From contig CAWIIP010000002.1 in assembly GCA_963836235.1 (NCBI GenBank), forward strand, positions 1,568,001-1,632,000: a stretch of DNA of 64,000 nt, read 5' to 3'. A program made the translations under genes and the position numbers. This document shows, one piece after another, positions 1 through 64,000 of this stretch (the stretch's first letter is position 1; every line of letters begins with the position of its first letter). The notes below the pieces were generated by a model. It was given only the letters and a program-made list of their open reading frames with translations. It was not told the origin of the DNA and did no database searches. Origin of the DNA: an uncultured Pseudomonadota bacterium. Lineage in GTDB: Bacteria > Oederibacteriota > Muellerivitia > Muellerivitales > Muellerivitaceae.

Positions 1-628
1 ACCTTAAACCATCTACCCCATAGGAAAGGGGATTTAAGGTTGTCACTAACGCCATTCCCGCCGGAAGCCCCGCAAGAGGGAACATGGCTCCTGACAGAAA
101 GAACATCGGCATGACGAGGAAGTTCATAATGAGGGGAAAGCTTTGCATATCGTTCACCTGGGAGGCCAGAGCCGTGCCGAAAGCCGTGAAAAGAACAGCG
201 ATAAGGAACATGAAAAGCAGCGCCAACGGAAGAGCTATTAGCGAGGGCCTAAAACCAAAAAGAGTGGCCAAGACGAAAACGATCAAACCTTGGAGCAAAG
301 CCACTGTGGCACCACCCATCGTGCGGCCAATCATGATATGGAGCCGAGGTACAGGGGCCACTAGGGTTTCCTTTAGGAATCCGAATTGCCGATCCCAAAT
401 TATCTCAATCCCCGAAAAAACACCGGTAAAGAGGATTCCCATGGAAATAACCCCCGGCGCCAAGAACTGCAAGTAGTCTCCCTTACCAGCCTGAGAATAA
501 ATCTTCCCAAAGCCAAAACCGAAAGCCAAAAGAAAGATCAATGGCTGGCCCAGGGAACCGATCATCCTTGGCTTGGAACGGAAATAGCGCTTCAACTGCC
601 GAAGCCACATGATGTAAATGGTGCTCAT
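1..628 (-). CDS. ABC-2 type transporter permease (3' end runs off window)
   Basis: Manual translation from ATG at 628: MSTIYIMWLRQLKRYFRSKPRMIGSLGQPL...YLQFLAPGVISM...WDRQFGFLKETLVAPV...FLSGAMFP...LNPLSYGVDGLR. Directly downstream of the ABC ATPase; absent from the ORF track. Confidence 0.9.
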   Translation of the reverse strand, partial: MSTIYIMWLRQLKRYFRSKPRMIGSLGQPLIFLLAFGFGFGKIYSQAGKGDYLQFLAPGVISMGILFTGVFSGIEIIWDRQFGFLKETLVAPVPRLHIMIGRTMGGATVALLQGLIVFVLATLFGFRPSLIALPLALLFMFLIAVLFTAFGTALASQVNDMQSFPLIMNFLVMPMFFLSGAMFPLAGLPAGMALVTTLNPLSYGVDGLR

Positions 629-629
629 G

Positions 630-1427
630 TCAGCGCCTCCACATTTTTTTCTGCATCCGAAGCCCCTCAATGTTGGAAGCGTCCTCGTCACGCAAGGTAT
701 GGCCAGTCACCTGGATAAAGGCGTCTTCCAGGGACTTGGCCCTGGCCTTTTTCTTCAAGGTGGCAGGCGTTCCTTGGGCGATGATTTTCCCGTGGTCGAT
801 GATGGTGACTTGGTCAGCCACCCGTTCGGCTTCTTCCATGTAATGGGTTGTGAAAAACACAGTGATCTTTTCCTTGCGGTTCAGGTTCTTAATGTAATTC
901 CAGATATGGTTGCGGGTTTGGGGATCGAGCCCCACGGTGGGCTCGTCCAGGAAAAGAATTTTTGGATGGTGTAGCAGGCCCCGGGCGATTTCCAAACGCC
1001 TTTTCATCCCTCCGGAAAACTGCTTCACCAAATCATTTCGCCGATCCCAAAGCTCGACAATTTTTAATAATTCCTCAATTCGTTGTTTCCTCAATTCCGC
1101 TGGCACCTTGTATAGCACCCCATGAAAATCCATGTTTTCTCGGGCCGTTAGCTCGTCGTCAAGGCTGGGATCTTGAAATACAATTCCGAAAGAGCGACGA
1201 GCATCGTTTTGCTCGGTGACGGGATCATGCCCATCCAAAAGGATTTGGCCTCTCGTGGGTTTCAATAAGGTCGTCAGCATTTTAATGGACGTGGTTTTAC
1301 CCGCGCCGTTGGGGCCCAAGAAGCCGAAGATCCGGCCTTTTCCAACGGAGAAGGAAATGTTTTGGACCGCAGTGAAATCACCGAATTTCTTGGTGAGGTT
1401 TTTCACCTCGATGATAGGCTGTTTCAT
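630..1427 (-). CDS. ABC transporter ATP-binding protein (DrrA-like exporter)
   Basis: Walker A GPNGAGKTT, signature FSGGMKRRL, Walker B ILFLDEPT; likely start MKQPIIEV at 1427. Confidence 0.93.
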   Translation of the reverse strand: MKQPIIEVKNLTKKFGDFTAVQNISFSVGKGRIFGFLGPNGAGKTTSIKMLTTLLKPTRGQILLDGHDPVTEQNDARRSFGIVFQDPSLDDELTARENMDFHGVLYKVPAELRKQRIEELLKIVELWDRRNDLVKQFSGGMKRRLEIARGLLHHPKILFLDEPTVGLDPQTRNHIWNYIKNLNRKEKITVFFTTHYMEEAERVADQVTIIDHGKIIAQGTPATLKKKARAKSLEDAFIQVTGHTLRDEDASNIEGLRMQKKMWRR

Positions 1428-1485
1428 GAAAATCCTTTTAGCATAGAATTTAAGAAGAACCAAGATTTGGTTGGTGACTGGGTGA

Positions 1486-3585
1486 CTAATTGTAAAGAGG
1501 GGAAGGAGGAATCTCGTCTATCTTATTTGAAAGGGACAAGGCTTTCTTGAAATCCCTTCTCGATTCCCCTGTCCGGCCTTGGATTTTCAAACAAACGGCC
1601 AGGTTATAATATAGATGGGCGGCTGGAATCCCCTGTTGAATGGCCTGCTGATAAGCCTGGGTCGCTTGGATGAAATAACCGTCTAAAAATTTGAAAAACC
1701 CCAACTTTTCCCAATAAACGGCGGATAAAAGGGGGTCTCCCGGAAAGATGTCGCCTAAAGATGGGTGGGATTCCAAAAAACTGGCCCATAATTCGATAGA
1801 TTTTTTATTTTTAACCTCGAAATCGATTTCTTTAAAAATTCCATCCGCCTTCATCCAACGGTCCAACAGGTCACCTGAGATTTGGGATGTGGGGATAAGA
1901 AAGAGGGCGAAAGGTTTTGGGTCATCGGGGCCCGTTTTGTCCGTTTTTAGGATATTCGCCTGCATTCCCTGGAACCTTTTTACAAAATAAGGTTCATATT
2001 GAATATTGGTGATCAAGGCCGTCCATCGGGGATGGAAAGAACGAAGGGAAGGATTTTGAAGCGCATCGAACGGATAACAAGCCACATCCAAAGTTTTATT
2101 GTCGTAATCGGTGTTAAATTCCGAAAAAACGTAAAGGGGGCCGTCTTTTCGGCTTAAATTGGAAAGGATATTATAAGCATCATAATATTCCATATTACGC
2201 CATTGTTTGCCGGAAGGGATAAGTGGGGTATTGCAATAGTGGTTCACATAGTTATCGAGGTCTAAGGCAAAAGATCCCATCGCGAATAAAAATACTCCCC
2301 CTAAACTCAGGAAATGATGCCGGTTAGCGATCAAGCCAAAAGCGCCCATGGCCGCCAAGAAGGTAAGGAGAGGGAAGGTGAGCAGGATACGGTAAAGTTC
2401 GATGTTGTTCGTCAATAATGCCGGGAGGGCGGCCGTCAACCCGCAAAAGATAAAACCGAAAAAAAAACCACTGGAAACTTGGCGAAAAAGAAAAATGAAC
2501 CCTAGGAAAACCAAGGCGCTTAAAATGGGGTTGAAAAACCCCCCCCAGTTGGACCCATAAGGAAAGCTGTAAATTCCATTCCAAAAGATTCCTTTCCCAT
2601 AAAAAGCAAGCGACGTAAAAATGGATGAGCTTAATAGTTGGTGAATGTGGGTGGCTCCCCCGGCTGAAAGGCGGGCTAAGAGGAGGGGAAGGATGATAAA
2701 GAAAGTCATACCGGCAAAAACAGCGAACTGTTTTCTGTCCTTTTTTTCATTTGAAAAGCAATTCACAAAAAGAATCCCAGCGAGCCCAAGCCAGATCCCC
2801 CCCCAATTTATCCAGGCATAGAACCCCATCGACGAGAAGAGGGTTAGAAATAGAAGAATCGCCCATTTCCTTTTCGAACTGTCCGATCGGAGCCAGTATC
2901 CGAGAAAACCAAAACAGAGGCATTCAAAAAGAGGGCCCCAAATAACGGGAATATTTAGGCGTGACAGCGTCCCTTCCCAGAATGAAAAAGCCAGAAGCCA
3001 GGAAAAGAGGAAAGCCAGGGACCTGGGAAAATATTGCCGGGCAGCCCAGTAACCGGCCGCCACGGTAGCCAGCGAGACCAATGCGGAAAAAAGTCGAAAG
3101 GAGAAAAAGGAGGGTTCGATGACTTTGAAGTAAAGTGCTAAAAGCCAAAAAGCCAGGGGTTCCACCTGTACCGGGGAATAAAGCAATCTCCAATCCCAGT
3201 GATGGGAAAGCCTCAAACTGGCGAAACCCACGATACCCTCGTCGGAGATGGGCCAAAATGGCAGAGAGGTCAATTCATAAAATCGTGTCAAGACAAGCAA
3301 TAGAAGGAATAGGATCCAAAGCCACAGAGGAATGGAATTCACCTTTTCGTCTAAGAGGAAGCGAACTCCTGGTTTTTCATTACGACGTTCAAGGAAAATA
3401 AAATGAAGAGCCGTGATCATTGGAAGAAACAAGCCCAACAAGCCAATCCATAGCTTTGCGGAAAGAGAAATAGGCCCGAATGATAAAAGGGTGTTAGCAA
3501 ACAGAAAAATAAAGAAATAGACCCACGGGTTATAGGGGAGTTGGTTTTTCCAAATTGAAGAAAAGGTGAATTCTGGAGTGGGCAT
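1486..3585 (-). CDS. GT-C fold (PMT/ArnT, GT39/GT83-like) membrane glycosyltransferase with C-terminal TPR, paralog 1
   Basis: Many TM segments; RFYELTSLPFWPISDE loop motif; WGGFFNP; TPR-like tail (AHLYYNLAVCLK). Confidence 0.75.
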   Translation of the reverse strand: MPTPEFTFSSIWKNQLPYNPWVYFFIFLFANTLLSFGPISLSAKLWIGLLGLFLPMITALHFIFLERRNEKPGVRFLLDEKVNSIPLWLWILFLLLLVLTRFYELTSLPFWPISDEGIVGFASLRLSHHWDWRLLYSPVQVEPLAFWLLALYFKVIEPSFFSFRLFSALVSLATVAAGYWAARQYFPRSLAFLFSWLLAFSFWEGTLSRLNIPVIWGPLFECLCFGFLGYWLRSDSSKRKWAILLFLTLFSSMGFYAWINWGGIWLGLAGILFVNCFSNEKKDRKQFAVFAGMTFFIILPLLLARLSAGGATHIHQLLSSSIFTSLAFYGKGIFWNGIYSFPYGSNWGGFFNPILSALVFLGFIFLFRQVSSGFFFGFIFCGLTAALPALLTNNIELYRILLTFPLLTFLAAMGAFGLIANRHHFLSLGGVFLFAMGSFALDLDNYVNHYCNTPLIPSGKQWRNMEYYDAYNILSNLSRKDGPLYVFSEFNTDYDNKTLDVACYPFDALQNPSLRSFHPRWTALITNIQYEPYFVKRFQGMQANILKTDKTGPDDPKPFALFLIPTSQISGDLLDRWMKADGIFKEIDFEVKNKKSIELWASFLESHPSLGDIFPGDPLLSAVYWEKLGFFKFLDGYFIQATQAYQQAIQQGIPAAHLYYNLAVCLKIQGRTGESRRDFKKALSLSNKIDEIPPSPLYN

Positions 3586-3980
3586 GAGTCGATTTTAGCA
3601 CAAACACTTGAGGTCGTTTGAAAAAGGACCTCGCGCCCTATCAGCCATTATTTGCTTGGGCAGTCCTACGTTGTGTGTTCTTGATTCTAAGGATATTGAA
3701 GAAGATGATTAGGTGATTTAGCTTGCCCTTGGTTTTCAAAACTTATACTGATGAATTGTTAAAATTCTTTTTATCGATTTGATTTTGAGGGTAAAATCCA
3801 AACAACCTTGGTAACCGATGAGCGGAATATAGTTCTTAATTATTAAATCAATTCATGTTTGAAAAGTTTGTTTCTGGTTTATCAAGTGTTCCGCAAGAGC
3901 CAGATTAAGACAGAGATAATCCATTTGAATTAAATAGTAAGCTATCTTTACGCCCGCTTCATAATCGACGGCTCCAAGGT

Positions 3981-6053
3981 TTAAGGTAAAAGATATTTTA
4001 AGCCAAGATCCTGAAGCCTTAAGGCCGCCGGAGTTCGATTGGAAGGGGCCCTTATAGCCGCCTGAAAAGCTTGGGCGGCATCCTGTTTCTTTCCTTCAAA
4101 GTTCAAAAATATTCCCAAGGAGTAATACAAGTTCGCCGAAGGATAGCCCCGTTTTAAAGCCGTTTGGAGATCCCCTACTGTGTTAGAAAGTTGTCCGGCT
4201 GAAGCGTCGTCCAATGCAGTTCTTTCCCAGTAAACCGACTCCAAGAAGGGGTCTCCTTTAAATAAGCCATAGGACAATCTCAAGTTTTCGCTCCAACGAT
4301 TCTGCTCATCACCGATCTTTTCATACAGGGTCTTATCGCGTTCCATCTGAAGCGCTTGGTCGGCCTGGAACCAGTGCTTCAACGTTTCCTGGTCGACGAA
4401 ATCAATAGGAATGAGACCTAAAAGCAAGCCGCTATTTCTGGAAGAAACGATAGAAGGAAGCCACTGCCAGTGAGCCCGCGGAAAGCGTTTCGCGAGAAAA
4501 GGCTGGTCATTAGCGTTAGCCAGCAAGGCGGCCCAACGGGGTGGGGCGGAAAAAGGATCCTTTTTTTCACCTGTGTTAAATTCATAAACGGCGACTGAAA
4601 AAGCAAAAGTGGGTTTCGTAAGGAAATTGTCAAAAATCAGAAAAGGCCCATTCGTTAAATTTTCACGCTCCAAGATTTGGAGGGACTTGGCGAATTCCAC
4701 TGGCCTCCATTCTTTTTTATCATCGGACAATGACTGTAAGTCGGGATAAACGACAAATAAATGATAACTGTCCAATAAGACAGATAAAAAAAGCAACAAA
4801 CACCCAATTTTTATCGCCATCCCTTCTGAAAAAAATAACCGCAGCGATAAAAAGCCCAAGACCGCGCCCGCCAAAAGAAAGGGACAAAGTTGGACGATTC
4901 GGAACATCTCAAAGCCATGGGTGAGTATTCCGGGTAACCAAAGAATAGGAAGGGAAACCAAGAACCAAATATCTGTCCTTTGTTTGCGATATAAGGAAAT
5001 GCAGACTCCCGCCAAGAAGAGGGATCCGAGGATTGGATTCAAAAATCCACCCCAGACGGGTCCATAAAAAGAAGTAAAAGAAAGTCCCGAAAAGGGAGCA
5101 AAAGCATAGCCCCGGATCGTTTGAAAACGATTTTGGATGAAATTCTCCGATCCCGTGGTCAAGAAGACGTCACGGATATAATTTCCGAATCCTTCATGGA
5201 AGGCGCCATAGACAAGAGGTCCCAGGCAAATCAACAAGGTTAAGAAATAAACAAGCAGAATCCGGGGCGAGGCATTTTTTTTTCGGAAGGTCAAGGCCAT
5301 TACCGGCAAGGAAAGAACCAACGCCACCGAAGGCCAGGACGTGAAGGTATAAAATCCCCCTCCGACCGCTAAACCTAGAAGAAAAACTTGTGGAAGGCGT
5401 TTTTTCTCAGGGCTTCCGACGAAACAAGCCAATCGCCAAAGGGCCATATATTCCCACATCAACATCAAAGCCGCCGGATGGCAAAAGCGACCGGTATAAA
5501 GAGGCCAAAAGCTAAAAGCCGTGAGTAGGGTGAAAAGGATCGAAAAAGAATGAGAAGCAAAACGACGGGAGGCAAGGAAGGCGAATACAACTGTGGCGCA
5601 TGAAAGAAGTGCTGGAAAAAACCACAAGGTAAAAAGGGAAGGTGAAAAAAATTTAAAAAAGGCCGCCAGAAACCAGATAAAAAAAGGAGGAAATTGGGCA
5701 ACGGTATAAAAGAAATGAAATTTCCCGGTTTTGAAAAGATCCAAAGCCAAAGCGGCATGAAAGCCTTCGTCGGACAAAGGCCAGGTTAAAAGAGTGGTCA
5801 AGCGGTAAAAGCGCAAAAAACAAGCGGTTAATCCCATTGTCAACCATAGCCAAGGAGAAACTGAAAAGGGAGCCTCGGTTTTTTCGAGAGCAAAAGACGG
5901 ATTTTTCCAAAGCATAACCAGTGGCAGGATCAAACCGATTACGAGCAAAGAAATTATCCAAGGAGAAGACGGTGGTAAATAGGAAAAAACAGAAAGAATT
6001 AAAAACCAAAGGATCAATCCAAACCAAGGTCGAAGGGTATGATTCAATGCCAT
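3981..6053 (-). CDS. GT-C fold membrane glycosyltransferase with C-terminal TPR, paralog 2
   Basis: LRFYRLTTLLTWPLSDE; WGGFLNP; FKGDPFLESVYWE; GYPSANLYYSLG. Confidence 0.75.
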   Translation of the reverse strand: MALNHTLRPWFGLILWFLILSVFSYLPPSSPWIISLLVIGLILPLVMLWKNPSFALEKTEAPFSVSPWLWLTMGLTACFLRFYRLTTLLTWPLSDEGFHAALALDLFKTGKFHFFYTVAQFPPFFIWFLAAFFKFFSPSLFTLWFFPALLSCATVVFAFLASRRFASHSFSILFTLLTAFSFWPLYTGRFCHPAALMLMWEYMALWRLACFVGSPEKKRLPQVFLLGLAVGGGFYTFTSWPSVALVLSLPVMALTFRKKNASPRILLVYFLTLLICLGPLVYGAFHEGFGNYIRDVFLTTGSENFIQNRFQTIRGYAFAPFSGLSFTSFYGPVWGGFLNPILGSLFLAGVCISLYRKQRTDIWFLVSLPILWLPGILTHGFEMFRIVQLCPFLLAGAVLGFLSLRLFFSEGMAIKIGCLLLFLSVLLDSYHLFVVYPDLQSLSDDKKEWRPVEFAKSLQILERENLTNGPFLIFDNFLTKPTFAFSVAVYEFNTGEKKDPFSAPPRWAALLANANDQPFLAKRFPRAHWQWLPSIVSSRNSGLLLGLIPIDFVDQETLKHWFQADQALQMERDKTLYEKIGDEQNRWSENLRLSYGLFKGDPFLESVYWERTALDDASAGQLSNTVGDLQTALKRGYPSANLYYSLGIFLNFEGKKQDAAQAFQAAIRAPSNRTPAALRLQDLGLKYLLP

Positions 6054-6134
6054 GAAGATCCCAGGAATATATAAATTTCTAAAGTCATTATATCATTTGG
6101 TGAGCAAGATAGATTTCGTGAATCTTACCAGTTT

Positions 6135-8381
6135 TTACGGTTGTAGCGAGGTGGCTAGAAGTTGGTAGTGATCCGCGAATTTTGCGGCCGAAGCCGCTTC
6201 TTCCTTTTTCCCCATCCGAGTGAGAGGGTCGATTAATTGGCGGTAAGCTTGGGCCACATGATATTTTTTCTGGATAACATGGTGAAGGGCATCAATAGTT
6301 CGCACATCGTTTCGATAGTAGTATTCATCATAATTAGCCAATTTTTGCCAGAAGTGCCCGCATTGAAGATCCAATAGCGGGTCGGCGGAACAAGCCGCCA
6401 CTCCGCGGAGCGCCGATTGGCGGGCTTGATCCATTAAAGCGTTGTCCGATTCCTCGATACTCGCCAGTTTGTCCCAAAAACAAGATTCCAAGAAAGAATC
6501 TCCTTCAAAATAATGCCAACGGTCTTTTAGGGCTTGGAGAACCGGACCATAGTTGCTTTTCCAAGTGTGATAGGGCATCAAAGAAAAGATAGCATCTAGG
6601 GATTGATGAGCCTGAAGCCACCGGTTCAAAAGTGGATTCGAAAGAGGAGAGAGAGGAAACCATGCCAAGATTAAAGGGCCATCGGCCCGGGGAAATCCTT
6701 CGGAAAGCGGGTAGATCCGGCATTCCGGAAAGTGCTGGACTAAATAGGCTTGGTATCTAGCGTTAATAAATAGGGCTGTCCACCGAACCTGATTCGGTTC
6801 CAGGCTTGGGTTAACGGCCGCATTAAAAGGGTAGGTTGCTGTAAACAGGGACTGATCAAAAATATCGGGAACCAGATCGGCCAAAAGGAAACCAGAACCT
6901 TCTTTGGTTTCCAAGACCTTGAAGGCGTTGAACCGTTCAGGAGATTTATAAGGCCCGGATTGAAGGCCCGGAATGGCCCATTGGTGATAAGGTCCCCATA
7001 GATGGTAAAGGTCCAGCCCAAAGGAAGTTGAAAATAAAAAAATTATGATCGGTATTCTGCCAGCTTTGGGAATGCCCATTAAAAAATGGCTACTTCCCAG
7101 GGTGGTCAAACCCACCACCCAAGGAAGAACAGGAAGCAACCGCATTAGCTCCAAGTTCTTGGAAAGCAATGCGGGCAAGAGGGAAACCCCCAATCCACCA
7201 ATTATCCAATAAAAAAAAGGTTTTTTGCGGAATCGAAAAAGTTCCACCAGGCCGAGTAAAAAAGTGGAGCCCCAAATGGGGTTCAGAAATCCACCCCAAA
7301 AAGGGCCGAAACAAAAAGATTTAGCAGGAGAGCCCCAAAGGAAGGACGAAAGGTATGAAGCGCAAAGGGTCCATTGATCTTTAAGGGGGTTGGGCTGGCT
7401 GAAAATGAGATGGCTGTAAACATGCCCCGCTGAAAGATTCGTGAAAACGTCGGAAGCTATAGGGAGAATCAAAAGTAACGCCCCAAAGATGAAACAAGCT
7501 GGAGTTTGGAGTTCCGTAGGTTTATTCCAACCGTAAATCCAGAGGTAAAGTGAAGCAAGAAAAAAAAACGTTACCAAGTTTACAATCCAAATATAAATTC
7601 CTAAGCCCATACCCAAGCCTAAAGCGAAAACCAAAACCAGGGAAGGACCCCGCTTGAGGCTTTTCAGGCAAAGCCCAAGCAACCCTACGCAAAAGAGCTG
7701 CCATAAAACAACGAGAGACAAAGGCGAGCAAAATTGTCCGAGATAAAGGGGCCAAAAACCAATGGCTAAAAAAGCAGCCCCCCAAAGGGAATAAGAATTG
7801 GAAAAAAATTGCCGTAACGTCCACCAACCCAGCGGCAAAGCCAGGGTTGAAAGGATTTCTTGAAAAAGACGGATTGAAAAAAAGGATGGAGGGCAAAGCT
7901 TGAAGAATAAGGCTTGCAACCAAAAATAAAGAGGACCAAGCTTTTCAGAGGTATAGGTCAACTGCCAAGTCCAATGCTGGAACTGCCGAATACTGAAATA
8001 GCTAATCAAGGCGTCATCCCACATCGGCCAGGCTGGAAGTGAAACTAATTTGTAAAACCGAGAGGAAACGGCCAACCCTACTAAAACGATTCCCAACCAT
8101 TTTGCGCGTCGATCCAGGAACTCTTCCGAGAAAAAGATTTTTTCATGAGTTGAAATGGGGATGGACGTCAAAAGCCCCAGCGTCAAGGGGAATAAAATGC
8201 CGATGAGACAGATCCAAAACTTTGTTTGAAGGTTGAAGCGAGAATAAGACAAAAGAAAATTTGAAAGGGTGAAAATCAGGAAATAGAGCCGCGCGTCATA
8301 AATCAGATCTTTTAGAAGATTTTTTTCGGTCGATTTCAATTCTTTCCTTGATGAGTATGGTTTCAAGAAAATCACGAACAA
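6135..8381 (-). CDS. GT-C fold membrane glycosyltransferase, paralog 3
   Basis: RFYKLVSLPAWPMWDD; WGGFLNP; FEGDSFLESCFWDK; helical C-terminus. Start uncertain. Confidence 0.72.
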   Translation of the reverse strand: MFVIFLKPYSSRKELKSTEKNLLKDLIYDARLYFLIFTLSNFLLSYSRFNLQTKFWICLIGILFPLTLGLLTSIPISTHEKIFFSEEFLDRRAKWLGIVLVGLAVSSRFYKLVSLPAWPMWDDALISYFSIRQFQHWTWQLTYTSEKLGPLYFWLQALFFKLCPPSFFSIRLFQEILSTLALPLGWWTLRQFFSNSYSLWGAAFLAIGFWPLYLGQFCSPLSLVVLWQLFCVGLLGLCLKSLKRGPSLVLVFALGLGMGLGIYIWIVNLVTFFFLASLYLWIYGWNKPTELQTPACFIFGALLLILPIASDVFTNLSAGHVYSHLIFSQPNPLKDQWTLCASYLSSFLWGSPAKSFCFGPFWGGFLNPIWGSTFLLGLVELFRFRKKPFFYWIIGGLGVSLLPALLSKNLELMRLLPVLPWVVGLTTLGSSHFLMGIPKAGRIPIIIFLFSTSFGLDLYHLWGPYHQWAIPGLQSGPYKSPERFNAFKVLETKEGSGFLLADLVPDIFDQSLFTATYPFNAAVNPSLEPNQVRWTALFINARYQAYLVQHFPECRIYPLSEGFPRADGPLILAWFPLSPLSNPLLNRWLQAHQSLDAIFSLMPYHTWKSNYGPVLQALKDRWHYFEGDSFLESCFWDKLASIEESDNALMDQARQSALRGVAACSADPLLDLQCGHFWQKLANYDEYYYRNDVRTIDALHHVIQKKYHVAQAYRQLIDPLTRMGKKEEAASAAKFADHYQLLATSLQP

Positions 8382-8446
8382 CCCCTTAAATTATACGGCA
8401 TCCATTGAAATATTTTAGGTTGAACTATCAGGCGAGTGGATAAAGT

Positions 8447-10045
8447 TTAGGCCATGTCCGCCAGTGAGTGGTTGGGGCATTTGCGCGCGGTGTAGTCTTT
8501 GTCCCAAGACGTCCGGAAAAGGATGACTGGGCGGTTCAGCTTATCCTTGGTTTTTAAAACCTGCACCGGCGGGTCGAAGGAATCTATGTCGCCCTTCAGC
8601 CAAGCGCTACAAGTATAGGGCAAAAGTTCCAAGTCGGATTCCACGCCGTATTCGCTCTTCAAGCGGTACTGTAGGACGTCGAATTGCAGGCGTCCCACGG
8701 CGGCGACGTAAAAGTCCAGCTCATCCCAACTTTTCAACATCTGTACCGTTCCCTCGGCGGTCATTTGCTCCACGCCCTTGTCGAAGGACTTGCGCTTGCC
8801 CACGTCCTTGGGGCGCACGCGCGCGAAAATTTCCGGCTGGAAGGAGGGAAGGGGCTTGAAGTTAAAACCGCCGGAAAGCGAAATCGTGTCACCAATGGCG
8901 AAGGTGCCGGGATTGATGACGCCCACGATATCACCCGGATAGGCCAAGTCCACCGTGTTGCGGTCCTGGGCCAGCATGGAGTGCGGCCTCGACAGGCGAA
9001 GCTCTCGGTTCAAGCGGTGGTGCTTCACTACTAAGTCGCGCTCGAAACGGCCTGAACAAATGCGGAGGAAAGCCGTGCTGTCCCGGTGTTTGGGATTCAT
9101 GTTGGCTTGCAGTTTAAAGACGTAAGCGGAAAAAGGGGTTTCAACAGGGTCTATTAGAATTTCACCTTCGGGAGCGTCGGCGATTCTCGCGCTAGGCGGC
9201 GGAGCCATTTCCACAAAGGCGTCAAAGAAGGGTTCCACCCCGAAGTTGGTCAAGGCCGAGGCGAAGAAAACAGGGCTTACTTTGCCTTTTAAAAACTCGG
9301 CATGTTCATAAGGATTTCCGGCAACTTCCAGAAGTTCCAGGTCATGATGCAGTTTTTCCCAGAGTTCCTCCGAAACGTGGTCTTTCACGCCGGGGTCGGA
9401 AAGCGCGACTCGTTCCACGGCCGCTTTGGCGGCACCGCCCACGGAGACCTTGGTGAACAGCAATAGGTCCTGCGTGCGGCGGTCCACCACGCCCGCGAAT
9501 TCGCGGCCCGAACCCACCGGCCAATTGATAGGGGAAGAATGAATGCCCAGCACCTGTTCCACTTCCTGCATCAAGTCCAAGGGGTCCCGGCCCGGCAGGT
9601 CCATCTTGTTGATAAAGGTCATGACGGGGATGCCCCTCAGGCGGCAGACCTCGAAAAGCTTGCGGGTCTGGGTTTCCACCCCCTTGGCGGCGTCGATCAC
9701 CATGATGGCGCAGTCGGCGGCGGTAAGGGTGCGGTAGGTATCCTCAGAAAAGTCCTGATGGCCGGGGGTATCCAGTACGTTAATGATGGCCTTCTTGTAG
9801 GGGAACTGCATGGCGGAAGCCGTAATGGAGATGCCGCGCTCCTGCTCCATCCCCATCCAGTCCGAAACAGCTACCTTGCCGCCTTTGCGGCCCCGCACCA
9901 TCCCGGCCGTTTGGATCATGCCGGAATAAAGCAGCAGTTTTTCCGTAAGGGTAGTTTTGCCCGCGTCCGGGTGGCTGATAATGGCGAAGGTGCGTCGTTT
10001 CGCGATCGCGTTTTTGATTTCGTTGGTCAATGCCGGATCGGTCAT
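8447..10045 (-). CDS. prfC: Peptide chain release factor 3
   Basis: RRTFAIISHPDAGKTTLTEKLL, DTPGHQDFSEDTYR, NKMD GTPase motifs. Confidence 0.97.
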   Translation of the reverse strand: MTDPALTNEIKNAIAKRRTFAIISHPDAGKTTLTEKLLLYSGMIQTAGMVRGRKGGKVAVSDWMGMEQERGISITASAMQFPYKKAIINVLDTPGHQDFSEDTYRTLTAADCAIMVIDAAKGVETQTRKLFEVCRLRGIPVMTFINKMDLPGRDPLDLMQEVEQVLGIHSSPINWPVGSGREFAGVVDRRTQDLLLFTKVSVGGAAKAAVERVALSDPGVKDHVSEELWEKLHHDLELLEVAGNPYEHAEFLKGKVSPVFFASALTNFGVEPFFDAFVEMAPPPSARIADAPEGEILIDPVETPFSAYVFKLQANMNPKHRDSTAFLRICSGRFERDLVVKHHRLNRELRLSRPHSMLAQDRNTVDLAYPGDIVGVINPGTFAIGDTISLSGGFNFKPLPSFQPEIFARVRPKDVGKRKSFDKGVEQMTAEGTVQMLKSWDELDFYVAAVGRLQFDVLQYRLKSEYGVESDLELLPYTCSAWLKGDIDSFDPPVQVLKTKDKLNRPVILFRTSWDKDYTARKCPNHSLADMA

Positions 10046-10248
10046 GCCGACATTCCTTTAATAGGCAGCGCGAAAATGAGCGGAAGCCGATATAACAAGT
10101 TTTTCATTTTGGATTTGTTAGAAATGGTGAAAGGGCACATAGGGGCGGTATCTTACCAAATTCCTAGAGTTCCTCAACCGCCATGGGCCTTGATAGGAAA
10201 GACGAGCCTGACTAAACTGACCCCGTTTTAATTAAGCCAAAGGCCGTC

Positions 10249-10911
10249 ATGAAATTCCTCAAAAAGATTCTCAAAGAAATCGCCGTATTCCTGAAGCAAT
10301 GCTGGTTCCTGGTGCTACTCCTCATTCTGGCCCTTTTGGCTTATCCCGCCGCCAGGGGAAGCGAGTTCTGGGTTTGGAGCAGCCTGTCCTATGTGACCTC
10401 TTTCGTTTTTTACGTGCTCACTATTTATCTTCCCCAGCGGAAAAACCAGAAAAACATCCACCGGGTCGTCGTGCCCTACCTGCAGGCCATCATCAACGAC
10501 ATCAAGGGGGTCTTTTATACTTTCCTGGCGGCTTCCAACGAAAAATGCGACATCAGCCAAGTCAACGAAGGGGATTTTGAGAAGGTTTTCCGGATCATCA
10601 ATCCCCAGGATAAGTCCACCCGACTTGAATTTCTGGGTTTCGTCAGCTGGTTTCAATACCTGGAGCACCAGAAAAATCGAATTAAACGTTCAATGGATAG
10701 GATACTGACCTATGAGCATCATCTTGATACGGAATTCATCCTTATTCTTGAGAATATCCACAACTCGGCGCTTTTTGAAATATTGGATTACATCGAAAAC
10801 AAGCCCATTGCCTATACCGACTTCATATTCCTAGCTGACGCCTATGCCCACAGCTACCGCCTGGCCAATGGGTTGGAGGAGTTCTTGCGAAAATACCGGG
10901 CTGAACTTTAA
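10249..10911 (+). CDS. Hypothetical membrane protein (two N-terminal TM helices)
   Basis: 220-aa ORF, hydrophobic N-terminus, no recognised motif. Confidence 0.6.
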   Translation: MKFLKKILKEIAVFLKQCWFLVLLLILALLAYPAARGSEFWVWSSLSYVTSFVFYVLTIYLPQRKNQKNIHRVVVPYLQAIINDIKGVFYTFLAASNEKCDISQVNEGDFEKVFRIINPQDKSTRLEFLGFVSWFQYLEHQKNRIKRSMDRILTYEHHLDTEFILILENIHNSALFEILDYIENKPIAYTDFIFLADAYAHSYRLANGLEEFLRKYRAEL

Positions 10912-11054
10912 CAGGATGCTGAAAAAGTCCGCCGATCAGACTTTTTCTTTTTCGCAAACGAGCCACGGATCACAAAAACCATATTTTAAGTGGCTCGTTC
11001 TATCCCATGACTGTCGACAGGGTATTGAAAAATTCCTTTTCAATACCCTGTTAA
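10908..11054. mobile_element. 147-bp TTAA-bounded MITE-like structured repeat, copy 1
   Basis: TTAA-CAGGATGCTGAAAA...TTTTCAATACCCTG-TTAA with three internal hairpins; homologous to 46497-46643. Confidence 0.7.
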
Positions 11055-11115
11055 GCCGTTTCCTTCCGCCGGGTAGTGGGTTAAAGTAAACGGAAATTTC
11101 ATCCAAAGGATTTTC

Positions 11116-12204
11116 ATGCGCAATACCTTCTGCCTGAAGTGGGACCAAGAACACGGCGCCAAACTGGTGGATTTCCACGGTTGGAATATGCCGGTTTCCT
11201 ACGCCAAGGGAATCCTCTTCGAGCATGAGGCGACCCGTACCGGCGCGGGGCTATTCAACATCTCCCACATGGGGCGGATTCGCCTTTATGGGCCCCAGGC
11301 CTACAAGCTTTGCCAATATGCTTTTACCAACGATCTTTCCAAGGTCAACATCGGCAGCGCCCTTTATGGTTTTCTCCTAAACGCCAAGGGCGGCATTATC
11401 GACGATGTCATCATCTATAAAGAAGCCAATGACCGGTTTCTCTGGATCATTAATGCGGGAGGCCGGGCAATCGATGTGGAACACTTGGTACGCCTTTCTG
11501 TCAGCAAGGACCTAACGATGGAGGTTCTTTCCGATTCGACCGCCCTCTTGGCCCTCCAAGGCCCCAAGGCCGACACAGTTCTGAAACGGTTAGTAAAGAA
11601 CGCTGATTTGAATAAAATCCCTTATTTCGGTTTCGGCCACGGCACGATCCAGGGAAAACCTGTCTTCATCATGGCCACCGGTTATACAGGGGAAGACGGA
11701 TACGAAGTAATGGTGGATGTGAAGGACGCCCCGATGGTTTGGGACTTGCTGGTCAGCCAGCCGGAGGTGACCGCTTGTGGCCTGGGAGCGCGGGACTCCC
11801 TGCGCCTAGAAGCAGGGCTACCGCTCTACGGCAACGACATCGACGAGACCACCCAGCCTTATGAGGCGGGTTTGGGATGGGCGGTCAAGATGGAGAAGGA
11901 AGGCGGTTTTTTCGGGCGAGAGGCCCTGAACAAGACACCGAACCGGAAGCTGATCGGATTGACCCTCGAGGGCCAAAATATCCCCCGTTCCCACTATAAG
12001 ATTGTTTCGGAAGGCCAGGAAGCTGGGGAAGTGACCAGCGGTGTTTTTTCCCCCACCTTAAAAAAGGGAATCGCCTTGGCTTACGTGAAAAGCGAGTTTT
12101 TAGAAAAACCCCTAGCGGTCGATATCCGGGGCAAAGCCGTTCCCGCGCAAAAGACGAAACTCCCCTGGGTCAGGCACGTTACTAAAGCGAAGGCTAAAAC
12201 TTAA
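11116..12204 (+). CDS. gcvT: Glycine cleavage system aminomethyltransferase T
   Basis: FHGWNMPVSY, ISHMG, TGYTGEDGYE, GLGARDSLRLEAGLPLYG. Confidence 0.96.
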   Translation: MRNTFCLKWDQEHGAKLVDFHGWNMPVSYAKGILFEHEATRTGAGLFNISHMGRIRLYGPQAYKLCQYAFTNDLSKVNIGSALYGFLLNAKGGIIDDVIIYKEANDRFLWIINAGGRAIDVEHLVRLSVSKDLTMEVLSDSTALLALQGPKADTVLKRLVKNADLNKIPYFGFGHGTIQGKPVFIMATGYTGEDGYEVMVDVKDAPMVWDLLVSQPEVTACGLGARDSLRLEAGLPLYGNDIDETTQPYEAGLGWAVKMEKEGGFFGREALNKTPNRKLIGLTLEGQNIPRSHYKIVSEGQEAGEVTSGVFSPTLKKGIALAYVKSEFLEKPLAVDIRGKAVPAQKTKLPWVRHVTKAKAKT

Positions 12205-12221
12205 ATCACACTCACTATGAT

Positions 12222-14852
12222 TTAAGGTACCACCGGGGATCGAACCACCGAAATACTTTTCAAGGCTGTTCCGTCCTTATAAATCACCACGAAATATTGG
12301 CCTGGGGGCATGTCATGGCCCTTCTCATCACGGCCATCCCATTCCACCCAGGCGTCCGTTTCGGCGACCACATGCTTATCGTAAATGGTTTTAACCAGGT
12401 TGGCGCCTCTGTCCACAATCTGTAATTGGTACCAACCAGGGCCGTCCCCAAAGGTCACATAGATATTGGCGGGCGGGGTGGTGAAGTCAATAGCTTGTTC
12501 CTTGTCGAGCAGGGAAAGGAGGGAGGGCGCGACTATAGTGGGTGTTGGAAGAACTGCTTTTAGAATGGGCGTTCTCGCCGGCCAAGGCCAGGGCGTGGCT
12601 GGCCTTGGCGGACGCCAAACCCAAGTGGGTGTGGGTCGAATTCTGGTCCGCTTGGGTTGAGGCCTTGGAGTTGACGTAGGAAGCGGAACTATTGCCGGAA
12701 ATGAATAAGGAGTGGGGGATGGCCTTAAATCCGAAATGGGAACAACTCTCGGAAGCGGAGTTGCGGTTGGAATGGGAATAGGTGTGAAGGTTGGCCAAGG
12801 TGTATTGGAAGGGGTGGCCGTAAAGGTCCATGTGGATCGAAGCGTAGGTAATGGGGTAGGTACCAAAGTTGGTTCTTCCGGCACTTTGGGATTGGGGCAA
12901 TTGGAGGGATTTCCATAGAAAGCGATCTGATCCACGTTGAAAGCAAAGGACCCGCGGCCTTTGGACTCGAATCCGATGCCGGTAATATTACTTCCGTCGG
13001 GGTGGGTGGCTTCTCCCCCTTCCGTTTCCCACCAGGACTTGAGGCTCATCTCTTTAAAGGGAACCCTGAAAAAGGTCCAAACCCCTTTGGGTGGGACGAC
13101 ATTAAAGGAATAGCCGTTGATGTCCGTCACGGCCGAACTGAGTACATTGAACCAATAGCTGTTGCCGTCCCCCTTCATCCAAAACTGGACGCCGGTGAGG
13201 CCGTGGATCACGGTGTTAAAGGGGGTGCCGTTGGCGAAGAGAAGGGTCTGGAAAACGGCGTCGCCGCCTTTGGAATCCAGTGGGTTTTCCCCTGATACCG
13301 TGGCGGAAAGGCGGGTTCCATCCGCCCCGGGGTCGCCGTAAGACACGCTCATGTGGCTGTCGGAAGAAGCGACCGTGTTCCATTTCCCGCCCCAACGATT
13401 GACGCGGGTAGGAGGCGAGCCAATGCGGCTCGGGTCATCGAAATCGTCGATCACCCGGTCCAGGCAGTCGTCCGAAAGGGGTGTGGGAGTGATAGTGGGA
13501 GTCGAGGCTTCCTTTGCTCCGGGAGTGGAACAATCGGGAACGCAAGAACCGTAAAAGGAAACTTGGGCCAGGCTGTAGGAAAAGTCGCCGGACTCCATGG
13601 GAAAAAATTGGATTCCCGTCACGTCGGTCCCGTCGGGGTTTTGTGGCAGGTCGGGCTGGCCCCCCAGGGATTTGCGCGTCATCTGGACAAAGGGGATTTG
13701 GTAAAAGGTCCATTGCCCCGGGGAGGTATGGATATTAGCCCCATACCAGGTCCAATTGTCGGTCACCGCCATGTTCGGCACCTCGACCCGATAGGTCCGG
13801 CCATCCCCCTTCATGTAAAACTGAACACCCGTCAATCCATGGCAGGTGGCGTTAAAGGGAGTACGCCATTCGTAAAGGGGGCATTGAAAAATAGCGAAGC
13901 CGGAGCTTGTTCCGGTAACCCCCGCAGAGCTTTGGCCGGCGCTTTGTCCCGGTCCGCCGTAAGTCACGCCGATGCTGCCGCTGGAAATATTCGTCCTCCA
14001 ATGTCCACCCCAAAAATTCGCCCGGTCGGGTGATTTACCGTTGCGGCTGGGGTCCTGAAAGTCGTCGATCAAGGTCGAAGGGCAGCCTTTCCACATCGGG
14101 CTTGGCCCAAGGGCCGGGGCCCCATCGGAGGGGGCGCCAATGGGCCGGTTAAAAGTGATGGTGAAATCGAAATCTTTTTTCTCCCCTTTTTCCCAAATCC
14201 AGTTGGGTTTGGAATCGTTGTGAGAATAGACCATGGACAATTGCGGGCTGTAAAACCGGTTATCCGCCATCACCAAATGAAGACCTTCCGAAGTCATTTG
14301 GACTGTCAGGCCCCCATGGTTGTGGGAGGGGCCCATGGAAAGGGGAGCCGAATCGGCCTGGCGGATAGCCCAATCGGTCACCCGGTCCACCGGAATAAGG
14401 CCCTCATTATCATTGAACTCGTAGGAGTCGCCTTGCCAATCCGAATAGGGAAAACTGGCGTAGACATCGATACAGCTGACTTCCACCGATTCCCGGGGCA
14501 CCAGATGATAATGGATGTGCAGGCCCGTGCCAGAGGGTTCGACACTATATTGGAGGTCCACCGGAACCCCATGCACCCGGGTGATAGCGTTGAAACCCGG
14601 TTCAAGTTCGGAGGAACGCCCCGCCTGAAATTCGAAAGTTCCTTCCCAATGTTTCTCAACAAAATTTCCAGTGAAAATGACCGGGTTGATATGGACAACC
14701 TCTTGAAGATGGTCCTTCACGACGATGGTGCCGCTATCGAAAACCTCGGTGGTCAAGGAAGGGGTGCTGTTATCTGCCGTCGCGATAGCCGGATGAAAGG
14801 GGCCTAAGGCCAGAAGCCCCCATAACCAGTAGCGTTTGACAAAGTTATTCAT
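12222..14852 (-). CDS. Secreted protein with two CIA30/CBM11-like domains, Pro/Thr linker and C-terminal FlgD-Ig-like domain
   Basis: Signal peptide; duplicated IDDF.DP.R.G..P.R.N.WGG.W...HGLTGVQF.MKGDG block; C-terminal WDGRDEKG...PGQYFVVI. Confidence 0.7.
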   Translation of the reverse strand: MNNFVKRYWLWGLLALGPFHPAIATADNSTPSLTTEVFDSGTIVVKDHLQEVVHINPVIFTGNFVEKHWEGTFEFQAGRSSELEPGFNAITRVHGVPVDLQYSVEPSGTGLHIHYHLVPRESVEVSCIDVYASFPYSDWQGDSYEFNDNEGLIPVDRVTDWAIRQADSAPLSMGPSHNHGGLTVQMTSEGLHLVMADNRFYSPQLSMVYSHNDSKPNWIWEKGEKKDFDFTITFNRPIGAPSDGAPALGPSPMWKGCPSTLIDDFQDPSRNGKSPDRANFWGGHWRTNISSGSIGVTYGGPGQSAGQSSAGVTGTSSGFAIFQCPLYEWRTPFNATCHGLTGVQFYMKGDGRTYRVEVPNMAVTDNWTWYGANIHTSPGQWTFYQIPFVQMTRKSLGGQPDLPQNPDGTDVTGIQFFPMESGDFSYSLAQVSFYGSCVPDCSTPGAKEASTPTITPTPLSDDCLDRVIDDFDDPSRIGSPPTRVNRWGGKWNTVASSDSHMSVSYGDPGADGTRLSATVSGENPLDSKGGDAVFQTLLFANGTPFNTVIHGLTGVQFWMKGDGNSYWFNVLSSAVTDINGYSFNVVPPKGVWTFFRVPFKEMSLKSWWETEGGEATHPDGSNITGIGFESKGRGSFAFNVDQIAFYGNPSNCPNPKVPEEPTLVPTPLPTLRSTWTFTATPSNTPWPTFTPIPIPTATPLPRVVPISDLRPSPTPYSFPAIVPLPTSTPRPQPKRTRIRPTPTWVWRPPRPATPWPWPARTPILKAVLPTPTIVAPSLLSLLDKEQAIDFTTPPANIYVTFGDGPGWYQLQIVDRGANLVKTIYDKHVVAETDAWVEWDGRDEKGHDMPPGQYFVVIYKDGTALKSISVVRSPVVP

Positions 14853-14971
14853 AACCAGGATTCTAACAGGCCTTCTCTCCGTTCAAGAGGGTAGATTAGT
14901 GTCTTGGCTTCCGCGAAAGGTTTAGGACAGGTTTATTTTGGCTTGAGGAATAAAGAGAAGAGGGTTCAGGT

Positions 14972-15151
14972 TTAGCGGGTTTCGGACTTTCCATCTTTTT
15001 GGAATGGAGGATGGGGGGGCACATGGTTTCTTTTCACGATCTTTCTCAGACCGGAATAGGGAGGACGAGTATGTTTCCGTTCGTTCGGAAATGCCCAAGC
15101 GGATACCGCCAGAAGAAGCAGAGGTATCGCGATCACAAGCCATTTTTTCAT
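14972..15151 (-). CDS. Small basic secreted peptide (59 aa)
   Basis: MKKWLVIAIPLLLLAVSAWA signal peptide followed by a Lys/Arg/Pro-rich tail. Confidence 0.5.
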   Translation of the reverse strand: MKKWLVIAIPLLLLAVSAWAFPNERKHTRPPYSGLRKIVKRNHVPPHPPFQKDGKSETR

Positions 15152-15200
15152 GAAAACATTCCTTAAGCTCAAGCCTTCCATCGAACGGCTCCTCACTCGC

Positions 15201-16274
15201 TTAGTAACCAGTATATTCATCCACGACATGCTTGCCAAAGTCGACCAAAAATAACCCATTAGAGCTATTTAAGGTTAAAAACGCCGGATAGGTGAAACCA
15301 TCTATTTCCCCGAGATAGGCTCCTTGAGCCGTGGCGTAAACAACGCGGGAATTGTTCGAATCCGAAATATAAAGATTGCCCTTTGAATCCACCCCGACGC
15401 CTATGGCGGAAGATAAGGCCGTCACCCAATTTGATCCGGTAAAAGAATGGATGTAGTGATAGTTATTGTTAAATTCGGCCACTTCGTTGCCGGCAGCCGT
15501 GTAAATATTTCCGCTTGCGTCGAGCGCTACGTCATTTGGATAAATGGCGGTGGTAGAGCCCGAGGATTGGTGAAGAATGGAATCATCATTCCATAAAAGG
15601 TTATAGATAATTCCGGACGAATTATCAGACACAACCAAGTTTCCACCGGCGTCGATTTTGACACCGACCGGGTCATTTATTTGGCCTTGGCCGCTCCAAC
15701 TATAATCATAGGTATAAGTGGTTGCCGCCGAAGCAGTCAAAATATACCCATCGACTACCCCATTGCCTTGGTTGGCAACGTAAAGTTCCCCGTAAGAATC
15801 AATGGCCAATCCTTGGGGATTGTTTGCGGGAATAGAATAAAGGTAAGTCGTGACAGTGCCGGCAAGGCTGAATATTTGCACCGCGTTTGAACCAAAATCA
15901 CCCACCGCGATGAAGCCCGCGCCTACGGCGATGCCCCATGCGGCCTCAAAATCACCATTGATTCCATCGTTACCCGATTGGCCAAAAGTAGCAATCGGTG
16001 TCATGGCGGCAAGAGGCGTAAAGGTCATCGTCGGCGTCGCGGACCCCGTTGGAGTCGCTGTCGGCGTATTCGTGGCGGCGGGATGTCCCCGCGTTGGGGT
16101 GATGGTGGGAGAGCCGGGAGTCGAAGTCGGGGTGGAAGTGCTAGTTCCCGGCACATAGTAGATCGTGACCGGGGCCGGGGAAGAGGCCGAATTGTCTTTG
16201 CTGCTGCAGGACCAGGCTAAAATTAACAAGAGTCCAAAGAAAACAGTGAGGGAAAAAGATTTTTTAAAAGACAT
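15201..16274 (-). CDS. NHL-repeat beta-propeller lipoprotein with Thr/Pro linker
   Basis: Lipobox-like AWS-C, TPT linker, repeats PQGLAID, PNDVALDASGNIY, GVGVDSKGNLYISD. Confidence 0.8.
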   Translation of the reverse strand: MSFKKSFSLTVFFGLLLILAWSCSSKDNSASSPAPVTIYYVPGTSTSTPTSTPGSPTITPTRGHPAATNTPTATPTGSATPTMTFTPLAAMTPIATFGQSGNDGINGDFEAAWGIAVGAGFIAVGDFGSNAVQIFSLAGTVTTYLYSIPANNPQGLAIDSYGELYVANQGNGVVDGYILTASAATTYTYDYSWSGQGQINDPVGVKIDAGGNLVVSDNSSGIIYNLLWNDDSILHQSSGSTTAIYPNDVALDASGNIYTAAGNEVAEFNNNYHYIHSFTGSNWVTALSSAIGVGVDSKGNLYISDSNNSRVVYATAQGAYLGEIDGFTYPAFLTLNSSNGLFLVDFGKHVVDEYTGY

Positions 16275-16511
16275 CGCGTTCCTTTTGGCTGACACAATGA
16301 GGCCGAGTCTATTTAAACCCCGCGAAAAAGGGAATGTTACTTCGGTATTGTTTTGGTAAATTTTAAGAAGGCTTATCTGGGGCCGGTTTGAGGCATTTTG
16401 AGTAGATTAAGAAGGCTGTAACCCAAACGGCGATTTAACCGTCTATAAATCGGCATCCATTTGGCAGGCATCGCTGTTTGTCTATACCCAAGACTCAAAA
16501 GGAGAGGTTCG

Positions 16512-17699
16512 TTGAAAATAACCTTAAATCGATCGCTTGTTTTGGGTTATATGCTTTTAGCCTGTCTCGCGCCGGCCTGGGCTCAACAAACTGAAAACGC
16601 GCAGAAATATTTAGCCGCGGCCGCTAAAGCCTATCAGGCGGGGGAATTGGAGACGGCCACCCAATATTATCAGGCCGTGATCAAACTCGATCCGAAATCC
16701 GCCGCCGCTTACCAGGGTTTAGGCAACTGTGATTACCGCCTGGGCCATATTACGGAAGCCTTGAAGGCCTTTGACCAATCCCTCGCCCTCAACCCGGACA
16801 ATCCCCAATTGACCGAATTTGCCGCTGGCCTGCGAGATGGCGCCGCCCCCTCCACCGAATTGGCGAGTGACGCGGACAAAGAAGAAATCGAGAAAGATAT
16901 GGATGAAATTGAAACGGAGATGTTCCATCCCAATTGGACGGGACAATTGGGTTTGAGCCGTTCCGGCCAACCTTCCCAAACGGGGCAAGGCCAGGTCCAG
17001 ACTGAACTGGATTTCACGGGTACCTATCACATTACCGAAGGGGGGCATTATTTTTCCGCCGGGGTCGGAGCAGGGAGGCAAAAGCAGGAAGGGGCTTTCC
17101 CGAATTACGGGAAAGCGACCCTGGAAGGCGGTCTGGGGCTGGGTTTTTTCCTGCCTTCGCTGAATGTCCAATTGGAACGGGGTCAAACAGGGCTCAACTC
17201 CAACGCTTTGACGGCGAATTTGAACTTCCAGGTGCTGGAACAACTTACCCTGGGGATGAGCTTTAACGGAACGCTTGAGAGCCACGACGGTCCCGCTTCC
17301 CTGGTGGGCGCCACCGCGGTGACGTTAGCCGAAACGACAGTGGAAATTGACGATAGGGATGGGTCGGCCAGCGTGATGGCCGAATACAATCCCTGGGATT
17401 TCCTCAGCTTTACCCTTACGGGGGAGGAAGAATATGACGAAACTTATCAAGCCCAGGGCTTGCGGCACCTGAGGACGGTTTCGCTCAATGAATCCGACCA
17501 AATCAATTCCCTTAGTCTCATGGTGGATTTGACTTTCTTGAAAGATTTTGAATTACAGTTGACGGGGCAAACCGGGGTGGAGAATTTGCCCGCCGGAACG
17601 GTCTATAGCCGGGTTCAGGCGGAAACCATCACGCTCACCCAACCCACCGCCGAGACCTTCAAGGGCTACACCTTCGCCCTGTTATATAACTTTGATTGA
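16512..17699 (+). CDS. TPR-containing probable outer-membrane beta-barrel protein
   Basis: AGGAGAGG then TTG at 16512; signal peptide, TPRs (AAAYQGLGNCDY), alternating beta-strands, terminal LLYNFD. Confidence 0.6.
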   Translation: MKITLNRSLVLGYMLLACLAPAWAQQTENAQKYLAAAAKAYQAGELETATQYYQAVIKLDPKSAAAYQGLGNCDYRLGHITEALKAFDQSLALNPDNPQLTEFAAGLRDGAAPSTELASDADKEEIEKDMDEIETEMFHPNWTGQLGLSRSGQPSQTGQGQVQTELDFTGTYHITEGGHYFSAGVGAGRQKQEGAFPNYGKATLEGGLGLGFFLPSLNVQLERGQTGLNSNALTANLNFQVLEQLTLGMSFNGTLESHDGPASLVGATAVTLAETTVEIDDRDGSASVMAEYNPWDFLSFTLTGEEEYDETYQAQGLRHLRTVSLNESDQINSLSLMVDLTFLKDFELQLTGQTGVENLPAGTVYSRVQAETITLTQPTAETFKGYTFALLYNFD

Positions 17700-17840
17700 G
17701 AGACGGGATTCACTCCAATAAAAAGACATTTTTATAAGTTTTTCCAACTGCGCGTGGGGTAAAGGGCTGGGAAACTTTTAGAGGTTTCGATTCGTCAAAT
17801 GTAGCGTAGGAGAAATCAACTCATTTTTGGGGGAATAGTC

Positions 17841-18254
17841 ATGAACCGATTAATCTTGATGGCAACTTTGGCGCTATTCATGGGAACCAGCTCGTTGGTA
17901 TTGGCCCAAACCACGGCTCCGGTCCCCCATCCAAGGATCAAGGAAGTCCACGCCCGCATGCACGATCAGATGATCCGGGTCCGTGCGGGAGTCAAGTCTG
18001 GCAAACTCACCAAGGAACAGGCCCAAGCCCTGAAAGCCTCACTGAAAGCGGTCCGGGCGCAAATGCAGGCCGACTTCACCACGAACGGCAAAAAGGAACT
18101 GACGCCCGACCAGCTGGCGCAGTTGAACCAAATGCTGGACGCGAATTCAAAGACTATTTATGGCGAGAAACATGATGACTCCACCGTTCCCGCCGGCGGT
18201 TCATCGCCCGCCGGAACTTCCCCGGCTGCTGGAAGCGCCCCGGCGACCAACTAA
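17841..18254 (+). CDS. Secreted helical protein
   Basis: Signal peptide ending VLA-Q; GVKSGKLTKEQA / GKKELTPDQ helical repeats. Confidence 0.7.
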   Translation: MNRLILMATLALFMGTSSLVLAQTTAPVPHPRIKEVHARMHDQMIRVRAGVKSGKLTKEQAQALKASLKAVRAQMQADFTTNGKKELTPDQLAQLNQMLDANSKTIYGEKHDDSTVPAGGSSPAGTSPAAGSAPATN

Positions 18255-18273
18255 TAAGCTGTTTTTTCAGGGG

Positions 18274-18310
18274 AAAAGCCGGGTGGCGTTTAAGCCCCCG
18301 GCTTTTTATT
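18274..18310 (+). terminator. Intrinsic (possibly bidirectional) terminator
   Basis: AAAAGCCGGG...CCCGGCTTTTT stem-loop 20 nt after the stop codon. Confidence 0.75.
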
Positions 18311-18429
18311 TTGTTCCCCGCCTCCCTTTTCGGCATTAATCCGCAGAAGCAAATCCAAACGACACTTCCAACCTTAATTTGTCGTCCAAACCTTGAAGTT
18401 TTATTCATCCGTGGGAATATTAAAACATA

Positions 18430-20625
18430 TTGAGCGCCTTTAAGGCAGGGTCTATGTTCATTAGCCTGGGCTTATTCTTTTTTACTCTCTTCTTCTATCT
18501 GCGGACCCTCTGCGCCACCTTCAACATCAATGATTCGGGCGAAACCATTATGGACTGCGACCTTTTGGCCCTGGCCCATTCGCCCGGCTACCCCCTGCAT
18601 ACCCTTTGGGGGCGCTTGAGCTGCCTGCTTCCCCTGGGCCAGCCCATGTTCCGGCTGACCTTTTGTTCCGCCGTGATGGGGGCTTTTTCCGTCTTGATGG
18701 TTTACGGAATCCTGCGCTTTGTCTTAAAAACAACGCCGGAATCTTCCGGCGGCACCGGCTTGGATAAAGAAAGCTGGATGTGGGAAGTACCTTCCCTTTT
18801 TGGCGCGCTGGTTTTCGCTTTTTCCTATCAGCAATGGTTCCAAGCTTGTGGGGCGAAGGGTAGCATCTATACTTTGAACACCTTGCTGGCGACCGTCATG
18901 CTTTTCCTGCTCTTAAAAATGCGGGAGCCGGGCCGGTTCTCGGGCAACTTTTTATCCGCCGGGCTAGTCCTCGGATTGAGCCTTTCCGTCCATTGGGAAA
19001 CCCAAGCCGTGCTCTTACCTGCCTATTTTTGGCTTTTGATCACCGCTCAAAACCGGGTGCCGGTGGGGGACTTGGTCCGCAATCTCCTGAGGCCCTTTGA
19101 TTTGTTGGAAAGGGTTAAAAAACTGGCCGGTGCTTTTGGCGGGAAGACCGGGCTGGTTCGTGCCGTGGTTTTTCTTCTACTGCCTCTTTCCACTTATCTT
19201 TACCTGCCCATTCGGGCCCATGGCAATCCGGTCATTAACTGGTGGAATCCGGGAAGTTTCAGCCGCTTCCTCACGGTCGTCCTGCGAAAGAATTACGCGG
19301 GTACGGACGCCCCCCGTTCCCTGGATACCATCCACCGCAACCTGGACCGTTTTTGGGTCCACGCCCACAACCAGTATGGCGCCGGGTTCACGGCGGCGAT
19401 TTTTCTTTTGGCCTTGGCCGGAGGGGTTTGGCTTTACCACCGCCGGAAAGAAATAGCCCTGGGGTTTCTATTGTTTGGGGGAGGGGTAGGGGCTGGGGTG
19501 GTTTTTTACAACGCTCCCAAGGCGGGATACGAGTGGACGCTGGATAATTTCTTTACCCCCTTTTTCCTGGCTTTCGCCTGCTTCGCGGCGGCGGGGATGG
19601 CGGCCCTTTGCCGTTGGTTCTCAAAACAAGAGTTGTCCAACCTAGCCCGCTTCAGCCTGGGAGCTTCTTGCCTGGGCTTGGCCCTGATGCCGTTGGCATT
19701 GAATTACGGGGCCAACGACCAGAGCGCCTATACCGTTTCCTACGATGAGGGGCTTAACATGCTCAAGACCGCCAGCCGGAACGGGGTCATCGTTTGCAAC
19801 GGGGACATCGATATTCTCCCGCTTTGGTACCTACAGTTTGTGGAAGGGAAGCGGCCCGAGGTGGCCAGTTTCACCACCCAATTGGTGGGTCTTCAATGGT
19901 ACCGGGACGACATCTTTCGCAACTGGCCTTCCCTCCAGACAGTCCTTCAAGGCGATGGGCCGCCCGACATGGCGGTAGAGAAAATGATCCAGGCCCACGG
20001 CTTCGAGAGGCCCTTTTACGTCACTAATATCTTTCTCCAGGGTGCGGCCTGGCTTGGGAAGACCCATCCTATGATTCCGGATGGCTTGTTGTGGCGGCTG
20101 GCTGATACCCAGGGACAAAATTTCACCTTCAACTCAGTCAGGCTCAACCAACTTTGGTCCAATTACGATCTGCGCAACCTGGGGCCCCCGAAGGGAAAAT
20201 ACTGGGACGATTACACCGATGTCATGAAGGATTCCTATGGCCAAGCCTGTTCCTTTACCGGCGCCATGGCCATGAACACCCAAAGCCCCCAATTAGCTGA
20301 GTGGAGCTACGCGAAAGCCCTGGAGTACCACCAGCCCCAGCAAAGGGGAGTCACCTATTTAAGTCTGGCGGACGCCGAAATGGCGATGGGCCGCCCGGTG
20401 GATGCCGTTTCCCACTATCAAATGGCCTTCCGTTCCACTCTGCCCCAGGCTTACGCTCCTTACACCTATGCTCGTTTGGGGGATGCCTTTTTAATGGAGA
20501 AGGATTACGTGAACGCGGAAGACGCCTTTCACTTATCCCTGCGGTTCAATCCCCAGCAGAAGGAAGCCTTGGACGGTTTACGGCAGTTGGACATTCTCCG
20601 AAGCGAACCCGATCACCGTTCGTAA
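18430..20625 (+). CDS. DUF2723 / TMEM260-like membrane glycosyltransferase with C-terminal TPRs
   Basis: NDSGE and AHSPGYPL motifs, YLYLPIRA..NP.INW, GDIDILPLWYLQ.VEG.RP, TPR tail. Start may be a nearby downstream ATG. Confidence 0.85.
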   Translation: MSAFKAGSMFISLGLFFFTLFFYLRTLCATFNINDSGETIMDCDLLALAHSPGYPLHTLWGRLSCLLPLGQPMFRLTFCSAVMGAFSVLMVYGILRFVLKTTPESSGGTGLDKESWMWEVPSLFGALVFAFSYQQWFQACGAKGSIYTLNTLLATVMLFLLLKMREPGRFSGNFLSAGLVLGLSLSVHWETQAVLLPAYFWLLITAQNRVPVGDLVRNLLRPFDLLERVKKLAGAFGGKTGLVRAVVFLLLPLSTYLYLPIRAHGNPVINWWNPGSFSRFLTVVLRKNYAGTDAPRSLDTIHRNLDRFWVHAHNQYGAGFTAAIFLLALAGGVWLYHRRKEIALGFLLFGGGVGAGVVFYNAPKAGYEWTLDNFFTPFFLAFACFAAAGMAALCRWFSKQELSNLARFSLGASCLGLALMPLALNYGANDQSAYTVSYDEGLNMLKTASRNGVIVCNGDIDILPLWYLQFVEGKRPEVASFTTQLVGLQWYRDDIFRNWPSLQTVLQGDGPPDMAVEKMIQAHGFERPFYVTNIFLQGAAWLGKTHPMIPDGLLWRLADTQGQNFTFNSVRLNQLWSNYDLRNLGPPKGKYWDDYTDVMKDSYGQACSFTGAMAMNTQSPQLAEWSYAKALEYHQPQQRGVTYLSLADAEMAMGRPVDAVSHYQMAFRSTLPQAYAPYTYARLGDAFLMEKDYVNAEDAFHLSLRFNPQQKEALDGLRQLDILRSEPDHRS

Positions 20626-20750
20626 TTTACAAAAAGAACATCTCTCAGGATAAAACTGGAAAACGCTTCGGTTTTTGATATAGTCATTCCCGTCCCCACA
20701 CCTCTCCACGCTTTCCAAGCCTAAGACATTTCCACAACCCAGGAGTTTTC

Positions 20751-21116
20751 ATGCGCAAGTTCGCCAAAACCCATGAATGGTACGAAGACTTAGGCTCCGG
20801 CAAGACCAAGATCGGCATTTCAAAGCACGCGGCCCATGAACTTTCTGATGTGGTCTTTATCGAGCTTCCCGACGTGGGAAAAAAACTGGCGGACAAGCAA
20901 AGCCTTTGCGTTTTGGAATCGGTAAAGGCCGTGGCCGACGCCTATTCCCCCGCCGGAACCGTGGTGGAAGTGAACACAAAACTGAAAGACCAAGCCGCCC
21001 TCGTGAACCAAGACCCGGAAGGGGCCGGCTGGATCGCCATCGTGCAGTTGGACAACCCCAAAGCGTTGGATGAGTATTTAACCGAAGAACAATATCTCGC
21101 CACGCTCTCTCACTAA
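20751..21116 (+). CDS. gcvH: Glycine cleavage system H protein
   Basis: THEW, GIS..A..EL.DVVFIELP, lipoyl motif LESVKAV, VNQDPEGAGWI. Confidence 0.95.
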   Translation: MRKFAKTHEWYEDLGSGKTKIGISKHAAHELSDVVFIELPDVGKKLADKQSLCVLESVKAVADAYSPAGTVVEVNTKLKDQAALVNQDPEGAGWIAIVQLDNPKALDEYLTEEQYLATLSH

Positions 21117-21128
21117 ACGGAGATTTTC

Positions 21129-23854
21129 TTGGCTTATATTCCCATCACCCCCGACGACGAAAAAGAAATGCTGAAGGTCATCGGCGTGAAAGCGTTGGAC
21201 GACCTCTTCGCCGACGTACCCCCTTCCCAAATTCTTAAAGACGGCCTTAACCTTCCCCACGGCATGACCGAACCCGAACTGAAACGCTGGTTTAATCTTA
21301 TAGGAAAGAACAACCAGCCCGTTTCCGACCGTCCCTGCTTTTTGGGCGCGGGGCTTTATTACCACGAGGTGCCGGCGGCGGTGAAGGCCGTGGTGACCCG
21401 GCCCGAATTCCTGACTTCTTATACCCCCTACCAGCCGGAGATCGCCCAGGGTACCTTGCAAGTACTTTTTGATTTTCAAACCTATATGGTCGAATTGACG
21501 GGGTTGGAAGTTTCCAACGCCTCCCTTTACGACGGCGCTTCCGCCGTGGCGGAGGCGGCGCTCCTGGCCCTCCGCATCAAGAAGGCCGAATCCTTCCTTT
21601 ATGTTTCCCGCGGGGTTCATCCCGAGTACCGCCAAACCATCCAGACTTACCTGAACCCCCAGGGCCATCAAATCCGTGAAATCGGATTGAAGGGCACCGA
21701 AACCGATATCGAACAATTAAAAACGGACCTTTGGCCCAACTCGGTGGTGATCATTCAATATCCTAATTTCCTCGGCACCATCGAGGACCTGGCGGCCATA
21801 TCCAAAATCTGCAAGGAAAAGAACTCCTATCTGGTGATAGCCGTGGCCGAGGCCATGAACCTGGCCTTGCTGCCCACGCCCGCTTCCCTGGGCGCGGACG
21901 TCTGCGCCGGGAGCGCCCAATCCTTCGGCAATATCCTGGAATTTGGGGGCCCTCACGCGGGATTCTTGACCGCCCGCTTCGACGACATCCGGCAGATGCC
22001 GGGGCGCATCGTGGGCGAAACGGTCGATCGCAACGGCAAAAGTGCCTGTGTTCTTACCTTTCAGGCCCGCGAACAGCATATCCGCCGGGAGCGGGCGGCT
22101 TCCAACGTCTGCACGACCCAGTCCCTGATGGCCAATTTCGCCTCCGCATGGCTTTACTTCAAGGGTGGCAAGGGCGCCCAACAGGTGGCCAAAGACGGCG
22201 CCGCCACGGCCCACTTCTTGGCCACGGAGATCCAAAAGATACCGGGCTTCAAGGTGGAAACCGTCCGTTACGCCAATGAGTTCGTGGTCCGGCCCCCCTC
22301 ATCCGGCTTCGCCGACTTCATGGCCGAATGGGGCCTGGTGGCCCCTTACGATTTGTCCAATGATTATCCTGAGTTCAAAGACTGCGTACTGGTGGCTTGC
22401 ACCGAACTGACGTCGTTGGAAGACATGGAATCCTTTATTTCCGCCTGCGAGGAATTTTCCGCCAAGGGGCACGCGGGCAAAGTCCATCAAAAGCCCACGG
22501 AGCTTCCCAAGTGGATTAAGGCCCGAACCCGGCCGCCATCCCGGAACACCCGGAAGTGGACTTGGTACGCTATTACACCGACCTGGCCCGCAAGAATTTC
22601 TGCATCGACAACGGCTTTTACCCCTTGGGTTCCTGCACCATGAAATACAACCCGAAGGTGCACGAGGAAATCGCTTTTGCTGACGCTTGGGCCAATCTGC
22701 ACCCCGCCCAGCGCGAGGATGAGGTTCAAGGCGCGCTTCAAGTCATGTTCGACCTGGAACATTGGCTTCAGGAAATCACCGGATGCCACACTTTGACCCT
22801 GCAGCCCGCCGCCGGGGCGCATGGGGAGCTGACCGCCCTCTTGATGGCCAAGCGTTATTTCGCCGACCGGGGCGAGCACCAGAGGGTGAACGTGATCGTG
22901 CCGGATTCGGCTCACGGCACCAACCCGGCCTCCGCCACCATGGCGGGCTGGAAGACGGTCTCCATCCCCACCGACAGCCGGGGCAATATGGATATTCCGG
23001 CCCTGAAGGCCAAGCTGGGGAAAGATACGGCGGTTTTGATGCTGACAAACCCGAGCACGCTCGGGTTGTTCGAGGAACATATTTTGGAAGTAGCCAAGCT
23101 GGTTCATGACGCGGGGGGACTTCTTTATTATGACGGCGCCAATATGAACGCCATTGTGGGGATCTGCCGACCGGCGGATATGGGGTTCGACCTGGTGCAT
23201 CTGAATCTACACAAGACCTTTTCCACGCCGCACGGCGGCGGGGGTCCGGGATCGGGGCCGGTGGGCTGCACGAAAGCCCTCGAGCCTTATTTGCCCGAGC
23301 CCCGGGTGGCCAAGGAGGGGAACCGCTATTACTTGAAGTCCGGCTCGCCCCAATCCATCGGTCGCATGAAGGGGAATGTCGGTAATTTCGGCGTGCTCTT
23401 GCGGGCTCTGGCTTACTGCAAGCGCAACGGAAAAGAAGGGCTGGAAAGGGTAGGCCGCATCGCCACTCTCAACGCCAATTACCTTTTGGCGCGTTTGAAA
23501 AACCACTATCCGGTGGCCTATGACCGGCTCTGCAAGCACGAGTTCGTCCTGACCGCCGAGCCTCTGAAGAAGAAATACGGCATCTCGGCGCTGGATATCG
23601 CCAAGCGCATCATCGACTTCAACTACCATCCGCCCACCATTTATTTCCCGCTGGTGGTGCCCGAATCCATCATGGTGGAACCCACCGAAACCGAGACCAA
23701 GAAGACCCTGGACGAATTCGTGGACGCCATGCTGAAGATCCGCACCGAAATGGAAACCAACCCGGATGTTTTCAAAAACGCGCCTTACTCGACGCCGGTG
23801 TCAAGGCTAGATGAGGTGAAGGCGGTCAAGGAACCCAAGCTCGTTAAGAAGTAA
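21129..23854 (+). CDS. gcvP: Glycine dehydrogenase, GcvPA+GcvPB apparently fused, with one -1 frameshift near 22528
   Basis: PA motifs [28 protein letters not shown]; PB motifs [32 protein letters not shown]-frame homology begins before any start codon. Confidence 0.88.
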
Positions 23855-24098
23855 CCCGGATTATCTCAGTTTTTTGATTTAGAAAATCCTACCTGACCAT
23901 TCTCCAGACAAACAGAAATTTAATAAGGTTACTAAATGCCCTGATTTTAACGCTTCCTTCATTGATGTCGGCTCTTGTGCGGTTACTTCAGAATTAAATA
24001 GTTTCCTTTTGACGCCTACCCTAGCCTACCCTAGAATTTCTCAAGCTAACCACTTTCCCGCAGCCTTCGGCGCCTAAATTCGAAATAATGTTATTTAA

Positions 24099-24248
24099 AT
24101 GAAAATGCGCATCGCCGGAATATTTTCGCTTCTCATCGGAATGATCTTTCTCGTCATTGGCTGTCCGGCCAAAAATAATCCGGTCAACCCCGGGGCCCCA
24201 GCGAATACGGCAACAGTGACGAGTTCGCCAACTGACCTGCCGGATTAA
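24099..24248 (+). CDS. 49-aa lipoprotein or truncated lipoprotein remnant
   Basis: MKMRIAGIFSLLIGMIFLVIG-CPAKNNPVNPGAPANTATVTSSPTDLPD*; lipobox VIG-C; shorter than anything in the ORF track. Confidence 0.5.
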   Translation: MKMRIAGIFSLLIGMIFLVIGCPAKNNPVNPGAPANTATVTSSPTDLPD

Positions 24249-24325
24249 GGCGGATTCTGCCGACCCCACGTCAAGGAACGAATCCTTTTAAGTTAGACTA
24301 CATTTGTGGTAACATTTTTGGGGAG

Positions 24326-24568
24326 GTGAAACCCATGAAAGTAGCGTCGGTTCGTGATTTTAAGGCAAAGGCCACCCAGTATCTTAACAATGATGAGGAA
24401 GTCGTGGTCACGCGCCACGGCAAGCCCATCGCCGTCTTGACCCACGTCAAATCCAATTCCGTTGACTCGCTTCTTCTGGAGCTTCGGACCGCCCTCAAGG
24501 GCGCGGGGCTTTCCAAAAAGGAAGCGCTGGACGCCTTGGAAGAGGCCCGCAAAGAGGTCTACCGTTAA
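24326..24568 (+). CDS. Phd/YefM family antitoxin
   Basis: SVRDFKAKATQYL...VVVTRHGKPIAVL; GGGAGG ribosome-binding site upstream. Confidence 0.9.
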   Translation: MKPMKVASVRDFKAKATQYLNNDEEVVVTRHGKPIAVLTHVKSNSVDSLLLELRTALKGAGLSKKEALDALEEARKEVYR

Positions 24569-24983
24569 GGTTGTCTTGGACGCCAATGTGCTAATATCAG
24601 CCGTTTTCGGCGGATTCCCCGCTTTGGCCGTGAAGAAGGCTTTCCAAGGGGAGGTCTGGATATCCACGGATGTCAAAAAGGAACTTTTGGCGGTCAGCCG
24701 CCACCTTCCCAAGCGCTTATCCCAACAGCAGCTTCTGGCCTGGAACGCCGCCTTACTCCCCCTTATTTCCAAAATGCGGCTGGCGGGCACGCTTCATCCC
24801 ATTCATCTTTCCCGCGATCCCAAGGACGATATTTACCTGTCCTTGGCCAAGGCCGCCCCAGCCGATTTCCTGGTCACGGGCGACAAGGACCTCCTAACCA
24901 TCAAAAAAGAAAAACTGGAATCGGCGGGTCTTGGACGCCTGTTGATCATCACGCCAAGGGCATTCGTGGAGCGGACAATTTAA
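24564..24983 (+). CDS. PIN-domain (VapC-like) toxin; no canonical start at the expected position
   Basis: KVVLDANVLISA, RDPKDDIYL, ADFLVTGDKDLL, ITPRAF. Confidence 0.85.
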   Translation, partial: VKVVLDANVLISAVFGGFPALAVKKAFQGEVWISTDVKKELLAVSRHLPKRLSQQQLLAWNAALLPLISKMRLAGTLHPIHLSRDPKDDIYLSLAKAAPADFLVTGDKDLLTIKKEKLESAGLGRLLIITPRAFVERTI

Positions 24984-25044
24984 TCACGCTTTCCCATCCC
25001 AAGCCCCGTCCCTGCCAAGCCTGGAAGGGTAAAGACTGAACAGG

Positions 25045-25980
25045 CTAGGCCGTCATCGTTCCTTCGGCCAATTCCTCCATCTCGTTTTCCAACTGAATCC
25101 GGGCTGCTTCCAGCCGCTTTTTCCTGTCCGAAGTGATCTTGGGGAATTCCAGGCCGAGGGTAGTGATGGTTCCGGTCAGGATATCCGCGATCAAGGTGCG
25201 CGAGGCCCATTTGTGGTTGGAAGGGATGACGTACCAGGGGGCCCATTCGGTGGAGGTGGCGGCCAGGGCGTCTTCGTAGGCCTTCATGTAATCGTCCCAA
25301 TAGGCCCGCTCGGGCAGGTCCGAATCCGAAAATTTCCAGTGCTTGGCGGGGTTGTTCAGGCGCTCTAAAAGCCTTTTGCGCTGCTCTTCCTTCGACATGT
25401 GAAGGTAAAACTTCAGCACGATGATGCCGTTGCGCGTCAAGTGCTTCTCGAAGTGGTTGATGTCGCTGTAGCGGTGTTTCCAGATGTTCTCGCTTTTCAC
25501 GCCGGGCGGCAGTTTCTGGGTGTCCAAATATTCCGGATGCACCTTTACCACCAGCACGTCCTCGTAATAGGAACGGTTGAAGATGCCGATGCGCCCGCGC
25601 TGGGGGATGTTTTTCATGTAGCGCCAGAGAAAATTATGGTCCAGCTCGTCATTGGTGGGTTTCTTGAAGTTGTGCACCTGGCAGGCCTGGGGATTCAGGC
25701 CCGACATGACGTGGCGGATGATACCGTCCTTGCCCGCCGCGTCCATGGCCTGGAGGATGATCAGGATGCCATAGGTGTCGGATGCCCATAACAGATTCTG
25801 GGCCTCGGCCAGGTTTTCCAGGTTTCGCTTGAGGATTTTCTTGGCCAGCTTCATGACCCGTTCCTCGCCGAACTTGTCCAGCAGGTCCTTGTGGGAAGCC
25901 CAACCCGGGTCCAGGTCCTTGAAGTAAACACGCTTGCCGGGCTTCACGACGAACTTGTTCAGGAAACTTTTCTGCATCAT
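25045..25980 (-). CDS. ppk2: Polyphosphate kinase 2 (class III-like)
   Basis: QAMDAAGKDG, FNRSYYEDVL, WKFSDSD, APWYVIPSNHKW. Confidence 0.93.
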   Translation of the reverse strand: MMQKSFLNKFVVKPGKRVYFKDLDPGWASHKDLLDKFGEERVMKLAKKILKRNLENLAEAQNLLWASDTYGILIILQAMDAAGKDGIIRHVMSGLNPQACQVHNFKKPTNDELDHNFLWRYMKNIPQRGRIGIFNRSYYEDVLVVKVHPEYLDTQKLPPGVKSENIWKHRYSDINHFEKHLTRNGIIVLKFYLHMSKEEQRKRLLERLNNPAKHWKFSDSDLPERAYWDDYMKAYEDALAATSTEWAPWYVIPSNHKWASRTLIADILTGTITTLGLEFPKITSDRKKRLEAARIQLENEMEELAEGTMTA

Positions 25981-26166
25981 GGCGTTTCTCCTCAAGGGAT
26001 TCGGGTTAACGGAAGGCGATCATTATGCAAAGAGTGGAGCTGGGATGGGGAAATAGCAGGGTGTTTTTACTTAAAAGTAACAAATTGCGGTTTTCTGGAA
26101 ATGATCGGGGAAAATAGGTTGTTTTTAAGGGGGAAAAGCGGCTCCTGGCCATTAAAATCACTGTCC

Positions 26167-27645
26167 ATGGAAACCCCCGGCCATCCCAATCTTCTGCTCA
26201 ACATTGCCGTGAAGGCCATGGTGGACAAAGGCTTTGAGCCTGATTTTCCTTCCGATGCCCTGAAACAATTGGCCAGCCTAACCGAACCCTCGGGTAGCGG
26301 GGAAGATGGCTTGAAAGATTTGACCCATCTTCTTTGGTGCTCCATCGACAACGACGACTCCAAGGATTTGGACCAGTTGACGGTAGGTGAAAATCTTCCG
26401 GAGAACCGGTTGAAAGTTTACGTGGCCGTGGCGGATGTGGACGAACTGGTCAGATTGGGAACGCCGCTGGACCTGCACGCGAAAAAAAACACCACGTCCG
26501 TCTACACCGGCGTCAAAATTTTCCCCATGCTGCCTGAAAAGCTTTCCACCGACCTGACCTCCCTCAATGAAAACGAGAAGCGGGTGGCACTGGTGATTGA
26601 AATGACTTTGGACGCCGAAGGCCATGTGGCCGTTTCCCTGGTCTACCGGGCCTGGGTTCTAAACAAGGCCAAGCTTACCTACAACGGGGTTGGAGCCTGG
26701 CTCGAGGGGAAAGGCCCCCTTCCCGTTGCCGTAGTCAAGGTGCCGGGCCTGGCCGAAAACTTGAAGTTACAGGACGAGGCCGCCCAACGCCTGAAAGCCC
26801 TTCGACATCAGCAGGGAGCATTGGAACTGGAAACCCTCCAGCCCAGGCCGGTGACACTGGACGGCGAAGTGGTGGACCTGGCGCTGGAGTCCAAGAACCG
26901 CGCGGGGGAACTTATCGAGGATTTCATGATCGCCGCCAACGGCGTCACCGCGCGGTTCCTGACGACCGCCGGTTTTCCCACCCTGCGCCGGGTGGTCAAA
27001 ACGCCGGAACGATGGGACCGCATCGTTTCCGTGGCGGAAGACCATGGGGAAAAACTGCCGCCCGAACCCGACTCCAAGGCCCTCAATGAGTTTCTCCTGC
27101 GGCAAAAACAAAAAGACCCGCTGCGGTTCCCGGACCTGTCCTTGACCGTCATCAAGCTCATGGGCCGGGGCGAGTATGTGACGGAGATGCCGGGACAGGC
27201 GCCCTTGGGCCATTTCGGCCTGGCGGTGCGGGATTACAACCACTCCACCGCGCCCAACCGCCGCTACCCGGACCTGATTACCCACCGCCTCTTAAAAGCC
27301 GCCCTGGCCAAGGGGCAGCCACCCTATAGCCGGGACGATTTGAATTCCCTCGCCTTCCATTGCACCCAACAGGAAAACGCGGCGGACAAAGTGGAACGGC
27401 AGGTGCGGAAGTCCGCCAGCGCTTCATTTCTTTCCAAACGCGTTGGTGAGCATTTCGAGGCCCTGGTGACTGGAGCCTCGGACAAGGGCACCTGGATCAG
27501 GCTCTTGAAGCCGGTGGTGGAAGGGAAGCTGGTGCAGAACGCCCGGGGACTGGACGTGGGCGACCGCATCCGGGTCAAGCTAATCAGCGTGAATATCGAA
27601 CAAGGCTGGATCGACTTCGCCAATACGGGCCGCGCGGGAAAATAA
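26167..27645 (+). CDS. RNB-domain exoribonuclease (RNase II/R family, short form)
   Basis: SIDNDDSKDLDQ, LIEDFMIAAN, HFGLA...HSTAPNRRYPDLITHRLL; start METPGH at 26167. Confidence 0.92.
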   Translation: METPGHPNLLLNIAVKAMVDKGFEPDFPSDALKQLASLTEPSGSGEDGLKDLTHLLWCSIDNDDSKDLDQLTVGENLPENRLKVYVAVADVDELVRLGTPLDLHAKKNTTSVYTGVKIFPMLPEKLSTDLTSLNENEKRVALVIEMTLDAEGHVAVSLVYRAWVLNKAKLTYNGVGAWLEGKGPLPVAVVKVPGLAENLKLQDEAAQRLKALRHQQGALELETLQPRPVTLDGEVVDLALESKNRAGELIEDFMIAANGVTARFLTTAGFPTLRRVVKTPERWDRIVSVAEDHGEKLPPEPDSKALNEFLLRQKQKDPLRFPDLSLTVIKLMGRGEYVTEMPGQAPLGHFGLAVRDYNHSTAPNRRYPDLITHRLLKAALAKGQPPYSRDDLNSLAFHCTQQENAADKVERQVRKSASASFLSKRVGEHFEALVTGASDKGTWIRLLKPVVEGKLVQNARGLDVGDRIRVKLISVNIEQGWIDFANTGRAGK

Positions 27646-27648
27646 GCG

Positions 27649-27942
27649 ATGAAAAAGTGCCATGCCTGCGGCCAAACCTGAGAGGGTTCGCCTGGCACCC
27701 AGCCGGGGCGAAATGAAACCTGCGCCCAATGCGGGGCGGATATGCATTGTTGTCTCAACTGTTCCCTTCATAACCCTTCATTGAATAACCAATGTTCCAG
27801 CCGTTCGACGGAATATGTGAAAGATAAGGAAAAGCGTAACTTTTGCGACGAGTTTGAATTTATCTCCCCCAGCGGCGGAGAGAGTTCCGGGAAAAGCGAT
27901 AAGGGCGGCATGGAAGAAAAATGGAAGGATTTATTCAAGTAA
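27649..27942 (+). pseudogene. Cys-rich zinc-ribbon protein with in-frame TGA at codon 11
   Basis: MKKCHACGQT*EGSPGTQPGRNETCAQCGADMHCCLNC...KEKRNFCDEF; TGA at 27679-27681. Confidence 0.7.
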
Positions 27943-27988
27943 AAAGCTAGAATCTTCAAACTTTAACTTTAACAAATGGAGGCTTCAC

Positions 27989-28165
27989 ATGAAAAACGTC
28001 GAAATGAAAGTGGAAGGCAACATCCTGACCCTGAAGATCGACCTTTCGAAGGAATTCGGGCCGTCCGCCTCGGGCAAGACCACCATTATTGCTTCCACCG
28101 AAGGCAATATTTCGGTTCCCGACCGCGATGAGAAGGTTGGGCTGAACGTCTACAAAAAAAAATAA
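27989..28165 (+). CDS. Small conserved hypothetical protein (58 aa)
   Basis: GGAGG ribosome-binding site; MKNVEMKVEGNILTLKIDLSKEFGPSASGKTTIIASTEGN. Confidence 0.85.
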   Translation: MKNVEMKVEGNILTLKIDLSKEFGPSASGKTTIIASTEGNISVPDRDEKVGLNVYKKK

Positions 28166-28184
28166 TCCCGTTCAAGGAGACCGC

Positions 28185-30356
28185 ATGCGTAAAGCCCTTT
28201 GTCTCGCTGTGTTGATGATGGCTAGCCTCCGAACGCCTGCCTTTTCAGCCCAATTCAGTTCCATCATCGACAACGGGCCCGTTGGAAAGTTTGAAAAGTT
28301 TGAAGCCACCTACAGCCTGGGCCAGTCCTACCTGAACCCTTTTGATCCGGATCAGATCGACGTGACAGCGGTTTTCATCTCTCCTTCCGGGATAAGCCAC
28401 CAGGTGAAGGGATTCATCTACCAGGATTTCACCCGGAGCGGTGATTCCAAATCCGAAATTCTTACCCCTTCCGGCCCTTTGGTTTGGAAAATCCGGTTCA
28501 CGCCTAACGAAACAGGTACCTGGACTTATAGCTTGCAAGCCATCGACGCCTCCGGTACCGCCCGGGTGCCCGCCCGGTCTTTCACTGTTTCCGTTTCCAC
28601 CAACAAAGGCTTCGTTCGGGTTTCCTCCAAGGATCCGGAATATTTCGCCTTCGACAACGGGGAACCTTATTTCCCCTTAGGCGAAAATATGGGATGGGGC
28701 GGCGGTGGAAAAACTTTTGATTATGATAAGTGGTTGATGGCCCTTTCTTCAGCGGGCGGCAATTATATCCGTCTCTGGCAGGCACCCTGGAGCACGGAAA
28801 TCGAATGGGCCTATTCCTACGACGCCAGCACCAAACTTCCTGGGGATTACAGTGACCGGTTGAAAGAGGCTTGGGAACTTGACTATATCCTCGACCTCTG
28901 CTCGCAAAAAAAAGTCTACGCGCTTTTGTGCCTCATTAATCACGGAAAGTTTTCTTCCACTACCAATCCCAATTGGGATAACAATCCTTACAATAAAAAA
29001 GCCAACCCCAAGGGCGGTTTCCTGGATACGCCTGACCAGGTTTGGACCAGCCCCCAGGCGAAAAGCTATCTCCAGCGCAACTGGCGTTACTTGATCGCGC
29101 GCTACGCCCATTGCACCTCGCTGGAATCCTGGGAAATCTTTAACGAAATGGAATGGACCGACCATTACTCCGACCATGTGGCGGACTCGGCGACCTTCCA
29201 CCAGCAGATGGGGGATTATCTCAAGACGAACGATCCTTACAAGCACTTAGTCACCACCAGCTACGCCAACGCGCTGAAGTGGCCCACGGGGGTTTGGGAC
29301 AGCGGCATGCAATTTAGCCAGGAACACAATTATGGCGGGTTGGACATGGCCCAGGTGGTGGATTCGATCACCTCCCAAATGCGCTTCCGCAACCCTGGCA
29401 AGCCCTTTTATGTCGGGGAAATGGGGATTGGTGGAGCCGGCGGGGCCGAGAACCAAAAGGATCCCACGGGCATCTTCATTCACAATACCAATTGGGGATC
29501 CTTAACCGCCAAGGCGGCGGGGGGCGGATTCCCCTGGTGGTGGGATAATTACGTGGATCCCAATAATCTTTATTGGCGTTGGACGGGAATCGCAAATTTC
29601 GTTGTAGGAGAGGATATCGACAGCCGCAATTATCAGCCGGTAGCTTTCCAAGTGGTGACGCCTGGGCTGTCAGACCTCAGTTTTTCCCCCGGAAATAACG
29701 GTTGGGGCGTGAAAGCCCCCGAAAATCACTTTAACTTGACCTCGGACGGTGGGGTGGTTCCGGCGGAATCAAACCTGACCGGGTTTGTTTATAGCACGGC
29801 CAAGGCGGAATTTCGTAATCCCCCTACCTTTCACGTGGACCTAGCTCAATCCGCAAAATTCCGCGTGACCCTCAACACAATTTCTTCCTGGGGTACGCAA
29901 AAGTTGACCATCACCTTGGACGGCAAACCCACGTCGTTGGCCGATACTCCGGTGACGGCTAATGGCGCTTACGAGATCAAGGTTCCTCCAGGAGCCCATG
30001 ATTTGTTCGTGGATTCCACGGGTACGGACTGGTTTCAGGTGGCTTCCTATACACTCACCCAATACGTCGGGTCGCTGCGGTGTAAGGCTTTGAATGGCAC
30101 AGATCGGGTACTGGGCCGGGTGCAGTCCCGTTCCTATACTTTCAACAATCCCCAAAGCCAAAAAGTGGAGGGTGGGAAGCTGGAACTCAAGGGGTTGAAT
30201 CGTGATGGGAAATGGAACTTCGAATGGTGGGACACGGACAAGGGAATGAAGACGGGTGGAACTCAAGTAAAGGTGGTTCAGGGCGCGGCGGAAGTCCCCC
30301 TGCCCATCATCGCGACTGATTTGGCTTTTAAGGTTTTTTACGATGAAGGGAAATAG
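28185..30356 (+). CDS. Secreted DUF5060 + clan GH-A (GH5-like) glycoside hydrolase
   Basis: Signal peptide, NPFDPDQIDV, WKIRFTP, WEIFNE (acid/base), PFYVGEMG (nucleophile), WWWD. Confidence 0.82.
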   Translation: MRKALCLAVLMMASLRTPAFSAQFSSIIDNGPVGKFEKFEATYSLGQSYLNPFDPDQIDVTAVFISPSGISHQVKGFIYQDFTRSGDSKSEILTPSGPLVWKIRFTPNETGTWTYSLQAIDASGTARVPARSFTVSVSTNKGFVRVSSKDPEYFAFDNGEPYFPLGENMGWGGGGKTFDYDKWLMALSSAGGNYIRLWQAPWSTEIEWAYSYDASTKLPGDYSDRLKEAWELDYILDLCSQKKVYALLCLINHGKFSSTTNPNWDNNPYNKKANPKGGFLDTPDQVWTSPQAKSYLQRNWRYLIARYAHCTSLESWEIFNEMEWTDHYSDHVADSATFHQQMGDYLKTNDPYKHLVTTSYANALKWPTGVWDSGMQFSQEHNYGGLDMAQVVDSITSQMRFRNPGKPFYVGEMGIGGAGGAENQKDPTGIFIHNTNWGSLTAKAAGGGFPWWWDNYVDPNNLYWRWTGIANFVVGEDIDSRNYQPVAFQVVTPGLSDLSFSPGNNGWGVKAPENHFNLTSDGGVVPAESNLTGFVYSTAKAEFRNPPTFHVDLAQSAKFRVTLNTISSWGTQKLTITLDGKPTSLADTPVTANGAYEIKVPPGAHDLFVDSTGTDWFQVASYTLTQYVGSLRCKALNGTDRVLGRVQSRSYTFNNPQSQKVEGGKLELKGLNRDGKWNFEWWDTDKGMKTGGTQVKVVQGAAEVPLPIIATDLAFKVFYDEGK

Positions 30357-30448
30357 TATTTTTACGGGACCGGGTTCTTTTCAAAATTGATTTTTTGAAC
30401 TTGAAAAAAGGGTGGAAATAGGGAGACCCTTTCCCCTACACTCGCTCC

Positions 30449-31273
30449 ATGCCTTTTCACCCACCCAAACGTATAGCTTCTTTTTCCCACGTCACGACTG
30501 AGATTCTTTCCTACTTGGGATTCTCCGACGAAGTGACCACTTTAAAAGAATATTGTGAGGAAGAACCGCCCGCCATTGACCGCAACAAACCGGAGTATTG
30601 GTTCACCATGGCGGAGGGGCGCCTCAAAAGCCTCAGGGCCGACCTGGCAGTGACTTTTTCTTTGACCCAACAGGATTTACAGAAATGGCTCAAGGAAAAG
30701 GGTTTTAATGTTCTGCACCTGGATCCCCGCTCTTTGAGAGAAGTCGAGGATTCCTTTATCCAGATCGGGAAAGCCACGGGGACACTGGACCAGGCCAAGC
30801 GGTTGGCCCAGGACTTCACCGGGGGATTGGCGGCCCTTCAATCCAAGATTCCCCTCAACGCCTACCGGCCCAAACTTTACGTGGAACAGTGGAATAAACC
30901 CCCTTCCGCGGCGGGCGGCTGGTATTCCGAATTAATGCCCCTGGTAGGTGCCCATTATTTTCCGATGTTGTCCCGGGAACTCAGCCGTTCGGTGAAAATC
31001 GAAGAAATGCTGAAATTCGATCCGGAGATCATCATTTTTTCCGTTTACGGGGCTGGGCTTACTTTCGATCCCGCGGATGTCCTGAAACGCATCGGATGGG
31101 AAAAAATCAACGCCGTCAGAAAAAGAAGGATATTCACTATTGAGGAAACCCTTTTGAACCGTCCCGGACCCCGCCTCGTGGATGGAGCCAAAGTCATCCA
31201 GTGGATTCTGGGCGAATCCTTTTGGGGTTGGCCCCTCGTCCAATCCGCTTTCGCTAGAAGAGTTGTTGATTGA
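30449..31273 (+). CDS. BtuF-like helical-backbone solute-binding protein, no signal peptide
   Basis: PKRIAS, TEIL..LG, DPEII, INAVRKRRIF, LLNRPGPRLVDG. Confidence 0.8.
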   Translation: MPFHPPKRIASFSHVTTEILSYLGFSDEVTTLKEYCEEEPPAIDRNKPEYWFTMAEGRLKSLRADLAVTFSLTQQDLQKWLKEKGFNVLHLDPRSLREVEDSFIQIGKATGTLDQAKRLAQDFTGGLAALQSKIPLNAYRPKLYVEQWNKPPSAAGGWYSELMPLVGAHYFPMLSRELSRSVKIEEMLKFDPEIIIFSVYGAGLTFDPADVLKRIGWEKINAVRKRRIFTIEETLLNRPGPRLVDGAKVIQWILGESFWGWPLVQSAFARRVVD

Positions 31274-31504
31274 GGTCGTTTTTAAAACCTTGTCTACAAA
31301 CCCATTTAAAAAATTGATCATTTTTAAAAACAAGACAGAATTCAAACACTAACTTATTTCTCTCGGATGAAATGAGGGTTGAATTCCATTAAAGATTTTG
31401 TCTTATGGTTCAAATTTGATTATGCTAGCCCTGTTGCCCGTTTAACCTTGGAATTCCGGAAAATAGTATTGAACGGATTCCAAACGGAAGGGTTGGTTTT
31501 TTTG

Positions 31505-32014
31505 ATGAACTCATACAATTCTACGGATGAAAATTCTTCTTCCCCCCTCAAAATTCCAACCTCTTTGGAGTTGTACGATTTTTTCAACTCGTTCCTTTTG
31601 AAGTGGTTGAAATTACCTTCCCAAAGAGTGGATATCGTCGATGACGACATCCAAACATTGCCTAATGAGCATAGTCTCCTATTCATGCATCCCATGAAGG
31701 GCATCCTCATCATCCGGACTTCCGATGAATTCGGAAAGGGGTTGGCAAAATTGGCAAAAATCAAAGACATCCCTCATGATCTTTTCATGGAAATGATCGT
31801 TCTTTTTTGGCACCGATTTGTTTCCCATTTTTGGGCGCTGGACAGCCGGAATTTGCCTGCCGGGCTTCTCAAAAAATCCATCCCGAAACATTGGCCCGAT
31901 CGCAAGCCGGATTCCCACTTGGTTGTATTCGTGATCCAACAGCCCGTTGAAATCCGCCTTTGGTTCAATTTGACCGAAACTGATATAGAACGATGGAAAA
32001 AGCCTTCGAATTAA
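31505..32014 (+). CDS. Hypothetical protein, possibly a degenerate CheX-like fold
   Basis: F.HPMKGILIIR...GLAKLA...DLFMEM pattern; start uncertain (31379 or 31505). Confidence 0.45.
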   Translation: MNSYNSTDENSSSPLKIPTSLELYDFFNSFLLKWLKLPSQRVDIVDDDIQTLPNEHSLLFMHPMKGILIIRTSDEFGKGLAKLAKIKDIPHDLFMEMIVLFWHRFVSHFWALDSRNLPAGLLKKSIPKHWPDRKPDSHLVVFVIQQPVEIRLWFNLTETDIERWKKPSN

Positions 32015-32133
32015 GGCATTTCAATACACCGCCCTTGTTCGTTGATTAGACCTATTCTCTCCGATAAGATAGTTTTCCTTTTATTGAAGTTGGCATACGC
32101 CCTTGTTTTCCCAAGGCGGTGAAGGCGAACGGC

Positions 32134-35100
32134 ATGGAACTTCCTTTTGACCAAAAAATTTTCATTTCCTTTTTCAATCTTTCATCGGAATTGATGGCGG
32201 TTCTGACGGAAGACGGCCGTTTTTTGGAAGCCAGCCCCGCCTGGGAAAAACGCGTCGGATTCCGCCCGGCCGAACTGGTTTCAGTTCCTTTCTTTGACTT
32301 AATCCATCCTGAGGACCTGTCGAAAACCCAGCTTGAAATCCAAAAACTTTTTACGAATTTGCGACCTCTCATCTTTGAGAACCGGTTGCGCCGAAAGGAC
32401 CAAGCTATCCTTTGGATCCGATGGACCTGCCTTTTTTCCCGGGAGGAGGGGCATTTTTATTTAACCGGACAAGACATCAACGAACTCAAGGAAGCCGAGA
32501 AAGCCTTGGAAGAAAACCGGGCCAAATTTAAGCGCTTGGCCGAATCCACCACCGAGGGAATCGCCATCCATGAAAAGGCCATTATTTTGGAGGCGAACCC
32601 GGCACTGGCCCGGATATTGGGCTACGAAAAACCTGAAGAATTGATTGGATTGAGCGGTTTGGATTTTGCCGCTCCCGAATACCACCAACTCATCTTAAAT
32701 AACATCCTTTCGGGGTCGGAGGAGCCTTATGAGGTAATCGGCATTCGAAAAGATGGGACAAGGTTCAACTGCCTGCTTTCGGGCAAACCGATCCAATACC
32801 AGGGCCGTTCCGTGCGGGTTTCCACTTTTTTGGACATCACCAAAATGAAAAAAAGAGAGCAAGAGCTTTTCGAAAGCCAGGAGCTGTTCCGGAAACTGGC
32901 CGAGGCCTCGAAAGACGGCATCGCCGTCAGCGAAAGGGGAGTGGTCCTCATAGCCAATCCCGCCCTGGCCCAGATGTTCGAGCGCGAGGTCTCCGAAATG
33001 GTCGGCCACAATGCCCTGGAATTCACGGCTCCCGACTTCCGGGATACGCTTTTAAAAAAGGTCCTGGAGGAGGTTGAAACCACCTATGAAGTGATGGGTT
33101 TGCGGAAGAATGGAACCCGTTTTCCCGTGGAAATCACCCCGCGCATGACAACTTATCAGGGCCGGAGGGTCCGGTTGGCCTTTTTCCGGGATATCACCCA
33201 GCGCAAGAAAATCGAAGATGAGATCCTTCGCCAGAAGGATTTCTCCCAGAACATGATCAACAGCAGTACCGATGGGCTCTTAGCCTTCGACCCGGAATGC
33301 TGCTATACCCTTTGGAATCCCGCGATGGAACGTATCAGCGGCCACTCTAGGGAAGAGGTGCTGGGACAGTGCGCTTTCGATGTTTTCCCCTTCCTGAAGC
33401 AGATCGGGGAAGACGCGCATTTCTACGGTGCCTTGGAAGGAAAGACTTCCTTCGCTCAGGAGAGGCCTTACCGCACCCCGGCCGGAAAACAGGGGTTTTT
33501 CGAGGCCCATTATATGCCCATTAAAAATGCCCAGGGTCAAATACTGGGAGGGTTGGGCGTCATCCGGGACATCACGGAACGGAAAAAAATCCAAGAAGCC
33601 CTGCGGCAATCCGAACTGAACCTGAAGGCGGTTTTCCAGAACACTTTTCAAAATATCGTTCTCATGGACCGGGAGGGCCGGATTCGGGATTTTAATACCA
33701 ACGCCGCCGCGGATATCAAAGAAAATACGGGAAAAGATTTGGAAATTGGGAGATTCCTTTTCGATTACGTCCATCCTGAAAACGCCGATCTTTTGAAAAG
33801 AAATCTTTCCAAGGCCCTTCAGGGAGAGGCCGTACATTTGGAACGGACCTATCGGATGGGCGATGGCGAATCCCATTGGTATGAGCTTAACTATCATCCG
33901 GTCTTTGGTAGCGAGGGTGAAATCGATGGAATTTGCATGACCTCCCTCAATATTGATGACCGAAAAAAATCGGAAGAAACCGTCCAAAAATCGGAAGCCG
34001 ACCTAAGGGCCATCTTCAACAGCAGCCACCAAATGATTATCCTGGCGGGACGTAATGGAAAAATCCGGGACTTCAATCAAAACGCCAAACGAGTATTAAA
34101 GGGACTCATGGGGCTGAATTTGGAACTGGGACGCCCCTTGTCGGACTACGTCGAACCAGTCTTTGTAAAACCTTTCCAGGAAAGACTCAAAAGAGTTCTT
34201 AACGGCGAGAACGTACTCTTGGAAAGGACCGTTCGGAGCCAGGATGGCCAGGATGTTTGGTATGAATTCGCTTATAACCCGGTTTTTGACCGGCAGGGAA
34301 AAGTTACGGGAGCTTGCCTGGTCATTGCTTCCATCGATGATCGAAAAAGAACCGAGGAATCCTTAAAAGAAAGCGAGGAAAAATTCAGGAGAATTTTCGA
34401 GAAGGCTTCCATCGGAATGACCCTTGTCGACAAAAATTTCCACTTCGCCCATGTCAACCGCGTCTTTTGCGATTTCCTTGGTTACGCTTCGAAGGAGCTA
34501 ATTGGGAGAACCTTTGAGGAATTCACCCATCCAGATGATCTTTCCCAGAAAGCGGCTCTCTCGAACGAGGTTAAAAATGGCAAGGGCTTCCAACGACAAA
34601 AACGCTATCTCCACAAGGACGGAAGCGTCTTGTGGGCCAACCTGACGGTTACCAGTTTCCTGGATGAGAAGGGGCAATTGCTCTACAGCCTTGGGATGGT
34701 GGAAGACATCACCCAAAGGAAACTGGCCGAAGAAACTTCCCGCCAAAGCGAGGAAAAGTTCCGCCGGATTTTCGAAGATGCTTCGATGGCAATGGCGATG
34801 GTCTTGGATTATAAGTTCATCAAAGTCAACCGGGCCTTCCAGGAACTCTTGGGATACACGGAAGAGGAAATAACCGGAAAAACCCTTTTTGAGATCACTC
34901 ATCCGGATGACTTAAACCAAACCCGGGAAATCGCGACCAAAGTCCATGATCAAGAGAAAGACAGTTTTCAAGTCGAAAAAAGGTACCTCCGGAAAAATGG
35001 CCAAAATATTTGGGCCAATGTTTCGGGTACCGTTATTCGGGACAGTGCGGGTAAAAAATTATATTCCCTCATCATGGTTCAAAATATCACGGAGCGTAAA

Positions 35101-36915
35101 CAAGCACAGGAAGACCTGCGAAAGTCCGAGGAAGAGTTAAGGGCCTTCTTCAACAGCGGCTCCCAGGTGACCGTCCTGATCCGCCCGGACGGGATGATCC
35201 AAGGGTTCAACAAGACCGCCCAGCTTATGGCCTCCCGCGTCCTAGGCCGGGGGATTGAAAAGGAAATGCTTTTCGCCCAAACCCTTCCTCCGGGCGCCAG
35301 CCAGGAGATGTTCCAAATGAGCTTCAAAGCAGCCCTGGAAGGACGGGAGACCAAGGGTGAAAGGTCCATCCAATCGGCCGAGGGCCATCAGCGCTGGGTG
35401 GAGGTGAAATACCAGCCGGTTTTCAACGAAAAGGGCGGGGTGGACGGCGTTTGTTTCTCGCTTACCTTCATCGACGAGCGCAAGAAAACGGAAACGGCCC
35501 TCAAGGAAAGCCAGGAGCGTTTTGAAAGGTTGGTCCAAGTCACCCGGGAAGGGGTCTTGATCCATGAAAATGCCAAGGTCGTCGACGCCAATCCGGCGTT
35601 GGCCCAAATGCTGGGGTATACGCGGGAAGAAATGCTGAAAAAAACCGGGTTCGACCTGCTTGCCCCCGAAAGCCATGAATTGGCGCGGCTCCATATGCTG
35701 GAAGGATCCTCCGAGGCTTACGAGGTTTTGGCCCTCCGTAAGGATGGGAGTGTTTTTCCCATTGAGTTGCAGGGACGGAACTTCCAATACAAAGAAAAGG
35801 AACTAAGGGTTTTAAGCGTCCGGGACCTGACCTGGCGAAAGGAAACCGAGCGTATTTTGCGTGAAAGCGAGGAAGGATACCGGGGCCTGGTAGAGTCCTC
35901 GCCCGAGGCGATCATGGTTCATGACGGGGAAAGAATACTTTACATGAATCCCGCCGGCGTGGGGATGTTCGGGGCCCAAAACCAGGACGAGGTTGTAGGG
36001 AAAAGCATCTGGGAATTGGTCGATCCCGAATACCGGGAAGTGGCCCGCAAAAGGGTCGAGTCCATCCTCAGGGACCGCCGTCCAACCCCCCCCATGGAAC
36101 AAAAATGGAAAAGTTTTGACGGCCAGCCAGTCGACGTGGAAATCAAGGACATCCCTTTCACCTTTCGGGGCCGTCCCGCCATCATGGCGATTCTACGCAA
36201 TATCACGGAAAGCAAAAAAAACCACCAGACCCTTCTGCGCTATGAAAGGCTGGCGGCAGTGGGCAAGGTCATCGCGGCCATCGCCCACGACGTCCGCAAT
36301 CCCCTGGCGGTGCTTTCGGGCATGAGCCAAATCCTCACGGCCAAGTTGGAAGCCCGGAAGGAATATTCCCAGGAACTGAAAACCATCCTGGCCCAGGCCG
36401 ACCGCCTCAAGTATTTCATGAACGATATTTTGGATTATTCCCGGGAGATGGAAATCCGGAAATCCGAGATTGATTCGAGGAACGCCCTGGAAGAATCCTT
36501 AGTGGTAGCCCAATCCCAAGTGGGGCCCAAACAGGGAACCATCCAGGTGGAGTGGAGATGCGCTGAAAACCTGCCCCGCCTTTTCGCCGATGGCGAAAGG
36601 TTGGAACAGGTGATGGTGAACCTGATGGTGAACGCTTATCAAGCGGTGGATGAAAAAGGGCACATCCGTATCTCAGCCGAAGCGAAAGACGGAATAATGT
36701 TCTTGGGAGTTGAGGACGACGGGCCCGGCATTAACGAGACCGATCGGCCCCGGCTTTTTGAGCCTTTTTTCACCACAAAAAAACAAGGATCGGGGCTCGG
36801 GCTTTCCATCAGCCAAAAGATCGCTGAGGCCCATGGGGGAAAGATTGAGGTTGAACGCGTGAAGCCTCATGGGACGAAGTTCATTGTGGAGCTGCCCCTG
36901 GGGAAAGAAGACTAA
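32134..36915 (+). CDS. Cytoplasmic multi-PAS sensor histidine kinase (11 PAS domains by eye)
   Basis: Repeated DIT/NIT/IDD PAS ends; H-box AHDVRNPL; NLMVNA, DDGPG, FFTTK, GSGLGL. Confidence 0.93.
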   Translation: MELPFDQKIFISFFNLSSELMAVLTEDGRFLEASPAWEKRVGFRPAELVSVPFFDLIHPEDLSKTQLEIQKLFTNLRPLIFENRLRRKDQAILWIRWTCLFSREEGHFYLTGQDINELKEAEKALEENRAKFKRLAESTTEGIAIHEKAIILEANPALARILGYEKPEELIGLSGLDFAAPEYHQLILNNILSGSEEPYEVIGIRKDGTRFNCLLSGKPIQYQGRSVRVSTFLDITKMKKREQELFESQELFRKLAEASKDGIAVSERGVVLIANPALAQMFEREVSEMVGHNALEFTAPDFRDTLLKKVLEEVETTYEVMGLRKNGTRFPVEITPRMTTYQGRRVRLAFFRDITQRKKIEDEILRQKDFSQNMINSSTDGLLAFDPECCYTLWNPAMERISGHSREEVLGQCAFDVFPFLKQIGEDAHFYGALEGKTSFAQERPYRTPAGKQGFFEAHYMPIKNAQGQILGGLGVIRDITERKKIQEALRQSELNLKAVFQNTFQNIVLMDREGRIRDFNTNAAADIKENTGKDLEIGRFLFDYVHPENADLLKRNLSKALQGEAVHLERTYRMGDGESHWYELNYHPVFGSEGEIDGICMTSLNIDDRKKSEETVQKSEADLRAIFNSSHQMIILAGRNGKIRDFNQNAKRVLKGLMGLNLELGRPLSDYVEPVFVKPFQERLKRVLNGENVLLERTVRSQDGQDVWYEFAYNPVFDRQGKVTGACLVIASIDDRKRTEESLKESEEKFRRIFEKASIGMTLVDKNFHFAHVNRVFCDFLGYASKELIGRTFEEFTHPDDLSQKAALSNEVKNGKGFQRQKRYLHKDGSVLWANLTVTSFLDEKGQLLYSLGMVEDITQRKLAEETSRQSEEKFRRIFEDASMAMAMVLDYKFIKVNRAFQELLGYTEEEITGKTLFEITHPDDLNQTREIATKVHDQEKDSFQVEKRYLRKNGQNIWANVSGTVIRDSAGKKLYSLIMVQNITERKQAQEDLRKSEEELRAFFNSGSQVTVLIRPDGMIQGFNKTAQLMASRVLGRGIEKEMLFAQTLPPGASQEMFQMSFKAALEGRETKGERSIQSAEGHQRWVEVKYQPVFNEKGGVDGVCFSLTFIDERKKTETALKESQERFERLVQVTREGVLIHENAKVVDANPALAQMLGYTREEMLKKTGFDLLAPESHELARLHMLEGSSEAYEVLALRKDGSVFPIELQGRNFQYKEKELRVLSVRDLTWRKETERILRESEEGYRGLVESSPEAIMVHDGERILYMNPAGVGMFGAQNQDEVVGKSIWELVDPEYREVARKRVESILRDRRPTPPMEQKWKSFDGQPVDVEIKDIPFTFRGRPAIMAILRNITESKKNHQTLLRYERLAAVGKVIAAIAHDVRNPLAVLSGMSQILTAKLEARKEYSQELKTILAQADRLKYFMNDILDYSREMEIRKSEIDSRNALEESLVVAQSQVGPKQGTIQVEWRCAENLPRLFADGERLEQVMVNLMVNAYQAVDEKGHIRISAEAKDGIMFLGVEDDGPGINETDRPRLFEPFFTTKKQGSGLGLSISQKIAEAHGGKIEVERVKPHGTKFIVELPLGKED

Positions 36916-37022
36916 ACTCCGCCTCGCACCGATCCATCGCAGGGTTTAAAAATGGAAAATGGCGCCCGTGCCTTTTTCTATAGTGTTGCGATCTCCAGAA
37001 AACCACTTCAAAGGCATATCGA

Positions 37023-39143
37023 TTGAATTCCTTCCCTCCAACTCCCGGCCTTTCCCCCAAAAGTTTCCGGCTTCTTTTCTTGATATTCGCCATCTCCAAC
37101 ACCCTCTTGGCCTATGCCGCCATCCCTATTCTTTGGCAATGGGCTATCGGAATTTTGGGGCTGGCCATTCCTTGGGGCTTGGGGTTATTTTTTTATCAAA
37201 AGCCTGAAAAAGACTCAAAAACTCTTTTTTTGGAGGATTGGATTCCGCCGCCGCCTTTTTGGCTCTTGGCGATTCTTTTTTTGGGCGCGGCGTTTCTGCG
37301 GTTCACCCAACTCACCACCCTTTCCTTATGGCCGCTGACGGACGAGGCCAAAAGCGCCTATTACTCCATGCAATTGGCCGCTCATGGCTCTTTCCAAATG
37401 CTCTACGACTTCAGCCAGTTGCCGCCGTTTTATATTTGGCTCCAAGGGTTATTTTTTAAGCTTTCCGGAGTTTCCTTATTTTCTCTTTGGTGTTTTCCGG
37501 CTTTTCTTTCCCTGTTGACCGTAGCGGCGGCTTATTTCGCGGCCAGGGTAAATTTCAATAAAACGTTTGCGCTGATTTTTTCGGGGCTGATGGCTTTCAG
37601 TTTTTGGCCTCTCTATGCCGGACGTTTTTCGCACCAGGGTTCGCTGCTTCTTTTGTGGGAATTTCTCGTTTTGGGGATGGCAGGCAGGCTTGCCTCGGCG
37701 GCGGCTTCGGGTGGACAAACGAATTATGGATGGGGTTTGGGCCTCCTGACGGGGCTGGGTTTTTACACCTTCACTTCCTGGCCGACGGTGGCATTGGTCT
37801 TGGCGCTTTGGATCTTTCTTTTCCGCCGGAAGGTGATCTTCCCTTTTTTCGGGGGGGTGATTTTGGCCTACCTTCCCCTTGGTTGGTCCTGGTTCCATCA
37901 GGATTACGGGGGTTATATTAAGCACTTGTGGGTTTTGGATCCAGCCCGTCCTTGGCTTCCACAGACGCTTCAAAGCCTTTCGGATTTTTCGGCCCTATTC
38001 TGGAAATCAACCATTCCCCTAAATCTTTTTGCCTATAAACCCTTTTGGGGCGGTTACTTAAACCCCCTTTTGGGAGCTTTGTTTTTCCTGGGGTCACTCG
38101 TTTTTTTCCGGACGGAGTCTAAACTTAAGTCCCTCTTGGTTATTTCGGCCTTTTTGATTTTTTATGCGCCGGGGTTTCTCTCGGGCGGGGTGGAAATGTT
38201 CCGTATTCTTCCCCTGCTTCCGTTATTATTGGCTGGAGTGGCTTGGGGACTTTTAATCTTTCTGGAATCCTTAAAACTTCACTTCAAATGGATGGCCCTA
38301 GCATTAATCCTTACCCTTTCCTTGGGGTTGGATACTATCCACCTTTTTGGGGTTTACCACGGGGTTTGGACCCATCCCAAGGATAATTGGTTTGCCAGCA
38401 AGTCTTTAGAAAGATTGAGAGCTTTTCAAATTTTGGAGGAGTTGAGGCAACAAGATGGGCCGGGTTTCATCCTTTCCGAACTGGTCCCCGATCTTTACGA
38501 CCAAAGCCTCTCCGTTGCCGCTTACGAGTTTAATGTGGGACAAAACCCGGGATTGAACGCCAGCCAAGCCCAATGGGCCGCGCTACTCATCAATATCCAT
38601 TACCAGCCTTATCTGGCGGGAATTTTCCCGGAAGGGAAGTGGTACCGGCTGGCACCGGATGTGGACCGCCCCGACGGTGGACTGATGTTGGCGGTTTTCC
38701 CTTTACCATCCAACCATTCGGTAACCCTCAACCACTGGATCGGAGCCGACAGGGCTTGCCATGATTTGATACCCTTGGTCTTCGATTGTCGGGATTACAA
38801 GTCTAGGCGGCCCATTCTTGAAAAGCTTTATTCGCTTTATCCCTTGTTCAGGGGGGACCGATTTTTGGAATCTTGTTTTTGGGAGAAGATCGCTGAAAAT
38901 GAATATGGCGACCGAAATTACGAGAATCAAATAGACGCTTTAAAACAAGCCATTGGCAAAGGCTATCCCACCGCCCATCTTTTCAATAATTTAGGGGCTC
39001 TCTTCCTCAGGCGCAGCCGGTTACCGGAGGCTCGCGAGGCGTTTGAGCGGGCCTTGAAGTGTAATCCCAATTACACTTCGGCGGCGGTGGGACTTGTGTT
39101 TTTGGAAGAAGCCGAGAAAACGGGAAAGCTTCCTAGAGATTGA
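37023..39143 (+). CDS. GT-C fold membrane glycosyltransferase with C-terminal TPR, paralog 4
   Basis: LRFTQLTTLSLWPLTDE; WGGYLNP; FRGDRFLESCFWEK; GYPTAHLFNNLG. Confidence 0.75.
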   Translation: MNSFPPTPGLSPKSFRLLFLIFAISNTLLAYAAIPILWQWAIGILGLAIPWGLGLFFYQKPEKDSKTLFLEDWIPPPPFWLLAILFLGAAFLRFTQLTTLSLWPLTDEAKSAYYSMQLAAHGSFQMLYDFSQLPPFYIWLQGLFFKLSGVSLFSLWCFPAFLSLLTVAAAYFAARVNFNKTFALIFSGLMAFSFWPLYAGRFSHQGSLLLLWEFLVLGMAGRLASAAASGGQTNYGWGLGLLTGLGFYTFTSWPTVALVLALWIFLFRRKVIFPFFGGVILAYLPLGWSWFHQDYGGYIKHLWVLDPARPWLPQTLQSLSDFSALFWKSTIPLNLFAYKPFWGGYLNPLLGALFFLGSLVFFRTESKLKSLLVISAFLIFYAPGFLSGGVEMFRILPLLPLLLAGVAWGLLIFLESLKLHFKWMALALILTLSLGLDTIHLFGVYHGVWTHPKDNWFASKSLERLRAFQILEELRQQDGPGFILSELVPDLYDQSLSVAAYEFNVGQNPGLNASQAQWAALLINIHYQPYLAGIFPEGKWYRLAPDVDRPDGGLMLAVFPLPSNHSVTLNHWIGADRACHDLIPLVFDCRDYKSRRPILEKLYSLYPLFRGDRFLESCFWEKIAENEYGDRNYENQIDALKQAIGKGYPTAHLFNNLGALFLRRSRLPEAREAFERALKCNPNYTSAAVGLVFLEEAEKTGKLPRD

Positions 39144-39276
39144 AAAAAACGTGGCTAGTTGCAAGGCGCGGTTTATCAATGGATAATCGTCAGATTGTTT
39201 TTAACATGTTGTTGAACCCATCACTCAGGGTTCTTATTTTGTTAACGAACCGCTAAAATTCTGTTTAGGAGATTTC

Positions 39277-40731
39277 TTGAGCGTACCATCCTTTCAACGA
39301 CCGGCTGAGGTTCCGCCTGAATTCGCCTTTGTTTCCCTTCCCAAAGCCCTGGCTCAATTCCACCATTTGCCCCTGCATGTACCGATTTGGATCCATCGGC
39401 AGGAAGAAATCGAAAAAAATGGATATGATTTCGAGGAAGGAGTCCGGGTGATGGGGGCGCTTCTTCAAGAAGCGCCTGGAATTCCAGGAGCCTATCTTTA
39501 CCAATTGTTCGTGAAGAAATGGCCGAAGCTGGCCATGATTAATCCCTATTTCGGTTCGGGCCGGGTGGCGGAGGCGATTCCTAAGCTTGTGGAGATTCTC
39601 GATATAGACCCCGAGTGTCCCTTGGCCTCTTTTCAATTGGGATATTGTTTTCGGGCGACCGGTGAATTGGAAAAATCCGAATCGTTCTACAAAAAGGCCC
39701 TGCGGATGGCTCCGGAGGCGGGATGGATTTATAGCAACCTGGGCCGCACCTATCTGGCCATGGGAAATAAGGAAAAGGCCGCCGAAGTTTATTGGAAGGC
39801 CATCGAGCTTCTACCGGGCGACCACTTTGTATTGGAACAATTGATCGGTTTAGGTGAAATTTTCATGCTGTCCCCGCCAGAAGAGAAGGCCGATGCTCCG
39901 CCATCCTTTGTCCGCCGGTCGGACTATGAAAAGAAAATGAGAGAAGCAGTTGAAAAGGAAAAAAATCCGGCGAATCTCATAAAGTTTGGCTGGAAACTTC
40001 TTCATGACCGACTAAACGATCTCGCGTGCCAATGTTTTGAAAAGGCTAAAACAGCTGGATCTTCGGAAAGCCCGTCGGATATTCTTCTGGGACTGGGGAC
40101 CGCTCATTTGGAAGCGGGTCGTTTCAAGGAAGCCGAAGGGTTTCTCCAGGGATATTTGGATTCACACCCCGACTCGGCCACAGCCCACTTGAATCTTTTC
40201 AAGGTTTATTTGGCCTTGGAGGAACGGGAACTGGCCTTGGAGGAAATTCAAACCGCGGTCCAGCTGGACCCAGAACGATTGGAAGCCTTAAAACAACTTT
40301 ATTTTATGTACCTCCAAACCGACCGGAAAGAGGAAGGTTTGGAATGGCTGGACCAATTGGCTTTGGAACATCCTTCCAGTTACGCCCCGCTATTGGTGAA
40401 GGCTTGGGCCCTTACCGATGACCAAAAATGGAGTGAGGCAAGAGAAATCCTCCAAGAAGCCTTGAAACGGTCGCCCCATAACGAGGAAATCCTTCTTTTT
40501 CTAACTTCCGAGTTGGGAAAGAGGGGCCAAAGGAAAGAGATCATACAAACGCTTCAAGCCGAATCCACTCCCCTGCCGCTTTCCTTGACCATCAATTTAG
40601 CTTTGGCTTTCAGCCAGGACGGCCGATTGGACGAGGGAAAAAAGGTTTTGAAATCATTTTTAGAAAGATCTCAGATGGATCCTTTAGATCGGAACCGGGC
40701 AAAAACGATCCTCGAGGAATTTGAGAAGTAA
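39277..40731 (+). CDS. TPR repeat protein
   Basis: Multiple TPRs (FQLGYCF, YSNLGRTY, LGLGTAHL); AGGAG before the TTG start. Confidence 0.85.
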   Translation: MSVPSFQRPAEVPPEFAFVSLPKALAQFHHLPLHVPIWIHRQEEIEKNGYDFEEGVRVMGALLQEAPGIPGAYLYQLFVKKWPKLAMINPYFGSGRVAEAIPKLVEILDIDPECPLASFQLGYCFRATGELEKSESFYKKALRMAPEAGWIYSNLGRTYLAMGNKEKAAEVYWKAIELLPGDHFVLEQLIGLGEIFMLSPPEEKADAPPSFVRRSDYEKKMREAVEKEKNPANLIKFGWKLLHDRLNDLACQCFEKAKTAGSSESPSDILLGLGTAHLEAGRFKEAEGFLQGYLDSHPDSATAHLNLFKVYLALEERELALEEIQTAVQLDPERLEALKQLYFMYLQTDRKEEGLEWLDQLALEHPSSYAPLLVKAWALTDDQKWSEAREILQEALKRSPHNEEILLFLTSELGKRGQRKEIIQTLQAESTPLPLSLTINLALAFSQDGRLDEGKKVLKSFLERSQMDPLDRNRAKTILEEFEK

Positions 40732-40737
40732 CCCGAC

Positions 40738-41271
40738 TTAATCATCCAACGAGAGCACCTGGATGGAAGGAGAGGGTTTTTCCTTGGACTTCTTTTGAAG
40801 CATTGGATTGATCACGAAGCCTTCCCCGCTATAAAGCTTTTGAATTCTCGCCAGTTCGGTTTTTTGGGTTTCAGATAAGAAACCGCAATTGTTCAAATGG
40901 TCCGCCACAAGACAAAATCCGGTCCCTTGGCGTTTCCAAAACTCCAGTAAATTTTCAAGGATAACAACGGGGACTTCCATGTTCCTGATTTTTTCTTCCT
41001 CCACGGGGTGGAGACCGTCGTGATAAACGAAGAAATAATTCGGGTCAAACTTGTATTTGATCTTACGCGCCGTGTCCATGAAAAAAACTCCAGCGTCGGA
41101 AACCACCAGTTCGATAAAACGGTCGTTATTGGTTTGCTGGCGGAACGCAAGGAAACGAACGGGATCCACCGCGATTCCGGCAAAACCCAGGTTGCGGTAT
41201 TCGTCGTAAATTTTTTTGTTCATCTGACCGAGCGCATCGACTTGCTCCGGAGTCATATGATCGAGAGCCAT
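40738..41271 (-). CDS. Hypothetical protein
   Basis: 177-aa ORF with GAAGG upstream; no recognised motif. Confidence 0.65.
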   Translation of the reverse strand: MALDHMTPEQVDALGQMNKKIYDEYRNLGFAGIAVDPVRFLAFRQQTNNDRFIELVVSDAGVFFMDTARKIKYKFDPNYFFVYHDGLHPVEEEKIRNMEVPVVILENLLEFWKRQGTGFCLVADHLNNCGFLSETQKTELARIQKLYSGEGFVINPMLQKKSKEKPSPSIQVLSLDD

Positions 41272-41442
41272 AAGAACAACCTTCGTCAGTGTTGAATGGT
41301 ATTGAGCGTCGTTTTTTCAAAAGCAACGTTCTTCAAATATTTTATCACGGTGAGTTAAGGAAAAAATCGGTTTGAATGGCGAAAATCATCAGATTTACAA
41401 GCTTCACGGTCAACCGGAGAGCGAAACCGGCTTGGGAAACCG

Positions 41443-42003
41443 CTATTGATCGTTCAAACGGCCCAAAGCCGCGTAGGATCGTGGTGAAAACAAAACAATC
41501 AGCCCCATGGAAAAAAATTCCAGGTCCCGAATAACCGACCACCAAGTTGCCTTTTCCGTCGGGTCGGTCAACCCACAGCCGCAATTAATATCCACGTCCC
41601 GAATTAAATCAAAACTAATCGCTAAAGTGTAAAGCGCCATTAAACCACAAAAAAGCAAAGCCGCCCCGCGGTAACGAAAGCCGAATACTAGACAGAGCCC
41701 AGCGAAAAATTCCAGCCAAGGGATAATCACCGAAGTCAGGGGAACCAGATGGGGAGAAAGAATTTGATAATTGGTTATCATTTGAGCGAAAGTCGACGGG
41801 CTTCCTAATTTATCGCCGCTGGCAAAAATAAGGATAAAACCGCAAAGGGCGCGCAAAAAAGTAGCCGTGGCGGCTTCCTGGCTCGAGCCGTTTTCCTCCC
41901 GGGTTGACCGGCTTAATCCATATTTAATAGCCGCCCAAAAGGCCAAAGATAAGAAGCCCAAAAGAGAAAGAACGGGGTCGGTCAAATGAGCCTGAATGTT
42001 CAT
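41443..42003 (-). CDS. MauE/DoxX family membrane protein
   Basis: IPWLEFFAGLCL, DINCGC, RD near C-terminus. Confidence 0.85.
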   Translation of the reverse strand: MNIQAHLTDPVLSLLGFLSLAFWAAIKYGLSRSTREENGSSQEAATATFLRALCGFILIFASGDKLGSPSTFAQMITNYQILSPHLVPLTSVIIPWLEFFAGLCLVFGFRYRGAALLFCGLMALYTLAISFDLIRDVDINCGCGLTDPTEKATWWSVIRDLEFFSMGLIVLFSPRSYAALGRLNDQ

Positions 42004-42629
42004 GGATTTTCACCAAAAGTCAGGGGATAACCGGCTTTTTTCCATTCGGGCCAGCCACCCACAAAAATCTCTACGTGCTTATAGCCCGTCTCCACCAGGG
42101 ACTTGGCTACCAAAAGTGAAAGATCGCAATCCCCCCCGTGGCAATAGGCGATAATTTCTTTATTCTTGTCCGGAATTTGAGGGATGACACTCGGAGCGAA
42201 TTGATCCAGTTCATTGCCATAGAAATTCAAGGCCCCTGATATATGGCCATCCCCGTACTCTTCGGGTTTTCGGGCATCCAGGAAGACGCAATTTTTTTTA
42301 TCGAAACGATCCTTGGCTCCCGCGAGACTGAGGCGGATGATATTGTCCGAAGCGGCAGGGATGGGCGTGGGAGTTACCCGAAGTGTTTCTTGTGGAACGT
42401 TTGAATCAAAGCCGGAAATGGAAATGGGTGCGGAAGGATGAAATCCGGTTTTAGGGATCGGTTTAAATTTAAGCTCAATGCCATCGGCGTAAAAAGCGTT
42501 GAAAAGGACCCCGGAAATTGCAGAGAAAATAAAAATTCCCCAAGCTTGACGGATAACTTGCCGGAAAAAAAGAAGGGATGGGATTTTTAAGATCGTTTTT
42601 GAATCGGCGGAATAACGAGATAGTTTCAT
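42000..42629 (-). CDS. Membrane-anchored rhodanese-domain protein
   Basis: FLDAR, GHISGA, YCHGGDC, GGWPEWKKAGYP; ATGA overlap with the MauE gene. Confidence 0.88.
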   Translation of the reverse strand: MKLSRYSADSKTILKIPSLLFFRQVIRQAWGIFIFSAISGVLFNAFYADGIELKFKPIPKTGFHPSAPISISGFDSNVPQETLRVTPTPIPAASDNIIRLSLAGAKDRFDKKNCVFLDARKPEEYGDGHISGALNFYGNELDQFAPSVIPQIPDKNKEIIAYCHGGDCDLSLLVAKSLVETGYKHVEIFVGGWPEWKKAGYPLTFGENP

Positions 42630-42836
42630 AAGTATTTCTATTGTAGGGTTGAGAATGAATATTTCAAGAAATAGACACGGAATAAAGCAACGACGATTTC
42701 GAGAAACGTTCGAATAGGCCTGAAGTTTGAGGGGTTTAATCGAAAAGCAATTTACGGCCGGTTTTTCCTTCTTGAATTCTTCTGGTTGAACCCCGAATTA
42801 AATGTAGAATAAGCCCCGAATTTCAAGGAGTTTCCC

Positions 42837-43946
42837 ATGGCCGACCAATTCAAGATATCCCGTCAAAATATTTTTGTCATTGCTTTCTTCGTTTTTTTGA
42901 TCGGGCTTTTAAGCCTTCTTTTTTCCCTCTTGGAGCCTTTCCTCCGGTCTTTCGTTTGGGCCACCATTTTCGTTATGGTTTTTTACCCATTTTATTCCTG
43001 GCTTTACCACCAGACGGGAAGGCGTTCGAGCCTGGCGGCCTTTATTTCCACCCTTGTCGTGCTGGCTTTCCTTGCCTTGCCTGGCTTTTTTATTGTCATC
43101 AATCTTGGAAGGGAACTTCCTAAAGCTTACGCTTTCCTTTCCACGGCCCAATGGGATGAAACAAGCCAATGGTTCATGGGGAAACTGAAAGATTTCAACG
43201 TCGGATCTTGGCTTCAAAATTGGGGGATCGACTCGAGCCAATATGAAGCCGTCATTCAAAAGCAAATTTCCACGGCCTTAGAGAATTTTTCCCACTTGGT
43301 CTTACAAAAATTTTCTGAGGCTTTTCAAAACATCGCCGGATTTTCCTTGGAGGTGGCTTTCGTTTGCGTCGCTCTTTTCTTCTTTTTTCGGGATGGGGCC
43401 CGGCTGGCCTTGCGGGTGACGGAATTATTGCCGCTTGAAAAGAACCACCGACAAAAAGTTGTTCATACCTTTTCCGTGACGGTAACGGCGGTAGTGCGGG
43501 CCATTTTTCTTACCGCTTTGGCCCAGGGTTTCATGGCGGGAATAGGTTTTGTGGTGGCGGGTGTGCCGGTTCCCATTCTTTTAGGGTTGGTGGCTTTCGT
43601 AAACTCGTTTATTCCTTTTCTCGGAGCCGCTTCCGTTTGGGTTCCGGTGGCGGTATGGCTTATTTATCAAGGCCATAGCATTGCGGCGGTGGGACTCATT
43701 CTTTGGGGCATTGTTATCACGTTTGTGGATTATGTGTTGAAGCCTTGGATTATAGGGAGCGAGGCCAAGCTACCCCTTTTCTGGCTATTCTTCACCACTA
43801 TCGGCGGTTTGAAGGTTTATGGCATTTTGGGGATATTCCTGGGTCCGATTATTCTTTCCCTGGGAATGGCTTTTCTAGCTATTTATCGTGAAGTCTACTT
43901 GGATTTGAAAAAACCGCTTTCCCACCGGGGGAGCGCTGAATCCTAG
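42837..43946 (+). CDS. AI-2E family transporter
   Basis: FFFFRDG, IPFLGA, D.VLKP.IIG, GG...YGILGIFLGP. Confidence 0.9.
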   Translation: MADQFKISRQNIFVIAFFVFLIGLLSLLFSLLEPFLRSFVWATIFVMVFYPFYSWLYHQTGRRSSLAAFISTLVVLAFLALPGFFIVINLGRELPKAYAFLSTAQWDETSQWFMGKLKDFNVGSWLQNWGIDSSQYEAVIQKQISTALENFSHLVLQKFSEAFQNIAGFSLEVAFVCVALFFFFRDGARLALRVTELLPLEKNHRQKVVHTFSVTVTAVVRAIFLTALAQGFMAGIGFVVAGVPVPILLGLVAFVNSFIPFLGAASVWVPVAVWLIYQGHSIAAVGLILWGIVITFVDYVLKPWIIGSEAKLPLFWLFFTTIGGLKVYGILGIFLGPIILSLGMAFLAIYREVYLDLKKPLSHRGSAES

Positions 43947-44061
43947 GGCTTAAATCTTTTTTTTTTAACGAAAAGGTTTTTTATTTTTCGGACGATTGCT
44001 TTCTACATAAAGATTGACCAAAAATGATGTGAAATCCACTCTTCTTTTTCTAGGAGCAACT

Positions 44062-45204
44062 ATGCGCTACCGTTGGCTGGGAAACACCGGGCTTCGAGTA
44101 AGTGAAATCGGTTTTGGGGCTTGGGCCATCGGCGGAAAATGGTGGGGTCCCCAGGATGATATGGACTCCCGTTTGGCCCTTCATAAGGCATTAGATATGG
44201 GTTGTACCTTTATCGATACCGCTTGGGTTTACGGAGATGGGCACAGTGAAAAGTTAATTGGTTCAGTCCTCAAAGATCGCCACGAACGGCCAGTGATTGC
44301 CACGAAGGTGCCCCCCAAAAATTGGAATTGGGATAATCGGCCTGGCACCCCTCTTTCGGAGACTTTCCCCTCGGGGTGGGTGGTCTCCAAAGCCGAGGAA
44401 TCCCTTCAGAATTTGGGAGTAGACTGCCTGGATGTCCTGCAAATGCATACTTGGCTCCAGGATTGGAACCACCAGGCGGAACCTCTTTTGGCGACGGTTG
44501 CCCGTTTGAAGCGAGAAGGGAAGATACGCGCGTTTGGCATTTCTTTAAGGGACAAGGGGCCGGAAGAAGCCAATGATCTCATCCGTTGGCGGCAGGTGGA
44601 CAGCCTCCAGATATTTTTCAACCTTTTTTACCAGGACCCTATTTGGAAGGTTTTTCCCCTGGCCCAACAATATGGGGTGGGTGTCATTGCCCGGGTTCCC
44701 TTGGCTTTCGGCGCATTGAGCGGACGCTTTACACCGAAGACCCGCTTTTATGGGGACGACCATCGACGGAATCTTTATTCCGGTGAAGGTTTGAAGGACA
44801 CTTTGAAAAAAGTAGAAAAATTGAAATTTCTTTCCTCGAAATCCATGCCCCTCAGCGAAGCGGCGATTAAGTGGACCTTAAACTATCCGGCGGTTTCAAC
44901 TTCTATACCCGGCATCCGTAACTTAAACCAAGCGGCGGTTAATTGCGCGGCAGGCGATGGAGAAAAGGTTTCATCTTCAACTGTCCAAAAATCCGAAAAG
45001 CTATACAAGGTTAATTTCGGCCTCCCGGTCAAGACCTTATCCTCCGACGAAGGAATCCAAGCTGTTTTCATGTCCGGTATCCGTTTGGCGGCACTCTCCA
45101 ATAAGAAGTTGAAAAAGGGGTCGGCGAAAAAAACGGGTTCAGGAAAATCCCCCAAATTGCGGAAGGCGGTAAAAAAAAGCCGTCCCAAAAAGAAAAAAAA
45201 GTGA
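44062..45204 (+). CDS. Aldo/keto reductase with Lys-rich C-terminal tail
   Basis: MRYRWLGNTGLRVSEIGFGAWAIGG, FIDTAWVYG, ATK; AGGAG before 44062. Confidence 0.92.
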   Translation: MRYRWLGNTGLRVSEIGFGAWAIGGKWWGPQDDMDSRLALHKALDMGCTFIDTAWVYGDGHSEKLIGSVLKDRHERPVIATKVPPKNWNWDNRPGTPLSETFPSGWVVSKAEESLQNLGVDCLDVLQMHTWLQDWNHQAEPLLATVARLKREGKIRAFGISLRDKGPEEANDLIRWRQVDSLQIFFNLFYQDPIWKVFPLAQQYGVGVIARVPLAFGALSGRFTPKTRFYGDDHRRNLYSGEGLKDTLKKVEKLKFLSSKSMPLSEAAIKWTLNYPAVSTSIPGIRNLNQAAVNCAAGDGEKVSSSTVQKSEKLYKVNFGLPVKTLSSDEGIQAVFMSGIRLAALSNKKLKKGSAKKTGSGKSPKLRKAVKKSRPKKKKK

Positions 45205-45758
45205 TCAAACCGTGGAAAAAGAATAAACAATCCGTGGACTATGACTGTGGTTTTTTCCAAGTCCAGGTGCACCAAAGCGCCTCCCCTACGACAGGTAAGG
45301 AACATCCTTTTTATGTTCTTTCGACAAGAAATTGGACCAATATTGTCGCGCTCACCCAGGATAAAAAAATGCTAATGGTTTCCCAATACCGACATGGAAC
45401 GGGCGAGGTAAGTTTGGAAATTCCCGGTGGGGCCGTGGACCTTCAGGAAGAACCCTTGAAAGCCGCCCAAAGGGAATTACGGGAAGAAACTGGTTACGAA
45501 TCCTCCCAATGGCATTTTCTTGGGCAAGTGCGCCCCAATCCGGCCATCTTGAGCAACACCTGTTACTTATATTTGGCTTTGGACGCAAAACATGTGGCGG
45601 ATTTGGATTTGGACGAAGCGGAAGAACTGGAAGTTAGCCTGCATGACTTGAACGAAATTTCCAGCCTTATTCGAAGTGGCAAAATCCAACATTCTCTAGT
45701 AGTCGCCGCTTTCCATTTATTTGATCTTTTCCAAAAAGAAAATCCTGGCAAAGTTTAA
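45201..45758 (+). CDS. NUDIX hydrolase (ADP-ribose pyrophosphatase-like)
   Basis: QYRHG...LEIPGG...AAQRELREETG Nudix box. Confidence 0.92.
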   Translation: MIKPWKKNKQSVDYDCGFFQVQVHQSASPTTGKEHPFYVLSTRNWTNIVALTQDKKMLMVSQYRHGTGEVSLEIPGGAVDLQEEPLKAAQRELREETGYESSQWHFLGQVRPNPAILSNTCYLYLALDAKHVADLDLDEAEELEVSLHDLNEISSLIRSGKIQHSLVVAAFHLFDLFQKENPGKV

Positions 45759-45915
45759 AAAAACAATTTTAGTCTTTCTTTCCGCCTAATCTGTTAAACA
45801 GTTCAGGGCGGAAAAAGAAAAACCCTAAAGACCCACTTGCGGGCTTTTCAAAAGAGGAGTAGCGTAGTTTCACGATTCCTTTCCAATGTTCGTCATAATA
45901 TGAAAGAGGTGTTTT

Positions 45916-46500
45916 ATGTCCCGTATTTGTGTTTTCATCGATGGAAGCAATCTTTATTTCGCCCTCAAGCGTAATAATAAGATGACCCGGGTGGATTATT
46001 ACCAATTTTCACTCGCGCTCACGGGAGAGCGCAGAAAGCTGGTCCGAACTTACTATTACAACGCGGTGTTTGACGCGGCCCATTTTTCCGACAAGGCTAA
46101 AAGCCAGCAATCTTTTTTTGATTCCCTCGACCGTACGCCTTATTTGGAGCTTCGGCTCGGACGCATTATCCAAAACCGGGAAGGCCACCGAATGGAGAAG
46201 GGCGTGGATGTGCGCATGGCCGCCGACATGGTTTATTACGCCGCCCGGGATTTTTACGACACGGCCATCGTGGTGACCGAGGACCAGGATTTTTCCCCCG
46301 CGATGGGGCTGGTCAAGGAACTGGGCAAGCACGTGGAACTGGCGGTGTTTCCAGACGCTCAAAGCCGGGAAATGATCCGGGTAGCGGATAAGATTTTAAG
46401 TTTGGATGAAATCGTTAACGGCCAGGCGGCCCATATTTTCCCACCGTCCCAAAATGCGGAAGACCGCGCGCCGGACGCGGAAATGGCATTCGGCGTTTAA
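45916..46500 (+). CDS. NYN domain (LabA/DUF88) protein
   Basis: FIDGSNLY, EKGVDV, TEDQDF. Confidence 0.9.
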   Translation: MSRICVFIDGSNLYFALKRNNKMTRVDYYQFSLALTGERRKLVRTYYYNAVFDAAHFSDKAKSQQSFFDSLDRTPYLELRLGRIIQNREGHRMEKGVDVRMAADMVYYAARDFYDTAIVVTEDQDFSPAMGLVKELGKHVELAVFPDAQSREMIRVADKILSLDEIVNGQAAHIFPPSQNAEDRAPDAEMAFGV

Positions 46501-46643
46501 AAGGATGCTGAAAAAGTCTGAAAAACAGACTTTTTCCTTTATGCGAACGAGCCACGGGTAATAAAACCTATATTTTTAGTGGTTCGTTCCATTCCATGGC
46601 TGTCGACAAGGCGCTGAAAAATACATTTTCAGCGCCTTGTTAA
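46497..46643. mobile_element. 147-bp TTAA-bounded MITE-like structured repeat, copy 2
   Basis: TTAA-AAGGATGCTGAAAA...TTTTCAGCGCCTTG-TTAA; collinear with 10908-11054. Confidence 0.7.
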
Positions 46644-46704
46644 ATTTTACAATCATTTAATTTTTGGAAAATATTTAAAAGTCCGCTTTGTGGACTTTTT
46701 GTTT

Positions 46705-47676
46705 TTAAGACAGTTTGTTTCTAAAAAGATCCAATTGTTTGTCTCCAAAAAGGGCCCTCCACCTCGTCCTCAACCTCCATTTTTCCCTGAAAAATTTTAT
46801 TTTTCCATAAAGCGATTCAATGTAGCTTTCCGGGGGATAAGCCCTGGAGCCGTAAAGCTTCAAGGTTTGTTCAAAAGCGGACCTGTCATATTTTTTTAGC
46901 ACATGATAATAGTAGCCTTTCACCACTTGTCCTCGAAGCCTCAGAACGTTGTAAACAAAATAATCCACCCCTATTTCAGCCGCCTTTTGAACCATTCCTT
47001 CGATCGCTTCATCAGTGTCGGTTACGAAGGGGATGATAGGCATGAGGTGGATACCGCAGGGGATTCCATGGGCCTTTAACCGGCGAAGGGCTTCGAGGCG
47101 CCTCTCAATAGGAACCGCGTGGGGTTCCAAAAATTTTTGTAAAACCGGATTCAAGGTGGTCAAGGTCATGGCCACGCCCCCATCCGCCCGGTCCACCACG
47201 TCCTTTAAAACGTCCAAGTCCCTCAAGACCAAATCCGACTTAGTCGAAAAAACAGCCGGCCAAGCGTATTTGGCCAAAAGTTTGAAAGCACCCCGCGCCA
47301 GACCGTATTTTTTTTCCGCGGGTTGGTAGGGATCGGTGGCGGCTCCTAGGCTGATCCAGTCCCTTTTCCGCCGGGGGTTTGAAAGTTCCAGTTCGAGAAC
47401 CTCCAACAGATTGACTTTGACCTGAATTTTCCTTTGGAAATCAAAAGAGTTTTGGAAACCCAGAAACCAATGGGTGTAGCGGGCGAAGCAAAAGGGGCAG
47501 CCATGGCGGCAACCTCGGTATAAGTTAAGGGTGTAGTAAAAAGGTTTGGAACTGTAAGGCAGCCGGGTGTGGTGAAGGGCGGATTTTACCTTTATTTCGA
47601 TGTATTCCACTTCCCGGGGATCATCATCCACTTCGGTATAAGTGGGCGAAAAAGAAGTTGAAAGGGGAGGTTCCAT
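46705..47676 (-). CDS. Radical SAM protein, SplB/Rv2578c-like
   Basis: NLYRGCRHGCPFCFAR, TDPYQPAE, TKSDLVLRDLD. Confidence 0.9.
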   Translation of the reverse strand: MEPPLSTSFSPTYTEVDDDPREVEYIEIKVKSALHHTRLPYSSKPFYYTLNLYRGCRHGCPFCFARYTHWFLGFQNSFDFQRKIQVKVNLLEVLELELSNPRRKRDWISLGAATDPYQPAEKKYGLARGAFKLLAKYAWPAVFSTKSDLVLRDLDVLKDVVDRADGGVAMTLTTLNPVLQKFLEPHAVPIERRLEALRRLKAHGIPCGIHLMPIIPFVTDTDEAIEGMVQKAAEIGVDYFVYNVLRLRGQVVKGYYYHVLKKYDRSAFEQTLKLYGSRAYPPESYIESLYGKIKFFREKWRLRTRWRALFGDKQLDLFRNKLS

Positions 47677-47703
47677 CAATAAAACCGCCGGAAGGAAAAA
47701 CAG

Positions 47704-48210
47704 TTATTTGGTGAAGCTGGAGTTTCGATAAAAAAAGAAAAGGTTGGGGGAAAGTCCGCCCGACAGTTGAAGACTTTGATGGATTCGTTCGGCGGTTCGC
47801 AGAAAAGACTCTGTGGATTCAGAAAGTTTTTCGGAAGTAATCAATTTAATCCATCGTGGTTCCTCATCCCAAAATTCCCCCCCGCGGTCTCCGGTAGGCG
47901 CAGATTTTTCTTTCAGAAAGGTTAGAAATTCGGAAAGAGAAAAAGATCCTTTCAGGGTAACTCGGGTGGAAAGCCCCTTTGGCCAAATGAGAAAATCCAA
48001 AAGCTCATACTGTCCCAATAGCTCGCCTTTTAACAGCGACTGAACTAGATGGTGGGCGGCTGGAAGTTCCTTTAGCAACGGACGAGAAGATGCCGTTCGT
48101 AGCGCAATCTCGTAAGTGAAATTTTCTTTAGAGAAAGAATAACGAAAAGGTGTTTCCCGCGCTTGCGGAAGCAGGGGAACCGAATAATAAGGCATAGACA
48201 TCTCCACCAT
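47704..48210 (-). CDS. Hypothetical protein resembling an inactivated Y1 (IS200/RAYT) transposase
   Basis: TYEIALRT...RPLL, YELLDFLIWPKGL, SLSEFL..LK..SA, GEFW track RAYT blocks, but the HUH histidines are absent. Confidence 0.55.
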   Translation of the reverse strand: MVEMSMPYYSVPLLPQARETPFRYSFSKENFTYEIALRTASSRPLLKELPAAHHLVQSLLKGELLGQYELLDFLIWPKGLSTRVTLKGSFSLSEFLTFLKEKSAPTGDRGGEFWDEEPRWIKLITSEKLSESTESFLRTAERIHQSLQLSGGLSPNLFFFYRNSSFTK

Positions 48211-48240
48211 TATTTTTAAGTTTCAAAGTCAAAACGTCCA

Positions 48241-48858
48241 TTAACGGGGGCTAAAGACACCCACGACTTTCCCGATGATCCGGAAATCCTGGCCCTCGGA
48301 AATCACGATAGGTGAATATTTTGGGTTAGCGGGTTCCAAAATCACTTTAGAACTGGTCTTGCGGAAGGTCTTTACCGTGGCTTCACCTTCAATGAGCGCT
48401 ACTACGATTTCCCCGGGCGAGGCATGGGTGGTCTGCTGCACGATCACCTTGTCGCCGGGAAGAATATGGGCGTTCAACATCGAATCGCCCCGAACCGTCA
48501 GGGCGAAAAGGTTTCGACCACCGCGCGCCATAGAAGGGTCCACGACCATGGTTCCCTCGCGGTTTTCCTCGGCCAACAAGGGTAAGCCAGCCGCTACCTT
48601 TCCTAAGATAGGAATGGAAACGCCGACGGAGGAATCGTCCACGATTTTCAACCCGCGGGCCGTATGATCCTCCCGTTCGAGATAGCCTTTTTCCTCGAGG
48701 GCCAGTAAATGTTTTCGGGCGCTTTGGGGTGAGTTCCATTTGAAGTGCCGCATGACTTCCCGCACCGTCGGAGGACGGTGGGTTTGGGTGAGATGTTCTT
48801 GGACGTAGTTCAGCACATCCCTTTGAATGTTGGTCAAGGTTTCGTCGGATGGCGCCAT
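48241..48858 (-). CDS. lexA: SOS repressor LexA
   Basis: PPTVRE HTH, VAAG cleavage site, VRGDSM (Ser), ATVK (Lys); GGAGG before ATG at 48858. Confidence 0.96.
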   Translation of the reverse strand: MAPSDETLTNIQRDVLNYVQEHLTQTHRPPTVREVMRHFKWNSPQSARKHLLALEEKGYLEREDHTARGLKIVDDSSVGVSIPILGKVAAGLPLLAEENREGTMVVDPSMARGGRNLFALTVRGDSMLNAHILPGDKVIVQQTTHASPGEIVVALIEGEATVKTFRKTSSKVILEPANPKYSPIVISEGQDFRIIGKVVGVFSPR

Positions 48859-48882
48859 CTTGTTCCTCCGGTTAAAATTTTC

Positions 48883-48932
48883 TTGAAAAAGAATACGGCT
48901 GTATACTAGTATACGAGTGTATTCTTCGTCAA
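48883..48932. promoter_or_regulatory. Symmetric divergent lexA/radC promoter with two candidate LexA boxes (ATAC-N4-GTAT)
   Basis: TTGAAA AAGAATAC ggct GTATACTAGTATAC gagt GTATTCTT CGTCAA. Confidence 0.7.
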
Positions 48933-48953
48933 GCAAAAAAAGGGGTGCAAATC

Positions 48954-49682
48954 ATGGTGGAATTGGACATACAAAAAAACCTGAGCGTGGAAATCGCGAG
49001 GGAAAAGGGACTCTCCTACCAGGGACATCGCCGGCGCCTCAAGGAAAAATACGCCGCCGCGGGGGTTTCGGCCCTCCAGGATTACGAGCTTCTCGAACTG
49101 CTGCTTTCCTTTTCCATCCCGCACCGGGACACCAAACCTTACGCGAAAAAGCTGTTGGCGGTTTTTCAAAACGTCCGCCGGATATTGGAGGCGGATTCAG
49201 CCTCCCTCCAAACCCTTGGGGAATTGCCCCCCCAAAGCGCCTTGCATTTTAAGGCTATCGGGGACCTATACCGTCTGGCGAACCAAGAGGGTTTCAAGCG
49301 GGGAAGGATGATCACGAGCCCCGAGGACGTGGCTTCCTTCCTAAAGGAACAAATCGGCAGCCGTCCCCGGGAGGTTTTTACCGCCATCTTCCTGGACCAC
49401 CGGAACCACTTGTTGGCCTTCGAGCATCTACAGGAAGGAACCGTCGATCATACGGCGGTCTATCCCCGCGAGATTCTCAAGCGCGCCCTGGAACTGCACG
49501 CCACGGGCCTGATCCTCTCCCACAACCATCCGGCGGGAAGTTTGGAACCATCCGAGGGCGACAAGCAATTGACGAGGCAGGTTTTGGCCGCCGCCCGGGC
49601 CATGGGCATCACGGTGCATGATCATCTCATCTTAACCACCGAGGGGCACTTTTCCTTCCGGCAGGCGGGATTGTTGGTTTAG
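48954..49682 (+). CDS. radC: RadC family JAB-domain protein
   Basis: GHRRRLK, LQDYELLELLL, VYPREI, HNHPAGSLEPSEGD, VHDH. Confidence 0.95.
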   Translation: MVELDIQKNLSVEIAREKGLSYQGHRRRLKEKYAAAGVSALQDYELLELLLSFSIPHRDTKPYAKKLLAVFQNVRRILEADSASLQTLGELPPQSALHFKAIGDLYRLANQEGFKRGRMITSPEDVASFLKEQIGSRPREVFTAIFLDHRNHLLAFEHLQEGTVDHTAVYPREILKRALELHATGLILSHNHPAGSLEPSEGDKQLTRQVLAAARAMGITVHDHLILTTEGHFSFRQAGLLV

Positions 49683-49727
49683 GGCCGGGCGCTCGATTTT
49701 AAAAATTAATTCAAGGAGGGTCTTTTT

Positions 49728-50066
49728 ATGGAAGAAGCCGCGATGAAAGTTGTTTTGATGGTTGATCTTTTTCAAAAGGTCAAAAAGCGTGTGCCTCAAC
49801 ATTGGCGGGAAGTGAAGGATTGCATCTCCGGATTGGGATACCCGGTGGAACTCTCGGAGTTTCATGAGCTGAAGATTGAGGCGCTGTCCCACCAAAAATT
49901 ACTGATCGAATATTCGGTTTTCACCGGCGAAAACGAATGGACGCCCTGTCGTAAATTGGAAATGACTTCTTTTGACGACGAGTTAACGAGGCGGGATGGG
50001 GTTCTTTCCAAATTGAAACTGGAGAGCTTTGACCCAACCTGGGTGGAAGAATTGCAATTTTCATAA
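49728..50066 (+). CDS. Hypothetical protein, paralog of the next gene
   Basis: AAGGAGG upstream; aligns by eye with 50088-50441. Confidence 0.7.
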   Translation: MEEAAMKVVLMVDLFQKVKKRVPQHWREVKDCISGLGYPVELSEFHELKIEALSHQKLLIEYSVFTGENEWTPCRKLEMTSFDDELTRRDGVLSKLKLESFDPTWVEELQFS

Positions 50067-50087
50067 ATCGAAAAGGGAGGCCGCGGA

Positions 50088-50441
50088 ATGGAAAGGGATA
50101 AGAATCTTTATAAGGTCTTGATGATGTCGGGTATTTTTCGCTTGGATCACGGCTGCTGGCCGCAAAGCGCCGCCGAGCTGAAGGTTTTTACCGAGCAAAA
50201 GGGATGGAACCTGGATTTCTCGCCCTATTACAAGCTGACATTCCAAACCGACGACTGGCGCTGTCTGGTGGTTGAAGTGTCGTGGCTGGAAGATGGGGAT
50301 TGGCTGACGCGCCGCCGGTTTGAAATTGAGCCTTATTTCTTCGAGAAGGGTTTGGAACAGAGCATCCCTTTGAGGATTCGCTCCCGGGCATTGCCCCCGC
50401 ACAAGGCGGAGATTAAAACCTATTGCCCTTTGGCTTCCTAA
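50088..50441 (+). CDS. Hypothetical protein, paralog of the previous gene
   Basis: GGGAGG upstream; FRLDHGCWPQSAAEL motif. Confidence 0.7.
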   Translation: MERDKNLYKVLMMSGIFRLDHGCWPQSAAELKVFTEQKGWNLDFSPYYKLTFQTDDWRCLVVEVSWLEDGDWLTRRRFEIEPYFFEKGLEQSIPLRIRSRALPPHKAEIKTYCPLAS

Positions 50442-50445
50442 ATCC

Positions 50446-51258
50446 TCAAGAAGCCGGCGTGCCTTCTTCTTTCTTCTCGTCGAAGTGCATGCCCACGATG
50501 TTGGCGCCCGCGTCCACGTAAATAATCTCGCCTGTAACGCCCGATGCCCAGGAAGAGGCCAGGTAAGTCGCTGTGGAGCCCACTTCGTCTTGGCTGACGT
50601 TGCGTTTCAAGGGAGTCATTTCGCCAGCGGCTTTCATCATGGTCTTGATTCCGCCAACGGCGGAGGCGGCGAGGGTCTTGATGGGGCCCGCCGAAATCGC
50701 GTTGACGCGGATATTTTTCGGCCCTAAATCATAGGCCAGGTAGCGCACGTTGGCTTCCAAAGCGGCCTTCGCCACGCCCATGATGTTGTAGTTGGGGATG
50801 ACTTTGACGGCGCCGTAATAGGTTAAAGCGATAATACTCGCGCCATCATTCAGCAGGGGAACGGCAGGACGGGTGATAGCGATAAGGCTGTAAGCCGAAA
50901 TATCCATGGCCAGGTGGAAACCCGCGCGGCTGGTATTGGTAAAAGTTCCCGACAGGTCTTCCCGGTTGGCAAAGGCGACGCAATGGATGAGGATGTCAAA
51001 CTTACCCCAGGTTTTTTCCACTTCCTTATATAACGCCTCGATCTGGTCGTCCTTAGAGACGTCGCAGGGAAGGATCAGCTTAGCGTTCACCGATTCGGCT
51101 AGGGGGCGTACCCGCTTTTCCAGGGCTTCTCCCAGGAAGTTAAAGCCGAGTTCGGCTCCTTCCGCGTGAAAAGCCTTGGCGATGCCCCAGGCGATCGACC
51201 GGTCATTGGCGACCCCGAAAATGAAAGCTTTTTTCCCGGATAGTAATCCCATTTCCAT
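50446..51258 (-). CDS. fabI: Enoyl-ACP reductase
   Basis: GVANDRSIAWGIA, YNIMGVAKAALE, NAISAGPIKTLA. Confidence 0.96.
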   Translation of the reverse strand: MEMGLLSGKKAFIFGVANDRSIAWGIAKAFHAEGAELGFNFLGEALEKRVRPLAESVNAKLILPCDVSKDDQIEALYKEVEKTWGKFDILIHCVAFANREDLSGTFTNTSRAGFHLAMDISAYSLIAITRPAVPLLNDGASIIALTYYGAVKVIPNYNIMGVAKAALEANVRYLAYDLGPKNIRVNAISAGPIKTLAASAVGGIKTMMKAAGEMTPLKRNVSQDEVGSTATYLASSWASGVTGEIIYVDAGANIVGMHFDEKKEEGTPAS

Positions 51259-51423
51259 TCCTCCATTGCTTTGAGAAGAGCTTCTTTGCGGACCTAACTT
51301 AACGGTTTTTCAGGGCACTTTAAAGGACAAAAAGACCGCGAATGAAAAGGAGGGTCTTTATTTTAGGACCGGCTTTCCGAATAATGTGGGCACGAAGGAA
51401 TTTCATTTACGCAAAGGCCAGGG

Positions 51424-51726
51424 ATGATCAAGCATCTCGTATTGTGGAAATTAAAAGAGGCGGCGGAAGGAAAGAGCCGGCAGGAAAACGCCTTGGAGCT
51501 AAAAGCGGCCTTGGAAGGATTAAAAGGGAAGCTTCAGGAGATCCACGCGCTGGAAGTGGGTTTGAATTTTAATCCGGCGGACACGGCTTGCGACCTTTCC
51601 CTTTATTCCGAGTTCAAAACGAGGGAAGACCTGGAAAAGTACCAGAAGCATCCGGAACATTTGAGGGTCGTGGAGTTGGTGAAGAAGGTGACGATGGAGC
51701 GCCGTGTGTCGGATTACGAGGCTTAA
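51424..51726 (+). CDS. Dabb (stress-responsive A/B barrel) protein
   Basis: MIKHLVLWKLK, YQKHPEH, terminal DYE. Confidence 0.9.
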   Translation: MIKHLVLWKLKEAAEGKSRQENALELKAALEGLKGKLQEIHALEVGLNFNPADTACDLSLYSEFKTREDLEKYQKHPEHLRVVELVKKVTMERRVSDYEA

Positions 51727-51804
51727 AATTTAGCCGCACATCAACGTGGATTGGCGCTGAAATTTTTTATCCGCGCCCATTAACGGTACCCTTAGGAGAC
51801 CCGA

Positions 51805-52689
51805 ATGCCGAAGAAAACTAAACCTGGATCCAAACTCCCTAAAACCGTTCAAAGCAAGTCCTCCGCTCCGGCGGCTAAGCCGTCCAAAATAAAATCCATC
51901 GGAGTGGCCAAGGGTCCTCTTAAGATCGCCACCTTCAACGCCAATTCCATTCGGATGCGGACCGGCATTATTTTAAACTGGCTGAAAAAAGAAAAACCGG
52001 ACGTCCTGGCGGTACAGGAAACGAAAGTTCAAGACCATGAATTCCCCCGTGAACCCTTCGAGGCCGCCGGATGGAACGTGGTCTTCCACGGGCAAAAAAG
52101 CTACAACGGCGTGGCCTTCATTTCCCAAAAGCCCGTCGAAAAGGTGGACATGGGTTTCTACAAGAAACCGGATGAGCAGGCCCGGTTTATCACCTGCGAA
52201 GTTGAGGGGGTCCAGCTTTTCAACACCTATATCCCGCAGGGATTCGACATCGAATCCGATAAATACCAGTACAAGCTCAAGTACCTGGCGGACCTGAAAA
52301 AATATTTCGAGAAGAACGTGCCGAACTCCAAGCCCGCCCTTTGGATGGGGGACCTCAACGTGGCGCGCACCGAAATCGACCTGAACAACCCCAAGGGTAA
52401 TAGGGACCATCCCTGCTTCCACGTCGACGCCCGCAACGCCCTGGAGGAAGTGATGAAAGGGAAATGGACCGACCTTTTTCGTGAAAAAGAAAAGGGGCCG
52501 GGCCACTATACTTTTTGGGACATGCGCCAGCCCGCCACTTTCGAGCGGAACCTGGGCTGGAGAATCGACCTGATCCTGGGAACCCCGCCCATGGTGGAAC
52601 GCCTTCAAAAAATATGGATCGATACCAAGCCCCGGGGTCTGGAAAAACCCTCCGACCATACCTTTTTAATCGCCGAATTTTCCCGGTAG
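51805..52689 (+). CDS. xth: Exodeoxyribonuclease III with basic N-terminal extension
   Basis: KIATFNANSIR, QETK, YNGVA, GDLN, GWRID, SDH. Confidence 0.95.
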   Translation: MPKKTKPGSKLPKTVQSKSSAPAAKPSKIKSIGVAKGPLKIATFNANSIRMRTGIILNWLKKEKPDVLAVQETKVQDHEFPREPFEAAGWNVVFHGQKSYNGVAFISQKPVEKVDMGFYKKPDEQARFITCEVEGVQLFNTYIPQGFDIESDKYQYKLKYLADLKKYFEKNVPNSKPALWMGDLNVARTEIDLNNPKGNRDHPCFHVDARNALEEVMKGKWTDLFREKEKGPGHYTFWDMRQPATFERNLGWRIDLILGTPPMVERLQKIWIDTKPRGLEKPSDHTFLIAEFSR

Positions 52690-52908
52690 CACCCTAGGGG
52701 GTTCCTCCGCCGGGAAATACCTTGGATGGACATTTGGTTTTACTCGTTTTACCCCTTTTTTTCTTCCTTTCATTGACTAATAAAACCCATGGGTAGATAA
52801 TCAATTTGGGCTGGATTTAAACCAGTTTCCTTCCGGAGTTGCCGCTCCCCCCTTTCTTTATTTCATGCTAAAATTCAGCTGAAAAACACCAGTTTTTGGA
52901 GCGGCGTC

Positions 52909-53901
52909 ATGGGTCATGCCTCGCGACAATCTAAGCTTTCACGATTCTCCAAAGCCTTTGGGCGGATATTGGGGGGGGTCTCCAAATCTCCTTCAAGACA
53001 TTCCTTATTCAAAATCAAAAATTCCCGTGGCTCGGCCCTGATGATGGCTTCCATTTTCATGCTGGTGGCGACGGTGCTCATTACCGTCGGTGTCAAGCTG
53101 GTCGCCAACGCTTCCCGGTCGGCTAAGGAAAAAGAACTTTATGTCGGCGAGGCCGAAAACGTCGCCCGCGCCGGGCTCATTGACGCGCTCGCTTGGTTCC
53201 GCCGGCAATCGGGCAACGGCGGTGTCGTCGCCGCTTATGAAGGTACGGCCTTACCAGGGCAAGGCTCCGTCACTTGGGCCACCAACCCCCAGCCCACGCC
53301 TCCCGCGGGCGCCGTATTTACCTACGTGGACCAACCTTTTGAGCCCGTCGGCAACACCAGCAATCCCCAAGTCGCTGACACCATCGACGCCTCCATCGGC
53401 CTCGTCGGCGAATATCCCTTGAGCGATCCGGTGACGGCCAATTGCCTTTATTGGGCCCGTTTCGAGGTGCCTATGCAGGGTTCCGGCACCCAGGTTACGA
53501 ACGCCGCGCACGACGTCACCGGGGAGCGCACCGGCAGTTACGTGAACGGCGACGGGTTGATTTGGTCCGTGACTTCGACGGGTTATGTTTATAAAAGGCT
53601 GATCCGAGTGAACAGTGGGGGAGAAACCGCCGTCGACCCCGCCGGCAACTGGGTAGTCCCCTATAACACCGTCACCAATCCCCCCAACTGTACTATTGTC
53701 GCCAAGGCCCAATTCACCACCGAGTTCCGAAAATTGGGCTTGAACCTTCCCGTACCCACTCCCGGCCCCACGGTGTATTCCTCGGGGCTTTACGTATACA
53801 ACGCGGGCCAATGCGTGACGTTGACTTCCAGCGAAAGCCTCCTGGATGGGGCGGTATCTGAAATCGATACCTTCGGGGTGATCGGGCTATCGAGTCCATA
53901 A
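52909..53901 (+). CDS. PilX-like minor pilin, N-terminal part
   Basis: Basic leader, RG|SALMMASIFMLV hydrophobic helix, A...ARAGL motif, VTSTGY. Confidence 0.72.
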   Translation: MGHASRQSKLSRFSKAFGRILGGVSKSPSRHSLFKIKNSRGSALMMASIFMLVATVLITVGVKLVANASRSAKEKELYVGEAENVARAGLIDALAWFRRQSGNGGVVAAYEGTALPGQGSVTWATNPQPTPPAGAVFTYVDQPFEPVGNTSNPQVADTIDASIGLVGEYPLSDPVTANCLYWARFEVPMQGSGTQVTNAAHDVTGERTGSYVNGDGLIWSVTSTGYVYKRLIRVNSGGETAVDPAGNWVVPYNTVTNPPNCTIVAKAQFTTEFRKLGLNLPVPTPGPTVYSSGLYVYNAGQCVTLTSSESLLDGAVSEIDTFGVIGLSSP

Positions 53902-53963
53902 GGAAGCCGCCGAGCCGGTGGTTGTTCCACAAGAAGGGTTGAATTTTTCGAGGGAGTTGACAG

Positions 53964-55679
53964 ATGAGGGTTCGGGGTAAAAAAAATTTAGAAAGCGCCT
54001 TTGGCCAGGGTTTCCTGAAGCCATGGACCGCCCTTGTCCTGATTTTGTTTTTTCCGGCCCAAGGCTCCTTTGCCGCCCCCCCAACCTCCACACCAACCAA
54101 AACCCCCACCAGAACCATCACTCAAACCCCGACGAAAACCGCGTCCTTTACTCCGACCTTTACTCCCACCCAAACGGCCACCAATACTCCGACCAACACT
54201 ATTACCCAAACTTTAACGAACACCGCGACCAACACCACGACCGCTACGATTACCCAAACCTTAACGAAAACCGCGACTAATACCGCGACCAACACCACGA
54301 CCGCTACCATTACCCAAACCTTAACGAAAACCGCCACCAATACCCCCACCCCTACTTTTACCTTTACCCCGACCCTCACTCAAACGAACAGCACCACCAA
54401 CACCCCGACGAACACCACGACCGCTACCATTACCCAAACCTTGACGCAAACCGCCACTAAAACCACGACCGCTACCATCACCCAAACTTTAACGAACACC
54501 GCGACCCAAAGCCCAACGGGCACCGCTACCCCAACATTCACAAAAACCGCGACCTATACCATCACCCAAACCTTAACCAAAACCCCGACCGGCACCCCCA
54601 GCTTCAGCCCGACGACCACTTTCTCTTTCACCACGACCAACACCACCACGAATACTTTCACTCGTACAGCGACCTATACTTTCACCAATACCGCGACTTT
54701 CACCCCCACTAAAACTTGCACCTACACCGCGACATACACCTTAACCTATACCGCCACCAACACCCGAACCGCTACCCCCTCCTTTACCCCGACCAAAACG
54801 CCGACCTCAACTCGAACCTATACCCCCACCGCGACCGCCACCAATACCGTGTGCTTCGTTATTATTGGCGGGGTTGAAGTGGCCTGTACCAATACGCCAG
54901 GAATACCCACAAATACCTTCACCCCCTACATCACCCCCACCCCCACCATCACCCATACCCCGACCAATACCCGGACCTTCACCCTTACTCCCACCATCAC
55001 CAATACCCCGACTCCCTGTTACATCACCAGTGGCGGCGGAGTGAAAACCCTCTGTACTTGCAATGAGCCTCAAGGGGCCGATACGACCGACTTCGAGGGC
55101 GGGGTCAAATGCTTTGAAGGACCCGTTTCCCTCCTTTCCGCGAACAGCGTCTTTGGAATGTCCCTGGCCGACGTCAAAAACATCGCCGACTATATCGGCA
55201 GTTCCTCCAGCGGGCAGTCCGTCGTCCTGAATATCGCCTCCGATTGGAAACTATCCTATTTCGATGGGGACCTCACCTATGGCCCCGACCAACCCTATCC
55301 CTATACCACCCTGGGCGCCCCTAAAACCGACACCACCCCCGCCACCAGCGGGTTTGGGATCCTGGTCGTCAATGGCGACCTGACCCTGGAAGGGGCCAGT
55401 GGAAGCACCCTCCCCAGTTCCTGGGGCGGAGTCATTTTTTGCACCGGCAACATGTTCGTGGGGGACGGCTGCGCCATCAACGGGGCGGTCATTTTGGGAA
55501 CCCCCAATTACCATGGAGGGGCCAACTACGGAACCATCACCCTGAAGGGAAGCTCGGGAAATTTCGGGCAGGTCATCTACAGCCCCACCCTGGTGACGTC
55601 GGCTGAGGAACTGGTGGGCGTGTACCGGGAAGACATCAGTGAAACGAAGAAACTGCTGGCGATTCCCTTTTCCCAATAG
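53964..55679 (+). CDS. Secreted protein: 310-aa Thr-x tract plus PilX-like C-terminal beta domain
   Basis: AGGGAG ribosome-binding site, signal peptide, TxT tract, then YFDGD, GILVVNGDL, GVIFCTGN, INGAVI. Confidence 0.75.
   Translation: MRVRGKKNLESAFGQGFLKPWTALVLILFFPAQGSFAAPPTSTPTKTPTRTITQTPTKTASFTPTFTPTQTATNTPTNTITQTLTNTATNTTTATITQTLTKTATNTATNTTTATITQTLTKTATNTPTPTFTFTPTLTQTNSTTNTPTNTTTATITQTLTQTATKTTTATITQTLTNTATQSPTGTATPTFTKTATYTITQTLTKTPTGTPSFSPTTTFSFTTTNTTTNTFTRTATYTFTNTATFTPTKTCTYTATYTLTYTATNTRTATPSFTPTKTPTSTRTYTPTATATNTVCFVIIGGVEVACTNTPGIPTNTFTPYITPTPTITHTPTNTRTFTLTPTITNTPTPCYITSGGGVKTLCTCNEPQGADTTDFEGGVKCFEGPVSLLSANSVFGMSLADVKNIADYIGSSSSGQSVVLNIASDWKLSYFDGDLTYGPDQPYPYTTLGAPKTDTTPATSGFGILVVNGDLTLEGASGSTLPSSWGGVIFCTGNMFVGDGCAINGAVILGTPNYHGGANYGTITLKGSSGNFGQVIYSPTLVTSAEELVGVYREDISETKKLLAIPFSQ
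54084..55013 (+). repeat. Coding low-complexity/tandem repeat (TITQTLT units; near-identical units at 54231, 54291, 54411)
   Basis: AACACCACGACCGCTAC(G/C)ATTACCCAAACCTT recurs; ACN codon at almost every second position. Confidence 0.9.
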
Positions 55680-55702
55680 GGAAAACCGAAGGGTTTAAAA
55701 AC

Positions 55703-58700
55703 ATGCGTATCAAAAAACTTTCCCAAGCCGGGTTCAGCCTGGTTGAACTGTTGATCGCGGTAGGCATCATGGCGGGCCTGGCCTCCACCGTGATGATGGC
55801 CCGGTCCTACATGGCCAAGCAGACGGTCGCCACCAGCGACAAGGCCTACGCCACGCAAAAGGCCATCCAAATGTTCGAGGAGCTCAAGGCCCTGGTGAAC
55901 GGCAGCGAGACCTCGATCAACCTTTTGGACAATTACAGCGACGGCACCGGCTACAACGCGGTCCTCACCACGGATAAAACCGTGGATACGGGCCTGGCTT
56001 CCGCCAATCCGGCGAATTCCCTGAGCGGAAACAAGCCCACCCAAAGCGGGGCTTGGCGCTATCTGCGGCAGATCCAGGTCAACCATTTGGGCAACGACGC
56101 CTTCACCCGCCAGATCATCATCAAGGTTTGGCTCTACCAGTCGGACACCAATCCCAACCTGCCCGGCACGCTGTTAAGCGAGGTGGGCGGCAACCTGAGG
56201 ACCATCGCCAGCACTTTCCCGCCGACGCAGGTCATGGACGTTTACGTGCTGGCCATCAACAACATCGCCGGCTGGTGGGCCCATGAGCCGGTTCTTTACC
56301 AGACCTTCCAGAGCATCATCAACAACATCCAAACCCGCAATCCGGGGCTGGAATTGCGGCCCCACTATATCACCCGCACTTCCTACGGCCGCGACAGCCA
56401 ATATCAGCCTTATATCAACATTTATCCTTATAACACCGACGGTAATAACGACGTCACCGGCGCCGCCGTCACCAACGGCACCACGGTCGGAAATTTCCCC
56501 TTCGTTTACATGTACCCCGGCTATACCCTCGAGGATACCGCCGACGGAAGCGTGAGCGACAGCTTTTTCGACCCCGGGTTGGAACAATCTCCGCCACTGG
56601 GAGTCTGCCTGGACGGGAATTTCAACGTGGGGGGCTCTTTCGAAAACACCGGCCTGCAATTCACCGGCTGCCCCAATTACGCCGTGGCGGACCAGTACAA
56701 CAACAGCATGCGCTACCCCGACGAGCTGGCCATGTACCAGGCCGTTACCGCCGCCGCCGCCGCCGACAACGCCTCGGGCGTCACGACCGCTTACCTTCCG
56801 GCCCAGGATTCGGTCACCGAAATCAGCTGGCGCATGCTGATGGAAGGCATGTTGGACCAGCCCGCCTCCTTCACCAACGCCATGGTCATCAACCTGCACG
56901 GGGAAAACCTGCCCCTGCCGCCCATGCGCAACTACTCGGACGCCGCCAAAGACCCAGGCAGTTTGGACCTCGCCGGCAACCCCGGTGTCCCCGCCAACAC
57001 CAACATCCGGGTGGTCACCCACCCACAAATGCTCTACTACCCTGGCGCCTCCTCGATCGCCACCAGCGTCGCGGTTACCTTGAATGTCTACTCTTATTAC
57101 GCCGGATTGGACGATATCTCCACTTTAGACACGCTTTATCCCCCGGCCAACGACCCGAAAACCGACATCAGCCTTTTCTTCCCGGACCTTACCACCGATA
57201 CCCAGGTTTTGGGGGTTACCGCCATCGTCGGCAACTCGAATACGGCCTCCAACGTGGCCCCGGCCACGGGTCCCGTCATTTATAACTACGACAAGTTCGC
57301 CGCCTTTCCCATCGCCCCCGGCACGGCCGGACTTTATTCCGGTTCCCTCGCGGATGGAACCAACATCACGGGCCAAGGCCCCGTTCAAGTGAGCGTTACC
57401 TATGTGGGGCCCAATAAGCAATTGCTGATCACGCTTTACAATTCGCGTTTGCGCTGTCCCAACGGCGAGGCCTCGGTTGGGGGGAATAACGCCGGCTTAT
57501 CCGCCCTGGACCGTTTATACGGCCTGGAATATATTCCCTGCAGTCCGGACATGAAAAAATTAACCAGCCCGGTTACCTTCACGGCTTCCGATTTGACCCT
57601 CTCCGCCGGCGCCCCCGCGGCCAAAAACACGGCCCGATGGCTGGTGAGCCTTTCCATGCCCATCACCTCGGCCTTTCCCAACGTCGCTCCCGGCGCGCCC
57701 TTAACCATCCAGAACGTCTCGGGAGTTTCCGTTTACACTTCCCCCCAGACTTTCACCGGCATCCACACCATCGAAACCCGCATCGGCGCCAATAATTACA
57801 CCAGCGATACCGTCAGCATCAACACCAGCACAGGCACCCCCGTCACCACCATCGTCGGCGCTCCCAGCGACCTTTCCCGAACCTATGTATGGACCGGCTG
57901 GTCTTCCATCTCAGCAAGCGGCGTCACCCAGGGTGTCTACCCGCCCACCACCGAACAATACCAGTTCCTGGGCGACCCCCGGCATGAACCCTACCTGGAC
58001 GTCAAAGTAGGGGGTATCAATAACGGACAGGCCGTCGTCATCCAGCCCAACGGATACAACTGGTGGTTCAAGAACGGGACCAGCGGGGGAGCGGCCCCCA
58101 ATATGTTCACCGACGGCTACAACGGATTCACCGCGGCGGGAAATACCAACGGCTGGTCGGGAAGCGACGCCACTTTTATCGATGTTCCCCGGTTCCATCA
58201 AATGATCCGGCAAGGGCTTTTAAACAGCACCAGCATCTGGACCACCATGAACGGCTATACCTATTACTATTTCGGCTTGGGAGGGGAATTCGGATCGGAC
58301 CAGCCGCCTTTCTCCCACGGCCTTACCATCAATTCCACGGTCTACAACACCACGTCCACGAGCGGGGTTACCCAGGCCTCGGAAATGGTCAATTGGAACA
58401 ACGCCCAGCTTTATAACGTCCATATTCCGGCCAACACGGTCAACACTTGGTACGCCAAAACCTGGCTGGGGGAGCTTTATCCCGACGGCATGGTCGCCGC
58501 CTGGAACACTTATGGAAACCTTCCCGTGGCCAACATTGGGGGGCCGACTTCCCTCACTTTTTACCGGCAGGATTACGCCAATCTTCCTACCGAAGTTTCC
58601 GCGACCATCTCCAACGAGTCCGGCCAATCCTTGAACGGGTTGGGACGCCTGCAAAGCAACCGGCTGGGCCCGAACGGCTGTTCGTCCTTTTACCAGGGCG

Positions 58701-59746
58701 CGACCAGTGGCGTCACGGCGAACGGAACCATGAACCATGATTCGGCCACCGATACCGACACCAGCAGCAATTTGGCCGTCTCCTGTTACAACATTTACGA
58801 GTATCCCCTGCCGTCCGACGTGGTCAACGCCAACAGTAACGGGCGTCCTTGGCACTTGAATGACAAAGGAAACAATCCCCCCCAATTTGGGACCGCGCCT
58901 TATAACACCTATAACACCCTGGCCATCCCCTCGGTCGGGGCGACCTCTCGCATTTTTTACACGACCAGCAATAACTCCCCGACGGACACGGGAACAGGGG
59001 TGGTCCAGATCACCAATACCAACGTGACCCCGAACCAGGTCGCCTATGTGGTGGAATCGGGGCTTTCCATTTCCGCCCAAGTGGGCACCTCCGACCTGGG
59101 CGAAACGGCCCTGGTGGCCATGCTCAGGACCTTTTTGGACGGCGGACTCCTGGCGGCTTCCGGAAGCCCCGGCCATGTTCGCCAGATTCCCCTGGTCGAG
59201 CTTTATACCGACAGCCCTTCCAACCAGTATTACCAACCCACCAGCATCGACCTCTTCGTGGATGGGGCGGTGACGACCGGAACCGCCGCCCCGGTCACGA
59301 CCACGGGCGGCGCCGTCACCAGTATCTATGTCGGGCCCACCAACAACGTTTGGTTCCGTTTTCCGGGACTCACCTCCACGACGGCCAATGTTTACACCGA
59401 GGAATATCCCGGCTATCCCACCCTTTCCAGCAGCACCTACGAGGAAACCAGCGGCGGGACAGCCCTTCCGCTGGAGATGAACTTTCTCTATTCCACCGAC
59501 AGCGGAAATACCTGGCTGTATATGAGCAGCAATCCTGCCTATAACGGGCAAGTCCATCAAAAGGGGATTTTAAATACAAACGTCAACGTGATGCAAACCT
59601 CCAATAGCTTTCCCTTTGCCTTCAACTGGACGGGCCCACCAGGCGGTTTTTCACAGGGTAATTTGTATTTTATGGTCGAAGCCTACCGGGAGGGCTATCC
59701 GCTGAATTATGCTTACCACGTCCTTACCGTTTCGGTGGATGAATGA
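55703..59746 (+). CDS. Giant (1347 aa) prepilin-type N-terminal cleavage/methylation protein
   Basis: MRIKKLSQAG|FSLVELLIAVGIM; large T/S/N/G-rich extracellular body. Confidence 0.88.
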   Translation: MRIKKLSQAGFSLVELLIAVGIMAGLASTVMMARSYMAKQTVATSDKAYATQKAIQMFEELKALVNGSETSINLLDNYSDGTGYNAVLTTDKTVDTGLASANPANSLSGNKPTQSGAWRYLRQIQVNHLGNDAFTRQIIIKVWLYQSDTNPNLPGTLLSEVGGNLRTIASTFPPTQVMDVYVLAINNIAGWWAHEPVLYQTFQSIINNIQTRNPGLELRPHYITRTSYGRDSQYQPYINIYPYNTDGNNDVTGAAVTNGTTVGNFPFVYMYPGYTLEDTADGSVSDSFFDPGLEQSPPLGVCLDGNFNVGGSFENTGLQFTGCPNYAVADQYNNSMRYPDELAMYQAVTAAAAADNASGVTTAYLPAQDSVTEISWRMLMEGMLDQPASFTNAMVINLHGENLPLPPMRNYSDAAKDPGSLDLAGNPGVPANTNIRVVTHPQMLYYPGASSIATSVAVTLNVYSYYAGLDDISTLDTLYPPANDPKTDISLFFPDLTTDTQVLGVTAIVGNSNTASNVAPATGPVIYNYDKFAAFPIAPGTAGLYSGSLADGTNITGQGPVQVSVTYVGPNKQLLITLYNSRLRCPNGEASVGGNNAGLSALDRLYGLEYIPCSPDMKKLTSPVTFTASDLTLSAGAPAAKNTARWLVSLSMPITSAFPNVAPGAPLTIQNVSGVSVYTSPQTFTGIHTIETRIGANNYTSDTVSINTSTGTPVTTIVGAPSDLSRTYVWTGWSSISASGVTQGVYPPTTEQYQFLGDPRHEPYLDVKVGGINNGQAVVIQPNGYNWWFKNGTSGGAAPNMFTDGYNGFTAAGNTNGWSGSDATFIDVPRFHQMIRQGLLNSTSIWTTMNGYTYYYFGLGGEFGSDQPPFSHGLTINSTVYNTTSTSGVTQASEMVNWNNAQLYNVHIPANTVNTWYAKTWLGELYPDGMVAAWNTYGNLPVANIGGPTSLTFYRQDYANLPTEVSATISNESGQSLNGLGRLQSNRLGPNGCSSFYQGATSGVTANGTMNHDSATDTDTSSNLAVSCYNIYEYPLPSDVVNANSNGRPWHLNDKGNNPPQFGTAPYNTYNTLAIPSVGATSRIFYTTSNNSPTDTGTGVVQITNTNVTPNQVAYVVESGLSISAQVGTSDLGETALVAMLRTFLDGGLLAASGSPGHVRQIPLVELYTDSPSNQYYQPTSIDLFVDGAVTTGTAAPVTTTGGAVTSIYVGPTNNVWFRFPGLTSTTANVYTEEYPGYPTLSSSTYEETSGGTALPLEMNFLYSTDSGNTWLYMSSNPAYNGQVHQKGILNTNVNVMQTSNSFPFAFNWTGPPGGFSQGNLYFMVEAYREGYPLNYAYHVLTVSVDE

Positions 59747-59753
59747 GGCGGAT

Positions 59754-60992
59754 ATGACAAAAAAAAGAAAAGTTTTAAGTTTTAAATCCTTCCTTTCGGC
59801 TTTCGGAGGCTTTTCCCGCCGGAAGCCCATAAACCCCTGTAACCCAGAACCCAAAACTCAGAACTCAAAACTGAATGAGAAGGGCTGGACTCTGATCGAG
59901 CTGATGCTGGTCACGGCTTTGATCGCCATCATCACCCCGGCCATCACCTACCTTTTCAGCAAAGTCCAGCAGGGCATGGCCGCCGACGAAATGCACCTCC
60001 AACTGCAGTCCCTGAACGAGCAAACCATGCTTCGCATGCACGAAAAGCTGATCACCGGCCGCCATTTATTCCAGGGGGACTCCTCGGGTGTTTCCTATTT
60101 GGGATGCGTGACATTAGGCATGTCGTCCAACACCAAGAGCCTCTACCCGATCCTTACCGGCACCCAGCTGCCATCGGATTTTCCGGCCAGCCTTACCGCG
60201 TCCTTTTCCCCCTCCACGATCCTCGCGCCCTATTACGGCAACAGCATCCTCGTGGGTGGCTACGATACCCCCCAAACTTTCGGCACCAAAATTTATAACG
60301 CCCCTGCCACCGCCACCAGCACCGCCTCGATCCCGGTCATATATAGCAATGGGACTCTCGCCACGCAAATCATCGACCTTTACCGCTTTACCTACTATTA
60401 CCTGACGGCCAATAATCCCAGAACCCTGAGGGGCGTGCCGAGCTACGGGCTGGTGGAATGGCAGAGCGTCCAATTCGCCGATATGAACGAGATCAATGAA
60501 ATTACCGATCCCACCCTCCTTACCTGCGTCATCATGTGGCTGGAAACTCCTGGCAATGTTTCCCCCAATGACCCCAGCTATGCTGTGACCTGGGGCTGGG
60601 ATCCCACCCAGGCCGATCCTCAATCCTATCCCAGCCTTAATCAGGCGGCTTTTTACACCTTCAGCGGAGGCAACGCCAGTACGGCGAATTGGCCTGTCAC
60701 CATCCAAGAAGGAACTGTCACCTACTTGACCCATACTTCCTCCGGCCTCCTGAGCAACGGCTTTTTTTACGGGATCAGCCCCAACACCTCGCTTTGGGGC
60801 GGAACCCCGGACTCGGTGCCCGAATATGGGGTGAGCTCGGGCAGTTTTCCGGGCGGGTTCGAGACGGGAATTTCTGGAACCTCGGGAGGAACGGAAGTGA
60901 TGATTCGGTCCCTCCTGGTGGCGCAAGGTTCCGCCCCCCGGGTGGTTTGGAACGACCAGACGATGGTCAATAACGTGCGTAATATCTGGTAA
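59754..60992 (+). CDS. PilW-like prepilin protein with long leader and Trp at +1
   Basis: GAGG before ATG at 59754; NEKG|WTLIELMLVTALIAII. Confidence 0.82.
   Translation: MTKKRKVLSFKSFLSAFGGFSRRKPINPCNPEPKTQNSKLNEKGWTLIELMLVTALIAIITPAITYLFSKVQQGMAADEMHLQLQSLNEQTMLRMHEKLITGRHLFQGDSSGVSYLGCVTLGMSSNTKSLYPILTGTQLPSDFPASLTASFSPSTILAPYYGNSILVGGYDTPQTFGTKIYNAPATATSTASIPVIYSNGTLATQIIDLYRFTYYYLTANNPRTLRGVPSYGLVEWQSVQFADMNEINEITDPTLLTCVIMWLETPGNVSPNDPSYAVTWGWDPTQADPQSYPSLNQAAFYTFSGGNASTANWPVTIQEGTVTYLTHTSSGLLSNGFFYGISPNTSLWGGTPDSVPEYGVSSGSFPGGFETGISGTSGGTEVMIRSLLVAQGSAPRVVWNDQTMVNNVRNIW
59841..59875 (+). repeat. Heptamer tandem repeat inside the pilin leader
   Basis: AACCCAG AACCCAA AACTCAG AACTCAA AACTGAA. 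Confidence 0.7.
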
Positions 60993-61031
60993 GGGGCTTG
61001 AAAGCCCCGCCGGTAAACCTCAAAAGAAATT

Positions 61032-61139
61032 TGAACCACGAAGGCACGAAGGGCACCAAGAAAAGCAAAAAAACCGGACCTGTTTTCTAAAAAGATTCTT
61101 ACTGTTTTCTTTTGTCGTTCTTAGTGCCCTTGTGGTTCA
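61032..61139. repeat. REP-like inverted repeat built from CACGAAG(G) units
   Basis: TGAACCACGAAGGCACGAAGGGCACCAAGAA...TTCTTAGTGCCCTTGTGGTTCA. Confidence 0.7.
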
Positions 61140-61204
61140 TCAGGCCTTTTTGGGGTGTAAACCCTTTTCTTGATTAGCCCTAAAAAGAAGGATATTCTTA
61201 TTAA

Positions 61205-64000
61205 ATGGATTCAAAACCGATGGTAAAACTTCCACCTAATCCTATTCGTTCATCCTTGTTTTCGTCTTTTCTCCTAGCCGCTTTTCTCCTGAGCCCTCTC
61301 CAAGCTTTGGCCGTCGACACCTTTAATTATGTGGTTCCCACCTCCCCTTACGCGGGAGTGACCTATCAAACGAACAGCCCGGTGACTTTTAACGTCCAGG
61401 CCCTGAGCGGGGCGTCCGTGGATAATGGTTTCAATGACGTGGTGACGGTGGGCCTCTACAACACCGCCACGAGCCAGTTGTCCGACCCCACAGCCGTCTT
61501 TGTTCCCAGCGGCCACGGGCCCGTCATCGGAGCGACCGCCCCCATGACCTTTCAAAGCGGGATATTGAATTTTGGCGTCACCCTGACCGCCGGGTCCAAT
61601 TCCATGCAGGTCAGCATTCAGGACGCCTCCATCACCGGTTCCACCGCCACTTATCCGGGAACCATGGGGAATGTGGGGGGGCCGGGTTATAACGTGGAAG
61701 GCTATTTCCAGCAGTATTTCCTGGCCACTTCCAGCGGAACCAGCATCCCCGCCTTTTATTCGCCCCTTCCCACCCCGGGCCCGACGGACCTGCTCCTGAC
61801 CAGCCCGGTCACGAATAACGCCAACTACACCTCGGTGACAGTGATCTCCGACATCGGCCTCACCAGCGCCGCCGCGGTGAGCAACTCCCTTTGTTTCGCG
61901 GTAACGGGAGTGACGGGGGGATACGCGGGGTTGAACGCGGGGGTATCGGTTGATTTACAGGCTTACCGGTCCAATCTCACCTCATCCGCCCCGGTTAGTT
62001 TTGAGGTGATCCTGGATTACAACGGAACTTTGACGGATTACAACACCCCGGACCTCAGCCAGGACACGGTTTATTCCGGGTCCATTCCCAACCTCGGCAG
62101 CAACAGCGCGGCGCCCAGCAGCTTTTTGACCAATCTTTCCACCGTCACCGGAATTTCCCCCCCGGCTTTCATGACCAACGGCCAGGTGATCCTGCGCTTT
62201 TGGACGGGCGCCGCCTCCACCAACACGGTCAATCTCGAGTGGAGCGACTACGAGGGCCAGGGATTTCTTTCTTCCATTATCGTTCCTTATTCCAACAGCA
62301 ACGTCCAGCCGGTGACGGCCGCCATGAGCCCCCCGGTCGTCCTGGACAGCGCCACCAACATTCCCGTGACCTATACCATCAACAACCAATATTCCTCGCC
62401 CATCAGCTACCTGACCATTCAAATTCCCACCAACAATCCCTCGGGTTCGGGAACACCCTTTAGCGTCAGCCTGCCCGGCTCCCTGGCCAGCCTTCCCGGC
62501 AGCAGCCTCGGCGTGCTCCAGGCCACCAATTCCGCCCCCGGGGCCATTACCTTGATTTCCGGGACGACTCCGATCGCAGTGGATCAGGTGATCCAAATTC
62601 CACTGACCATCACCTGTTCCAGCCAATCCAACGCCTGGGCTTTCCCCCTTCAGACAGTTTTATCCAACGCCGATATTAGCGTGCCTTCGGTTTCCGGCGG
62701 GGCGGTCATCACTTCCGAAGCGCCTCCGCCGGTTCCAGGGTCCTTCACGGCCTCGGCGGCCGCTTACATCACCCTCGGCGGCGGCAATGTGGCCCTCAAC
62801 TGGGGGCAAGTGACCCTTGATGGGGCCCTTGGTTATGTGCTCACGCGAAGCCCGGTGGGAGGCCTCTTCGCCAACTCCGTGACCCTTCCCAATGGGATGG
62901 TCGTGGCCAACGCGGTGACTCTTACCCCCAACAGCACCCTCAGTTACGTCGATTCCACGGCGGCCAACCTGACGGCTTATAACTATACCTTGACGGCCTT
63001 TAACGCCGTGGCCCAGTCGACGGTGCCAGCGACTGCCGGGCCGGTAACTCCCTATGCCGACCCAGGGCCTCCATCCGCCTTACAGGCCCTGACCGGCGGA
63101 GCGACAATCCAACTCAACTGGGCGACCCCCGTCGCCGTGCCCGGTTCCTATCCCGTGACGGGGTACCAAATTTACCGGGGAACCTCGCCGGGAGGCGAAA
63201 GCTCGACGCCCGTGGCCCAAGTGGGCCTGGTGACGACCTACAATGACCCGGGTTTAATCGCGGGAACCACTTATTACTATTACCTCTCCAGCATGGACAA
63301 TCAGTATAGCGGCGGAGCGACCTTTGGCCCCCACGACAGCGGGCCTTCCGCCCCCGTCACCGGATTCCCCAACGGCTGGCCTCCTACGGGGCTTACCCCC
63401 AGCCTGGTTTCACCCAGCATCCCCACGATTGGTTTAAGCTGGACGGCCCCCGATTCCACCCTTCTTTTGAACGGTCCGGTGACGAATTACCTGATTTACA
63501 AGGTTTTGGCTCCGGGAGTTCCGATTTATTACGCGTCGGTAGGCAGTAACGCCACGACCTTCGCGGACAGCACCGGCTTGGCCCAGGGGAACAGTTACAG
63601 CTACCAGGTGGCGGCCATCGACAGCGCGGGGGTGACTTCCAATCTTTCGAACCTGGCGACCCAGTCGGTCGGGCCCTCGGCGCCATTAGGCCTCAGTGCT
63701 ATCCCTTCCGCCAGCGGTGTTACCCTGACCTGGAATGCCAACCCGGGAACCCAAGGCGTCACCCAATATGTGGTCTATCAAAACGGTGTTTCCATTACCG
63801 CCACGGCGGGGGTCAGCTTCCTGGTTCCCTCCGCTACCGCCGTTCAGGGCCAAAACGACGGCTATACCTTGGCCGCCATCGGGGGAGGAGTTACCTCGCC
63901 TCTGTCCTTGGCCGTATCCTCGGCCTTGTTTCCCGTGGGGGAGACGGGCTTTACGGTCGCGGCGGCGCCCACCCCGAACACGACGGTCAACCTAAGCTGG
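61205..64000 (+). CDS. Large secreted fibronectin type III repeat protein (runs off window end)
   Basis: Manual translation is open for 932 codons; signal peptide ...LQALA-VD; FN3 motifs IQLNW...GYQIYRG...YND.GL..GTTYYY and LSW...YSYQVAAID. Confidence 0.88.
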   Translation, partial: MDSKPMVKLPPNPIRSSLFSSFLLAAFLLSPLQALAVDTFNYVVPTSPYAGVTYQTNSPVTFNVQALSGASVDNGFNDVVTVGLYNTATSQLSDPTAVFVPSGHGPVIGATAPMTFQSGILNFGVTLTAGSNSMQVSIQDASITGSTATYPGTMGNVGGPGYNVEGYFQQYFLATSSGTSIPAFYSPLPTPGPTDLLLTSPVTNNANYTSVTVISDIGLTSAAAVSNSLCFAVTGVTGGYAGLNAGVSVDLQAYRSNLTSSAPVSFEVILDYNGTLTDYNTPDLSQDTVYSGSIPNLGSNSAAPSSFLTNLSTVTGISPPAFMTNGQVILRFWTGAASTNTVNLEWSDYEGQGFLSSIIVPYSNSNVQPVTAAMSPPVVLDSATNIPVTYTINNQYSSPISYLTIQIPTNNPSGSGTPFSVSLPGSLASLPGSSLGVLQATNSAPGAITLISGTTPIAVDQVIQIPLTITCSSQSNAWAFPLQTVLSNADISVPSVSGGAVITSEAPPPVPGSFTASAAAYITLGGGNVALNWGQVTLDGALGYVLTRSPVGGLFANSVTLPNGMVVANAVTLTPNSTLSYVDSTAANLTAYNYTLTAFNAVAQSTVPATAGPVTPYADPGPPSALQALTGGATIQLNWATPVAVPGSYPVTGYQIYRGTSPGGESSTPVAQVGLVTTYNDPGLIAGTTYYYYLSSMDNQYSGGATFGPHDSGPSAPVTGFPNGWPPTGLTPSLVSPSIPTIGLSWTAPDSTLLLNGPVTNYLIYKVLAPGVPIYYASVGSNATTFADSTGLAQGNSYSYQVAAIDSAGVTSNLSNLATQSVGPSAPLGLSAIPSASGVTLTWNANPGTQGVTQYVVYQNGVSITATAGVSFLVPSATAVQGQNDGYTLAAIGGGVTSPLSLAVSSALFPVGETGFTVAAAPTPNTTVNLSW

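Follow-up and report, generated by a model that had tools for sequence, protein, structure and literature searches.

A small open reading frame of 163 codons (ORF163), confined to one taxonomic family of candidate division FCPU426, is best explained as a whole as encoding a non-catalytic accessory protein of the SOS response that has a Y1-type fold and is driven by the lexA promoter, a reading held at a little under even confidence. It was analysed in a window of 64,000 nucleotides (the whole stretch of DNA under study), in which lexA, ORF163 (163 or 168 aa) and a radical SAM gene follow one another on the minus strand, 24-45 nt apart in the ORF listing, with radC diverging from lexA. Both the co-oriented layout with short gaps and the divergent radC had been described in an earlier note on this DNA and are confirmed here. 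The features of the locus are as follows:

46677..46699, minus strand: terminator-like hairpin, directly 3' of the radical SAM stop codon
46705..47679, minus strand: radical SAM gene, 324 aa; COG1533/SplB-like, closest to the Rv2578c and PA0069 families, under their cut-offs
47704..48195, minus strand: ORF163, predicted Y1/RAYT-fold protein without HUH or catalytic Tyr; the alternative start at 48210 gives 168 aa
48241..48858, minus strand: lexA, 205 aa from the ATG at 48858; TIGR00498, Peptidase_S24 and LexA_DNA_bind
48883..48912, plus strand: promoter-like site of the divergent radC (TTGAAA, 18 nt, TAGTAT), overlapped by the LexA boxes
48891..48906, no strand: LexA box 1, GAATACGGCTGTATAC on the plus strand; one of two tandem operators
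48903..48932, minus strand: promoter-like site of lexA (TTGACG, 18 nt, TAGTAT), overlapped by the LexA boxes
48909..48924, no strand: LexA box 2, GTATACGAGTGTATTC on the plus strand
48945..49682, plus strand: radC, with a RadC-like JAB domain (PF04002, 1.6e-41); divergent, with an operator region common with lexA

The longest open reading frame of lexA spans 48936..48241, the ATG at 48858 opens MAPSDET and coincides with the end coordinate given in the earlier note, and a profile search placed LexA over the cut-off of TIGR00498 (2e-60). The distance from the lexA stop codon to the ATG of ORF163 is 30 nt (ATG 48210) or 45 nt (ATG 48195); the latter start has GGAG upstream and is also that of the database copy P0001 (163 aa). 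After a further gap of 24 nt, the ORF163 stop codon is followed by the TTG start of the radical SAM gene, whose product exceeds the cut-off of PF04055 (5.7e-13) and carries the CxxxCxxC motif as CRHGCPFC. This protein scores 211 bits against NF038135 (cut-off 430) and 200 bits against NF033668 (cut-off 360), and reaches an E value of only 0.14 with the Pfam SPL model; judged from its sequence, it is related to the Rv2578c and PA0069 families without being an equivalog.

The lexA-ORF163-radical SAM operon is very probably under LexA/SOS control, given that LexA boxes lie over the lexA and radC promoters and that the same box is found at recA, dinB and umuDC. The tandem boxes at lexA/radC (GAATAC-N4-GTATAC / GTATAC-N4-GTATTC) cover both promoter-like sites and are kept at 28 of the 31 lexA loci, with invariant arms and a variable N4 spacer. 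The LexA box of the lineage, defined here as GTATAC-N4-GTATAC, occurs elsewhere in the genome at eight perfect sites, compared with about 0.24 expected under the assumption of equal base frequencies; such sites precede recA, a dinB-type polymerase gene, two umuD-umuC operons and a dprA-like gene. In the gaps within the operon, neither a minus-strand promoter-like site nor a terminator-like hairpin was found, and ORF163 would be co-transcribed with lexA and induced by DNA damage. In PMC8565304 and PMC3765255, splB (COG1533) and radC are reported as SOS members in several phyla, which agrees with the earlier claim that SplB-like radical SAM genes belong to SOS regulons elsewhere. An ExoIII-type Exo_endo_phos gene (xth, 51805-52689) had also been linked to the operon. 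It lies about 3 kb off, with fabI and other genes in between and no box of its own; since the only two box cores of the window both sit at lexA, xth has no visible connection with the unit and was rejected as a member of it.

The protein encoded by ORF163 is highly likely, on the basis of structure prediction, to have a Y1-type fold. The AlphaFold (AF2) model (pLDDT 79.7, pTM 0.71) displays the topology b-a-b-b-a-b-a-b, in which the predicted Y1 core, a four-stranded antiparallel sheet in b-a-b-b-a-b-a order, is present. When the model was compared with the PDB by Foldseek, ranks 1-30 were all occupied by IS200/IS605 TnpA or the RAYT structure 4er8; these Y1 matches had E values of 9e-4 to 2e-2, a probability of 1.00 and a TM of about 0.5, with unrelated folds starting at an E value of 5e-2. 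VIA-align, a fold search independent of Foldseek, placed 4er8_A first among 48,161 chains (Z 11.3, rmsd 3.4, 128 residues aligned, model 22-163), followed by the TnpA proteins of IS608 (Z 10.2) and Sulfolobus IS200 (Z 9.3), all others having Z values of at most 8.7. As leads only, the nearest ESM Atlas clusters, with scores of 0.87-0.90, include 'Transposase IS200-like' and one that carries PF01797 on 45% of its members. The Y1/RAYT-like fold suspected earlier is thus upheld, at the level of a predicted model, by AF2, Foldseek and VIA-align.

Searches at the sequence level gave no comparable signal. ORF163 had no Pfam match at E values up to 1, an NCBIfam scan was likewise empty, and a Y1 match was found in none of 12 members when Pfam was searched at E values up to 10. 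Genome-wide searches with PF01797 found the three real Y1 genes of the same genome and never returned ORF163. Alignment by hhalign to RAYT-like and IS200-like profiles (20 and 5 local sequences, respectively; local, global and mact 0.01 modes; reversed-template controls) yielded non-significant probabilities of 0.15-0.2%, a PDB profile search gave a best E value of 0.15 to an irrelevant entry, and phmmer found no match in the PDB even for the genome's own RAYT-like core. In view of these results, the fold assignment rests on a structure predicted from just 21 sequences. A block-by-block agreement with the RAYT pattern had been claimed: the blocks TYEIALRT, YELLDFLIWPKGL, SLSEFL..LK and GEFWD are indeed in the translation, but the match has no statistical support from Pfam or hhalign. 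Separately, permissive hhalign settings placed a WPxGLxxR segment over the HUH strand of the IS200 profile, with a probability of 0.2%.

The catalytic positions of Y1 enzymes were located in ORF163 by comparison with 4er8, for which PMC3479197 gives H59-H61 as the HUH motif and Y115 as the tyrosine. Using the VIA-align ranges (model 22-163 against chain 8-144), these residues map to approximately positions 73-76 and 130-131, a correspondence drawn from secondary-structure register and alignment ranges without residue-level superposition, so that the exact residues are inferred. Position 74 is G in 31 of 32 members, position 75 is L, F, I or V, and position 76 is F, L or Y (S and T once each); no conserved His exists anywhere in the 32 members, one His being seen at position 73. 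At position 131, the presumed counterpart of the catalytic Tyr, 30 of the 32 members have F, with no N, Q or P signature after it, and the C-terminal Y156 is kept in only 24. The spacing from G74 to F131 is 57, against 56 in 4er8, and medians of 58-67 are given for the HuH-to-Tyr spacing in PMC6006769. Having lost the HUH histidines and the nucleophilic Tyr, ORF163 cannot be a canonical HUH nuclease or transposase, and in all likelihood it is devoid of canonical HUH chemistry. The loss of both motifs, previously noted for this ORF, therefore extends over 32 members, within the limits of the inferred position mapping.

Other residues are strictly or largely kept: Y28, E29, R78 and W109 occur in all 32 members, E14 in 31, E112 in 30 and D67 in 27. 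From its position, W109 would be the conserved W of the superfamily described in PMC6006769. In the model, R78 lies on the strand equivalent to the HUH-bearing one of Y1 enzymes, next to the first strand with Y28 and E29, an arrangement that could also be read as a new active site (Y28, E29 and R78, with E14, D67 and E112) through which ORF163 acts on DNA. This enzymatic reading is unlikely: neither His nor Cys is conserved in the family, a metal-binding triad is not recognisable, structural or DNA-contacting roles may be what keeps the invariant residues, and a literature search gave no precedent for active Y1 proteins without HUH.

The arrangement of the locus was compared across 31 genomes of the family, in which lexA is followed by ORF163 and the radical SAM gene in 15, by ORF163 without the radical SAM gene in eight and by the radical SAM gene without ORF163 in six, and stands alone in one; in the remaining genome lexA was not found. 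Wherever present, ORF163 is directly downstream of lexA (23 of 23 family genomes), and the same holds for a metagenomic member (P0027) with 39% identity. The earlier note had named absence or decay of the ORF in related lexA operons as evidence against its reading, and both are seen in part of the family: ORF163 is missing at 7 of 30 lexA loci, with high-completeness genomes (G046 and G050, 99%; G061, 97%) among those without it; at one of the seven, in the same-genus relative G054, 33 codons of it are left, and in a further genome, G048, it is broken into two frames. ORF163 is dispensable in several family members, and it and the radical SAM gene have been lost independently, so no fixed three-gene cassette exists; the SOS repair cassette of three genes that had been proposed is not borne out.

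These counts also weigh on the suggestion that ORF163 is a substrate-recognition or targeting subunit of the adjacent SplB-like radical SAM enzyme. The 24-nt gap and the ORF163-radical SAM order in 15 of the 31 genomes would fit such a role, and a small non-catalytic partner of SplB-like enzymes, ImuB-C, is proposed elsewhere (PMC3765255). However, eight genomes have ORF163 without the radical SAM gene and six the reverse, and with both present in 15 and both missing in one there is no positive association between the two genes, which leaves a targeting role highly improbable.

ORF163 is almost certainly a real gene under selection. A protein database search returned 23 homologues of about 160 aa, and a search of 1.8 billion proteins gave 16 clusters of the family (50% identity). 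The alignment of 21 sequences contains 30 invariant columns, and these, like the length, are kept over at least 13 genera. Among the 25 lowest-dS pairs of 231, the 23 with computable values (Nei-Gojobori) all have dN/dS well under 1 (0.13-0.51); the closest pair has a dN of 0.123, a dS of 0.394 and an omega of 0.31. The intact frame remarked upon before thus reflects selection. In the same comparison, an anomalous dN/dS of 1.75 for the lexA pair L054/L055 was disregarded and is probably an artefact of the extracted segment starts.

The selection evidence and the conserved columns speak against ORF163 being a decaying, functionless transposase behind lexA, as does its presence in a single copy at a fixed syntenic site in each genome carrying it, which also argues against mobility. 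Its divergence, several-fold faster than that of lexA or the radical SAM gene, its recurrent losses, the frameshifted copy and the remnant left by a deletion are what such decay would produce, but overall a functionless relic is very improbable. The same low probability applies to a variant in which ORF163 serves as a decoy and, once ssDNA builds up, dampens the activity of resident Y1 transposases. The genome of the window has three intact RAYT-like genes that might be such targets; however, seven of the 23 genomes with ORF163 possess no PF01797 gene, including G068 and G070 at 99% completeness, and hhalign detected no sequence similarity of ORF163 to the resident Y1 proteins.

The constant position behind lexA, with or without the radical SAM gene, would be explained if ORF163 regulated the SOS switch itself, its Y1 scaffold serving as a protein-binding modulator of LexA self-cleavage, operator binding or the RecA filament. 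The conserved E14 and Y19 in the low-confidence N-terminus (residues 1-21, pLDDT below 50) fit a short linear interaction motif, and the near-neutral pI of five members (5.3-8.8) is not suggestive of a nucleic-acid binder. Nevertheless, the borrowing of a LexA-controlled promoter explains the adjacency equally well, and the contrast between a conserved LexA (mean column identity 86%) and a fast-diverging ORF163 (56%) is unlike a tightly co-evolving pair. A complex prediction for LexA and ORF163 from 22-row alignments scored 0.00 against a mark of 0.32, a result that speaks neither for nor against binding. Such a regulatory function is considered improbable.

In the preferred reading, of a lexA-promoter-driven, non-catalytic SOS accessory protein, the LexA-repressed promoter of lexA would drive joint transcription of lexA, ORF163 and, in genomes that have it, the radical SAM gene, and the ORF163 protein would be made when DNA damage relieves LexA repression. 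The product would be a single-domain protein with the Y1 (IS200/IS605/RAYT) fold that binds single-stranded or hairpin DNA without catalysis and assists the SOS response by itself, with no obligatory dependence on the radical SAM enzyme. Binding of ssDNA or hairpins as its function is a tentative proposal, somewhat less secure than the reading as a whole. A more specific and rather doubtful version holds that a Y1/HUH fold stripped of its chemistry has become fixed as a reader of ssDNA or DNA hairpins that is induced in the SOS response: the protein, made only upon LexA cleavage, would detect ssDNA that is folded at gaps or stalled forks and shield it or flag it for repair. In that case, no non-catalytic Y1 protein recruited by a host into the DNA-damage response would have preceded it.

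Among known systems, the RAYT/TnpA-REP protein of E. coli (YafM, 4er8) is the best structural match to the ORF163 model, over nearly its whole length (Z 11.3, 128 residues). The two are alike in size (165 against 163 aa), in being single-copy, vertically inherited and retained by the host, and, as judged from position, in the conserved W and in the spacing between the HUH and Tyr positions. ORF163 differs in having no HUH, Tyr or Y---NP motif and no detectable sequence similarity to RAYTs, and in lying in an operon with gaps of 24-45 nt under a LexA operator. Counting of 18-mers in the genome revealed low-copy dispersed repeats only (at most 29 copies) and no obvious abundant hairpin family. 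The IS200/IS605 TnpA proteins (IS608, ISDra2, Sulfolobus IS200) appear to have their core fold in common with the ORF163 model, but they are active, multi-copy and dimeric and carry HUH and Y---Q, whereas ORF163 has neither motif and is probably immobile. ISDra2 and IS608 use ssDNA exposed during replication or repair, the same condition that triggers the SOS response. With SOS accessory genes such as splB-like radical SAM, radC, imuA-imuB-dnaE2, SRAP and ImuB-C, ORF163 shares the LexA-operator logic; to our knowledge, none of these described families has a Y1/HUH fold, and ORF163 matches none of their Pfam models. Roles for ORF163 as an ImuB-C, SRAP or DUF4130 partner of SplB were likewise rejected for want of a Pfam match.

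That hosts recruit transposase folds is well known in the case of active enzymes; among bacterial Y1 proteins, RAYTs are the example. Our literature search came across neither a conserved family that has the Y1 fold but lacks HUH and Tyr nor any such family within a LexA regulon, and the HuH survey only remarks that sequences without the core motifs are probably non-functional (PMC6006769). No paper that deals with LexA in FCPU426 came up either. The scope is limited, ORF163 being restricted to a single family of an uncultured phylum and dispensable in several of its members; within that scope it apparently adds one new, modest case in which a protein fold of mobile elements is reused in the host response to DNA damage. 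If ORF163 binds ssDNA or hairpins, it would be a naturally occurring HUH module of a 'binding-only' kind, and the accessory functions of the SOS response would include a new one. As a by-product, the analysis defines both the LexA box of this candidate division (GTATAC-N4-GTATAC) and its core SOS regulon.

ORF163, a small open reading frame of 163 or 168 codons depending on its start, stands second in a succession of three minus-strand genes, between lexA and an SplB-like radical SAM (rSAM) gene, in a 3.97-Mb genome that is 99% complete. The ORF listing confirms the shared orientation and short gaps described in the earlier note: 24 nt separate ORF163 from the rSAM gene and 30 nt from lexA, or 45 nt when counted from the second ATG (48195). 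A GGAG stands before this second start, which yields the 163-aa protein known from the database as P0001. The features of the locus are the following.

48858-48241, minus strand: lexA, from ATG 48858 (TIGR00498, 2e-60, unambiguous)
48210 or 48195 to 47704, minus strand: ORF163, from either ATG
47679-46705, minus strand: rSAM gene, 324 aa (PF04055, 5.7e-13, and a CRHGCPFC motif)
46699-46677, minus strand: terminator-like hairpin after the rSAM stop
48891-48924, lexA-radC spacer: tandem probable LexA boxes, GAATAC-N4-GTATAC, then TA, then GTATAC-N4-GTATTC
48945-49682, divergent from lexA: radC (PF04002, 1.6e-41)
51805-52689: ExoIII-type gene, 3 kb from the lexA locus

The families closest to the rSAM protein are Rv2578c and PA0069, yet it falls under both cut-offs (211 versus 430 bits and 200 versus 360 bits). 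The longest lexA frame opens at TTG 48936, and its additional stretch (48859-48936, minus strand) crosses the operator and promoter; since ATG 48858 is common to all relatives, automatic gene callers may over-extend lexA here. Convergent on the operon is an NYN-domain protein (45916-46500, plus strand; PF01936, 1.1e-24), unusually conserved at 83-92% identity in relatives where a full-length gene was found. Farther out, a plus-strand ORF at 44014-45204, named aldo-keto-reductase-like from sequence reading rather than a family scan, carries a long lysine-rich C-terminal tail of K, R, S and G. Two adjacent small plus-strand ORFs 3' of radC (49728-50066 and 50088-50441; 112 and 117 aa) lack Pfam matches and are conserved within the syntenic block; because both queries match the same stretch in relatives (loci L001 and L007), they look like tandem paralogues.

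The tandem boxes overlap a minus-strand promoter-like site (TTGACG, 18 nt, TAGTAT) as well as the plus-strand one of radC, and they recur at 28 of 31 examined lexA loci, where the arms never change and the spacers vary freely. Of the three remaining loci, one has a single core, one shows no core within the DNA that was fetched, and the third, that of the outgroup, has a single box. Genome-wide, the core ATAC-N4-GTAT occurs 23 times versus about 58 expected from composition, and eight of these sites are the perfect GTATAC-N4-GTATAC, for which about 0.24 would be expected at equal base frequencies (contig positions C4:802029, C2:1023193, C4:149011, C4:214143, C2:347514, C2:848186, C4:115981 and C5:148054). 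Perfect boxes lie upstream of recA and a polymerase gene of dinB type, of two umuD-umuC operons and a dprA-like gene, and of a 151-aa gene without a Pfam family (C2:847670-848125); one lies about 350 nt ahead of dnaB and one beside or inside a 509-aa ORF. Since these sites mark a canonical SOS regulon, the motif is very probably the LexA box of this lineage, candidate division FCPU426; a literature search for FCPU426 together with LexA returned no paper. With a box at the promoter, neither a minus-strand promoter-like site nor a terminator-like hairpin in the two intergenic gaps, and a hairpin after the rSAM gene, SOS-controlled co-transcription of the three genes is strongly indicated, and ORF163 would be damage-inducible. 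One relative, G058, is alone in having a 242-nt lexA-ORF163 spacer, with a box-like GCATAC-N4-GTATTC about 190 nt upstream of the ORF163 homologue (locus L050, 1408-1424); this single case may be a separate operator, or could be chance.

An AlphaFold2 model of ORF163 built on a 21-sequence alignment (mean pLDDT 79.7, pTM 0.71; residues 1-21 of low confidence) comprises b1 26-34, a1 44-59, b2 63-71, b3 74-81, a2 87-98, b4 115-119, a3 121-144 and b5 154-157. Foldseek against the PDB placed Y1 transposases at every listed rank to 30, namely ISDra2, the RAYT 4er8, Sulfolobus IS200, IS608 and DR_0177 (E 9e-4 to 2e-2, probability 1.00, TM about 0.5), followed by unrelated matches at E 5e-2 or worse. 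An independent VIA-align comparison with 48,161 representatives ranked 4er8_A first (Z 11.3, rmsd 3.4 A over 128 residues, model 22-163 on chain 8-144), then IS608 TnpA (Z 10.2) and Sulfolobus TnpA (Z 9.3); Thg1-like proteins (Z 8.7-7.9) and generic ferredoxin-like folds came below, with parvovirus NS1 (7.2) and geminivirus Rep (6.5), HUH or related origin-binding domains, lower down. IS200-like clusters are also among the ESM-Atlas feature neighbours, at lead-level scores. A Y1/RAYT fold is thus predicted for ORF163.

Sequence comparison gave no such signal. None of 12 ORF163 members matched any Pfam family even at E<=10, PF01797 searches recovered three RAYT-like genes of the same genome and never ORF163, and hhalign against profiles of those proteins stayed at noise level. 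The block-by-block RAYT resemblance proposed earlier thus reads best as a sound intuition on the register of the fold rather than as a sequence match that can be demonstrated. The three resident genes (C2:2047725, C2:1842566 and C5:264042; 317-320 aa) are intact, carrying MPNHVHLL or MDNHYHLL (HUH) and RYxxLNP (Y---NP). They have a long C-terminal extension and presumably belong to the RAYT subclass that bears a DnaA-like domain. Y1_Tnp matches in the relatives G048, G051 and G067 number 11-20. The genome also contains a dispersed 25-copy repeat with CACCAAGGGCACCAAGAA (e.g., C2:771045/771116, C2:867955/868024 and C2:1848756/1848843), sometimes in inverted pairs about 70-90 nt apart and REPIN- or MITE-like, together with a clustered repeat in 29 copies and an element of about 190 nt in 11-16 copies.

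E. coli TnpA-REP has its HUH motif at H59-M60-H61 and its nucleophile at Y115, the metal site being completed by N119 and H123 (PMC3479197). By VIA-align range and secondary-structure register, the HUH and Tyr map to ORF163 residues of about 73-76 and 130-131. Among 32 family members, Gly occupies position 74 in 31 and Phe occupies position 131 in 30; position 75 holds L/F/I/V and position 76 holds F/L/Y (S or T once each), and nowhere is a histidine conserved. From G74 to F131 the distance is 57, comparable to that in TnpA-REP (56) and to the medians of 58-67 in a large HuH survey, and the invariant W109 stands at the place that this survey (PMC6006769) gives to the superfamily's conserved Trp. 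Given G74, F131 and the lack of a conserved histidine, canonical HUH chemistry appears lost, with exact residue equivalences that we infer; loss of all catalysis is likewise our inference. The claimed loss of a C-terminal tyrosine holds only at the mapped position, as Y156, on the terminal strand, is present in 24 of the 32 members. Residues Y28, E29 and R78 never vary in the family, and E14, D67 and E112 hardly do; such residues could contact DNA, or they could form a new active site, which would make ORF163 an enzyme of another kind.

The same survey says no more than that sequences without core motifs are probably non-functional. A rival reading takes ORF163 for a decaying or decoy transposase. 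Its conservation, however, shows ORF163, whose frame was reported earlier as intact, to be a genuine gene. A word-indexed search brought up 23 homologues with lengths near 160 aa, the full-length ones 51-74% identical and none with a Pfam domain or informative name; exhaustive phmmer over 1.84 billion representatives matched 16 clusters, down to 27% identity. One metagenomic member, 39% identical, lies on a contig whose LexA is, by eye, very similar to that of the window. Thirty columns are invariant among 21 aligned members. Nei-Gojobori estimates were made for 231 genome pairs; in the 25 with lowest lexA dS, omega was 0.13-0.51 for ORF163 (23 computable pairs; closest pair dN 0.123, dS 0.394, omega 0.31), versus 0.03-0.19 for lexA, one artefactual value aside, and 0.04-0.26 for the rSAM gene. 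ORF163 is therefore under purifying selection, evolving several times faster than its neighbours.

A profile of ORF163 matched 22 of the 30 other genomes in the taxonomic family of the window and none of 68 from the phylum's remaining 22 families. A 31-genome census combining this profile, LexA and rSAM searches and fetched loci shows the order lexA-ORF163-rSAM in 15 genomes, lexA-ORF163 in eight (in one of which, G048, ORF163 is split into two overlapping frames) and lexA-rSAM in six; lexA stands alone in one and was not found in one that is 85% complete. Outside the taxonomic family, rSAM homologues (33-39% identity) were never on the lexA contig. Hence ORF163 is always tied to lexA, whereas ORF163 and the rSAM gene are gained and lost independently, which argues against an obligate pair and weakens a role as adaptor for the rSAM enzyme. 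ORF163 is dispensable in several lineages; in the same-genus G054 (LexA 97% and rSAM 90% identical), only codons 1-33 remain as a remnant between the two genes. Nor does ORF163 follow the resident Y1 transposases in its occurrence, as seven of the 23 genomes that carry it lack any PF01797 gene.

The ORF163 protein may bind ssDNA or hairpins, as relatives of its fold do. Given its near-neutral pI, this proposal is speculative, its chances somewhat short of even; another reading makes ORF163 a modulator of LexA or RecA. SOS control of splB-like rSAM genes and radC, as the earlier note stated for the former, is described in several phyla (PMC8565304 and PMC3765255), and that part is accordingly ordinary. 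Narrow distribution, dispensability and a function at the stage of proposal limit the significance of ORF163. The literature searched, supplements aside, yielded no report of its like, and what the locus would add is a conserved family of predicted Y1 fold, without HUH and without the tyrosine, placed in a lexA operon.
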